DNA from: Octopus vulgaris | Taxonomy: Eukaryota | Reading direction: 5' to 3' | DNA: 64,000 nt | NCBI GenBank assembly: GCA_951406725.2 | Contig: OX597833.1 | Location: 7,192,001-7,256,000, forward strand | Shown here: positions 1-64,000 of the stretch, in pieces | Layout: each line of letters starts with the position of its first letter | How positions within the stretch are numbered: the stretch's first letter is position 1 | Notes under the pieces: model-generated | Database searches by the model: none | Told to the model about the DNA's origin: nothing | The model's input: the letters and a program-made list of their open reading frames with translations, nothing else | Position numbers and translations under genes: made by a program

Positions 1-254
1 AGGGGGAAATATTGCTTTGCTTCGAATCAGGTGAGGCTTGGCAACAAATGAAGAATCTGGCTGTAGAAAATCTGCCTCAAACAATTTCTGTCTGACCCAT
101 TCAAGCACTTGGAAGATGACATTGAAACAATGACAATGATGTACAAGTATGTATGTGTGTACTGACCACCTTTCCCCACTTCTCCCCCTCTCTCTCTCAC
201 AGTCTCTCTCTCAATCTCTCTCACAGTCTCTCTCTATCTCTCTCTTTCTTACAG

Positions 255-355
255 GATCATTCTCAATGTTCTGTACACTGTTGTTGAAACCATGAGATGT
301 GTTGAAGAAACTGAAGAAGAGAAAAAGTTGAAGAACCAGTTCAAAGCAGAATTAA
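255..355 (+). CDS. STRIP1: STRIP1/2 (FAM40) orthologue, internal coding exon (first in window)
   Basis: Polypyrimidine tract + acag| at 254; encodes (R)IILNVLYTVVETMRCVEETEEEKKLKNQFKAEL, matching vertebrate STRIP1 RVLLNIMYLIVETV...TFRAEL from memory; |gtaag donor; 101 nt. Confidence 0.92.
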
Positions 356-561
356 GTAAGCCTTGGTTTTGTTGCTTGCTTTCACACATTCCCACATTCC
401 CACACATTCCCACACGCCCACACATTCCCACACACCCACACATTCCCACACATCCATACATCCCCATACTTACCTATTCACTAATTCACACCACACACAC
501 TCACTCACATCATCGAATCGACTCGTATCACACAGCCACTCCTTGCACACCATTATACATA

Positions 562-796
562 CAGGGTGGCCCAAATGTAGGTTCACAGTTATCACTTAGG
601 CACTTTAAAATTCTTTTAAAACATTTTATTACATTTAAATTCCTATCTTACAAACTGAAAAGGGAGCTTGACAAAATTAACTAAATTAGCATAGAATAAT
701 GGCTTCATATATTTTTATAATTAAAATCTAAACTGTTGATATATGAATGTGAAAGAGATAGCTTGATAAATGTAAACCTACTTTTGGGCCACCTTG
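562..796. mobile_element. Tc1/mariner-type MITE
   Basis: TIRs cagggtggcccaaa.gtaggtt / aacctacttttgggccaccttg, TA on both sides; partial second copy at about 51815-51899. Confidence 0.8.
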
Positions 797-1107
797 TATG
801 TGTATATATGTATATATATTTGATAGAATCTCCCATTGAAGGTGATGTATGAGTGTTCAGTTCTTGCTGAATGACTTCCACAAATGATTTGTTTATAGCA
901 ATCAAATGTTTGTGCTGTGTTTTGTCCCGCTTCAAATTGATGTCACCTGGACAGGTGCACCAGGTGTCAGAGTGATTGCAGAGAAATAGAGAAATGGGAG
1001 ATGAAGTGTTTCACTCAACAACACAAGGCAGCATCTGGCCCAGAAATTGAAACCACAATCTTATGATCTTGAGTGCAACACCGTAACCACTGGGCCATGC
1101 ACCCTTT

Positions 1108-1467
1108 CACACAAGCACACACTCACAAACACACACACACACACTCACAAACACACGCACTCACAACACGCACACACAAACACACGCACACACAAACACA
1201 TGCACACACAAACATGCATGCACAAACACGCACACACACAAACACGCACACAAACACACACACACAAACACACACACACAAACACACGCACACAAACACA
1301 CACACACACACAAACACAAACACATGCACACACAAACACATGCACACACAAACACACACAAATACGCACACACAAACACACACACACACAAACACATGCA
1401 CACACAAACACATGCACACACAAGCACACACACACACACACACACAAACACACACTCACAAACACAT

Positions 1468-1516
<49 letters not shown>

Positions 1517-1815
1517 AACACATGCACACACAAACACATGCACACACAAGCACGCATGCACACACAAACACGCATGCACAAACACACACTCACACAAACA
1601 CACACTCACACAAACACACGCACACACAAACACACACACACAAACACACACTCACACAAACACACGCACACACAAACACATGCACACACAAACACACACT
1701 CATACAAACACACGCACACACAAACACATGCACACACAAACACGCATGCACACTCAAACACACACACACAAACACACGCACACACAAACACATGCATGCA
1801 CAAACACATGCACTC
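1108..1815. repeat. complex (CA)n-derived minisatellite
   Basis: Units such as acacaaacacatgcac; source of the H/T and C/V-rich ORFs. Confidence 0.95.
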
Positions 1816-1959
1816 ACGGTCTACATTTCTTGTAGTAGTTGAACACTGTCTTCTTGAATGTCCTTCAAGAACCTTACACTTTGTCGGTCTCTGTTTCAAT
1901 GTTAATGATGACAAGAAAATGATGAAGATGATGTTGATGATATTTTTATATACTTTCAG

Positions 1960-2087
1960 CTATGCCATATATTGGTGATGAGATTCTTGCAGTAACACTC
2001 TTTGGAATGGTCAGCAGATTCTGCAGTGGAACAGCACCACATTTCCCAATCAAGAAGATCTTACTGCTTCTCTGGAAGATCATTTTG
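1960..2087 (+). CDS. STRIP1: STRIP1/2 exon 2 in window
   Basis: tttcag|; [43 protein letters not shown] (STRIP motif LFGMV.KFCSG.APHFP.KK.LLLLWK); |gtaagt; phase matches previous exon. Confidence 0.96.
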
Positions 2088-2413
2088 GTAAGTATTTCCT
2101 TCCACGATTTGATGCCCCACCATCCTTTGTTCCTAGGGGAACGTCTTAGAATGCTTGGTAGTCTATCTCTCATAGTGGTCTAAAAGTCCCATGGCACAAT
2201 GTTAGGACTAACACGAGACAGTGACACTAAGAATCGTCATAGTCCACTAGTTAGACCAGTATAAGGTGCAAGTGAGACGCTGGCCTCCTGCTTGTCCAGG
2301 TGAGCTTCCAGTGGCAACCTGTCCAATTAAAGCCAGCCTTCAAAGCAGGTGTAAAATGAAGTTGATGGTGCTGATGATGATGATGATCTGTGACAAACTT
2401 ACTGCAGATTCTA

Positions 2414-2806
2414 TACTCTTTTACTTGTTTCAGTCATTTGACTGTGGCCATGCTGGAGCACCGCCTTTAGTCGAGCAAATCGACCCTAGGACTTATTCTT
2501 TGTATGCCTAGTACTTATTCTATCGGTCTCTTTTGCAGAACCGCTAAGTTACGGGGATGTAAACACACCACCATCGGTTGTCAAGCGATGTTGGGGGTAC
2601 AAACACAAACACACACACATATATATATATATATACATATATATGATGGGCTTCTTTCAGTTTCCATCTACCAAATCCACTCACAAGGCTCTGGTCAGCC
2701 CGAGGCTATAGTAGAAGACACTTGCCCAAGTTGCCACACAATGGGACTGACCCTGGAACCATGTGGTTGGTAAGCAAGCTACTTACCACACAGCCACTCT
2801 TGCGCC
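2414..2806 (-). mobile_element. tRNA-derived SINE family A
   Basis: A box TGGCTGTGTGG, B box GGTCAGTCC, cttgggcaagtgtctt central domain, internal (TA/TG)n, (AAAGAGT)n tail. Confidence 0.85.
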
Positions 2807-3299
2807 TATGTAACAAATTCATTAACAAGGTATTGATTGCCCCAAGGTATTAATAAAGGTATTTTCCCAAGGTGCCCTGCTGTGGGACTGAACCTGAAAC
2901 CACATAGTTGCAAAAAGAATTTCTTAACCCAACAGCCATGGCTGCACCTCTATTCTGACTCAGCAATTTAAGGTTTGTTTCTTTCCTCCGCATCCTGAGT
3001 TGGCTGGTTTTGTTTTCTTGATCCAGTCTCATCGGATCTGTGAGGCCAAATATTGTCGGGTGTGAAGTCCACCTCCACCCTCTTATGGAAGTCACCCAGA
3101 TCCAGATCCACCCTGGCCTTCTCCCACCACCAGTACTTTTTTTACCCAGCATGCCTCACTCCAGTGCATCTTGCCAAAATCTGGCACTCAACGTCTTTCT
3201 CATCTATTAACTCTCTACTACATCCAAGCTGCTGCTGTTGCTACTACTACTACTACTACTGCTGCTACTCTCACTGCTCCTTATCTACTCCCTTTTCAG

Positions 3300-3485
3300 C
3301 TGTCCCTTGGCGGTCTGAGAGAACTTCAAGATAACAAGAACATGATCCGCAACCAACATGGTTTACCAGGCTTACCTGAAGATCCTTACGAAGTCTGCAA
3401 GAACATGCGTGCTTCCTCTCCACCCGCATCAACAGCTGATCTCATTGAACAACAAATGCCAAAACGTGGCGTCCGGGGCAAAAGG
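3300..3485 (+). CDS. STRIP1: STRIP1/2 exon 3 in window
   Basis: ttttcag|; LSLGGLRELQ...GLPGLPED...NMRASSPPASTADLIEQQMPKRGVRGKR; |gtaag; 186 nt, phase 0/0. Confidence 0.96.
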
Positions 3486-4424
3486 GTAAGGTTTGGTTTC
3501 TTCTGAAGAAAATTCCTTCTTTTTTTTATAATTCCTCATGTTGTTTTGTGTTTACACAAACACTGCTATTTCTGATACCCTTTTATCACACTGCACCCTT
3601 CACCCACATGTACCCCTATGTTTGTGTATTGAGGTGTTTGTCAGAAAACCTTTTAGTGTTGTAGAGGAGGGTACACCCCAATTACAGAGGTCTGCTGTGA
3701 CCCTTTTATTGCTGACTGGCTGTTACTTGTAAAGTATGTATGTGAGCTATTAGGCGTGGGAGATTGGTATAAAGAGTAAAATTGTCACCACCGTCATTTA
3801 ACGTCCATTTTCCATGCTGCCATGGGTTGGACAGTTTGGAAGAAACTAACAAATGAGAATGCATCAAGCTCCAATGTCTGCCTTGATATGGTTTCTATGG
3901 CTGGATGCCCTTCCCAATACCAACCACTTTATTGGGTGTACTGGGTGCCTTTTGTGTGGCACAGGCTCTCGTCAGGTTACTCAGTAATTCACAAAACCTG
4001 ACCCTTCTACTGAATTGGCAGGGGTGGTATTGAGGAAGGTGGCTTCACGCCAGGTGTTGAAAAGTTAAGGTATGAAAGACAGACAAGAAGAGGTTTTGTT
4101 CTAAGCGAGTTACCATGGTTACTCCAATCGGAAGAAAAGAAGGATGGTACTGATGATGTGTTAAAATGATGGTGGTGGTGCTTGTGTTGGTGTGGTGTTG
4201 TAGGTAGAGCAATTTATGTTGTAGGTTCAATTCTAACCAAAACCAACTTTACTTTCCATCCTTCTGATGTCAACAAAATAAAGTCTCAATCACCTGTTCC
4301 CACCTCAATTGCATTGATTACTTTCTTCAGAACAAAATCAATACAACTCCTTAATCACCTGTTGATGAAAGGTGAATTAGACGACAGCCTTTGCCTGCAC
4401 TGATACACGGATAACTAAATAGTA

Positions 4425-4622
4425 ATCTAGGAGTATTTTACTCCTGATTCAGTATACTCTCCCCCCCTTGGAATATACTCCGTGGAATGTATCATATTCC
4501 TGGTTTAATGTTCTCTCTTGTAATATACAGAGAGTAGTCTGTTGTACTCCTGGTTCAGTGTACTTCCTTGGAAAGTCCAGAGGGCCACTGTATTACAGTC
4601 CAGGTTGAATGTACTCCCTTTG
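4425..4622. repeat. degenerate minisatellite, unit about 50 bp
   Basis: Recurring tactcctggttcagtgtactcc. Confidence 0.6.
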
Positions 4623-4809
4623 AGTGTAAAGTTTGTTCTAAAAGCTCAGAGTTGGCAGGATTTTTTTTATGTTGCCTTTGTCAGCTCTGAACAGACTTAA
4701 AGGTAACCCTTACATAGCGCTGAAGGAGCACAGAGGTTGCTGATGGGTAACCCATAGGTGTTTTTGAGGTGACCCAAGATCTTTCCCTAAAGGTATGTCC
4801 AAATACAGA

Positions 4810-5360
4810 GACATGTAGGGTTTAGCTGTGTCGGGGGTGCAGTGTGGTACTTTACATGTAGGGTTTAGTTGTGTGGACTGCAGGCTGGTGTTTCTCATGT
4901 ACTGCTTAGCAGTGTGGCACGCGTGTAGCTGCACGGGGTGCTGTGTGGCACCTCACATGTAGTGTCTAGCTATGTAGAGCACAATGTGGCATTGCACATG
5001 GTGTGTTTAACTGTGGGGGTGTAGTTCATCTCTCCATTGCACATGGAGAGATGAACTGCATGGGATGTAATGTTTAGTTTTGTAGATTGCAATGTAGCAC
5101 TCCACATGTAGTGTTTAGCTGCGTAGTATTCCATGTGGCATTGCATTTGTAGTGTTTAGCTGTGCAGAGTGCAATGTGGCACACCACATGTAGTGTTCAG
5201 CTGTGTGGGATGCAGTGTATTTCATGACATGTACTGTCTAGCTGTGTGACGTGCAGTGCAGCACTGCACATGTGGGGCTTAACCATGTGGGGCAGCAGTG
5301 TAACATTCCATGCCTAATGATTAGCTGTGTGTGGTCAGGGTGCAGTGTGACTCTTCAGGT
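4810..5360. repeat. degenerate minisatellite, unit about 39 bp
   Basis: Recurring cacatgtagtgtttagctgtgt...gcaatgtggca. Confidence 0.85.
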
Positions 5361-5591
5361 GTGTTTCTTCCCTATTTGGTCCCCAGGTATTGTTGTTCAT
5401 CCCCAAATCTGCCTCAATCCAGCTAATCTATATTCAAGATCATTGTTCCAGACATGACCCTCCTTCCTTTCCCATTTGTTGAGAATGGTAGCCATTAGTT
5501 GCCTCTTCATCTTCATCATTAAATCATTTATTGCACAAGGGACTCTCTTTCATTATTGGGATTTGCTTTTGGTCCACACACATATCTGTGT

Positions 5592-5625
<34 letters not shown>

Positions 5626-5898
5626 TAATAATTTGAGGGAATATTATTCCTAACTTACAGGGAAAAATTCAATTTAGAAATACTAAATCAAATTTCACAA
5701 AATATAATATATATATAAATTAGAAAACCCCCACCTTTTATCAATTCAAGATGAAAAATTAAATTACACCATCTAGAAATTACATATAATAGAAATATTA
5801 AATATAAGATAAAAATAATATACCGATGATTAAGTAGTGTGCAAAATAATAATAAATAAAACATATATATTTGGTATATATATATATATGTATGTATG

Positions 5899-5968
<70 letters not shown>

Positions 5969-6959
5969 TATAGGTATATGTATACACACACACATACATA
6001 TCTTTCTGTATGTATGTTTGTGACTATATATATATGAGTATATATATACGAGTATATATATACATATACACACACACTTACAGGCACACATTTGCACAGG
6101 TAATCATCTTTCTTTCAAACATCTTATTAGAAAGTATGACTGTGTTTCAAGTTTAATGGGATTGTATTTTTTTTTTGTTAAGTTTTTTTTTTTCTCCCAA
6201 CTTCCTTGTTAGTCTTTTTGTCCCCAAATCCATTCGCATGATGGTTTGGGACTGTCACAAAGTCATTCTCAAAATGAGAATTCCACGCAAAAGCCCCAGA
6301 AGAATAATCAGGAAAATTTTAGAATAGCAACACCATCATCTTCGTTTAGTGTCTGCTTTCTATGGGTTGGATGGTTTGACTAGGGACTGGCATGCCAGGA
6401 GGCTGCACCAGGCTCCAATCTGATTTTCGCAAGGTTTCTACAGCTGGATGCCCTTCCTAACGCCAACCACTCCGAGAGTGTAGTGGGCGCTTTTTATGTG
6501 CCACTGGCATAGGAGCCAATCAGGCGGCACTGGCATCGACCCCATTTGGATGCTGCTTTTTATGTGCCACCAGCATGTAAAAGAAACTTACGTTAAAAAC
6601 ACATGCATTATATGTTAAAAAAAAAATAATAATTTTAAATTGGGTGTTGATGATTTTTTAGATTGTAGAATTCCTAATATTCTCTGCAATTCAATGCCAA
6701 ATGCAAAGACAACACTCTGTTGTGACATTTTATTTTCAAAATGGAATTGTGAAGGTCTAAAAATGTTAGACCTATGAGTTTAGGAAGGGATCTATTCTAA
6801 ACCAAGCTTATAGGACTAATAAGGGAATCTGAAAAATCCTTAGGAAAAAGAGCAAACTTGTTCTGTTGTGTATATATATATATATTTCTATTTGATGTGG
6901 CATCTCATTAATGAGATTGAGAATGATGATGAAAGAATTTTGACTTGTCTAGCTGATTG

Positions 6960-7104
6960 ATTGATTGATTGATGAAATGGTTATTCAAACAATCAATTAG
7001 ATAATGGGGTAAATGTTAACGAATTGAGTACTACTAATAATTAAAGAAGTGAAATAAAAACCAGTGTATATGTTTATTATTAGCGTAATGATCCTCCCAA
7101 GATC

Positions 7105-7162
<58 letters not shown>

Positions 7163-7253
7163 CATACATATATATATACATACATACATATATATATACA
7201 TACATACATATATATATACATACATATATATATACATACATACATATATATAT

Positions 7254-7313
<60 letters not shown>

Positions 7314-8748
7314 CCCTCTGTTCATGTCCCTTTTGCTCTTCGTTGCTTCATACTCCTTTAATAACCAGAAGCCATCATCCACAAGACTATCGCATACTGT
7401 TTCTCATTCTCTAACCTCATCCCTCAACTCTAAACATGTCTGTGTGTCCTCGGGCCCCTTACTCATCATATTCTTGCTCTGCCAATGACTTACCTCAGTT
7501 CTTTGTTCCTTTCTTTTCATATTAATGCCACTTTGACATCGCAGTAAATCAGCATTTAACATTTCCCCTTGCTCTTTGCTACTCTGGCTTCTCTACTCTC
7601 TGCCTTATTGTTAATGTTCCTCTTCGATGATTATATATTTCTATTTAATTATCAGTTTACTAAAGGAATAGCGATTTTGTGTGTATATATGTATTTTGTG
7701 TGTGTGTGTGTGTGCTAATATCAAACAGTGAGAATGAGTGCTCAATACCACATTGGTGGATAAATATTCTTCAACAAGACTACCAATGGTTTCATGTGAG
7801 AAATCCCTCAACAGTTATCAAACCTGTCACATTGGAATGTTGTTACTCATATCCATTTTGGACAAGAATATATGAAGCTACACAAAACCGTACGGGATTT
7901 CAGGATAAACAGGAGCTAACTTATAAGGAAAAAAAAAAAAAATCCTTATAAGTTACCTCCCATGATCTCTATTTATTTATTCTCATCCAAAATGGAGAGG
8001 GGTACCCGTTTCCATGTGGCAGGCTTGATAATTGTTAAGGGATTCTCCTTCACATGAAACCATTTGTAGCCTTGTTAACCCACAAATATATACATACAAG
8101 AGTCAATGAACAAATGAAAGAAAGTGGCACTCAACCCATTTGGTAGGAGTTACATACATCATTTAATAACAGTTTGACTCGGTTCCATATGGCTTAAATT
8201 TTGATGGACCTGTACGATGCCCCCATCTCTGTTCATGATATGTGATGAGGTGGATGCTTCGTACACATCCACAAAACTTTGTCATATTAAGTTGAGTCAC
8301 TGTTACTGAAAAAAGATATAGAGATCTATTTAAGCATACGTTTATGGTAATTCAAAATAATTGTGTTTATTTGGATGAAAGCAATGGGTTCAATGTTTCA
8401 AACTAGGGTTCTTTATTGAGAATGTTCAAGAAGAGTGAATTGTATGGGCTGCTGCTATTGTAATCTTCCTCAATAAAGAGATCTTGAGGCCATAATGGCA
8501 GACCTTTTACATTCTTCAGTGTAATTGCATCTATTTGAGGTCTTAACTTCCTGTACGACAGACTACTACAGAGGATGGCATAGGCCAACCAGTCCTGAAA
8601 CACACAACCTCATAAGAATCATATTAACCTTGTGTACATTCATCATGATGAAAGTGAGGGAGCCTTTAATGCAAGGGAGAAGACTCTTATCTTTTCCAAC
8701 ATAGGCTTTCACTGGTTGTCTCATAATCTTTGGGTTTACCTTCATGTA

Positions 8749-8785
<37 letters not shown>

Positions 8786-8822
8786 GCATGTATGTGTATA
8801 TATATATATATATATATGCATG

Positions 8823-8853
<31 letters not shown>

Positions 8854-8858
8854 GCATG

Positions 8859-8889
<31 letters not shown>

Positions 8890-8894
8890 GCATG

Positions 8895-8925
<31 letters not shown>

Positions 8926-8958
8926 GCATATATATATATATATATATATATATGCATG

Positions 8959-8989
<31 letters not shown>

Positions 8990-9110
8990 GCATGTATGTG
9001 TATATATATAGATATACATATATATGCATGTATGTGTATATATATAGATATACATATATATGTATGTATGTATGTATATATATATATATATATATATATG
9101 TATTTATATA
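6960..9110. repeat. large (TA)n/(TACA)n microsatellite blocks (7110-7308, 8745-9110); others at 5870-6070, 44350-44690, 52578-52692, 60066-60192
   Basis: Directly visible; source of the I/Y-rich ORFs. Confidence 0.9.
7771..8078. repeat. old degenerate palindrome, about 310 bp
   Basis: Inverted matches 7771-7821/8025-8078, 7850-7870/7978-7998, 7917-7930/7943-7955. Confidence 0.65.
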
Positions 9111-9294
9111 TGTGCCCTCAACATCGCTTGTCAACCAATGCTGGTGTGTTTACGTGCCTGTAACTTAGTGGTTTGGTAAAAGAGACCGATAGAATAAAGT
9201 ACTAAGCTTACAAAGAGCAAGTCCTGGCATCGATTTGCTTGACCTGAAACAAATAAAAGAATATATATATATACATACACACACACACACACAG

Positions 9295-9352
<58 letters not shown>

Positions 9353-9354
9353 AA

Positions 9355-9493
9355 CGGGAAGGTTTACGAAAATAAACAAAAGTCGAAGGCAGGTGGAGTA
9401 CAAACAAACAAATGTATTAGTATAGCGCTCAGGAATAGAAATAGAACAAGTCTTTTACGTTTCGAGCCTACGCTCTTCGACAGAAAGATACAG
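9355..9493 (-). mobile_element. short hammerhead-like-motif element, family copy 1
   Basis: Near-identical to 51215-51412 and similar to 18004-18165; inserted in (TA)n. Confidence 0.7.
9451..9488 (-). ncRNA. minimal hammerhead-like motif, variant core CTGTCGA
   Basis: Reverse complement: TCTTT CTGTCGA A GAGC-GTAG-GCTC GAAA CG TA AAAGA. Confidence 0.55.
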
Positions 9494-10095
9494 ATATATA
9501 TATATATGTATGTATGTATGTATTACAATCACAGTTGTTGTAATTGCTGGCTAGATAATATAGTGGTTCCTCCATAATTCAGGCAGATCTCCTCATTATA
9601 TACTCCCCTCCTAAGTAACCCCTCCTGATGATGCTCTGCGAGTGCATGCACATGTATTGAGTTCACTTTTAAATTCGTTTGTTTATGTAGAGGTTGATTT
9701 CTGTATTTCATTGGCACCAGAACACTTTGTTGTGAAACATAAACCTTGGACACTTACCTTTCTTTTTTATCTAGACTCCCCCCTCCCCTTTTTCTACCTT
9801 GTTGTTGTTCAATCCACTGCTTCATTGGTGTTGTTGTTGTTGTTTCCAAAATTATATTTCCTTTATTTACTCCTGCATTGAGATTTATGCAAATGTAGCT
9901 GGGACACTTCGGTGGGTGGGGGTGAAGGTGCATGTGTTTGTATGGTTTTTGTTAATGTGTAGTATTTAGGGTCTAAGTGTGTCCGATTGGTGGGGATGGA
10001 TCAAATATATTTGATCAGGGTGGATGGGTATAGATCTACTATATCTGGTGGAAAGTGAATAGATTATGATATCTAATATACTTGAGGGGGTAGTG

Positions 10096-10133
<38 letters not shown>

Positions 10134-10146
10134 AAACAAGAAAAGT

Positions 10147-10229
10147 TTAGTACAATTGTTTCATACTATAACAATTTATTAAAGCTGCAAATATTACAGC
10201 AAATATAATGTCAAGTAATCTTCAGCTAA
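10147..10229 (-). ncRNA. type I hammerhead ribozyme motif, canonical core, weak stem II base
   Basis: Reverse complement reads TTAG CTGAAGA tTACT...AGTAt GAAA C-AATT-G TA CTAA. Confidence 0.65.
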
Positions 10230-10390
10230 TTTCATATAGGTTTTCCAATAATGTAAAGTTCTCAAATCAATTAGTAACATCCTAGAGAGTGCAAATCTAC
10301 CGATAAAGTTGTAGATGTGTTATAGTATGAAACAAATGTACTAAATTACCGGATCCATTCTTATTGCTTATTTTTTGATTATATATATAT

Positions 10391-10660
10391 ATATATCAAA
10401 TAAAATCAAAAACAGAACACAAAGGATGTCGCGGTACACGTGGTTCAAGCTTTATAAATGACCTGTTCTTACATCAGTGTATAATAGATATAAAAGATGG
10501 TTTAAAGCTCTCTTCAGCCGCATACAGCCGTGGCTGAAGAGAGCTTTAAACCATCTTTTATATCTATTATACACTGATGTAAGAACAGGTCGTTTATAAA
10601 GCTTGAAACACGTGTACCGCAACATCCTTTGTGTTCTGTTTTTGATTTTATTTGATATAT
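10391..10660. mobile_element. fold-back element: two 131-bp inverted arms, each a hammerhead-containing unit
   Basis: 10391-10521 vs 10530-10660, 4 mismatches counted by eye, 8-nt spacer, (TA)n on the left. Confidence 0.8.
10530..10620 (+). ncRNA. type I hammerhead ribozyme motif, canonical core
   Basis: Stem I GTGG/CCGC; CTGAAGA (10534-10540); stem II GAGCTTT...AAAGCTT; GAAA (10605-10608); C-ACGT-G; GTA (cleavage predicted after 10616). Mirror copy on - strand at 10431-10521 has GAAA>GAAC. Confidence 0.8.
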
Positions 10661-10756
10661 TCTCTCTCACCTCTGCCACTATCTGGCATATACAGGTGCT
10701 TACACTTATCAAGTATTCACCCTAAATTTGCAGCACCTATATATATATATATATAC

Positions 10757-10975
10757 TGGAGTAAACACATAAATGTGAAACAAGGTGGAAAAAAGAGTAC
10801 TCAAATACCAGTGGTAGAGTAATATGCTTTATTTAAAAGCAGCAGAAAATTCAACAAAACCTGTTACCCTGAGTTTCACGTTCCCATTCGTCGGACAGTT
10901 TTTGCTAGAATCTGTCCGACGAACGGGAACGTGAAACTCAGAGTAACAGGTTTGTTGAATTTTCTGCTGTTCTTA

Positions 10976-10980
<5 letters not shown>
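10757..10980. mobile_element. fold-back element with inverted hammerhead-like units
   Basis: Inverted arms about 10840-10898 / 10912-10969; flanked by (TA)n; its left part resembles 38704-38770. Confidence 0.7.
10912..10949 (+). ncRNA. minimal hammerhead-like motif, variant core CCGACGA
   Basis: CTGT CCGACGA ACG-GGAA-CGT GAAA CT-CAG-AG TA ACAG; mirror copy on - strand at 10861-10898. Confidence 0.65.
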
Positions 10981-11037
<57 letters not shown>

Positions 11038-11446
11038 TCTGACTGTGGAGGTGCATGACTTAGTAGATAGGGTATTGAACTCATGATTGTAAGGTTGTGG
11101 TTTCAATTCCTGGACTAGGCAATGCATTGTATTCTTGAGCAAAACACTCCACTCCACTCTGCAGGTAAGAATGAGTCATCTTACTCCTTATGGATCAATG
11201 TGGACTTGCCGTATCTGATGGAGGGTGTATGGTCTGTTTTGGCTAACAGGTGGGGATACATACCTAGTATATCTGATGGCTGATGTCTAACAAGTTGGAA
11301 TATATTCCAAGTATTTCTCATGGGCTGGGGATAAATTCTGGGTGTTGAAATACCTTTTATATCTGAAGTGTGATGAAATTATGCTATAATATCTAACAGG
11401 TGGCTGATTATCTACATCTAATGGGTAATGATATGCTATATAAGTG

Positions 11447-11803
11447 GCACTCCGTCGGTTCTGACGACGAGGGTTCCAGTTGGTCCAATCAACGGAACAG
11501 CCTGCTTGTGAAGTTAATGTGCAAGTGGCTGAGCACTCCACAGACACATGTACCCTTAACGTAGTTCTTGGGGGAAATTCAGTGTGACACAGTGTGAAAT
11601 ACAGGTACAACAGAAACAGGAAGAAAGAGTGAGAAAAAGTTGTGGTGAAAGAATACAGCAGGGTTTGCTACTACCCCCTGCTGGAGCCTCATGTAGGTTT
11701 AGGTGTTTTCGCTCAATAAACACTCACAATAGCCAGTCTGGGAATTGAAACTGTGATCCTATGACTGAGTCCGCTACCCTAACCACTGGGCCATTGCACC
11801 TCC
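11447..11803 (-). mobile_element. tRNA-derived SINE family B
   Basis: Head GGAGG.GCAATGGCCCAGTGGTTAGGG...GTTTC.ATTCCC; tail ...cgtcgtc.aaccgacggagtgc. Confidence 0.85.
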
Positions 11804-12439
11804 ACGATATGCTCTGGCCCTTGTGTCGGTGGCACATAAAAAGCACCATCCGTTTGTGGCCGTTTGCCAGCTCTGTCTGGCACCTGTGCGGGTGGCACGT
11901 AAAAAGCACCCACTACACTCACGGAGTGGTTGGCATTAGGAAGGGCATCCAGCCGTAGAAACACTGCCAGATTTGACTGTGCCTGATGAAGCCTTCTGGC
12001 TTCACAGACCCCTGTAGAACCGTCCAACCCATGCTAGCATGGAAAACGGACGCTAAACGACGATGATGATGATGATGATTGGGATGATATGCCTGCTCTA
12101 TTAACAACTTGTGTTACGTATTAAACTGATAGTTTGTCAGCTCACGTATGCCTATATCTCCATAACTTAGCAGTTTGGCAAAAGAGACTGATAGAGTAAG
12201 TACCAGGTTTACAAAGAATAAGTCCTGGGGTCAATTTGCTCAACTAAAGGCAGTGCTCCAGCATGGCAGCTGTCAGATGACTGAAACAAACAAAAGAATA
12301 TTTCTATGGAAACACACCTGTTTCAATTAGTTTTGAAAACAATGAAGAACTTACTCAACTTTACCATTGTTGATCTCATGTTTGGAACTATAAATGAACA
12401 TAAATTTTAAATGGAAGGGTTTTGTTTTGACCATTTTAA

Positions 12440-12661
12440 CCCTTTCGTTACCATATTTCTGTCGAGATGCTCTGTGTTTCTTTCAATTAATTTTAAATAT
12501 AACAAAGAATTTAGTAAAAGCACTTAGTTATCTTTCAGCTAGTGTTAGGAACATAAATTGTGACTAAGGTTTGGTGGAAGGTTTTAATTCAGAACTTATG
12601 AAAACAGGACATTTGTACTACCGAGCCAGGGGCGGTTTCAGCCAGGTTGCGGTCAAAAGGG
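12440..12661. mobile_element. piggyBac-type MITE
   Basis: TTAA|CCCTTT...AAAGGG|TTAA; homologous to 31110-31323 and 32685-32887. Confidence 0.75.
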
Positions 12662-14425
12662 TTAAAACAGGAAATTTGCATCATAGAACCAAGAGAATTC
12701 TTGATTGGGTAAACGATACGAACAGAGCCATATTTGCCTCAGAACAGAATATTGAAATACCTGCTGTGTACTAAATGTCATTATTATTGTTGTAATTACA
12801 AATAGATAATTAAGAAGCATGGATTCATCTGAAATGTAGGAGCTGAGACTTGTTGTTGTTGCTTTTTGGCTGTTTTGTTGTTGTTTTTTTCTTTATTTTC
12901 ACTATTTGTCCATCTCTGCATGGACAACAAATAACTGAATTGTTTCATAATAAACATTGTTTTTTAAAAAAAAATTTTTTTTTTTTTAAACTTTCAACTT
13001 TTTGTTTTTATCTTTGAATGTCTCACAACAAACTCTACACGTTTGTGTGTGTGTGTATATTCACACACACACATATGCATGCATATACATTGTGTGTGTG
13101 AGTGTATTTATGCATACATATGGAAACACACAATGTTTATATATACCTGTGCACGCGCATGCATACACACACACATACACACACACACATAACCCTCATC
13201 TCCTTGCATAAAGACACGCTCAACTTCGTGGACCCTGTAGCCTTGTGAGCTGCATGGTGACCCTCGTTAGCGTGTGTGACATGAGAAATACACCCAATCC
13301 TCACTGGAAAGTGGCTGGCATTAAGGAGGGCATCCAACCATGCCAAACCCCATGGCTGGAGCACAATCCAGTCCCTTGGACCCATCAAATCCTGTTAAAC
13401 CAAAAACTATCCAGTTCATGCCAGCATAGAAAACAGGAACATTAAATGATGATGGATGATTATAGGGACCACTTTAAGTCCCTTGGGTTGTAAGTTACAA
13501 GGTGAATTTTAACTTGTGCTAGTGCCAAAGAAAAGCACCCAGTGCCCTCTGCAAGGTGGTTGACATTAAGAAGAATGTCCAAACCTTGAGATCATGTCTA
13601 AGTAGACACTGGAACATGATGCCCTTCAACTCATCAGATCAAACTGTCCAACCCATGCCAGCACGGAAGATGAGCTGTGAATAAGGATACTGATGATCAC
13701 ACACGTGTGCCCATGTGCAACTGTCTTCTTTCAGTTTCCATCTATCAAATCCAGTCTCGTGATTGATCAGCCTAGGGCTATAGTACAGCACACTTGAACA
13801 AGGTACTGCACAGTGGGACTGAACCTGAAACCTCATTGGTTCATCCATGCCTGTGTCCAACCCTGCCTACACACACATTTATGGACACACATATACACAT
13901 TATCCAAGTGAAAAGTTTTATTATTACGGATGTGAGCTGACACAACCATCAGCGCGGCAGACAAAATGCTTAGAAGCATTTCATCCAGTTTGTTATGTTT
14001 TGAGTTCAAATTCCACCAAAACTGACTTTGCCTTTCGCCCTTTAGGGATTGATAAAACAAAGTACCAGTCAAGTACCAAGATTGATAAAAATCAATCAGC
14101 ACCCTTTGTCTCCCTAAAATTGCTGGCTTTATCCCTAAATTTGAAACCATTATTATTATTATTATTATCATTATTATTATTATTATTATTGTGAAGGTGG
14201 TGAACTGGCAGAACTGTTAGCATGCTGGATGAAATACTTAGCAGTATTTTGGCTGTCTTCCCGTCCCGAGTTCAAATTGCACCAAGGTTGGCTTTGCCCT
14301 TCATCCTCCATTCAGGGTCGATAAATGAAGTACCAGTCGAGTCCTGGCATTGGTGTGATCGACTATCCCCCTCCCCTTAAAATCCTGGCCTTGTGCCTAT
14401 AGTAGAAAGGATTATTATTATTATT

Positions 14426-14708
14426 GGTGGGAAACTACCACCTGTGTCATCTCTTGTGAAAGGTAGGAGAGTCCAGTTTGCCGGACATTGTTGTAGAGCT
14501 GAAAAAGAGGTAATTTCTACTCTTTTCCTCTGGAAGCCATCTACTCGCAATACCAGAGGGCGCACACTCTCCTACCCTGATGTAATCTCCAGGGATACAG
14601 GCATCCAGCAACAGGACCTCCGTAATGCCATGATGGACCGTGAAGTCTGGTGTAGCATGGTAAATTCCATTGTCTCGACCACGGTCGAACAATGATGATT
14701 ATTATTAT
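14426..14708 (+). mobile_element. RTE-group LINE 3' end
   Basis: RRVQFAGHCCR...LWKP...GR..SYPD.I.RDTG...L..AM.DR..W then stop and (TGA)(TTA)n tail; inserted in (ATT)n. Confidence 0.8.
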
Positions 14709-15501
14709 TGTTGATTGGCAGAATTGTAGAGTGGTGGAATACATGCTCAGCAATATTTCTTCCGGCTCTTAATGTCCTGAGTTCAAACCTCACTGAGGTC
14801 AACTTTGCCTTTCATCCTTTCGAAGTCAATAAAATAAAGTACCAGCCATTTAGTGGGGGTCAGTGTCGTCTCCTTAAAATTGCTGGCATTGTGCCAAAAT
14901 TTGAAACAATTGTTCTTGTTTTTATTCTTATTCTTATTATTCACTTGTTGTTGTTGTTAATGCTGTGGATTTTAAAAAATATTTTTCTTTTCTTTTTATT
15001 GATTTATTTAAAAAAAAACAATTTCAATTTCGTTTTTGTTGTTGTTGTTGTTGTCACATCCTTTGCTTGGCCTGCCTCTATCTTATCTTGCTTCTTTTTT
15101 TTCTTTTTTCTTTTATTTTTTTCTTCTTCTTCTGGCTTGCTTTTTTAAACCTTTTTACCTCCTCCTCCTCTTGCCCTAACATCCCTCCTACTCCTCACCA
15201 CTCACCCTCCTTTTAATTAATTAAAATTTTTTTTTCCATAATATTTCTCTCTCTCTCTCTTTCCCTGTCATCCTCTCTTCCACTAATACCATCTGCTCTC
15301 TTCCTCTCTCTCTCTCTCTCTCTCTCTCCATTCCCCCTCCCCCCACTGGTTGGCGGTGGATGACAACATATACGGGTGTGGGTGGGTCTGTATTTCATCC
15401 TGTTTTTTTTCTCTCTCTCCTTCCTTTTTTTCTTTCTTCTTCTCTGGGGTCGGGGTTCGCCTTTTTTTTTTCCTTTTTTTTTTGAATGATAAAACCTGCA
15501 G

Positions 15502-15764
15502 AGTTTGCTGAAACAGATCAGCCTCGATGGCTACGAGAACAACGGTAACAACAACAACAACACCGGTACCATTGGCGGCAACGGAGAACAGCATCGCGCT
15601 GACGACGACCTGCTCTCATCTGACGGCAGCCCTGCCCCGACAGATGAGGACGATGACGAAGATGATGACACCATGCCACCAAAACCACCGCGACCGCTCT
15701 CAACGCCACCACCGTTAGTCACTACGACTACGGCTAAATGTTTGCCATGGAAACCAAAAGTGAG
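15502..15764 (+). CDS. STRIP1: STRIP1/2 exon 4 in window (acidic, low-complexity linker)
   Basis: ctgcag|; SLLKQISLDGYEN...DEDDDEDDD...KCLPWKPKV(R), cf. ALIKQDNLD...KGLPWAPKVR; |gtgagt. Confidence 0.93.
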
Positions 15765-15904
15765 GTGAGTAACCAAAGTTTGGATAATTGGCAGCGGGGA
15801 AGAGATGGGGCGGGGCAGAGGTTGTGAGTGGGGAAGATGCAGGGAGAGGTCCTCTTCGTTTGTTTGTATGTGGGAGTGGGTAATTCCATGTGTTTATTAA
15901 TGAT

Positions 15905-16105
15905 TCTGTGTGTGTGGTTTCATTTGTATGGGTGTGTGTTTGTGAGCAGTTCTGTGTGTGTGTGTGTGTCTGGTTTCATTTGTATGGGTGTGTGTTTGTG
16001 AGCAGTTCTGTGTGTGTGTGTGTGTAGTTTCATTTGTATGGGTGTGTGTTTGTGAGCAGTTCTGTGTGTGTGTGTGTGTGTGTGGGTGGTTTCATTTGTA
16101 TGGGC
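15905..16105. repeat. tandem repeat, unit about 55 bp
   Basis: gtttcatttgtatgggtgtgtgtttgtgagcagttctgtgtgtg about 4 times. Confidence 0.9.
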
Positions 16106-17098
16106 TTTCTAGCTACATGGTTTCGGGTTCAGTCCCACTGCGTGGCACTTTGGGTAGGTGTCTTCTGCTATAGCCCCGAGCCGACCGAAGCTTTGTGATT
16201 GAATTCGGCAGGCGGAAGTTACTGCTGTGTGTGTACATGTACGTGTAGGTGCTTGTGCCTCTCCCAAAGAGAGAGAGGGTGTGTGTTTGTGAGCAGTTCT
16301 GTGTGTGTAAGAGTAGTTCTCTGTATGTGTGTGTGTGTGGGGGGGTTCCATTTGTATGGTTGTGTGTATGTGTGTGAGTGGTTTCTGTTTGTGTATGAAA
16401 GATCACATTTCCAGATATGTGCTGGGTCTCCAAATGTGTGTAAGTATCTCCGTTTGATTTATCGGGGTCAATAAATGAAGTACCAGTCGAGTATTGGCAT
16501 TGATGTGATCGACTATCCCCCTCCCCTTAAAATCCTGGCCCTGTGCCTATAAGGCTGTGTGTGTGGTATATTAGTGCTTTATGCTCACTTTTTCTCTTTT
16601 TGCCCTTTCTGTCCTCCATACTTTTAATTATCTCTTACAATGTGTAGGGACATGGGTGTATCTGTTTCAAAACCAGGGTCTGCACAGTAACATGTGTGGA
16701 ACATCATGTGATCGACCAGACTATCAGACATTGTTGTACATCGCTGATCACAGTGCACTTTGCATCATTTCTTTAGCTTTCAAATGTTGCCACCTCAATG
16801 GCTAGGCAAGCCGGCCAACATTCTTCCTGATTGGAAGTCCAGTCCATTTACTACTGAATGGACTGGAGCAACATGAAATGAAGTGTCTTGCTCAAGAACA
16901 CAACATACAGCCTGGTCCAGCCAGGAATCAAACTCACTACCTCATGATTATGAGGGCAACACCCTAACCACTTGGCCATGCGCTGTCATGTGGAATGTAA
17001 ATGGTGTGAAAGACTTCTTGGTCTTTGGGTTATGAAGCCAGCATAAGGTATTGTTTGTCATAGCTCACCAAAGGTATTGTTTGTCATAGCTCACCAAA

Positions 17099-17498
17099 GG
17101 CGCAGGAGTGGCTGTGTGGTAAGTAGCTTGCTAACCAACCACATGGTTCTGGGTTCAGTCCCACTGCGTGGCATCTTGGGCAAGTGTCTTCTGCTATAGC
17201 CCCGGGCCGACCAATGCCTTATGAGTGGATTTGGTAGAGGGAAACTGAAAGAAGCCTGTCGTATATATGTATATATGTATATGTGTGTGTGTGTTTGTGT
17301 TTGTCCCCCTAGCATTGCTTGACAACCGATGCTGGTGTGTTTACGTCCCCGTCACTTAGCGGTTCGTCAAAAGAGACCGATAGAATAAGTACTGGGCTTA
17401 CAAAGAATAAGTCCCGGGGTCGATTTGCTCGACTAAAGGCGGTGCTCCAGCATGGCCGCAGTCAAATGACTGAAACAAATAAAAGAGTAAAGAGTAAA
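17099..17498 (+). mobile_element. SINE family A, full length
   Basis: As above; preceded by a 26-bp tandem duplication at 17045-17096. Confidence 0.88.
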
Positions 17499-17591
17499 CT
17501 GTTGATGGTGTGTGAAATAGAGATGAATGTAAAAGACATGTCTTTGGAAATTGTCATTCTGAAGAATTCTCTTCTGTTTTTGTTTTAACAG

Positions 17592-17721
17592 GTTAAAAGA
17601 TCTGGAATTGTTTCTGGACCAGACCAGAGCCAAATTTGTTGGTTTTCAAGTAAAAGGTGATCACAGTTCTTTGGCTGGTCTTCCACAGCCAATTCACGAA
17701 GGAGTCAAGGTGCTCCGTGAA
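17592..17721 (+). CDS. STRIP1: STRIP1/2 exon 5 in window
   Basis: ttttaacag|; LKDLELFLDQTRAKFVGFQVKGDHSSLAGLPQPIHEGVKVLRE; |gtaagt. Confidence 0.96.
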
Positions 17722-18003
17722 GTAAGTTGCTTTTTACCCCTTTTCATTGTTGCCAATCCTATTAATTCTAGTCCTTATCTGACAGACCTATGATCAAAGG
17801 TGTTCTAACCATGACCATCCTGATCAAGATTATTGAAGGGTTTCAGCTTCTTTTAAAAATGATAAGGTGTGGTTTGAGGAAAACTTGACTGTTATTTCTG
17901 ACCTGTCAGGTGCCTGCTTACAAACTCTTTTACCTTGTGCATTTGGTATGTGTAATGTGTAATATATAAAAAGTATATTTAATGAGATATATATATATAT
18001 ATA

Positions 18004-18165
18004 GGGAGAGTTTACGAAAAAAAGAAAAGACGAAGACAGGTGGTGTAGAAAGGAATTGAAAGAGTCTTTAACGTTTTGAGTCTATGCTCTTCTACAGAAA
18101 GGGACACAGAAAAAAACAAGGAGAGAAAATAATGTGTGTAGTGGCTACCGATCTATCATGGCGAC
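18004..18165 (-). mobile_element. short hammerhead-like-motif element, family copy 2 (degenerate)
   Basis: Aligns by eye to 51215-51412; core reads CTGTAGA A GAGC-ATAG-ACTC AAAAC GTT on - strand. Confidence 0.6.
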
Positions 18166-18355
18166 TATATGCATATATAGCCGACCACCAACACTTTGTT
18201 TTTGCAAAATAGGGGTAGCTTATCCTGTGCAGGCTATATTATTAGCATTATCTTGCATTTGAGAATTTTAAAAAATCACTTCTTTAACTTTCTAAGACAT
18301 CTCAACGCTTCTAAAGCAAACTTCTTTCGTTTGTTTACGTTCAGCGTGATTTGAA

Positions 18356-18415
<60 letters not shown>

Positions 18416-19383
18416 TTGTTTGTTCAACTGTTATACATTAGTTGGTTAGAGAGGTTGAGGGAGAGAGGAGTGAAGACAGAAGAGAGGAAGAAATAGAGAA
18501 AGGTGATTAATATCAATACACATGATCAGCTGAAGGTAGAAGTGTAGTGGGGTGGGGAAGGAATACTTACCGTGTGGTTAAGAAGTTAGCTGGAGGGAAA
18601 GACATAGGAGGCAGTTATATTGAGAGAGAGAGAGGCAGATAGCAGTTTTGGTGGTGGTGGTGTGTTGATAGTGAAAAGTATTTTTTTTATTGAACCAATT
18701 TTTTTTATAACGACCATCACATCTGCATAAGTGCAATTATTTATCATCTGCTCACTTAAAAAAAAAAAAGATTAGTATTTGTTCATAAGGGTTAATTTAA
18801 CCTGAACTCAGGATTCACAAGAAACATTGTTGCAAGGTTCCCCGAGAAAGGATGCTCAGATATCGAGCATAGATCAGAGAGGAACGGCGATGAGATGTAA
18901 TATAAAGAGGAGAAAGACAACACTGATGGAGACATGAAGAAATGAATAGAGACGAATGACGTTTATCTTATATCTATATATATATATATATATATATATC
19001 ATCATCATCATTGTTTAACGTCCGCTTTCCATGCTAGTATGGGTTGGACGATTTGACTGAGGTCTGGCAAAGCAGATGGCTACACGAGACTCCAATCTGA
19101 TCTGGCAGAGTTTCTACAGCTGGATGCCCTTCCTAATGCCAACCACTCCGAGAGTGTAGTGGGTGCTTTTTACATGCCACCGGCACGAGGGCCAGTCGGG
19201 CGGTACTGGCAGCAGCCACGCTCAAATGGTGCATTTTATGTGCCACCTGCACAGGAGCCAGTCCAGTGGCACTGGCAACGACCTCACTCGAATGGTTTTT
19301 CACGTGCCTGAATATTTGAATGTTTTTCATATATATATATACTCTTTTACTCCTTACCAGTATTTTTTGTTCTTCTTTCGCAG

Positions 19384-19455
19384 CACTTGTACATCTCTCT
19401 GTCTGAAATACAAATCAAACGAGAGGATGAAATTGCTAAAAATCCATTTTCCATG
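19384..19455 (+). CDS. STRIP1: STRIP1/2 exon 6 in window
   Basis: ttcgcag|; HLYISLSEIQIKREDEIAKNPFSM; |gtaagt; 72 nt. Confidence 0.94.
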
Positions 19456-19712
19456 GTAAGTTTTCTTCATTTCCATTTCCGATTCCAAAGTCTGTCGTCC
19501 TTCTTAAAAAAAAAAATGGAAATCATTATTAGATATTATATAAGTCTGCTAATAGCTATGTTGTTCTAATCCCTTTTGGTGGGGCTGTTGACAGTTTCTG
19601 TCTTAGCAGTGCTTAACTAGGGGCCACAGATCCCCAGGGATTCACAAAGATTCACAAAGTGGAGACCAAAGAGCTGTGTTCAGAAGTTTAGAAAGTTCCA
19701 AAGTAAAATTAA

Positions 19713-20000
19713 TAATTACTCAATCACAAAAATTTCTAAATTATTCATTTATATCTAATTACTCAGTCTTGCATAATTACTCATTGATATCAAATTACTC
19801 AGTTATGCACAATTACTCAGTTGTGCTTAATTGCACAGTTGTGTATAATTACTCATATTTAATTACTCAGTTGTGCATAATTGCTCATTGATGTTTAATT
19901 ACTCAATTATGCATAATTACTCAGTTATGCTTAATTACTCAGTTGTGCTTAATTGCTCATTTATATCGAATTGCTCAGTTATGCATAATTACTCATTTAC
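19713..20000. repeat. 18-bp minisatellite
   Basis: aattactcagttatgcat-type units, about 15 copies. Confidence 0.9.
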
Positions 20001-20266
20001 ATCACATGAGAGGAGGAACAGGGAAAATGAATTAGAGCAATGGAAAAAATGCCTTGTGGTGTTTTCTTCTGTCCCTTTATGCTCTGAGTTTAAATGCTGT
20101 CAAGGTCAGCTTTTCCTTTCATCTTTTCAGGGTTGAAAAAGTAAAGTACCAGTAATTACTGGAATCGGTGGTATCCGACGATTCCCCATCCCCTGGAAAT
20201 TGCAGTCCTTGAGCCTGAATCCCCAAAATGTTGAATTTTGACAATTTCTTTTCATTTCTGTTTCAG

Positions 20267-20341
20267 CCAGAAAAAGAAATCCCCAACACCCCCACTGAAC
20301 TCTTGTACCAGGCTCTTCTGCCAAGTCTACCACAGTATAGT
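20267..20341 (+). CDS. STRIP1: STRIP1/2 exon 7 in window
   Basis: tttcag|; PEKEIPNTPTELLYQALLPSLPQYS; |gtaagt; 75 nt. Confidence 0.94.
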
Positions 20342-20787
20342 GTAAGTTTCCACACACAGTTTTTGTTTTACAGACATTACACTGGATATATATATATATG
20401 TATATATATTGTTGCTATTATGTTAAACTGTCGTATGTCCAAATGTGGCCAAATGCATTTTTTTCAACGTTTATTTTTGTTTGCAATAGCCAGTTCTTGT
20501 GGGGGCTAATGTGTGTGCGGGTTTGGGGTCTTTTTTTTTTTTCTTTCTTTTTTCAGATCCCAAAATATCAAAAATTGTCAAAGTGTAATGCAACGGTTTT
20601 GCTATGGAATGGCAACACAATTGCTTTAGTTTTCTGAAAAAAAGCAACATTTTGAACTTACGACACTTTTGCATAATAGCAATGATATATATATATATAT
20701 ATATATACCTTAACTGATTATATATGGTTATCTCTCTCTCCTCTTCTCTCCCTCTCTGTCTCTCTCTATATATATATATATATATGT

Positions 20788-21097
20788 GGAGGCGCAATGG
20801 CCCAGTGGTTAGGGTAGCGGACTCATGGTTGTACAATCGCGGTTTCAATTCCCACACCGGGCATTGTGAGTGTTTATTAAGCCAAAAACACCTAAAGCTC
20901 CACGAGGCTCCAGCAGGGGGTGGTGGCGATCCCTGCTGTACTCTTTCGCCACAACTTTCTCACACTCTTTATTCTGTTGGCCTGCTCGCTTAGACAGCGG
21001 GGTGGCATCATTTGAAGGCTAAAACAATGCGAAGTGCATTGTGACCAGCGATGTGTAGCTACATCTGATAGCCTGGTCAGTCACGTGATCACGTGAT
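20788..21097 (+). mobile_element. SINE: family-B head with alternative tail
   Basis: B head to about 20970, then a tail shared with the - strand element at 16702-16985. Confidence 0.8.
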
Positions 21098-22083
21098 ATA
21101 TATTTATGTATGTATACACACATATATATTTATTTGTATGAGTGAGTGGACAAATGAAGGAAAGAGGCACTCCACTTATTTAGAAGGAGTTATATTTCTA
21201 TTTAAAACAGGTTGATTTGGCTCTGTGCAATTTAAAATTTCATAGATTCCTTACAAGTGCTCAGCCACTTGCATGTTTAATTTCACGAGCAGGCTGTTCC
21301 GTTGATCAGATCAACTGGAACCCTCGTCGTTGTTGTAACTGACTGAGTGCCAGGTTCCTTACAGAATGCCCCTATGTATGCATGTGTATAGTACTCAACA
21401 TAGCATTAATGAATAAATACGTTTTTTCATTTGTGGATTTTTGATCCTATCTCAGGTTTCATGCAATTAGAGTTTGCAATTTGCATGTGTTAATTGTAAT
21501 TGCATCAAACACATAAATTAGAATAAAAAATCCACAAATGATGATGATGATGATCATCATTATTTAACGTTCGTTTTCCATGCTAGCATGGGTTGGACGG
21601 TTCAACTGGGGTCTGGGAAGCCAGAAGGCTGCACCAGGCCCAGTCTGATTTGGCAGTGTTTCTACAGCTGGATGCCCTTCCTAACGCCAACCACTCCGTG
21701 AGTGTAGTGGGTGCTTTTTACATACCACCTGCACAGGTGCCAGACGAGGCTGGCAAATGGCCACTATCGGATGGTGCTTTTTACGTGCCACCGGCACGGG
21801 GGCCAGTTGGGGCGGCACTGGCAACGGCCATGTTCGGGTGGCTCTCTTACGTGCCATCGGCACTGGTATCACAGCTACAATTTCCATTGATGTTGATCGA
21901 TTTCAATTTTGATTTTCACTTGAAAGTATTTATCCATCTGTGCAATGTCGACTACTCATTCTTATTACTTGTCACTAACACACACACACTCTCTCTCTCT
22001 CCCCCTCATACACTGGCGTGTAGTTACTGTACCCCAGGTTTCCATACAAACCTAATATATACTCCCATGTTTTTCCGTTCCAG

Positions 22084-22169
22084 ATTGCTCTCCTCAAGAT
22101 ACTCCTGGCAGCTTGTCCTACTTCAAAAACAAAATCAGAATCCATCAATATCCTCACTGATGTTCTGCC
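22084..22169 (+). CDS. STRIP1: STRIP1/2 exon 8 in window
   Basis: ttccag|; IALLKILLAACPTSKTKSESINILTDVL(P); |gtgagt; not in the ORF track frame list, read manually. Confidence 0.95.
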
Positions 22170-22349
22170 GTGAGTTTCAAAATTTCATGATTTCTCTGTC
22201 TTTCATCTGGGCTTGATTAAACCATCTACCAGTAATATACTGGGCCATCAATATAAAACCCTATCTTTTATTTCATATATCATCTTTTTCTGGTTGTTAC
22301 ATATATTCTACAACACTAAAACTTTTCTCTTACCTTAAGATATTTACCA

Positions 22350-22398
<49 letters not shown>

Positions 22399-22402
22399 GG
22401 TT

Positions 22403-22645
22403 GAGGCGCAATGGCCCAGTGGTTAGGGCAGAGGACTCGCGGTCAGAGGATCGCGGTTTCAATTCCCAGACTGGGCGTTGTGTTTGTTTATTGAGGGAAA
22501 ACACCCAAAGCGCCACGAGACTCTGGCAGGGGGTGGTGGCGACCCCTGTTGTGCTCTTTCGCCCCAACTTTCTCTCACTCTTTCTTCTTGTTTCTTGAGT
22601 AACAATGCGATGGACTGGTGTCCTGTCCAGCTGGTGGGGAACTCA
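22403..22645 (+). mobile_element. SINE: family-B head with a third tail
   Basis: B head to about 22590, then gcgatggactggtgtcctgtccagctgg. Confidence 0.75.
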
Positions 22646-23059
22646 TTAAGTTAATGACATCACTTCATTTGCATATGTTAATTATATTAATTAGGGCATT
22701 TTTTTGAATAAGGCATTTTGTTACTAACCCTGACCATCCCACCTTGCATTTATCTTTCTTACTGGACACTTCCTGATAGCCATAGCACCAGCTGTGATCA
22801 GCTGGCAAGGCATTTAAGTCATTACTTCCCCTCTTCTTTGTCGCCCTAATTAATATTTATCATTTACCAGTGTAGTTTTCTAATTTCTTTAATGTATTCA
22901 TGTGATGGTGGTGGAGTGTTTCTTCCCTTCCACCCCCACCACAACCACACCTGTAATCCATTACCTGTACTATGTAATTAACATTAGCACTGTCATGAAG
23001 GTCACCACATCACCATTCAGCTGTTAAACTGGGCAGCAGCAAGAATATAAACTAGCCAA

Positions 23060-23582
23060 CCATCACCACCACCACCACCACCACCACTATCACCCACCCA
23101 CTACACCACCACCACCACCACCACCACCACTATCACCACCACCACCACCACCACCACTACTACTGCCACCACCACCACTATCACCACCACCACTATCACC
23201 ATCACCACCACCACCACCACCACCACCACCACCACCACCACCACCACCACCACCACCATCACCACCACCACCACCACTATCACCCACCACCACCACCACC
23301 ACCACCACCACCACCACCACCACCACCACCACCACCATCACCACCACCACCACCATCACCATCACCACCACCACCACCACCACTATCACCACCACCACAA
23401 CCACTACTACTGCCACCACCACCACAGCTACTACTACTGCTGTCTCTACATTCACTACCACCATCACCACATTTATTAATACTATTACTACTACCATTAC
23501 TAACTGTAATGTTACTATTATTTGTACTACCACCACTGCTGAACCAGCTCTAATCCATACTGTCATTACTACTACCACTACT
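23060..23582. repeat. (CAC)n/(TAC)n trinucleotide array
   Basis: Directly visible. Confidence 0.95.
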
Positions 23583-23819
23583 AAGGTGGGGGTGAGCTGG
23601 CAGAATCGGTAGCACACCGGGCGAAATGCTTAGCAGTACTTCATCTGTCGTTACGTTCTGAGTTCAAATTCCACCGAGGTCGACTTTACCTTTCATCCTT
23701 TCGGGGTCGATTAAACAAGTACCAGTTACGTACTGGGGTCGATGTAATCGACTTGATCCCCTTGTCTGTCCTTGTTTGTCCCCTCTATGTTTAGCTCCCT
23801 TGAGGGCAATAAAGAAATA
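23583..23819 (+). mobile_element. SINE family C
   Basis: gagctggcagaa...gagttcaaattcc...tttcatcctttcggggtcgat..aagtaccag. Further copies at about 13940-14150, 14194-14410, 14715-14908, 24147-24245, 25842-26330, 29440-29610, 47428-47630, 51615-51808 (-). Confidence 0.85.
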
Positions 23820-23844
23820 ATTACTAATACCACTTTCACACACA

Positions 23845-23879
<35 letters not shown>

Positions 23880-24072
23880 ATTAACAGTCACACCTGTCAT
23901 GAAGCCCACCACCATTTACCTGTATGTCATTGTATGTTCATTAACTTTCCTTCCTTCCTTCCATTCCAGCCACCTTACAAACGACCAAGAGCCAGATACC
24001 CAAAACATAAGGTTGCCACCTTTTTTTAACCTCTCTCTCTCTCTCATGTTTCTTTTGTCTGTATCATTATTA

Positions 24073-24106
<34 letters not shown>

Positions 24107-24359
24107 CATTATTATCATTATTATTATTATTGTTATTATTATTATTAAGGCAGTGAGCTGGCAGAATCGTTACCTTGTCAGGCAAAATGCTTAGCAGCAT
24201 TTTGTCCATTTTTATGACCTGGGTTCAACTTCCGCTAGTGTCAGCTTACATCCCCACCCCTCACATTTTCTGGCCATGTACTCAAAATGAGAAAGTGTTG
24301 TTATTGTTGTTGTTATTATTATTTATATTATTGTTGTTGTTGTTGTTGTTATTATTATT

Positions 24360-24857
24360 CTATGTTTGACTTTTGCTTTATATTTGCACAAGTTGGCTCC
24401 AAGTCTCACTCAGGGACCTCAAGAGACAACAAATTGGAAGTTCATGTTGATTTTATGCCTAGGGTGCCATATATTTGGTTTTGTACTTAGTGTTGTACTA
24501 GTGAATGCCTAAAAATACCATACGAAAATTATGTTTGTTTTAAAACTTGAGATTACATAGAAAGTATTTTGCGTAGGATATTATTATTATTTATATTATT
24601 TTTGTTGTTGTTGTTATTATTATTGTTATTATTATTATTCTATGTTTGACTTTTGCTTTACATTTGCACAAGTTGGCTCCAAGTCTCACCCAGAGACCTC
24701 GAGAGACAACAAGTTGGAAGTTTGTGTTGGTGTTATACGTAGGGTGTCAAATATTTGGTTTTGTACTTAGTGTTGTACTAGTGAATGTCTAAAAAAACAT
24801 ATGAAAATTATGTTTGTTTTAAAACTTGAGATTACATAGAAAGTATTTTGCATACGA

Positions 24858-24859
<2 letters not shown>
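24360..24859 (-). mobile_element. two tandem 3' ends of an R4/Dong-like LINE
   Basis: 24360-24580 and 24640-24859 are similar copies starting ILRKILSM* on - strand, separated and flanked by (TAA/TAT)n. Confidence 0.6.
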
Positions 24860-24899
<40 letters not shown>

Positions 24900-25290
24900 C
24901 CTATGCTATCATCTAGACAACATAATTCCTGCTGAATGGCAACCAGTCACATAGAGCAGGCATTGTAATGTAATGTTATTGTTCAACACAGCTTCAAGTC
25001 CTGTTGGCCTTCTTTTCTCGGTTCAAAACAAAAAAAAAAATGGTTTTGAGAATATAGGTTACAAAGACAAGAACTTATGTAGAATGTGAACTGTTGTGTT
25101 TAGTATTTTCTGGATTTCCTGTTTGTTAGGTTTTCCTGTTATTTTTTCTTTTTTGCAAGGAAATCACTCTTGGTGTTTTTTTTAATGATTCCTCGTGCTT
25201 CAGTCTCTACTCATACCATTTCTGTCTTCTGGTGCCACATCCTGCTTATTTCAATTTCCAGGTCTTTATATTTGGCAAATTTATCATATT
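24900..25290 (-). mobile_element. R4/Dong-like LINE 3' fragment (restriction-like endonuclease end)
   Basis: - strand DKFAKYKDLEIEISRMWHQKT...EIQKILNTTVHILHKFLSL*. Confidence 0.7.
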
Positions 25291-26481
25291 CTTGGCTGGC
25301 ATCATCGTTATTATTATTAACGTGGCAAGCCAGCAGAAACATTGGTGCACTGGACAAGATGCGTCCATCTCTGCATCCTGAGTTCAAATTCCACTAATGT
25401 CCAGTTTGCTTTTTGTCCTTTCAAGGTCAATGAAATATATATCATTTAAGCCCTGGGCTCAATATAATTATCTAATGGGCCGTTGCCAGCCTTGTCTGGT
25501 CCCCGTGCCGGTGGCACGTAAAAAGCACCATCTGTCTGTGGCCGTCTGCCAGCCTCGTCTGGCACCTGTGCCGGTGGCACATAAAAAGCTCCCACTACAC
25601 TCACGGAGTCGTTGGCGTTAGGAAGGGCATCCAGCCGTAGAAACATTGCCAGATCAGACTGGGCCTGGTGCAGCCTTCTGGCTTCCCAGATCCCCGGTTG
25701 AACCGTCCAACCCATGCCAGCATGGAAAGCGGACGTTAAATGATGATGAATGTCCTCCCCTAAAATGTTTTGGGCCTAATCTCTATAGTAGAAAGGATTA
25801 TTGTTATTATTATTATTATTATTATTATTGTTGTTATTATTAAGGTGGCAAGCTGGCAGAACTGTTAGCATGCTAGGTGAAATGCTTAGTGGCATTTAAC
25901 CTGTTGCATTTTGAGTTCAAATTCTACCGAGGTCAACTTTGCTTTTCATCCTTTTGGGATCAATAAAAGAAGTACCAGTTGAACACAGGGGTTAATGTAA
26001 TCGACTCCCTTCCCGAAATTGCTGGCCTTGTGGCAAAATTCGAAATCGTTATTATTAATACATTGAGTTGGCAGGATCATTAATACACCACCAGGAAAAA
26101 TGCTTAGTGGCATTTCGTCCATTTCTATGTTCTGAGTTCAAATTCCGCCAAGGTCGACTTTACCTTCATCTTTTCAGGGTCACTATGCACTGGAGTCGAT
26201 GTAATTGACTAGACCCCCTCCCACAACAGGTCTTGTGCCTGTTCTAAGTTAAAATTCCAACGAGGTCGACTTTGCCTTTCATCCCCCCCCTCACCCAATT
26301 TCAGGCCTTGCGCCTATAATAGGATTATGATTATTATTATTATTATGAAGTCAGAATTGTCTGTGTGTGTTGAATGTGGTTAGTTATCTCCCCTTACATT
26401 CTTATTTCCTTCGTTTGGTTTGTTTTTGATACCCAAGAGGCAAGCACAGTCTGATAACCCTGATGACGGTTCGAATACTCT

Positions 26482-26872
26482 CTCTTTTACTCTTTACTCT
26501 TTTACTTGTTTCAGTCATTTGACTGTGGCCATGCTGGAGCACCGCCTTTAATCGAGCAACATGACCCCGGGACTTATTCTTTTGTAAGCCCAGTACTTAT
26601 TCTATCGCTAAGTAACGGGGACGTAAACACACCAGCATCGGTTGTCAAGCAATGCTAGGGGGACAAACACAGACACACAAACATACACACGCATATACAT
26701 ACATATATACGACGGACTTCTTTCAGTTTCTGTCTACCAAATCCACTCACATGGCATTGGTCGGCCCGGGGCTATAGCAGAAGACACTTGCCCAAGGTGC
26801 CACGCAGTGGGACTGAACCCGGAACCATGTGGCTGGTTAGCAAGTTACTTACCACACAGCCACTCCTGCGCC
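26482..26872 (-). mobile_element. SINE family A, full length
   Basis: Reverse complement of the 17099 copy. Confidence 0.88.
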
Positions 26873-27546
26873 TGTTTATTAATTTTTTGTAAAGTGTTGC
26901 CTGTTGTTACAAAAGTATCACTACAATATTTGAGACCCATTATTCTTGCTTGGAAATTCAAACCCAGGGTTAGCAGAAAGTCAACATGATAGCAGTCTTT
27001 AGAAGAACCACATCAGATTTCCAAACCTTCCTCTCTCTCATTCTTTGCACTCAAAAACTAGTCCCCTACCAAATATGTCCCTAGCAAAACCTACATACGC
27101 CTAGTTTGCTTCAGTCCATGTCAGTGGGTGGACCTTGAATAAAGATGCATAGATTAATGGCTCGTTAAAAAGTAAACGGATGCAAATGCAGTTACTACAT
27201 GTCTCTGCAGTAGAAACATGTTTTGGGACAAATTTAAATGAAATACGCTGTCATTGATGGCAGAAATAATTAAAAAAAACATTTTATAGATGCTCCAATC
27301 TGTGTATTCATTGTTTGAGTATTGGACATAAACTTAGTTAAATATTCATAATCCAGAGAAGTGAACCTAGGATTTACCCACCAGATATAATACAGTGGAA
27401 TTGCTTACCTCAAGTAATTCTAGGGGTTCATTACAACTTGATGTAGTTAGCCTTAACCTGGATTATAACGAAGTACTTGAATGGTAACCACCTGGATATT
27501 GTATCCCTATCTAGTCACTATATATATTTATATATATATATATATA

Positions 27547-27968
27547 GGTGTAGGAGTGGCTGTGTGGTAAGTAGCTTGCTTACCAACCACATTGTTCCGG
27601 GTTGACTCCCACTGCGTGGCACCTTGGGCAAGTGTCTTCTGCTATAGCCCCGGGCTGACCAATGCCTTGTGAGTGGATTTAGTAGACAGAAACTGAAAGG
27701 AGCCCATCATTTATATGTATAGGTATATATATATATGTGTGTGTGTTTGTGTGTCTGTGTTTGTTCCCCCAACATTGCTTAACAACCGATGCTGGTGTGT
27801 TTACGTTCCCGTAACTTAGTGGGTTGGTAAAAGAGACTGATAGAATAAGTACTGGGCTTACAAAGAATAAGTCCTGGGCTTACAAAGAATAAGTCCTGGG
27901 GTTGATTTGCTTGGCTAAAGGTAGTGCTCCAGCATAGCCACAGTCACATGACTGAAACAAGTAAGAGT
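27547..27968 (+). mobile_element. SINE family A, full length
   Basis: Same family; small internal duplication ctgggcttacaaagaataagtc. Confidence 0.88.
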
Positions 27969-28210
27969 ATATATATATATATATATAAGTATAATTAAGG
28001 GTTAATTGCAACAAGTTGCTCAAAACCACATACCGAAAATATTAACCCTTAATTATAATTATAAACCTTACCAAATATGGTCTTTTCCATACCGATAAAT
28101 CTACAAGGTGAAATTTATTAATTTTATTAAATTAATTATATTCCACCCTTTTTTGCATATATATATATATATATATATATAGTGCAGTGTTGTGTATTTA
28201 TGTTTTTCAG

Positions 28211-28337
28211 GACGACAGTTTTACAGTCAGTGAAATTAGAAATTGATATTAATCGTCACAAAGAGATTATCACTAAAGCAATTTCAGGGCTGTTGTTGTT
28301 GCTTCTGAAACATTTCAAACTGAACCATATTTACCAG
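28211..28337 (+). CDS. STRIP1: STRIP1/2 exon 9 in window
   Basis: tttttcag|; TTVLQSVKLEIDINRHKEIITKAISGLLLLLLKHFKLNHIYQ; |gtaag. Confidence 0.97.
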
Positions 28338-29108
28338 GTAAGACACAATTATCTATCCATCATCATCATCATTTTATGTCCCTTTTTTCCAGGTAGGCAT
28401 GGGTTGGATGTAACGGCAACTTGTAGGTAAAATTAGTCGGGGTTGCCGCTTCAGAAAATTTTTACCCGTTGTTTTAATATTGTGTAAAAGGAAACAAACA
28501 AAGAATAAGTCCCAGGGTCGAGTTGCTCGATTGGAGGCGGTGCTCCAGCATGGCCGCAGTCAAATGACTGAAACAAGTAAAAGAGTAAAAGAGTATATAA
28601 AAAGAAAATTTGTACGTAAACTTGGTCAGTTCATGTTTTAAGCCACAGCTGGGGAGTGTGTTTAATTTGTTCACTGAACACTGCTGCAAATCCCCCTTAG
28701 TTTTTCACAAATCCTTCCTAAATCACAAAATACTTGGGGGGGTGGGGGATTTGCCCCCTTTTTCAAATCCTGGTAGTAATACCGAAGCTGGAAACAGGAT
28801 AATAATCTAATTCTACACTTTATCCCCTTCAAGAATATAAAACACGTTTTTTAGCCCAACCCATGTGGAGAGTCCAAAAGAAACGCTACCTTTCCCTGGC
28901 ACTGTCGTTCATGCAGTGCTCTCCCTTCTTAGTGTGAAGCTTCCTATCTCAGACATGTGAGCATGTGCACAACATCCAAACACCACGTCACTGGATCTGT
29001 GAAGTGCACAGTTTTATACAAGGATTTTTGTATTGTTTTGCATAAACCAGGGGATGGCTACTGACATCATCAACATCACCATCATCATCATCATTATTAT
29101 TATTAAGA

Positions 29109-29432
29109 CTGGTCCCCGTGCCGGTGGCACATAAAAAGCACCATCCGATCGTGGCCGTTTGCCAGCCTCGCCTGGCCCCTGTGCCGGTGGCGCATAAAAA
29201 GCACCATCCGATCGTGGCCGTTTGCCAGCCTCATCTGGCACCTGTGCCGGTGGCAGGTAAAAAGCACCCACTACATTCACGGAGTGGTGGGCATTAGGAA
29301 GGGCATCCAGCCGTAGAAACATTGCCAGATCAGACCGGGCCTGGTGCAGCCTTCTGGCTTCCCAGACCCCAGTTGAACCGTCCAACCCATGCTAGCATGG
29401 AAAAAGGACGTTAAACGATGATGATGATGATG
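29109..29432 (+). mobile_element. retroposon family D (63-bp tandem units + ggaagggcatccagccgtagaaac domain + (GAT)n tail)
   Basis: Other copies at about 11815-12079 (+), 25478-25749 (+), 13295-13455, 13520-13696, 40070-40262, 43560-43765 (+); 3790-3965, 6332-6575, 18999-19290, 21541-21885, 31563-31828 (-). Confidence 0.8.
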
Positions 29433-29660
29433 AAGACTGAGTTGGCAGAATCATTTCTGTGCCAGGTAAAATGCTTAGCAACATTTTTTCTGACTTTAAT
29501 GCTGTCAGGGTCGATAAATAAAGTACCAGTAAAACAGTGGGGGGGGGGTGATGTAATTGACTAGTCCCCTCTAGCCAAAATTCAGGCCTTGTGCCTTTAG
29601 TAGAGAGGATTATTATTATTATTATTATTATTGATCTGTTTTTCTCTTTGTCTTTTCCAG

Positions 29661-29761
29661 TTTGAGTTTTTGAGCCAACATTTAGTGCTTGCTAACTGCA
29701 TTCCACTTGTTTTAAAGTTTTTCAACCAGAATATTATGTCGTATGTAGCAACCAAAAACAG
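29661..29761 (+). CDS. STRIP1: STRIP1/2 exon 10 in window
   Basis: ttttccag|; FEFLSQHLVLANCIPLVLKFFNQNIMSYVATKN(S); |gtgagt. Confidence 0.96.
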
Positions 29762-30035
29762 GTGAGTCTTTCATGAATTCTATACCTGCAGTGTTTCTTC
29801 CTTCCCTGCACACCTTTCTAAACACTTGAACCATTACAGGAATGATAGAGACCCATCCTTCCTCCCCTCCTCTCCCTCTCTCTTTGTCTTTATTTTTCTC
29901 AGAGATAGCTATCTCTTTCTCTCTCTCTCTCTCTCTCTCTCCCCCAGATATCCATGTCTCCCTCTTTATCTCATGTGGTTATTCATATCAGTCTCTCTGT
30001 CTCCCTTCCTCTCTCGATTCCTCTCATCGACATAA

Positions 30036-30546
30036 AAATAATAATAATGAAATTAATTGTATACAGTGCTCAGGTGCACCACAACTTGTCAGAAAGTGCA
30101 TATAAAGTACATGCAGTAATGTAGAAATGTCTGGAAAGCGAACAATGTATGAGTCAGATACATGCTTGTGTGTGTATGGAGGGGAGAAAATCAAGTGTAG
30201 TGTTGGCGAATCTCAGGAAGCATGGAAGTTTTGAAGGATGCAGTGCTCCGACAACTAACAACCGATGCCGGCAGTTTGTTCCATGCTTCAGCAACTCTCA
30301 GCGTGAAAAAATGTTTCCTGAAGTCATGGGAGCTGTGCTGTTTTCTTACTTTGTAAATATGTCCACGGGTGTTAGATGGGTGGAGTTTGAAGAGGTGCTC
30401 AGAGTTATTGTTTGTACGATGGTTGATAATTTTATGGGTGTCTGCCAAGTCAACTGCCAGACGTCGGAGTTTCAATGTGTCCATGCCCAGGGAAGTAAGG
30501 CGTTCAGAATATGGCAAATGCCTGATGGAGGGTATTCTTTTGGTTC
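30036..30546 (-). mobile_element. CR1-group LINE 3' end, 5'-truncated
   Basis: TKRIPSIRHLPYSERLTSLGMDTLKLRRLAVDL...TRGH.YK...RKHFFTLRVAEAWNKLPASVV...FK, a typical CR1-type ORF2 C-terminus, then 3' UTR and (TTA)n tail. Confidence 0.88.
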
Positions 30547-31109
30547 CCTCTCGCTAATTAATCAATCAGTTGACTAATTACTTCAATATAAACAGTTTGT
30601 TGTGTCTCAATGAAACATTGAATTATTTCATGGAACTCTGTGGTGGACATCAAACACAACCACCTGTATTTTACGATATCCGTCTTAAGATTTCGATATC
30701 TATGTGTTTGATATATATCCCGTACTAACTCTATGATATATATATGTTCTAACTGTATGATAACTCTGGGTCTGCTGTTCCTGAAATGACCTGTGGCTAA
30801 ATGGAACCAACCTCAGGAACGGTGCCATTCAGAAACCCATGTCGACAGTGGGTTAACTCCCCTGGATAATTTTATGATGATCTGCATTACGAAAGGATAA
30901 GATAGATAAGACTCCTGTCTTGTCTGGAGTCAGTAACCAAACACGATGTGGTGCAACAGATGTGCACATGGCATTTATACAATATGCTGGTGGACAGAAA
31001 AGCAGTGGATGGCTGTCCTTGAATGTGTTGCATGGACGAATTATTTACATTTGCCACAACACATAGTATTGGGTGCTAAATCTATTGAAGATGTATGGTT
31101 CACTGTTAA

Positions 31110-31323
31110 CTCTTTCAATACCAACCCGGCTGAAACCGGCTCTGAGTACAAATGACTCTTTTTCAAAAGTCCTGAACTAAAATCTTCCACCACACCTTAG
31201 TCACAATTTATGTTCCTAACACTAGCTGAATGATAATGAAGTTATTTTACTAAATTCTTTGTTATATTTAAAGTAATTGAAAGAAACACAAAGCATCTCA
31301 AAATAAATACAGTAAGGAAAGGG
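31110..31323. mobile_element. piggyBac-type MITE, opposite orientation to 12440-12661
   Basis: TTAA|CTCTTT...AAAGGG|TTAA; internal match ccttagtcacaatttatgttcctaacactagctgaa. Confidence 0.72.
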
Positions 31324-32386
31324 TTAAAGGAATGGAATGAAACACTGTTAACATGGCAGTTGATAGATGAGAGAGAGAGAGAGAGACAGACAGAGAGACA
31401 GAAAGAAGGGAGGTTGTTAATGTGGATGGTTGAGGTAGCACCAACTTTGAAGATGTTGGCAGCTGACAAGGGGCAGCAAATATCCAGCTGGTGTTATGTG
31501 TTTTGAAGGAGTGAGTTGTTTTTTTTTTACCCCAAACCTAAAATATTTAAACCAGATATCGTTCATCATCGTTCAACGTCCGCTTTCCATGCTAGCATGG
31601 GTTGGACGATTTGACTGAGGTCTGGTGAACCAGACTCCAATCTGATCTGGCAGAGTTTCTACAGCTGGATGCCCTTCCTAACGCCAACCACTCCGAGAGT
31701 GTAGTGGGTGCTTTTTACGTGCCACCGGCACAGGGGCCAGTCAGCCGGTACTGGCAACAACCTCTTTCGAATCTTTTTACACATGCCACCAGCACAGGTG
31801 CCAGTAAGGCGACGTTGGTAACGATCATACTCATTTTGTTGGGATTAAAATATGAGCAGGAGGACTGCATTGTGCTCCAGTATATGCTTTGGTATGGTTT
31901 CTACTGTCTGTACAGGGAGCTTTATTCATGGTGCCAGCACTAATGAGGTTTCCATGTGGCTTGCAAGATGAAGTTCCCACTTGCCAAAATGAAACTTCAA
32001 TAGATTCAAGGGGTTTTGATTCTTGGTGTTGTGAGGTTAGAGTATGAAGGGAAGTGTCACAACAGGTTTCTTGTTGTAGAATAGATAGATGAGTGTATAA
32101 GTGACCAGGGTAGAACTGGAAAAAGATTAAGAGGGTGGTGATGATGTGTCAGGGTAAGCCCTGAAGGGTAGAAGGACAGGAAGGATGGCTGAGTATAACC
32201 TATGAATCTGATTAAAGGTGGGTGTCTTTGTGTGTAGCCAGTTTGAAAGCAAGAGGTGTGTGTGTGTGCACTTGAAAGTTTGTACTACCATATCAGAGTG
32301 TGTGTGTGTGTATGTGTGTTTTATTGACTTTATTCTTTCTTTTTCATTTGGTGCCACTAAAAGTGTCCTCTCTTCTTCTCTTTCAG

Positions 32387-32453
32387 TATTGTAGCTTTAG
32401 ATTTCCCCTCCTGTGTTATTGGTGAACAAATTGAAATAACTGGGGAAAATCTG
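32387..32453 (+). CDS. STRIP1: STRIP1/2 exon 11 in window
   Basis: ctttcag|; IVALDFPSCVIGEQIEITGENL; |gtaagt; 67 nt, phase-compatible on both sides. Confidence 0.93.
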
Positions 32454-32684
32454 GTAAGTTCCACTCAAATATATCCTAAGACAAGGACCAGAATTTGTTG
32501 TTGTATAGAATTGGTCAATAATAATAGCACAGGACTAACGAAGAGGAGTAATTAAGTGAACATAATCTAAAGAAACGTCTTATAGACTTCACTTATAAGA
32601 CTTAAGGCAAGTCACTTGTATAACATTTACATGATTGGGGATCCTTAATTTCTTTACCAGGATTTTTGAACCCTGACTGGTTAA

Positions 32685-32887
32685 CCCTTTTGTGCAGAAC
32701 CACTTGAAACTGTCTGTGATTCTATGATTGCAACTTCTTATTTAAAACCTTCCTCCAAAATTTCATAATATATTTTCTAAGCATCTGCTTAATAATGATG
32801 AAATTAATGTATTAAATTCTTCCTTAATTTCGAAATTAAGTGAAACGAAAGTGATGCATTTCAACTGAAATATGGTATCAAAAGGGG
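32685..32887. mobile_element. piggyBac-type MITE, diverged
   Basis: TTAA|CCCTTTT...AAAGGGG|TTAA; related degenerate copies at about 37750-38180. Confidence 0.6.
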
Positions 32888-33597
32888 TTAAATAAGTATC
32901 CCACTTAAAAATTGACGTTCAGTGTAATGTTTGTCTAACAAAGCAATTGGAGTGTCTCAGTAAAAGATTTGCTAAGCTTCGTTTAAAATTTGACACGGCA
33001 CTTACACTTTGGAAGCTTTCTGTTAACCCTTAGGATAATTTCTGCTGTGAGGATGTCTCTTGTGCATTTTCCTTTTTGACCGGGTAGAGTTCATCTCCCT
33101 CCAAGTCTGATCATGGTCAGTCCTCCTAGAGACAAAAAAAAAAACACAAAGAGGAGAATAACTGCACCCTGTACAGGACTGATAGTTTATTTATTAACTC
33201 TGGAGGGATGAAGGATAAAGTTGACCTCAGTGGGTTTTGAACTCAGGGAGCCAAGGGCCAAAGTAAAACAACACTAACAACTCCACCAGCTTTCCACCCT
33301 TCATATAGCACCACATCTACCCCTTTGCCAAATATGTCACCTTGTGACATATATGAGAAATTATTTCAACTAAACATTAAGAAAAGGTTGTGGAATGGTC
33401 AAGATGGTAAAACATCATCATTTAGGTCCATTTCTATGCATTTTGAGTTCAAATCCTGCAAAAACTGATTTTATATTTTATCTCCCTACAGTTGGTACCA
33501 GTGATAAACTACGGTTGTGTCAATATGGCAAACTGCTGACAGCATTTTTACCATTCTTTGTTCTGAAATGTGTTTTGTTTCTTCATGTTTTCTGCAG

Positions 33598-33702
33598 GAA
33601 AATGGCGATGACCAAGTGTTCTGTTGGCGCAACTTGTTTTCCTGTATCAATCTTCTGAGAATTTTGAATAAATTGATCAAATGGAAACATGCCAGAACTA
33701 TG
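33598..33702 (+). CDS. STRIP1: STRIP1/2 exon 12 in window
   Basis: tctgcag|; ENGDDQVFCWRNLFSCINLLRILNKLIKWKHARTM; |gtgagt. Confidence 0.97.
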
Positions 33703-34058
33703 GTGAGTCAGTGCTTCTCTCTTTCCTCCTTGGTCTGGGATTCTCATTCCTTTAGACACCATTATTCTAAGAATATCCTCCCCCTCCTTATTTTAATGTT
33801 CAATTTTTGCCACTAGTGTGGTTAGATCTTTTTGGGGTTGATAAAATAAGTACCAGTCATGCACTGGGGTCAATTACATTGACCAGTCCCCCTCCCTCAA
33901 ACCTGCTGGCCTTATGCCAGAATTTAAAACCAGTATTGCACTATACTTTAACTGTATCATAACTACCACACACGTTTACTGCTGGACCATACTGTAATAA
34001 CTGACCAGTGGGGTGGTCAAGCTTAAGACAGCATTCGTTGATATATTCTCTGCAAATA

Positions 34059-34666
34059 GGTGCAGGAGTGGCTGTGTGGTAAGTAGCTTGCTAACCAACC
34101 ACATGGTTCTGGGTTCAGTCCCACTGCATGGCATCTTGGGCAAGTGTCTTCTGCTATAGCCCCGGGCCGACCAAAGCCTTGTGAGTGGATTTGGTAGACG
34201 GAAACTGAAAGAAGCCTGTCGTATATATGTATATAGGCATATGTGAGTGTGCTGTGTGTGTAAGTCCCCTAGCATTGCTTGACAACCAATGCTGTTGTGT
34301 TTCAGTCCCACTGCGTGGCACCTTGGGCAAGTGTCTTCTGGCAATATAGCCTTGGGCCGACTAATGCCTTGTGAGTGGATTTGGTAGACAGAAACTGAAA
34401 GAAGCCTGTCGTATATATATATATATATATATGTGTATGTGTGTGTATATGTTTGTGTGTGCGTGTTTGTCCCCCTAACATAGCTTGACAACCGATGCTG
34501 GTGTGTTTACGTCCCCGTCACTTAGCGGTTCAGCAATAGAGACCGATAGAATAAGTACTAGGCTTCCAAAGAATAAGTCCCGGGGTCGATTTGCTCGACT
34601 GAAAGGCGGTGCTCCAGCATGGCCACAGTCAAACGACTGAAACAAGTAAAAGAGTAAAAGAGTAAA
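34059..34666 (+). mobile_element. SINE family A with duplicated head region
   Basis: First copy breaks near 34301 and restarts at the B box (ttcagtcccactgcgtggc). Other fragments at about 9120-9260, 12160-12300, 13720-13830, 16107-16220, 28500-28595, 38540-38660, 51003-51545, 56305-56578. Confidence 0.85.
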
Positions 34667-34731
34667 TGGACACAGTGTTGTTGTTGTTGTAGTAATGGGT
34701 TTTGTTTTATTTTTGTGTTTTTCTTGTTCAG

Positions 34732-34936
34732 ATGCTGGTTGTGTTCAAGTCGCACCCCTTCCTGAAGCACGCCCTTACGGTCAAGCAGTCTATGATGCAA
34801 CTCTACGTCCTGAAACTACTCAAGATGCAAACGAAATACCTCGGACGACAATGGAGGAAGAGCAACATGAAAACCATGTCTGCCATCTACCAGAAAGTCC
34901 GACATAGACTCAACGATGACTGGGCCTTCGGAAATG
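34732..34936 (+). CDS. STRIP1: STRIP1/2 exon 13 in window
   Basis: gttcag|; MLVVFKSHPFLKHALTVKQSMMQLYVLKLLKMQTKYLGRQWRKSNMKTMSAIYQKVRHRLNDDWAFGN; |gtgagt. Confidence 0.98.
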
Positions 34937-35411
34937 GTGAGTCAGTTCCCAACGCCAAACGATGTCTGTCTGTCTGTCTCCTCCAATGTTTTGTTGACTA
35001 TGACCACTTCACACTACAATTTACATGTCACACCACACAAACGCACAAACACACTACCACTACACGTTACACACCCGTACATTACACATACTCTCTACTT
35101 CTACACACTGCATGCACATACACACACACACACACACACTCTACTGCTAGGAACTACTCATAAACTCCTTTACACATGCACACACGCACACGTTACACAT
35201 GGTGTACAAACACACTACCAAACAACCACACACACACTCTTTTCATACCATCACATACACTACTACTACTACTACTACTACACATTATGCACCATACATT
35301 ACTTACACATACACTCTACCACTACACACCGCACACACATACACATAAACTATCATTACGCACACAAACACACTACACATGCATATACTGAACACATACA
35401 CTGTCTTACCA

Positions 35412-35448
<37 letters not shown>

Positions 35449-35497
35449 GCCTTGTCTATTTCAATGTCATTTAAGTTTGTTTTTCTGTGGTTTGCAG

Positions 35498-35748
35498 ACC
35501 TGGATACAAAACCGTGGGATTTCCAGGCTGAAGAGTGTGCGCTTCGGGCATGTGTCGACCGGTTCAACAACCGGCGGTATGGCACCAATGGAACGGACGT
35601 GAACTTCACACCAGTAGACAACTGTATACTCAGCGTTCTTGGACAGAATCTACAGCTGAGCGATGACTTTAAGCACAACTATGAGCTTTGGTTGGAACAA
35701 GAGGTGTTCTCGAACCAGGTCGACTGGGACCAGATCCTTCATCAATGA
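35498..35748 (+). CDS. STRIP1: STRIP1/2 terminal coding exon
   Basis: tttgcag|; DLDTKPWDFQAEECALRACVDRFNNRRY...PVDNCILSVLGQ...YELWLEQEVFSNQVDWDQILHQ then TGA. Confidence 0.97.
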
Positions 35749-36173
35749 AATACGGCGCTGACAGCAGAAGGGAGGCACTGAACCCTTCTTTGGTGGACTG
35801 TCGACTAGGATCAAACACCTGTGGGGTACTGTAACCCCACCTCTTTAATTTTGGGCTGTAGGGGGGAATCAGTCGAAGTGAAAGGGGGCCCTTAGTGTGT
35901 TGTGTGGTGTTGTGGTGTTTGTAAGGGAATGAAATGCAGACATTGGTGATGCTGAGTTGGGAAGGTTTGGTAAAGCTGAGATACAGTATTAGACCCTTGC
36001 TCTTGATATTGGGGGTCAGAAGATGTGGGGTGGGTGGTGGTGGTGGGGGACAGGGAGGTGGAGTCAGAGACTGAGGGGGACTAGATTTTATTTTAACTAT
36101 TTATTTTAATGCTTTTCAGCTGTGTGTGTATATATATAAATGTGTTTATACATATATACACAGTCACTAAACC

Positions 36174-36174
36174 A

Positions 36175-36179
<5 letters not shown>
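36174..36179 (+). promoter_or_regulatory. candidate polyadenylation signal (proximal)
   Basis: AATAAA about 430 nt after the stop; AT-rich context makes a chance match possible. Confidence 0.3.
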
Positions 36180-36219
<40 letters not shown>

Positions 36220-36221
<2 letters not shown>

Positions 36222-36767
36222 AGGGTGAGTCAAAAAGTAATGCCATTTTGTTTAGGACAGGTATAATTACCAATACAAGAACATGTATCATACATCAAAA
36301 TGAAGCTGGTCCTCTGTGGATCACATCCCTACTTCTCAACATAGTCACCGTTTCTCTCAATAGCAATGTTCCACCTTTGAATGAGAGCATGTATCCCTGC
36401 CCCGTAAAATTCTGTTGACTGTTCTTTGAACCACTTCTTCACTACAGTTTTCACTTCCTTGTCACTGGAATAATGTTTGCCTCTCAAACCCTCTTTCATG
36501 GGCCAAAGCGATGATAGTCCAGTTATGAGGAAGTGAAAACTGTAGTGAAGAAGTGGCTCAAAGATCAGTCAACAGAATTTTACGGAGCAGGGATACATGC
36601 TCTCATTTGAAGGTGGAACATTGCTATTGAGAGAAATGGTGACTATGTTGAGAAGTAGGGATGTGATCCACAGAGGACCAGCTTCATTTTGATGTATGAT
36701 ACATGTTCTTGTGTTGGTAATTATACCTGTCCTAAACAAAATGGCATTACTTTTTGACTCACCCTCG
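36220..36767. mobile_element. mariner-derived palindromic MITE with 240-bp arms
   Basis: 36220-36459 / 36528-36767 inverted; arms encode a mariner transposase C-terminus (FGPMKEGLRGKHYSSDKEVKTVVKKW...RWNIAIERNGDYVEK*); TA flanks. Confidence 0.92.
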
Positions 36768-36829
<62 letters not shown>

Positions 36830-37018
36830 CCCCACCCACACACAACTCAGATTTGTATATTTATAAATGTATAAGCTATATATAGATTAAATGAGCAACA
36901 CAAAGAAACAAGCATGCGTGTGTGTGTGTGTGTGTGCATACAAATTTGGGGATTGAGCCCTCCTCCCCTCCTTCCTACATGCCATGTTGAAACATGTCCA
37001 TAACTTATTAAACTAAAC

Positions 37019-37024
37019 AATAAA
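37019..37024 (+). promoter_or_regulatory. candidate polyadenylation signal (distal)
   Basis: AATAAA about 1.27 kb after the stop, with T-rich sequence downstream. Confidence 0.35.
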
Positions 37025-38952
37025 ATAGTCCTTGAAATATTTCAGATTTTGCTGATTCCATATTTGCTGCTCCAACACCTGTCTGAAACATTTCCATAGG
37101 AAACTAATCAGCCGTTCCTCACAGCATTTAGTGTAGAATTATTCCTAAGTTTGGTCTTTTATTGCTAGTTGGAATATTCATCAGACATTGGTCCTGTTTG
37201 GCGCCGTTTGATGGAACCTACCAGTAATAGAAAGAACAACTGTTAAATATAAATTTTAAGAATGAATGTTAACCAATTCATGTAAGGTTTCTGTCAGTTA
37301 AGGACAACTTGTGTGTGTGTGTGTGTTTGTGTGTGTGTATGTTGGCGTGTGTGCAAGATAGTTTTGCAGAAGGGTAGAACTTGCTCTTGCATGCAAGTCT
37401 CCCACCTCTGTATACCACTAATGTTTATCCAAGAGAAAGGCCACTGATTTAGAATTGATGTGGTCTGGCACCAATGCCATGGTAGGTCCTTGCAGTCAGA
37501 ATGCAAAGAACCAGATCCGATACTCCAAGACATCTCAGGTTTCTCTCTGATACAATCTCTGCCAATCCACTCCCTCAGGTTGGTCGTTGTTTTTCAATCA
37601 ACCCATGACGATACGAAAGGCAAAGCTGTCCTCTCAGTGTTTTGAACTCAGTGTGCAGCAAGTCAGAACAAGAAGTCTGTGAAGCACACTTTCCGAAATT
37701 CTAAAGACTCTGCCAGTTCTTTGTTTATTTTGTTTTGTTTACTCTGTTTGTTGTTGAAATTCTTTGCCTTTGTTTCAATTAATTTTGAAAATAACAAAGA
37801 AATTAGTAAAATAATTTTGTCATTAATTAACCTTGTGTTTGGGCCATGAATTAACATGAAAATTTGATGGAACAAGTTTCATAATTCAGATAATTTTAAT
37901 TCTTTTTTTTTTCATGTTTGTATTGAAATATATTGCTCTTGTTTCAAGACATTTAGTAAAGCAATGAAGAATTTATTAAAATGATTTTGTCTATAAAGGC
38001 GGTGCTCCAGCATGGCCACAGTCGAATGACTGAAGCAAGTAAAAGAAATAAAAGAAAATTAATCTGGTATTTAGGACAACATGGAATTTCGATGGAAGGT
38101 TTTAGTTTAGATCACTTTAAGACGAGGGATGTGTATTGTGGAATTAAGGGCAATCTCTGGTGGAATAGTATTAAAAGGGTTGAACATCAAGATTCCAACA
38201 GATTTCAGTTTTACTTGGAAAATTTGGATCTTGATTTTAAACAAATTGAGGGTGTTATTGCTTTGACCTCCACTTTCCTGTTGCTCCCTGGGTCAGACAA
38301 TCTGTTGAGTCTGATTCTCTATGGCCAGGTGCCCTTCCTGTTGCCAACCTTCATCTACTTCCAAGCAAATGAATAATTTTGTCAGTCCTTCAAACAGAAA
38401 TAGCACAATGTGGGGGGATGGGATTTTGCAAGTGGACGACACCATTCGTAAGACAGTAATGCTTCTTTTTTTGCAATTAGTGCACGTTGTCAGGAAAAGG
38501 GGACACAAATAAAAAATGTGTACACACACCCTGTGGATGTCTTTCAGTTCCCATCTGTCAAATTTACTCACAAGGCTTTGATCAATCAAAGACACGTAAG
38601 ATGCTGTACAGTGGGATTGAACTTGAGACATTATGGGAAGCAAGAATCTCATTCACACAACCATATCTGTACCTATATATACACATACACACACACACTA
38701 TGCAAACACATAAGTGCAAAACAAGGTGGTAAAAATAATACTCAAATACTAAAGGTAGAATGAAATACTATTTCATCAATGCTGAAGTTTTTTTGGGCTT
38801 TAATAAAACTACACACGCACACACACATACACACACACACACACTCACACACACATATATATGTATGTATGTATATATGTATATGTATGTATGTATGTAT
38901 AGCAGAATTAGAAATAGAAAGTCCTTGGTACAGTATTATGTATTTTAAAAAG

Positions 38953-39108
38953 ATGAATAGAAATGGTCTCCCTCTTAATTTTTCCACTTTAATAATTAGA
39001 TGATCTATAAATTATTAGGTGTTTACTAATTGCTTTGTAGGCACCTAATGATTTAGAAACAGTTTATCAATAAAGTGGGAAAATTAACAGAAAACCATTT
39101 CTATTCAT
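38953..39108 (+). repeat. about 155-bp imperfect palindrome between microsatellites
   Basis: atgaatagaaatggt/accatttctattcat; ttaatttttccacttta/taaagtgggaaaattaa; taaattattaggtgtttac/gtaggcacctaatgattta. Confidence 0.8.
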
Positions 39109-39121
39109 TTATGTATGTATG

Positions 39122-39178
<57 letters not shown>

Positions 39179-42100
39179 CTCTATATATATAGATATATAC
39201 AAACATATATCCACAAATGCAAAGACCACATATCATTTAATCTGTCTTGTATAGACATATAAATATTTGATATCCTGCATATTCCACCTGTAAAGTTACT
39301 AAGCTACAGGTGGTGAAGCCTGTTATCATTTCCTCTATCAACCCTCCCCCCATTAGCTCTATACAGATTCCTTACTTGAATAATAGGTAATGAGGGTTAG
39401 CAACAGGAAGGGCAACCGACTGTAAAACAATGCCATGATAATATATTCCTCTAACTCATACTAGCAGGAAAAACAGATGGTAAAACTTAAATCCAATGAA
39501 TAATAAATCCATGTATATTCTGGTCCTTCTTATTTCGTCTTTCTGTTTGGTTTTCAAATAATCTGGGACTCATTGAACAACCAGGGGTTATAGTTTTCTT
39601 AGTTTAAATAATAATAATAATAATAATATGAGAACCTTATTATTCCGATTATCGAATCAAACTTTCTTTTTCCGTTATTTAAGATTATTTTACCTCTGTC
39701 CTTCCCTCTTCACAAAATGTGGTTTTCACTTCATTAAGCTCTCTCCTATCAAAGAAGAACTAAACGGTTTGCATGAAATATGCTAATCTTGTTGAAAACC
39801 CACATTTTTTTGAAGAAAAATAATAATTTAAATAATGTAAAGATAATTAAATGAATAGTCATTTGATTTAAAAAAAAAAAATGGATGCTATCTTTCCCAC
39901 CTAGCTGGTTATTGTGAGCCTTCTGGCTTGACCAACATAGTGAGGTAAAAGTATGTTTGCTGAAAATGTAATTGTAACTTGAACAACATAATTGCCTTCA
40001 TACTGTGTTGGTGCTTCAGTTTTCATGTATAATTATATGTGTGCATTTATCTTGCGAGCAACATGGCAACCTCACTAGTGCTGGTGCCACAAATATAGTA
40101 CCCAGTACGTTCTGTAAAGGGATTTGGTATTATGGCATTAGGAAGGGCCTTAAACCATAGAAAAGTAAACATTGGAGCATGAACCAGTCCTCCAATTGGT
40201 CGGATCCTGTCAAACTGTCCAACCCTTCCCAGCATGGAAGATGGACGTAAAATGGCGATATGTTGATATATTGTCCATTCATTTTGTTTAATGCCTGTTT
40301 TCGATGCAGGCATTGCTAAGCACGAGGAAACTGAAACTGGATTTTGAGCATGCATATATATATATATATTGCTGAACATTTGTGTTTACAAAGGAAAATG
40401 TACTCTGTACATAAAGTATAATTTCTATATTTTATTAGAAGCTGAAGCTTTTTGAATCATTACTTTAAGTTTCAAGATGATGATTTTGCAGACAATTGAA
40501 GCAGGAAAGCAGCATGACAATATATAAGCAAAAATATTCGTTATTCCTTTGTTGAAATAATAGTTTTTTGAAATTTGATTAATTGCCTAAACAAATGTTT
40601 CACACTCATCTGATCCCGTGTCATTTACAGAACATGTGCTATAGTCGTTGAAACATGTGGTTAGGGTGTTGGATCCCTGATTCTCAGGTCGTGGGTTCCA
40701 TTCTTGGACCTAGCAACATGTATCCATGAGCAAAGTTCTGAGTTTACTTGCAAAAATATGGTATAAGCTACTGGGTTATATATGTTTGTGAGTGATGGCT
40801 AAGGCCGTTCAGAAATATATTTTTGTCCTCAGTACCACATGTGTAAAACACACTAAACCCAGGAAGGTGACTCTTCAGGCAGTTTTAGTGTTGATGAGAA
40901 ACATTTTTTTAAAAAGATTATCTTTCAGTATATGATAAATCCTATACGTGGGAAATTATTTCAACCAATTGGTATTTGGAAATTTCTCGTCATATATCAA
41001 TAGAGTTAGCTGAAAGAATTTCATAATTTCAATCTTTTGTGCTAAACTGTGAAGAACTTGTAATCCTACGTTGTACTTCTCTCAGCGACTAAGATTACTG
41101 CTTCTGGGGCAGTTAATACAGGGATATATTTGTTATGGATTAAATGAGGTTATATCTGTTAGTATAGGCTGGATAAAAATCCTTAAAAAAAATTCCTCAC
41201 AGTGTAGGTATCTCTTCAGATTCTCAGAAAGACATCTCGCTGCTTCATTCTCCAAACATATTTGGAGTTTAAAGGATAACAATATTTAATATTAACAATT
41301 ATAAACTCGATTGGTTCAATGTAGAGCATACGTCGTCCTACTGTAATGGTTCCAGAAGCTGCCATCCTTGTTTCTTGGAGAAATATAGCACTCTGTTATA
41401 GACCTTTACAATTTGGAACAAAAAATTGAAATTGATAAGTTCTGAAAGTCACTTTCATTAATATTTGTTAAGGAATTTTCAAATAGCAATGGTTAAAATA
41501 GTTTATTTCCCACATATTGAATTTATCATACTCTGAAAGATAATCACATATTGAGAAAAAATAACCCTGAAACTGCCTAAATAATAACCAGCTTGCTTTT
41601 GTGTGTTTTACACATATGATGCTGAGGTCAAGATAATAATAGGTATGGGTAAATAATTCTTTCACGTGTTATGCGTATGACAGTTGGATGATTGTGTGAG
41701 GCAATCAAACAAAACGATCAGTTGTATTTCGATGGGATTTACGAATACTTTTGATTAGATATTGTCACGCTACTTTCTTTCTTGAATCGTTTGAATAAAA
41801 GGTAAATGAGAGAGTAACTGTTCATACTACAACTACTACTAATAAAAATAACATATCCAATTGCTACGGTCTGTAGATGAAAAAGAAGATGGTACTTAAA
41901 GCAAAGTGTATAGTTTATTCATATATTTTTAAAACTGAGATTGTTGTCAGTACTCCAATTTCATGCTCTTACTGTGTGTAATCTGAGTAAAAGCCTCATA
42001 TATTCGTTTGAAGCTTAGGCTTTCCTCTGTCACTGCTCCGAGATTATTCATTTCTTCAAAGTAATTTTCATATACGTTTCACGATATTGTGGAGTATGTG

Positions 42101-42345
42101 ATAGAAACAGGAAACTCAGAGTAGCGACTGAGCAAAACTTTGCTTTAAATGAATGTATATATTTTACGACGTGTTGAAATATTTTTCTCTTTTGTATGTC
42201 CAGCTAAATGCATACATATGTGTGTACGCGTGTATATAATATATATATATATATAAAATGGCGGTGCCCCAGCATGGCCACAGCTCATGAGCTGAAACTA
42301 GAATCAATCAATCAATCAATCAATCATATATATATATATATATAT

Positions 42346-42558
42346 ATGTAATCATTATCGATTGCACATAATGTATGTGCTTTGTTCGCCGGATTCGCTG
42401 CGGAATATTTCTTGGGAATGACACCCTTATGACGTTGGGTGTTAAAACACCTGAAAGTCAGCATTATAAGGGAGTCATCTCCAAGCGCTATACCGCAGCG
42501 AGTCCGGCGAACAAACAAAGCACGTGCATTGAATATGTGTGATCGATAATGTTTACAT
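42346..42558 (+). repeat. about 210-bp imperfect palindrome (long hairpin)
   Basis: e.g. ttcgccggattcgctgcgg / ccgcagcgagtccggcgaa; terminal hairpin ggtgtt-aa-aacacc. Confidence 0.85.
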
Positions 42559-44355
42559 GACTAACGCACCTTGTAATTCGTTATTGAATACACCTACACA
42601 CACACACTCATACGACACACATGCATCGATGTGTGTGAATAATGCAGATTACATTGTCAGATATTATTGGTAAATTAATACCAACCAACTTTGATGAGTT
42701 TCTCTGCAAAACAAAAAAAAAATAATAAAGAATCTACCATTTTCTCAACTTTGCTGCCGCAGAACTCTGCATAAAGACTCTCTCTTGTTCCATGCTGCAT
42801 TTAACAATTCCAAAATAAAAATGGTGGTTTTTTAAATAATAAAAGAAAAAAAAACTAAACTCAAAGTCGTTTGTCTCTGATCATTTGTTGAATTGTTTTC
42901 GTATTTTTTATTTTATTTTATTTTTTGTACTTGTGTCTGGGCAAGGAAGCTGACCCCATGGCCTACTTTTTTTCTTTTATTTTGTAAATTTTCTGATACC
43001 TGTTGTATCTTATTGGTACCTGGCGAAGGCAGTGTCTGTCGATGGTGTTGACCAGGCACGGACTGACTTTATCGAGAAGAGGGCCGCTTGACACAAGTGG
43101 GCTGCACTACTAAAAAGCAATGAAGGGCTAAGTTATTGTTAGGCATGCCATTCAGAAAGTCCCACAGGCCACAGTTTGCCCGTGACTGTCGTAGACGGTA
43201 TCAATCGATACACGACGATAAATGTGTCTGTGAATATTCAATAAAGACGATTTCTATCGATACAGAGTGACGATGGTCTCTTGGACAAAGCAAGGAATGA
43301 GATTAAAAGACGTCTAAGTAGAAAGAAAACCAGGCGTTTGGAGAATTATGAAGAGAATTGTGTTGGGTAAAAGCATAGAAAACATTGTAAATAGGAATTG
43401 TCCAAATAGACAAAACCTTTCCGTTTTACAGAGGATGGTTGATCAGGACTGACTTGCGATTAAACAACCGATGTATATTCTATCGAGCTGAGAGGTATAA
43501 AGATTAATCGCTTCATCTGGCTTAATGCTGTCCACGTCTTTGAGGTTTGCTGTTTTGTAAGCTGTATGGCAACCTCCGTGGTGCTGGTGGCAAGAAAAAA
43601 AAAAGCAACCAGTACACTCTGCAAAGTGGTTGGCATTAGGAAGGGCATTCCTGGTGTAGAGACGATGCCAAAGTAGGCACTGGAGCGCAATGCAGTCCTT
43701 GGATCCACCGGATTCTACTAGATCTTCCAACCCATGTCAGCATGGAATATGGTCGTTAAAGGACGTTTATGACGATTCTTGAGGGTTTTGAACCCCACAC
43801 ATAAAAAGATGAACAGGAAAGACTACCCCCCCACCGGGGTCTGTCTTAACACAATAAGTAAGCGCTGGTGATATTCACAGAGAATTTCTGTGATGGCCTT
43901 CAACTAAATGGGATTTTGAAGAATGTTTTGCTGTTTGCGAGGAACATTTTGATATCAATCTAAGAATCAGAAGATAAAAAGAACGAAATTAAAGACATTC
44001 GACTTGGTTATCTTCTGGCCTGGTGCCACCGGATATAAACCAGTGTTTGTTGCACCGATTCTGGCAACATAATACCATGTTTCAAGACGATACCTGCCTC
44101 TAATTTCAGATTTATTTCTATGATGACTGGGTGTTAATCTCAGTCTATTCTTGTTCCCGTAATGTTTATATATTTTGGTAATTGAAGATAACCGAACTAA
44201 TTGTTCTCTGTCGACTCCTCCCATCTTATTAGAACACGCGCATGTGTGTGTATATTGTGTATTGTGTATGAATGTATATATTATATATAGGTATATATAC
44301 ACATACCACATAAGTAGATACATATACCAAAAACGTAAAACTTATATTTGCGTGT

Positions 44356-44434
<79 letters not shown>

Positions 44435-44462
44435 TACATGTATAAATATATAAATATACATG

Positions 44463-44504
<42 letters not shown>

Positions 44505-45180
44505 CATGTATATATATATGTATGTATATATCTGTATATATATATGTATATATATACATATATGTATATGTATAAATATATATGTATATACATATATACA
44601 CAATATATATATACGTATATATACATTTTATGAATACATTCATACATACATATATATACATATACGCATGCAACATATACGTACATATCAGTGGATTTTA
44701 TAACCTTTCCTTACAAAATAGTAAATGGCAAATTTTTCAACTTCAATCGCTTCTTTAACTGCCCTCATATATTATATGCATATATACACACACACGCACA
44801 CACACACATACATACAGATAGACAGACAGACAGATAGTTATTTGGCAGAGATGTTAGGGCATCAGCGAGATTGCATTACGTAATCATACAGGCGCCCTGC
44901 GATCTGGTTTCAAATGCCACCGAACTCATCTTCATCTTTCATCCTTTTGATGTTAATAAAAAAAAAACACCGACCCAATTCTGGGGTCGATGATTCTTCT
45001 TTTTTTCTCACTCATTCTTCCTTCTTCTTCTTCTTCTTCTTCTTCTTCTTCTTCTTCTCGAATATTGATTGTATTCAAACGTGAGTAGGCATTGGCTTGG
45101 CCAAGTATAAAAAGGGTTTAAGATATACTCTATGTCCCCACGACTCCATCAACGCATTAAGGGCCTCATAATATCTATCA

Positions 45181-45219
<39 letters not shown>

Positions 45220-45565
45220 ATCTCTCTCTCTCTCTTCCTCTCTCTCTCTCTCCCTCTCTCTCTCTCTCTTCCTCTCTCTCTCTCTCTATCTATCTGCATG
45301 CATGCGCATATGTATGTATGTATGTATATATGTATGTATGTATATATGTATGTATGTATGCATGCATGCATGTATGTATTTATGTATGTATGCACGTGTG
45401 TGTGTGTGTGTATGTGTGTATGTATATAGTTTATTTAATCCAGGGTCTGTTACCCTGGACTTTCGACAGCATGCTGCCGTTTCTTCAGACATGTTGATAC
45501 TCCAGAGTAACAGACACCACTCTGAGTTTGTGCTGAGTGCTTTCTCCGGATCGATACCAAAGAAC

Positions 45566-45603
<38 letters not shown>

Positions 45604-45656
45604 GTACACATGTGGATAAGTATGTACGTTTATAAACATATATTGCTTGTGTGTGT

Positions 45657-45692
<36 letters not shown>

Positions 45693-45908
45693 ATGTTGTC
45701 TATGCCAACGAAGTTGGTGCTGAGCAGTGTCTAAAGCTGTTATACAGAGACGCAGGTGAATGGCTAATTCCTCCAAAATTCTAAACTCATCCATCACGTG
45801 AGCCACCAAAGTTATTTGGCACCAACATTCTGGATGAGTTCTGCTGATCCAAATGCTTTAAGTACCCATCCCACTGCCAGCCACACTTCACTTTCGCAAC
45901 CCAAAATC

Positions 45909-45943
<35 letters not shown>

Positions 45944-46837
45944 TTGTTTGTTTTTTCCTTTATGATGTCTTATATTTCAATTTCCGTCCGTGAATCTTTG
46001 CGTGTCTGTATGTGTGTGCTGCTCTCTATCTTCCCAGCTCACTGATGTGTGTATGTGTGTGTGTGTGTGTGTGAGTGTGTGTGTTTGTGGGTGTGTGTGT
46101 GTGTTCTTGTATGTGTGTGCGTGTCTGTGTTCGTGTTTATGTGTTATATATTTTTAGGTTAGCATATGATTGAACAGCGAACATATTTTGAAAATACGAA
46201 ATGAGATATTGCACACACACGCACAAACACACACATTCTTATAGAAATAATTTACAATATTTACTCGTGTATTAGTCGTACTATTTTATACTTAATTTTA
46301 TTCGAAAAAAAATTTGGGGTGCGACCTAATACGGTATCATACAAATAGAATAAAAAGCAGAAAAGCATAAATTTCACATATAGTTCATAATGTTATTGTG
46401 CTCAACAGCTGTTTCATTGACATAAAACATCGTTATTTATCATTATTAATCGAAACTATGTAGACAGCACAAGAAGAAGCGACCGTAAGGTCGCTTTTAA
46501 GTGTGCTGTCAACATAATTCGATTAACCTCTGCCCCTTTTGTCCATCTACTGCGCATGCGCTCTCTGTTGTAGTAACAGAAATAATTTTTTCATATAACG
46601 TAATGGATGGTTTATTCTTTATATAATGCAATGTGTAAGTTGGTGTGTATGTGTGTGTGTGTGTGATAATGCATGCTGATATATGTATGCTACATAATAT
46701 GGGTGCTATTCTGTGTGTGCGCGAGTACGGTGTATGTGTATGTGTGTGTGTGCGTGCATGTGTTGCGTGTAGGTGTGTGCATGCATGTTTGTGTGCGTGT
46801 GTGTGTTAATGTAATTAGTGCGAGTTATATAACGTAC

Positions 46838-47172
46838 GTGCTTAGAAGTTAGGGCGTTCGGTTCCCGATTGCAAGGTCGTGAATTCGAATCCCGGCGGTG
46901 TATTTTGTCCTTGAGCAAGACACTTTATTTTCCCGTTGCTCCAGTCCACTCGGCTGGCAAAAATGAGTGGTACCTGTATTTCAAAGGATCACATTTCAAA
47001 GGGGCCATTCTTGTCCCATTCTATATTACGCTGAATCTCCCCGAGAACTACGTCAAGTGTACGCGTGTCTGTGGAGTACTCAACCGTTTGAACGTTAATC
47101 TCACGAGCAGGCTGTTCTGTTGATCGGATTAGATCAACCGGAACATTCGTCGTCGTAACCGACGGAGAGTCA
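46838..47172 (+). mobile_element. SINE: family-E-like head with family-B tail
   Basis: cttgagcaagacacttta domain followed by gtacctgtatttcaa...cgtcgtaaccgacggag. Confidence 0.8.
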
Positions 47173-48059
47173 GACATGTATGTGTGTGTGTGTATAGAAG
47201 TAAAATGACCAATATATCAACACAATGGACCACTTCCTGTTTCTTGGAGTGCCATCTGGTGAGATGAGCAGCTCCCTGTGAGAGACTAGTGCCCCACTGT
47301 AGCGTTGTTATATCTCACTTCATCTTTACATCGCATCGACACAACCACCCAGAGCTTTCTTAGAGGTTTCGTATCATACCCACACTTACACAGATATACA
47401 CACATATGCACATATACGCACATACATAAGGCGGTGAGCTGGCAGAAACGTTAGCGCACCGGGCGAAATGCTTAGCGGTATTTCGTCTGCTGTTACGTTC
47501 TGAGTTCAAATTCCGCCGAGGTCAACTTTGCCTTTCATCCTTTCGGGGTCGATAAATAAAGTACCAGTTACGCATTGGGGTCGATGTAATCGACTTAATC
47601 CGTTTGTCTGTCCTTGTTTGTCCCCTCTATGGGCCATTCTTGTCACATTCTGTATTACACCGAATCTCCTTGAGAATTACGTCAAGTGTACGCGTGTCTG
47701 TGGAGTGCTCAACCGCTTGCACGTTAATCTTACGAGCAGGCTGTTCTGTTGATCGGATCAACCGGAACATTCGTCGTCGTAACCGACGGAGAGTCATACA
47801 TGTGGGCAGTAAAGAAATATATACGCACACACTCACGTACATATACATGTACACACACATACAAGCAAGCACATATTCTTTTATTCTTTTATTCTTTTAT
47901 TCTTTTATTCTTTTATTCTTTTATTCTTTTATTCTTTTAATGGTTTCAGTCGAAATGGTTGTGACGAGGTGTCAAAGCCTCCGCTCAAAGCACAAGAAGG
48001 TGAGTATGACAGAGAACCGGAATAAGGAGATCGAGAAGGATTAGAGAAGAATTTTGTAA

Positions 48060-48420
48060 AGTCTGAGATCATAGATTTTGAAATGCCAAAATGACAAGGG
48101 AGCGTATTAGAAAGGAATTGGTAAAACTGAAAGATGCCAAGACCAAACCAGGGAGACGGAGAGAGACTGGAAGATTAAGACAACAATTCTTCCTGTGGTG
48201 ATTGGTGCATTTGGCACAACACCGAAATCGTTACCAAAGAGGCTGAAGGATATTGGAACTGAGCCTTGCATTGTCGACCGGTAGAAAAGTGCAATTTTGG
48301 ATTCTGGAAAGAAAATCCTGAGATGGATTCTTGAGATTTGAGGAGACTTGTTGTCACCAAACCTCGAGACAACATCCTTGCTAGCTAATATAGCAAGTAA
48401 TAGTTATAACAACGATATCA
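48060..48420 (+). mobile_element. R4/Dong-like LINE 3' fragment
   Basis: WKIKTTILPVVIGAFGTTPKSLPKRLKDIG...KSAILDSGKKILRWILEI*; second tiny copy at 48601-48695 (IQKSAPLGTTRIVREALDI*). Confidence 0.75.
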
Positions 48421-48423
48421 TCT

Positions 48424-48493
<70 letters not shown>

Positions 48494-48556
48494 GTCGTCA
48501 TCGTCATCATCATTATCATCATCACCACCACCACCACCACCACCACCACCACCACC

Positions 48557-48590
<34 letters not shown>

Positions 48591-49036
48591 CCACCACCAG
48601 AGAGTTGCCTTGATTCAGAAATCTGCTCCATTGGGAACAACAAGGATTGTAAGAGAGGCCCTCGATATCTAAGGAAACTGGTTGTGACCCGGTACCAAGG
48701 ACATTGGCTCAGAACATAAAGCATTCCTTCACAACATGAATAATAATGGTTTCAAGTTTTGGCACCAGGGCAGTTGTCTGAAGTGGAAGGGGCGGGGGTG
48801 GGGTGGAGGTTGATCTATTATATTGAACCAGGACTTGGCTGAGACTTTATTTCATCGACCCTGAATGGATGGAAGATAAAGTTGACTTCAGTCGGATTTG
48901 AACTCAGACCATAAAAAACTGAAACAATTACCTCTAGAAATTATGTCCAACACTCTAATTATGCTCCACTCATCATCATCATCAGCATCATTATCACCAT
49001 CATCATCATCATCATCACCATCATCATCACCATCAC

Positions 49037-49083
<47 letters not shown>

Positions 49084-49136
49084 CCACCACCACCATCATC
49101 ATCACCATCATCATCATCATCACCACCACCACCATC

Positions 49137-49168
<32 letters not shown>

Positions 49169-49279
49169 CATCACCACCACCACCACCACCATCATCATCA
49201 TCATAATCATCACCACCACCACCACCATCATCATCGTCATCACCATCATCATCATCGTCATCATCATCACCACCATCAT

Positions 49280-49347
<68 letters not shown>

Positions 49348-49366
49348 CCATCATCATCACCATCAC

Positions 49367-49404
<38 letters not shown>

Positions 49405-49441
49405 CCACCACCACCATCATCATCACCATCATCATCATCAT

Positions 49442-49492
<51 letters not shown>

Positions 49493-49499
49493 CATCACC

Positions 49500-49533
<34 letters not shown>

Positions 49534-49566
49534 TCATCATCACCACCACCACCACCATCATCATCG

Positions 49567-49603
<37 letters not shown>

Positions 49604-49610
49604 CCATCAT

Positions 49611-49678
<68 letters not shown>

Positions 49679-49748
49679 TCATCATCACCATCATTATTAC
49701 ACCTACCATCTTCATCATCACTACCCATCGTCATCATCACCATCATCA
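48424..49748. repeat. compound (CAT)n/(CAC)n arrays (48424-48599 and 48969-49748)
   Basis: Directly visible; source of the poly-D/G/M/V ORFs. Confidence 0.95.
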
Positions 49749-49884
49749 GCCCCCCCCTTCTACCCAGCACTTCTTTTTGTTTCCTTTCTCCTCTTCATTC
49801 TTCTTACCATCATCGTCACCGCCACCACCACCACCCACCACCACCACCACTATGATGTTCATCATCATCATCAGCTGCAGCAAT

Positions 49885-49915
<31 letters not shown>

Positions 49916-50552
49916 TCACACGCACAAAGAAAAGTGTAGAGAATATAAAGAATTTCGTGTTTTTAATGTGTGAGAGGAAAGAAGAGGCTGAAAAAGAGGA
50001 AAGAGAGAGAAAGAGAGAGAAAGAGAAAGAAAGAGAGAGAGGGAGGGAGAGGGAAAATAGAAAGAGAGAAGGGAAAATAGAAAGGTAAACGGGGTGAGAA
50101 AAGGAGAAGGTAAAAGTAGTTAGAGTGAGATAAGGAAAGAAGGGGAGGAAAAGATAGATGCTGTGAGAAAGAGGAGGGGAAAGAGATACAATGAGAAAGA
50201 GAGAGTGGGAGGTAAGAGAGAGAGAGAGAGGGTGGGAGGTAAGAGAGAGAGAGTGGGAGGTAAGAGAGAGAGAGGGTGGCAGTAAAGCATCTAATTTCTA
50301 ATTGTTGGCAATATGGCGGCCGACTGTAGAAAGATGTCGCTTATTTTGGTTCGAAATTTTACCGGTTTGAGTCACTGTTTGATGGTGGCGGCGGCGGTGA
50401 TGGTGGTGGTGTTGTTGTTGGTGATAATAATGATGATGTTAATGATGATGCAATGTGCACATTTACACACACACATACACACATGCACACACATTTCCAT
50501 TCAGTTCTACATTTAACACATACATACATACATACATACATACATACATACA

Positions 50553-50583
<31 letters not shown>

Positions 50584-50681
50584 GCATGCATACATATATG
50601 TATATACATATATGCATATACATATATACATATATTGCGCACTTGCATTCACACATAGCTGCATAAATACTTACACACACG

Positions 50682-50747
<66 letters not shown>

Positions 50748-51156
50748 TACACGGCATATTTACATCGACACGTTTATACAACTAATGATTCGCATTACCT
50801 ACATATATAGAAGTACACTTCACACTAATATACACTCATTGCGCTACACAGCATATACACACTCACAGTGCAACACAGAATACTCATGATCGCATAGGTA
50901 CACAGTGTATATACACTCGTATATACACAGCAAAGAATATATACACTCGAATGGGTTTATACGTACCCAAGGTGTCACGCAGTGGGATTGAAACCGGAAC
51001 CACGGGGTGAGAAGTTTGCTTCCCAGCCGTATGGTTCCAGGTTCAGTCCCACTATGTGACATCTTGGGCAAGATCTTCTACTGTAGCCTCGGGTCGACCA
51101 AAACTTTGTGGATTTGGTAGACGGAAACTGAAAGAATCCCATCATATATATATATA

Positions 51157-51214
<58 letters not shown>

Positions 51215-51220
<6 letters not shown>

Positions 51221-51411
51221 AAGTTTACGAAAATAAACAAAAGACGAAGGCAGGTGGAGTACAAACAAACAATTGTATTAGTATGGCGCTCAGGAATAGA
51301 AATAAAACAAATCTTTTTCGTTTCGAGCCTACGCTCTTCGACAGAAAGATACACAGAAAAGAAACAAGGAGAGAAAAAAATTGCGTGCAGGGGCTAACGA
51401 TCTATCATGGC

Positions 51412-51412
<1 letters not shown>
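51215..51412 (-). mobile_element. short hammerhead-like-motif element, family copy 3, nested in the internal microsatellite of a family-A SINE
   Basis: Same sequence as 9355-9493; SINE A head at 51003-51145 and body resumes at about 51465-51545. Confidence 0.7.
51311..51350 (-). ncRNA. minimal hammerhead-like motif, variant core CTGTCGA, triplet mutated
   Basis: Reverse complement: ATCTTT CTGTCGA A GAGC-GTAG-GCTC GAAA CG AA AAAGAT. Confidence 0.45.
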
Positions 51413-51444
<32 letters not shown>

Positions 51445-51907
51445 TGTATGTATGTATGTGAGTGTGTGTGTGTTTATCGGTGTTTGCTCCCCTCACCACC
51501 GCTTGACAACCGGTGTTGGTGTGTTCACGTCCCCTTAACGGTTCGGATGTTTGATTCATACGTCATCAATCAGATGTTTATTTCTGTTTTTGATCAGTCT
51601 CTATTGAATTATTGATTTCAGATTTTGGCACAAGGCCAGCAGTGTCGGGGAGGAGGTAATTCTATTACACCAACCCCCGTTTTCAACTGGTGTTTATTTT
51701 ATCGATCCCAAAAAGAACGAAAGGCAAACTCGACCTCGATGGAATTTGAACCCAGAATGTAAAGACGGACGAAATGTTGCTAAGCATTTTGTCCGGTGTG
51801 CTGACGATTTCACATTTTTTTTTATAATTAAGATCTAAACAATCTATGAATGTAAAAGAGATAGCTGAATAACTGTAAACCCTCTTTTGGGCCACCCTGT
51901 ATGTGTG

Positions 51908-51978
<71 letters not shown>

Positions 51979-52247
51979 GTAGAAATATGTTACAAAAAAA
52001 AATATAAAATACACGTGGAAATGTAAGGGTAAAATATGAAAAATCAATGAAAATGCACATTGCAAATAAAAAAAAAGGCTATATATGACAGGTAACGACA
52101 AATATATACATTTAGATGGACTAAGGTAGTAATAAGAATCATAAAAGTCATTATTATGTGATGATTATAAGATGATAATAAAGTAAGAGAACAAAGCGAA
52201 CCATGGTTTCGGCAAAAATCTATTCATCGCTTTTCATATATATATAT

Positions 52248-52696
<449 letters not shown>

Positions 52697-52737
52697 ACAC
52701 ACAATTATATGTATGTATATATGTGAAACAGAAAGTA

Positions 52738-53603
52738 CGAGGTGCGTTCCAGAAGTTTTGAAAGATTTTTAGGAGAAGCAATTATTATTGTCCCAGACTA
52801 TTGTAATCTTAGTATATCATTACCAGGCATCTGTTAAGCTGAGCTGTGAACTTCCATTTATTCTAGATCGAAGAAGATGGCTGTAAGAGCACTTTGAACA
52901 CATCCTAACCAAACACTGCTTGTCACAGCTGACGAGTTTACAGAGCGCTGCCGGAAAGTGAAGACAAATTGGAAGATCGCTTTGCAATTCAGTTTTGTGT
53001 TAAATTGGGCAAAAACACCACAGAACCTTGGGAAATACTCCAGGCTGTTTATGGGATAAGTGGTGTGAGCCAAGCAGTTGCTTTTTACTGGCGCAAAAGG
53101 ACAAGGAAAGCAGGTCCACCGGGGAACTCATGATGATCCCCTTTTTCGATGGCAAGGGTATCATCCGCACCCACTGGGTTCCCTCTGGCCAGACGGTCAT
53201 CAAAGAGTACTTTGAGGAGGTTTTCAGGGAGTTCAGGAAGAGAATTCGTTGCAAAGGGTCAGAGCTCTACCATCAGCAGGTGTCACTTGCATCCGTCCAC
53301 AATTACATCCAGGCAATCAACAATTTCAGAGAGATGGACATCAAAACTGTCTCCCATCCTCACTACAGACCAGTGACTCTTGGTTGTTTCCCAGCCTGAA
53401 AGAAAGGATGAAGGAGGCCGTGACGAAGGACCTGGACACCATCACTTTGGAGAGCTTCCATGGGGCCTTCGCGAAATGGCAGGAGCGCTGCAACAAATAG
53501 ATTGAAGTCAGAAGATGTTACTTTGGAGGAGACAGGAGTTTTGTACTTCTTTGAAATTAATGTCTCTCCTGAAAAAGTCTGGAAACTTCTAGAATGCACC
53601 CTG
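52738..53603 (+). mobile_element. internally deleted mariner transposon relic
   Basis: Imperfect TIRs cgaggtgcgttccagaagttt / aaacttctagaatgcaccctg with TA flanks; fragments AIQFCVKLGK, MMIPFFDGKGIIRTHWVPSGQTV.KEYF.EV, WLFPSLKE, FHGAFAKWQERCNK. Confidence 0.88.
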
Positions 53604-54423
53604 TATACCGTGTTACTAACCATATGACATAGAATTTTGCTTTGAGAAGTAACAAATTGGTTACCCAAGAGATTTTACATGTCTCTGTGGACAGAAAAAT
53701 CCACCTGACTCACTTTTAGACTCATTCAACTCTTATTAGAGAAAGATTACTCGTCATCACCAAATAGAGAGATTTGAGATTTATCATATCTCCCTCTCTC
53801 TCTCTCTTTCTCTCTCTCTCTTTCTTCCCCTCTCTCTCTGTACATATGTACATATGTATATATACATACATACATACATACATACACAAACACACACATA
53901 CGCACATACTTCATATGAACGCACACACGCATATGCCACATTATTGAAGGCTGCAATATTACAATGTCGGACCACGACACAATGCAGCGTTGCATTCTGG
54001 GACTGGTGCAAAGATTTGGCTTTGCTTTTGCAGAACTTAAACTATTGCAGCCTTGGAATATGGCTGTGGCCCTTCGGAAAGTGTGGGTGGGGCCTACGTT
54101 ATTACACCTAAGGAGGTGTTACCCTTTCTGATAACCCAGAGCCCCTACCAATCCATACGATATGCTCAACCACTTGTCTCAGAGATAGGGAGAAAAAGGG
54201 ATTCAGTTCTCCCCCTCTCTCTCTCTCTCCCTCTGACCACCACCACTAGAGTCCCTCCTCCCTCTCATTTGCTGGTTGTATATACACCCAGTTTTGTATA
54301 AACTGGTAGGTTTCTCTCTCCTCTCCGTCATTCATGCATTGTCTCTCCAACATCTGGTGTCCTCTTCAAGCTTATCCAGCCATCCGTTCGTCTGCTTATC
54401 TATCCATCTACCTCTCTCTCTCT

Positions 54424-54424
<1 letters not shown>

Positions 54425-54507
<83 letters not shown>

Positions 54508-54830
54508 ATACATATATATATATTATATGTATATGTATATGTATGTGTGTATGTCTCTATCTGTCTGTCTGTCTATTTGTCTATCTGTCTATCTGTCTGT
54601 CTGTCGGTCTGTCTGTCTGTCTGTCTATTTGTCTGTCTGTCTGTCTATCTATCTATCTGTCTATCTAATTGTTTATCAACAAATTTTTCCATCCATCCAC
54701 CCACCAATCCATCCATCCACCCATCAACCCACCCATCCATCCATCCAGCTATCCATCTACCTATCTATCTGTGTTTATGTGCGCGCGCGCATATGTTTGT
54801 GTGTGTGTTTGTGCGCACGCACACACACAC

Positions 54831-54863
<33 letters not shown>

Positions 54864-55220
54864 CATTGTTCGCAAACTCGTTAGTCAGCTGTCTGTCCGT
54901 CTTTCTCGTATATTAAACACATAAACACATCTATACAACACATCTACACATCTACACACTCATATACATACACCAATTCGTAAACACATACACACACACC
55001 TAAACGCATTCCTGAATAAATTTAGTTCACTTCTGCCTGACAGGTATGTGTGCACAGGCGCACACATGCACACATGCACACACACACACACGCACGTACA
55101 TACGCACGTACGCACTCACATACGTAGTATACATACATGTGCATACGCAATGTTTTGCCTTCCTAATACTGCAAATGTTTGCATGCACATGCATATGCGA
55201 ACAGTGCTTCATGTGTGTGT

Positions 55221-55251
<31 letters not shown>

Positions 55252-55638
55252 AGTGTGTGTGTGTGTGTGTGAGTAGTGCTGTATGTGTGCGTGTTTGCAC
55301 TCCCCGCATGTAAGCTGTCAGAATTCACGTCTTCACATGAATATAAATAGATAAGAGCAGAGAGATGCTATGAAGATATATCCTTATGCGTATGTACGGT
55401 GTGTGTATGAATGCATGCATGTGTGTGTGTGTGTATACATACATACCACACATGTACACACAGAAGCATGTATGTAGAGCGGATAGATAGATAGATCGAT
55501 AGATAGATAGATTGATAGATAGATAGACAGATAGATAGATCGAGAGATAGATCGATAGATAGATAGATAAATAAATAGATAGATAGATAGATAGATAGAT
55601 AGATCGAGAGATAGATCGATAGATAGATAGATAAATAA

Positions 55639-55719
<81 letters not shown>

Positions 55720-55756
55720 TAGATAGATAGACAGACAGACAGATAGATAGATAGAC

Positions 55757-55831
<75 letters not shown>

Positions 55832-55852
55832 CTGACAGACAGACAAATAGAT
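54425..55852. repeat. (TCTA)n at 54425-54770 and (GATA)n at 55482-55852
   Basis: Directly visible; the two arrays are in opposite orientation. Confidence 0.9.
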
Positions 55853-55854
55853 AT

Positions 55855-56296
55855 GTTTCTTTATTGGCCACGCAGGGCTGAACACAGAGGGGAGAAAATA
55901 TAAAGTAGAGCTTTTCTTTTTGGGAAGAAGAGAAAAAAAGTGGGTCGAATTTCGATCAAAAGGGATCGTGGAAAAAAAAAGAAAAAGAAAGGCCGATCAA
56001 TAGGGATCGTGTATCACAGAAATGTCAATGTAAAAGGGGAAAACAGATTAGGTTTATCCATGGAAAGAAAAGCCTACGGGAAAGACCACGGTAACCTTGG
56101 GCAATAATGTCATGCAAAAGACCACATTACCGTAAGTGGCTCTCTTTTTCCTTTCTTTCTTTTGGTTCATAGGATTATGCTCAAGGTGGCTCCGTCATTC
56201 ACACGTGCCATCCTTGCTACATTCACCCATCCTTTTTTCAAACGTTCACTAGAGAAAACTTCCCTCTCCATTCTCATCTTCTTCTTCAAGTGATAC
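55855..56296 (-). mobile_element. LINE 3' end, possibly L1/Tx1-like
   Basis: - strand YHLKKKMRMEREVFSSERLKKGWVNVARMARVNDGATLSIIL* then about 300-nt UTR ending AATAAAGAAAC into (ATCT)n. Confidence 0.55.
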
Positions 56297-56879
56297 TTTT
56301 GTTACGTTTTTACTTGTTCAGTCATTTGACTGCGGCCATTCTGGAGTACTGTGCTGTATGGTTACTCGAACCAATCAAGCCGAGTGCTTGTTTTAAATCT
56401 AGTATTTATTCCATCGGTCTCTATTGCTGGTAAATTACAGGACATAAGGAAACCAACACCGGTTTTCAAGCGAGACTATAGTTGAAGATATTTGCTCAAG
56501 GTACTGTGCAGTGGGACTGAACCTGAGAACACATGGTTGCAAAGAGAACCTCTTAGCCACACAGTAATACCTGTGCCTACTTTTTTACTTTTCCACTGAA
56601 TTATTGCAATCAAACAATTCTATGATTTTTAAGTAAAAATGTCAGAGATAAAGAAAAAAATTAAACACCTACAAAAATAATAGCAGTTCTTCATTGCTTA
56701 AAGGTCGGCGATAATCTCTTCAGGCTGTTCTCCCTTCAGGCGGCACTCCCTTCAAACGGTAATCTCTTCGGGCTGTTCTCTCTTTAGGCGGCACTTCCTT
56801 CAGGTGGATGTTAGAGTATTCTCTGTTACTAAATACCTTGAATCTAGTAAAAAAAAATTGTCAACTAACGAGATAACAT

Positions 56880-57267
56880 GGGGAAGCACTCCGTCGGTTA
56901 CGACGACGAGGGTTCCAGTTGATCCGAATCAACGGAACAGCCTGCTCGTGAAATTAACGTGTAAGTGGCTGAGCACTCCACAGACACGTGCACCCTTAAC
57001 GTAGTTGTCGGGGATATTCAGCGTGACACAGAGAGTGACAAGGCCGGCCCCTTGAAATACAGGTACAACAGAAACAGGAAGTAAGAGTGAGAGAAAGTTG
57101 TGGTGAAAGAGTACAGCAGGGATCACCACCACCATCCCTGCCGGAGCCTTGTGGAGCTTTTAGGTGTTTTTGCTCAATAAACACTCACAACGCCCGGTCT
57201 GGGAATCGAAACCGCGATCCTACGACCGCGAGTCCGCTGCCCTAACCACTGGGCCATTGCGCCTCCG
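56880..57267 (-). mobile_element. SINE family B, full length, with 14-bp TSD
   Basis: TSD taacgagataacat at 56866-56879 and 57268-57281. Confidence 0.92.
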
Positions 57268-57281
57268 TAACGAGATAACAT

Positions 57282-57560
57282 AGAAGTAGTAGAAGCCTTG
57301 GTTGACATATCCCATCAAACCTGAAGTCTTTAAATGAGGGTTTTAAACTACTTCAATGAAGCTTTTCTGATTGTGAACGAGGCTTTGATAGAATGGACGT
57401 TAATCGTGGCGGAAACGAGGTCTCAACTATCAAACAGATTTTAAAAAATGCGAGTTAATTTATGTAACTTTATGGTTTCCAGTTCTAGTCTGGAATTCAG
57501 ACAGCTATGTACAAAAATGGCTGAAGCATCAGCATTCAGCAATCTATACGGCAGCAGGAA
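57282..57560 (+). mobile_element. hAT-like transposase C-terminal relic
   Basis: CERGFDRM...IVAETRSQL...WNSDSYVQKWLKHQHSA with frameshifts, resembling the hAT dimerisation-domain motif (CERxFS). Confidence 0.5.
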
Positions 57561-58599
57561 TAACGAAATCCAAGATTCTTGCTGAAAGGCGATGTTCTGT
57601 TAAAAATTTCTTCAAGTTGAAAAGTTCAAGGTAAACCTAAATAAATTATTTTAAATTGTATTTAATGAATATTTAATGAACGGTGCAGCTTAAGACGGTG
57701 GGGAATCAAGATTGGTTAAACAACATCGTTATGAACTGGAGGAAGGGTGATATAATAAAATGTCACGCACATGTTTAGTGCCGAGTAGGGATCCAAGAAG
57801 TCAGGTTGTCTGTCATGAAACTTCTCTGACACTATGGAACTTGTTGTTACCCAAATTGGAACAGATGGACGAGACATATGCAAAAGACACCAATGCATTG
57901 ATATGCCCCCCCCCCCCGGGGGTGGTGTCGTCCCCTTCACTTCTCCGTCACCCCACCTCCCAAATTAGTCATATTTCAAAACAATTTTCCTGGTATCTTT
58001 TAGCGATTTCTGAACCACAGCTCCATAGGTTCGCATCACACACCAGTACACGCTTAACACTTTCAAAATATGCTTTATTTTATCAGCAGTGTCCCGGTCG
58101 CTGTAGAGTTTCTGCTGCCTTTACTGAGATAGAACTAGAAAAGAAACTCGCCTTGCTTATCCGTTGTGTAACCTTGCTAAGACACGCTGATTAATTTCAA
58201 AGGAATGAGGAGGCTTCCAAGAATGCCAAAAGGATGGTTCGGAAACAAATCTCTTTACCACTTCAAATTTATTTAAGGATTTTTACTTAAGTTTTTGCAC
58301 ATCTGTGCTAATTTGCAAATTTGCTAAATTAAGCAGGGACGAAGAGATTTTCCTTTGGCATCTTTGATTCGCCATACAGGACCGTCAAAGGAACCCCGGA
58401 ATATGTGTAGGGAAGGACACATCCACTCATCCAATCCACTTCCTTTTGATAAACTTGCCGCAGCTCTGTTCATTGCTACTTAATTAGCTAACCCTTAGAT
58501 CTAGGGTCCAATTCACCATATCTAAGAAGCGCTCAATGAAATCGGGTAAATTAAAAAAAAAGAACAAAACAAAAAAAAAACTGGCAGTTTTTATGTCTT

Positions 58600-59044
58600 T
58601 ACTTAATTACGATACCAAAACAAATAGATTTATTAATCTTACTCAAAAAATCATTGAAATTTTTCAACATGGGCTCCGTCTGATTCGGTGCAGATATTAA
58701 ATCTCTCCTTAGCATTGTGAAACATATTTTGAAGTATTTCGGGAGCTGTCTCTTGCACTGCCAACCGAATGTGTTCTTCAAAACCAGCTAAACTATCGCT
58801 GCATCCTGGGGCTGGAGGAAGAGAAAATGATTGCAGCCAGATTGAAAAAAAGCTGTCGCAGACAGATAAGCGAGATCCAATAGGAATGAAAATAAAGTTA
58901 TTTAAAAAACTACAAAGTTATGAACAAAATTAAAATTCAGTACACTTTTAACACAGACTAAACAGGATAAACAAATAAAAGTCAGCTTTTTTAAAAAAAT
59001 TGTCCAATTTCAATGAAATATGTAATTAATTCTGGGTCTCCCTG
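58600..59044 (-). mobile_element. Tc1/mariner-superfamily fragment
   Basis: - strand EHIRLAVQETAPEILQNMFHNAKERFNICTESDGAHVE resembles a Tc1/mariner C-terminus; ta-cagggagacccag end near 59044; other end not found. Confidence 0.45.
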
Positions 59045-59105
59045 TATAACCGAAACTATAGGCTAGCACAACGTTATCAAGGCAATTCACAATATATATG
59101 TGCAG

Positions 59106-59462
59106 AAGGCGGCGAGCTGGCAGAATTGTTAGCACGCCGGGCGAAATGCTTAGTGGCATTTCGTCTATCTTTATGTTCTGAGTTCAAATTCCGCCGAGGT
59201 CGACTTTGCATTTCATCATTTCGGGTTCGATATAATCGACTTAATCTGCTTGTCTGTCTTTGTTTGTCCTCTCTGTGTTTAGCCCCTTGTGGGTAGTAAA
59301 GAAATAGGTATTTCGTCTGCCGCTACGTTCTGAGTTCAAATTCCGCCGAGGTCGACTTTGCCTTTCATCCTTTCGGGGTCGATAAATTAAGTACCAGTTG
59401 TGCACTGGGGTCGATCTAATCGACTCCCCCAAAATTTCGTGTCATGTGCCTAGAGTAGAAAA
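59106..59462 (+). mobile_element. SINE family C, tandem/dimeric copy
   Basis: One copy to about 59306, then a restart at ggtatttcgtctgccg with a different tail. Confidence 0.8.
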
Positions 59463-59489
59463 GCTTATATATATATATATATATATATA

Positions 59490-59924
59490 TTTAGTGAGGG
59501 AAGAAATGGAGCTGGACGAAGATTTTACAAAATTCTTAAAACAATTCGAATATTAACACTAGTTATACAGAATATATTCAAACTCTTTGGTTTTCTGTAA
59601 TTCTTCCCCTTCCCAATGTTAACCGGGTGTTGACCCCGAATTATCTCAACGGACTTTTTCGTCTGCTTTCACCCACCCTGACGTCAACGCATATTGAGAG
59701 ACAGTTTTGTGCCATTTATGGGCTCCTAGAGAGCGTTTGTCGAAAAGCTTGCTGCGCATTTGTTTGGAGATTTAAGTTCCTAGATTTTCCTGAAGAGAAA
59801 GCTGCAAAATGGTCTCCTTATTCAATCCGAATTAGGGACTTTGCAGCCTTTGAAACATATGTAGAAAATAATAAAAAGGAATTTTGTAAAATCTTCGTCC
59901 AGCTCCATTTCTTCCCTCACTAAA
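59490..59924 (+). mobile_element. 435-bp hammerhead-bearing element with perfect 46-bp terminal inverted repeats (Penelope-like/retrozyme-like, non-autonomous)
   Basis: 59490-59535 is the exact reverse complement of 59879-59924; TA-repeat flanks; contains the canonical hammerhead at 59784-59869. Confidence 0.7.
59784..59869 (+). ncRNA. type I hammerhead ribozyme motif, canonical core
   Basis: Stem I ATTTTC/GAAAAT; CTGAAGA (59790-59796); long stem II GAAAGCTGCAAA...TTTGCAGCCTTT; GAAA (59852-59855); C-ATAT-G helix III with palindromic tetraloop; GTA triplet (cleavage predicted after 59863). Confidence 0.85.
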
Positions 59925-60074
59925 TATATAAAACTTCAATCATCGCACTAAGGCACGGTTGCGATACCCCAACCGTGATTTTTCTGTTGTGATTTTTGCT
60001 ACCCAGGTATCGGTTATAATTTGAATAATCCGTAACAAGATAATTCATTCATCCATTTCAATAAAATATATATA

Positions 60075-60195
<121 letters not shown>

Positions 60196-60616
60196 GTGTG
60201 TGTGAATGCATGGCCAAGTGGTTACGTTGTTGTACACATGAGAGCGAGTTCGTGATTTCAATTCCTGGACTGGGTGGTGAAACTCTTCATCTCACTTTGT
60301 CTCACGACTACTTTGCCACATAACGTGTGGTACAACGTTCACCTGTGCAGGTAATGGCGATTTGATTGAGCGAGCGAGGTAATGTACAACACAAACATTT
60401 GATCACTAGAAGCAAATCAATTCTTCAGGTCGTTCCGTAAAGAAATTGCAGAAACATCTTTCTTGGACCACTAAGGACTGCTCTCATAATCCTATGTGTA
60501 TATAGGTGTGGTGGACACAGGGCTCGTGGGGTCGCAACTAAAACCTGTTCTCCTGCCTCATTTCATGTTTGTCATTTTTTTTTGTGAACTGTTTTACCAT
60601 TCGTATTATCATTAGA

Positions 60617-60911
60617 CTAGCAGTATCGCCCGGCGTTGCTCGGGTTTGTAAGGGAAATAACTATATAAGCATTTTTAGAGAGTTATAGCCAAAAAATAGC
60701 AAAAAATGCATTAAAAATGGAAAAAAAATGATGGTAAATTTTTTAAAAATCGTAGACTCATCGTAGACGCGCGCTAATACCCAGAAGGGCTCGATATGAA
60801 TCACGACTATAAGATACTCGCTTTTGGTTACACTGCACTGCAAAATGTGGGAGTAGTTAGGAATCTAAATCGTAGGAGACAGACACACAACTTGACTTTT
60901 ATATATAAAGA
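60617..60911 (-). mobile_element. non-autonomous Helitron
   Basis: On - strand starts TCTTTATATATAAAAG, ends with hairpin CCCG-AGCAACGC-CGGG then CTAG, and sits between A and T with no TSD. Confidence 0.88.
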
Positions 60912-61618
60912 TTTCATAAATCCTTAAATCCTTAAAAATGTTTTAGCCCGAAGGCCGCGGCCATCCTGGGGCACCACCGCTAGTTTTTCATAGTAAATTT
61001 CTAAACTCATTTTGTGTGCGTGACCCCAATTCGGGCTGTATTGTCCCCTCTATGCTGGCCCCGTGTGGGCAATAAAGAAACCAGGTGTATATGTATAAAT
61101 GCATGGATGAATATATTCATTGAAACAAACCAGGCATTGTGCAACCATCTATATTTCCCCACCATCCATCCATCCAACAGTGAATTTGTTTGAAACAGAA
61201 GACATTGCAAACCCACCAGCCAGACCATCCAACTCGCAGATCGTTCCCATGGTGATACAGCGAACCAATTGCCGTAGATATGCTTTACAGCTACCTGAGG
61301 TATTTATAGATCTACCTACACGGAGGCTTGGGTAGGATTGCTGCTGCCACCGTGTACTTAGCTTCGCTTGGAACTGATGATGTTGCTGTTGTGGTTGTTG
61401 TGGTTACCGGCGGTGGCAGTGGCGGTGGTGGTACTGCGAAACTTTTCTCTTGGGTTACTTTCATCTAAAATAAAGAAAAAACCCAAATTCCAATCAAACA
61501 AATGTACAAAGAAAGGTTAATTACACACACATGCGCGCGCACACACACATATTCTAAGTGTATATCTATAACACACACACACACACACACACACACATAT
61601 TCTAAGTGTATATCTATA

Positions 61619-61657
<39 letters not shown>

Positions 61658-61716
61658 CATATGTATGTATATATATATAGTGTGTGTGTATATATATATG
61701 TTTTATATAAAGGTTA

Positions 61717-61781
<65 letters not shown>

Positions 61782-61798
61782 TTTATATAAAGGTTAAT

Positions 61799-61843
<45 letters not shown>

Positions 61844-62346
61844 GTATACCGTTTCTCGGCTCAGTAGTTAGAGCGTCGAGCTTACAATGGTGAGGTTGTG
61901 AGTTCAAATCCCGGACCGGGCTGCGTGTTGTGTTCTTGAGCAAGACACTTTATTTCACGTTGCTCCAGTTCATTCACCTGTAGAAATGAGTTGTGACGTC
62001 AAAGGTTCTAAGCTGTATCGGGCCCTTTGCCTTTCCCTTGGCTAACACTGGTGGCGTGGAGAGGATACTGTTTCTTAAATCCGAAAACATCTTAACAAAC
62101 TGTATTCGGTTTCGCGTTACCGTTCGTCGGACTGTTGTGATGAATACTGAATTAAAACCGCGATGGTACACGTAATGTAATGTAATACGATGTTGGTATT
62201 ACAAATGTAATGACTACCTTGTATTACACCATATTATATTGCATCATGTACAATCACAATTGTAATAACTGTCCTTGTTTTGCGATTATGTGCTAACTTG
62301 TATATGTGTGTACGTGTGTCTGAGTATATATATATATATATTTAGT

Positions 62347-62721
62347 GGAGGCGCAATGGCCCAGTGGTTAGGGCAGCAGACTCGCGGTTGTAGGATCGCG
62401 GTTTCGATTCCCAGACAGGGCGTTGTGAGTGTTTATTGAGCGAAAACACCTAAAGCTCCACGAGGCTCCGGCAGGGGATGGTGGTGATCCTTGCTGTACT
62501 CTTTCACCACAACTTTCTCTCACTCTTTCTTCCTGTTTCTGTTGTACCTGTATTTCAAGGGGCCGGCCTTGTCACTCTCTGTGTCACGCTGAATATCCCC
62601 GACAACTACGTTAAGGGTACACGTGTCTGTGGAGTGCTCAGCCACATGCACGTTAATTTCACGAGCAGGCTGTTCTGTTGATCGGATCAACCGGAACCCT
62701 CGTCGTCGTAACCGAAGGAGT
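62347..62721 (+). mobile_element. SINE family B, full length
   Basis: Near-identical to the reverse complement of 56880-57267. Confidence 0.9.
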
Positions 62722-62740
62722 TCATTAATTAAATATTTAT

Positions 62741-62937
62741 GTGACCTCGTGTGTACCGTTGGCGATTTTTTTCCTTCTGTCTTCCCTTCTCTGGATCTTT
62801 CCTTCTCCTATGTTTCCGACGAAGAGCTCCGCTCGAAACGTTAAACCCTCCTTCTTTCCTGAACGTCCAATAATACTATATTTGTTCCACGTCCTCGCGT
62901 TGTTGTGTTTTTTTGTGCTTTCTTGTTTGGATTAACT
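62741..62937 (+). mobile_element. short hammerhead-like-motif element, diverged subfamily
   Basis: Same layout as 51215-51412 (pyrimidine tract, core, ttcctga..taatac..ttccac) but diverged; ends in (TA)n. Confidence 0.55.
62812..62846 (+). ncRNA. minimal hammerhead-like motif, variant core CCGACGA
   Basis: GTTT CCGACGA A GAGC-TCC-GCTC GAAA CG TT AAAC. Confidence 0.55.
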
Positions 62938-63035
62938 ATATATATATATGTATACACACACACATTTGATAGTATATCGTATGATATACACCTGGTAGCT
63001 TACCTGTAAAGCACGTTCACAGAGTGTTCGTTGGG

Positions 63036-63291
63036 TATTTGGTTAATGAGAGACGGAAGATGGAAGATACGAGAATGTTTATTAATTACTAGTATCGATC
63101 CCTCAAGGGTAAGATCTCTAAAAACTGATTTAGGAGTATCCGACGGTGTAGATGTGTCTCTTCGGATACTTCTAAGCCAGTTGTTAGGCATTCCACCTGC
63201 GAGGGATCGATGGTAGATCGGTCGAAACAGTTGTAGTGATTAATAAACATTCTGGTATCTTCTATTTTCCGTCTCACTCATTAATCAAATA
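63036..63291 (+). repeat. about 255-bp imperfect palindrome (rod-like) with a degenerate hammerhead at 63194-63238
   Basis: Nested inverted segments: 55-nt outer arms, atcgatccctc/gagggatcgat, ttaggagtatccga/tcggatacttctaa. Confidence 0.8.
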
Positions 63292-63335
63292 TATAATATA
63301 TGCATTTATATTACTATTACTATTATTATTATTAC

Positions 63336-63403
<68 letters not shown>

Positions 63404-63405
<2 letters not shown>

Positions 63406-63601
63406 GGCAGAAACGTTAGCACACTGGGCGAAATGTGTAGCCGTATTTCGTCTGCCGTTACGTTCTGAGTTCAAATTCCGCCGAGGTCGACTTTGCCTTT
63501 CATCGTTTCGGGGTCGATAAATTAAGTACCAGTTACGCACTGGAGTCGATATCTGTCCTTGTTTGTCCCCTCTGTGTTTGGCCCCTTGGGGGTAGTAAAG
63601 A

Positions 63602-63604
<3 letters not shown>
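63404..63604 (+). mobile_element. SINE family C
   Basis: Between (TTA)n and (TAA)n arrays. Confidence 0.85.
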
Positions 63605-63643
<39 letters not shown>

Positions 63644-63785
63644 TATTATTATTATTATTTGCCCTTTTCTCTGATTCACCTGCATACATGCACTCGCACA
63701 TAAATGCTTGTGAGTATACATACATATATATATGTGTGTGTGCTCGCGCTCGTAATGTATGTATCTCCACATACAGACGTAGATA

Positions 63786-64000
63786 TATTTCTTTACTACC
63801 CAAAAGGGGCTAAACATAGAGGGGACAAACAAGGACAGACAAACGGATTAAGTCGATTACATCGACCCCAGTGCATAACTGGTACTTAATTTCTCGACCC
63901 CGAAAGGATGAAAGGCAAAGTCGACCTCGGCGGAATTTGAACCCAGAACGTAGCGGCAGACGAAATACGGCTACACATTTCGCCCGGTGTGCTAACGTTT
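63786..64000 (-). mobile_element. SINE family C, runs off the window end
   Basis: Reverse complement of the family C consensus seen at 23583 and 47428. Confidence 0.85.

Follow-up and report, generated by a model that had tools for sequence, protein, structure and literature searches.

Back-to-back 3′ ends of a Hydra-clade Penelope-like element in Octopus vulgaris, a likely product of twin-primed reverse transcription

The fold-back at 10391–10738 of a 64,000-nucleotide stretch of the Octopus vulgaris genome (contig OX597833.1, positions 7,192,001 to 7,256,000; hereafter the window) is one 5′-truncated insertion of a Penelope-like element (PLE) from the Hydra clade, in which two 3′ ends stand back to back, probably as the outcome of twin target-primed reverse transcription. 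An initial annotation had proposed a twin-primed or inverted integration product of a ribozyme-terminated RNA. The first half of this proposal is supported, since the structure reads as an inverted and likely twin-primed retrotransposition product, but the second is not: both arms cross the predicted ribozyme cut site, with outer ends ~40 and ~120 nt 3′ of it, which indicates that the template RNA was uncut.

Two arms of 131 bp each (10391–10521 and 10530–10660) are separated by 8 nt and mismatched at four positions (10520/10531, 10459/10592, 10443/10608 and 10430/10621), in agreement with the first description. The 270-bp fold-back originally delimited is real but incomplete, because the right arm, on the plus strand, extends from stem I at 10530 to a tailed end at 10738 and thus includes a tail of ~78 nt (10661–10738, plus strand) that is absent from the minus-strand arm. 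In reference numbering, where 0 is the first base of stem I and the predicted cut lies between +86 and +87, this tailed end corresponds to ~+208 and the short end of the left arm (10391–10525, minus strand) to +131. The junction (10522–10529) consists of ATAC and AGCC, so that the 8 nt do separate the arms without being a foreign spacer: ATAC (10522–10525) is the family's own upstream sequence on the minus strand, and AGCC (10526–10529) repeats arm sequence, which we infer to be a short templated repeat of 4–5 nt. Since ATAC is upstream sequence, the left arm starts 4–6 nt upstream of stem I, and only the right arm begins at the stem I edge, as had been suggested for both. Putative (TA)n target tracts, recognized from sequence, border the insertion at 10380–10396, where the tract and the left arm's short end overlap, and at 10738–10756, where the tract is common to the next fold-back; within (TA)n, a target-site duplication would not be legible.

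Each arm carries a type I hammerhead motif. The right-arm candidate (10530–10620, plus strand) has the layout GTGG-CTGAAGA-64 nt stem II-GAAA-CACGTG-TA-CCGC, with stem I GTGG/CCGC, CTGAAGA at 10534–10540, stem II at 10541–10604, GAAA at 10605–10608, the palindrome CACGTG at 10609–10614 and a predicted cut between 10616 and 10617; the canonical core with a palindrome reported at the outset is thus present. The left-arm motif (10431–10521, minus strand, predicted cut between 10435 and 10434) reads GCGG...GAAC...CCGC, and here too the earlier reading of an intact stem I and a GAAA>GAAC change, located at 10443, was correct. Each of the four mismatches between the arms involves a base that is in the minority within the family, two per arm and three at CpG, and GAAC is such a minority variant, with A found at that column in 94 of 97 arms. 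Neither motif matched Rfam at the gathering score. Among contigs from six sequencing runs, none of the listed pieces bridged the junction, a result that is uninformative for a repeat.

By the motifs of the family, both arms are assigned to the 3′ end (pLTR), with its hammerhead, of a PLE from the Hydra clade. The arm is part of a dispersed family, with 1311 first-look candidates in the 2.8-Gb genome, 40 of them scored, and a 28-mer from it has 50 exact genomic matches against 0 for the reversed control; the fold-back is therefore not a chance structure. Family copies share upstream sequence of variable length, and their ends in front of (TA)n fall at two positions, short (~+131) or tailed (~+205), nearly all of these ends passing into a TA-rich microsatellite as in the (TA)n insertions of the Hydra clade. 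Walking upstream led to a copy (L138) in which an RT (YRDD), a CxCX5C linker, GIY-YIG, CxxC/CxH, a 1.7-kb 3′ UTR, the ribozyme and the tail follow one another without interruption. In L185/L240, a ribozyme-tail copy also precedes the ORF and continues into its ATG as a partial tandem, L240 having the arrangement pLTR-ORF-pLTR, and partial tandems with the tail running into the leader or the next ORF also occur in L182, L183 and L189. A sister family retains intact 842-aa frames (copies L176–L179), is 60% identical to the index family over 304 aa of protein and has a ribozyme with the same stem I and with CAUAUG where the index family has CACGUG. It is also young, and a 26-mer from it has 603 exact matches genome-wide.

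A single ORF with an RT and, at the C terminus, GIY-YIG is recognizable by motifs in the pieces from L138 and L240 and in the sister frames. The cysteine motifs are CNCVDAAAC, CQLC and CMH in the index family and CNCRCASEC, CQLC and CIH in the sister family; the DKG->DKT change of the Hydra clade appears as IPADKT in the sister ORFs, the broken index-family copies giving no clean reading there, and the position of the N-terminal RWK motif reads RIRWA in both families. Pfam searches returned GIY-YIG only at E 0.03, below the cut-off, for the ORF pieces, and no RT match above threshold for the intact sister ORF; a PDB sequence search gave no match, and a single-sequence AlphaFold model of the EN part reached a pLDDT of 35 and was not used. 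Compared with the Hydra clade as set out in section 11 of PMC8557442, the octopus families share the CxCX5C linker, the CxxC and CxH around a conserved E/N, the (TA)n target, a type I hammerhead near the 3′ end and, in a by-eye comparison with the supplement of that paper, the DKT, TIKDHK and LYRDD segments. They differ in reading RWA where the clade has RWK, and the octopus element exceeds 3 kb; its linker is Asn-rich, and its 3′ UTR is long and of low complexity. Hydra-1_Obim, whose stem II measures 22 nt as opposed to 64 nt, belongs to a different family. The octopus element family is new, and the fold-back is a minimal example of an already known structure.

Several further features of these copies were observed. 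The Asn-rich linker lies between RT and EN in the index family (L138:2756-3295 and L174) and can be likened to the N-rich inserts of Adineta Penelope (PMC3846280). A different Hydra-type element sits within the 3′ UTR of one index-family copy (L167:7427-9309, minus strand). At C18:78.318 and 78.327 Mb (L002 and L003), one insertion is present twice with common flanks, as a local duplication.

The index fold-back is not isolated, and several PLE ends cluster at this locus. A second fold-back (10757–10978) abuts the tail and belongs to a separate hammerhead family with a short stem II and the core CCGACGA on both arms; one of its arms is ~75 nt longer, giving one short and one long end, and its junction lies just upstream of stem I. 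A third hammerhead motif (10147–10229, minus strand) has a long stem II, stem I TTAG/CTAA and the palindrome CAATTG, and ends in (TA)n. Farther away, a 604-bp fold-back in (TA)n (36192–36795), which we take to be mariner-MITE-like, has identical ends and is symmetric, unlike the PLE pairs.

Taken alone, the locus is an ordinary dead retroelement scar, and a census of back-to-back pairs carries more weight. One short and one tailed outer end were found in 116 of the 118 back-to-back pairs that could be scored in this census. This combination was seen in 36/37 pairs of the index family and its close siblings (35/36 found by rule, plus C21:25559570), in 64/64 sister-family pairs among the matches listed (33 and 31 by orientation) and in 16/16 scorable pairs added by junction searches, one more being broken by another repeat. 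The two exceptions are C2:39943330, where the inverted piece ends at +152 and its partner continues into the leader, and L167/L168, an old long copy with two short ends. The sister sample comprised the first 100 matches of each of two patterns, mostly retrieved, and 118 of its 200 arms were tailed and 81 short among the matches listed, so that about half of the pairs would be mixed by chance if the ends were independent.

The two arms of a pair also share sequence variants. Non-majority bases common to both arms numbered 35 in 18 pairs, against 8.2 expected, and 12 sister pairs with arms ~1–5 kb apart differed at 11 sites, against 47.6 expected, these far pairs being matched by position (within 8 kb) with a single event assumed rather than proved. 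Paired arms thus share rare bases even kilobases apart, which points to one donor. Furthermore, 20 of 39 tight sister-family pairs had arms whose stops lay no more than 15 nt apart (6.3 expected), and so did 12 of 22 outside a hot spot of breaks considered below (2.2 expected), a pattern that would fit run-off of both arms from a single RNA. This tendency is weak in the index family, where the breaks of the two arms were uncorrelated (Spearman 0.11, p 0.53), with 7 of 35 within 25 nt of each other against 3.2 expected. Single-armed copies are common, with 59 of the 131 arms left unpaired by rule; in these, second priming possibly failed, the second arm was lost, or it lies beyond the DNA covered.

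Twin priming has a precedent in L1, where a second primer from the other target strand generates an inverted piece and a repaired junction; there, the internal site used by this second primer varies, and no overlap exists between the pieces. The octopus PLE differs in that the second start site would be fixed and the arms usually overlap. In the origin that we propose, the PLE protein, a dimer by analogy with PAc (Poseidon, Anolis), would nick both strands of the (TA)n tract. One 3′-OH would prime cDNA at a distal RNA start site and yield the tailed end, and the other would prime at a proximal site ~75 nt upstream and yield the short end, with a single uncut RNA, or else two RNAs from one donor, serving as template. 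The two cDNAs would have stopped near stem I, and end repair would have linked them while adding a short templated insert, the arm mismatches arising through later point changes (3/4 at CpG). Against this origin stand the two exceptions to the end rule, the uncorrelated breaks of the index family and the abundance of single-armed copies.

The main alternative to twin priming is that a single strand, either cDNA or antisense RNA, folded back and copied itself, after which the endonuclease trimmed one end and removed the tail. Such self-priming would account for the shared variants and the near-symmetric junctions; in its favor, too, short palindromes occur at several junctions, the index junction carries the 4–5 nt templated repeat, and the tail is attributed to EN-mediated resolution in PMC8557442. 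However, a snap-back copy cannot exceed its template, whereas it is the short-ended arm that extends further 5′ in 22 index-family pairs (the tailed arm in 13, of 36) and in 25 sister-family pairs (the tailed arm in 12, of 39). The arms do not overlap at all in 13 of the 36 index-family pairs, and several of the far pairs combine a short-ended arm covering the whole 330-nt reference with a tailed stub, so that many large one-sided deletions would be required. We consider this explanation unlikely, and the non-overlapping pairs already largely refute it. The end rule, the fact that either arm may be the longer, the shared private bases and the joint stops together favor twin priming over snap-back.

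The reading of the initial annotation, in which both arms begin at stem I because the ribozyme terminates or stalls the template, was weighed against the positions at which arms break. Of the 131 index-family arms, 109 were retained, namely those recovered with downstream patterns and the partners of such arms, leaving out the index pair, a duplicate locus and a single odd arm; 50 of the 109, with 5′ breaks between -100 and +95, entered the break test. The comparison of genomic copies gave no enrichment at stem I, with 4/50 index-family arms broken within 8 nt of it (4.3 expected) and 6/96 sister-family breaks among the matches listed (4.8 expected), so that neither pattern-ascertained sample shows an excess. 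Breaks at the cut site were likewise near expectation in both families (4/50 against 2.6 and 4/96 against 3.7), and cut-site run-off was rejected as their origin. On the other side stand an index-family excess at +70..+92, which covers stem III and the cut site (13/50 against 5.9, p 0.004, in a window picked post hoc), and 15 tight fold-backs genome-wide, from several subfamilies, whose turning point lies no more than 30 nt upstream of stem I. Nine of these belong to the sister family, compared with 1 tight fold-back at the -50 control position of that family and 5 at its +34 control, which indicates at most a weak preference for the stem I edge. The sister-family hot spot lies elsewhere, at -142..-130 (24/96 breaks against 3.7 expected; in L189, 138 nt upstream of stem I). 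Overall, it is very unlikely that the ribozyme set these breaks.

The sister hot spot falls at TCATTC, presumably an initiator-like motif, and suggests a short pLTR transcript. In a check for a cap signature, a G precedes 3 of the 7 sister arms starting exactly at -138 and both of the two index-family arms at -193, where there is a smaller hint of a break pile-up. The index locus is one of many possible junctions: no second genomic copy of its junction was found among the 15 fold-backs at the stem I edge, and each of the 36 junctions listed has its own combination of breaks. Among 35 junctions typed, 20 show microhomology, 2 are blunt and 13 have inserts. Some eight single-armed copies carry, at their 5′ junction, a short inverted internal piece that reaches neither end (e.g., C4:55634398, C19:25282912, C24:10203837 and C25:7971256).

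It is scarcely credible that the feature is a non-autonomous fold-back element, MITE-like or retrozyme-like, moving as a 270–350 bp unit, or an assembly artefact: its shape is MITE-like and a true symmetric fold-back with identical ends does exist at 36192–36795, but the ends here differ by the tail and the junctions differ between copies, which led us to reject a MITE or DNA transposon; the pair is head-to-head with no tandem array in the window or among the 131 arms, as non-LTR retrozymes would form; and the four arm mismatches, the templated junction and more than 100 like structures argue against misassembly.

The hammerhead core is conserved across the family arms. All loci together gave 140 distinct core matches, many of them related copies; stem I is paired 4/4 in 99 of these and a palindromic hexamer is present in 113, whereas 0 of 9 scrambled-core control matches had a paired stem I or a palindromic hexamer. 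The loci hold several PLE-like hammerhead families with a stem II of 42–69 nt, longer than the Hydra motifs given in File S2 of PMC8557442, and with palindromic stem III hexamers that include CACGTG, CATATG, CAATTG and CCTAGG. RNA from 10391–10660 is predicted to fold into a hairpin of -215 kcal/mol, the monomer MFE lacks the three-way hammerhead fold, and the stem III dimer duplex is estimated at -12.3 kcal/mol for the plus arm and -8.9 for the minus arm. A transcript of either strand would thus combine one ribozyme with its antisense in a plain hairpin, so that two ribozymes could not dimerise in cis, and the locus is predicted to be inert with the ribozyme a passenger.

Structures of this kind have been described in other PLEs. 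Complex insertions of EN+ PLEs can carry an inverted 5′-truncated copy at the 5′ end and a 30–40 bp tail, often at one end (PMC8557442); Penelope-13_HM has such an inverted copy, with the ribozyme on both strands (Files S1/S2 of that paper). The octopus feature resembles them in its head-to-head pLTRs, hammerheads on both strands, one-end tail, (TA)n target, 5′ truncation and junction microhomology, and differs in being minimal, with no ORF left, and in its tail of ~75 nt. The tail is published as "optional" or often one-sided, as against the near-invariable short and tailed combination of the octopus census. In Schistosoma PLE remnants, dual min-HHRs lie on opposite strands 100–700 bp apart (PMC4209133); these are likewise type I, with a short stem I and a palindromic stem III suited to dimers, but the octopus pair is closer-spaced and its stem II much longer.

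The closest biochemical parallel is offered by PAc, for which PMC11167929 reports in vitro nicking and extension of both strands, RT starts at two RNA sites bounding the tail, and an uncut RNA template for which ribozyme cleavage is unnecessary. The octopus element shares the two start sites downstream of the ribozyme, the AT-rich target, the use of both strands and the uncut template; it belongs to another clade, and its ATG lies ~280 nt past stem I instead of inside the ribozyme. The start sites of PAc showed no bulk difference between strands, which counts against a twin-site model, and the account of start-site choice in PMC11167929 does not tie it to the two arms of inverted insertions. 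The origin of tandem and inverted PLE structures is called open in PMC8557442. PMC3846280 describes a tail on one of the inverted pLTRs and, for the structures, proposes self-priming on antisense RNA, an explanation ill-suited to these pairs. Neither a strict one-short-one-tailed rule nor twin priming of PLEs is stated in the mainly open-access literature searched.

On balance, we find it more likely than not that PLE integration is intrinsically double-primed and asymmetric in its start sites, with one RNP using the distal site from one target strand and the proximal site from the other on the same uncut RNA, and with both cDNAs often reaching the same RNA 5′ end. The sister family, with its intact 842-aa frames, would be a candidate for assaying a Hydra-clade element in vitro. 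The rule of one short and one tailed end brings the two RT start sites of PAc together with its two-strand nicking in one per-molecule prediction, and, if integration is double-primed in this way, inverted pLTRs and the "optional" tail would be one phenomenon, in which single-armed copies would represent one failed priming.
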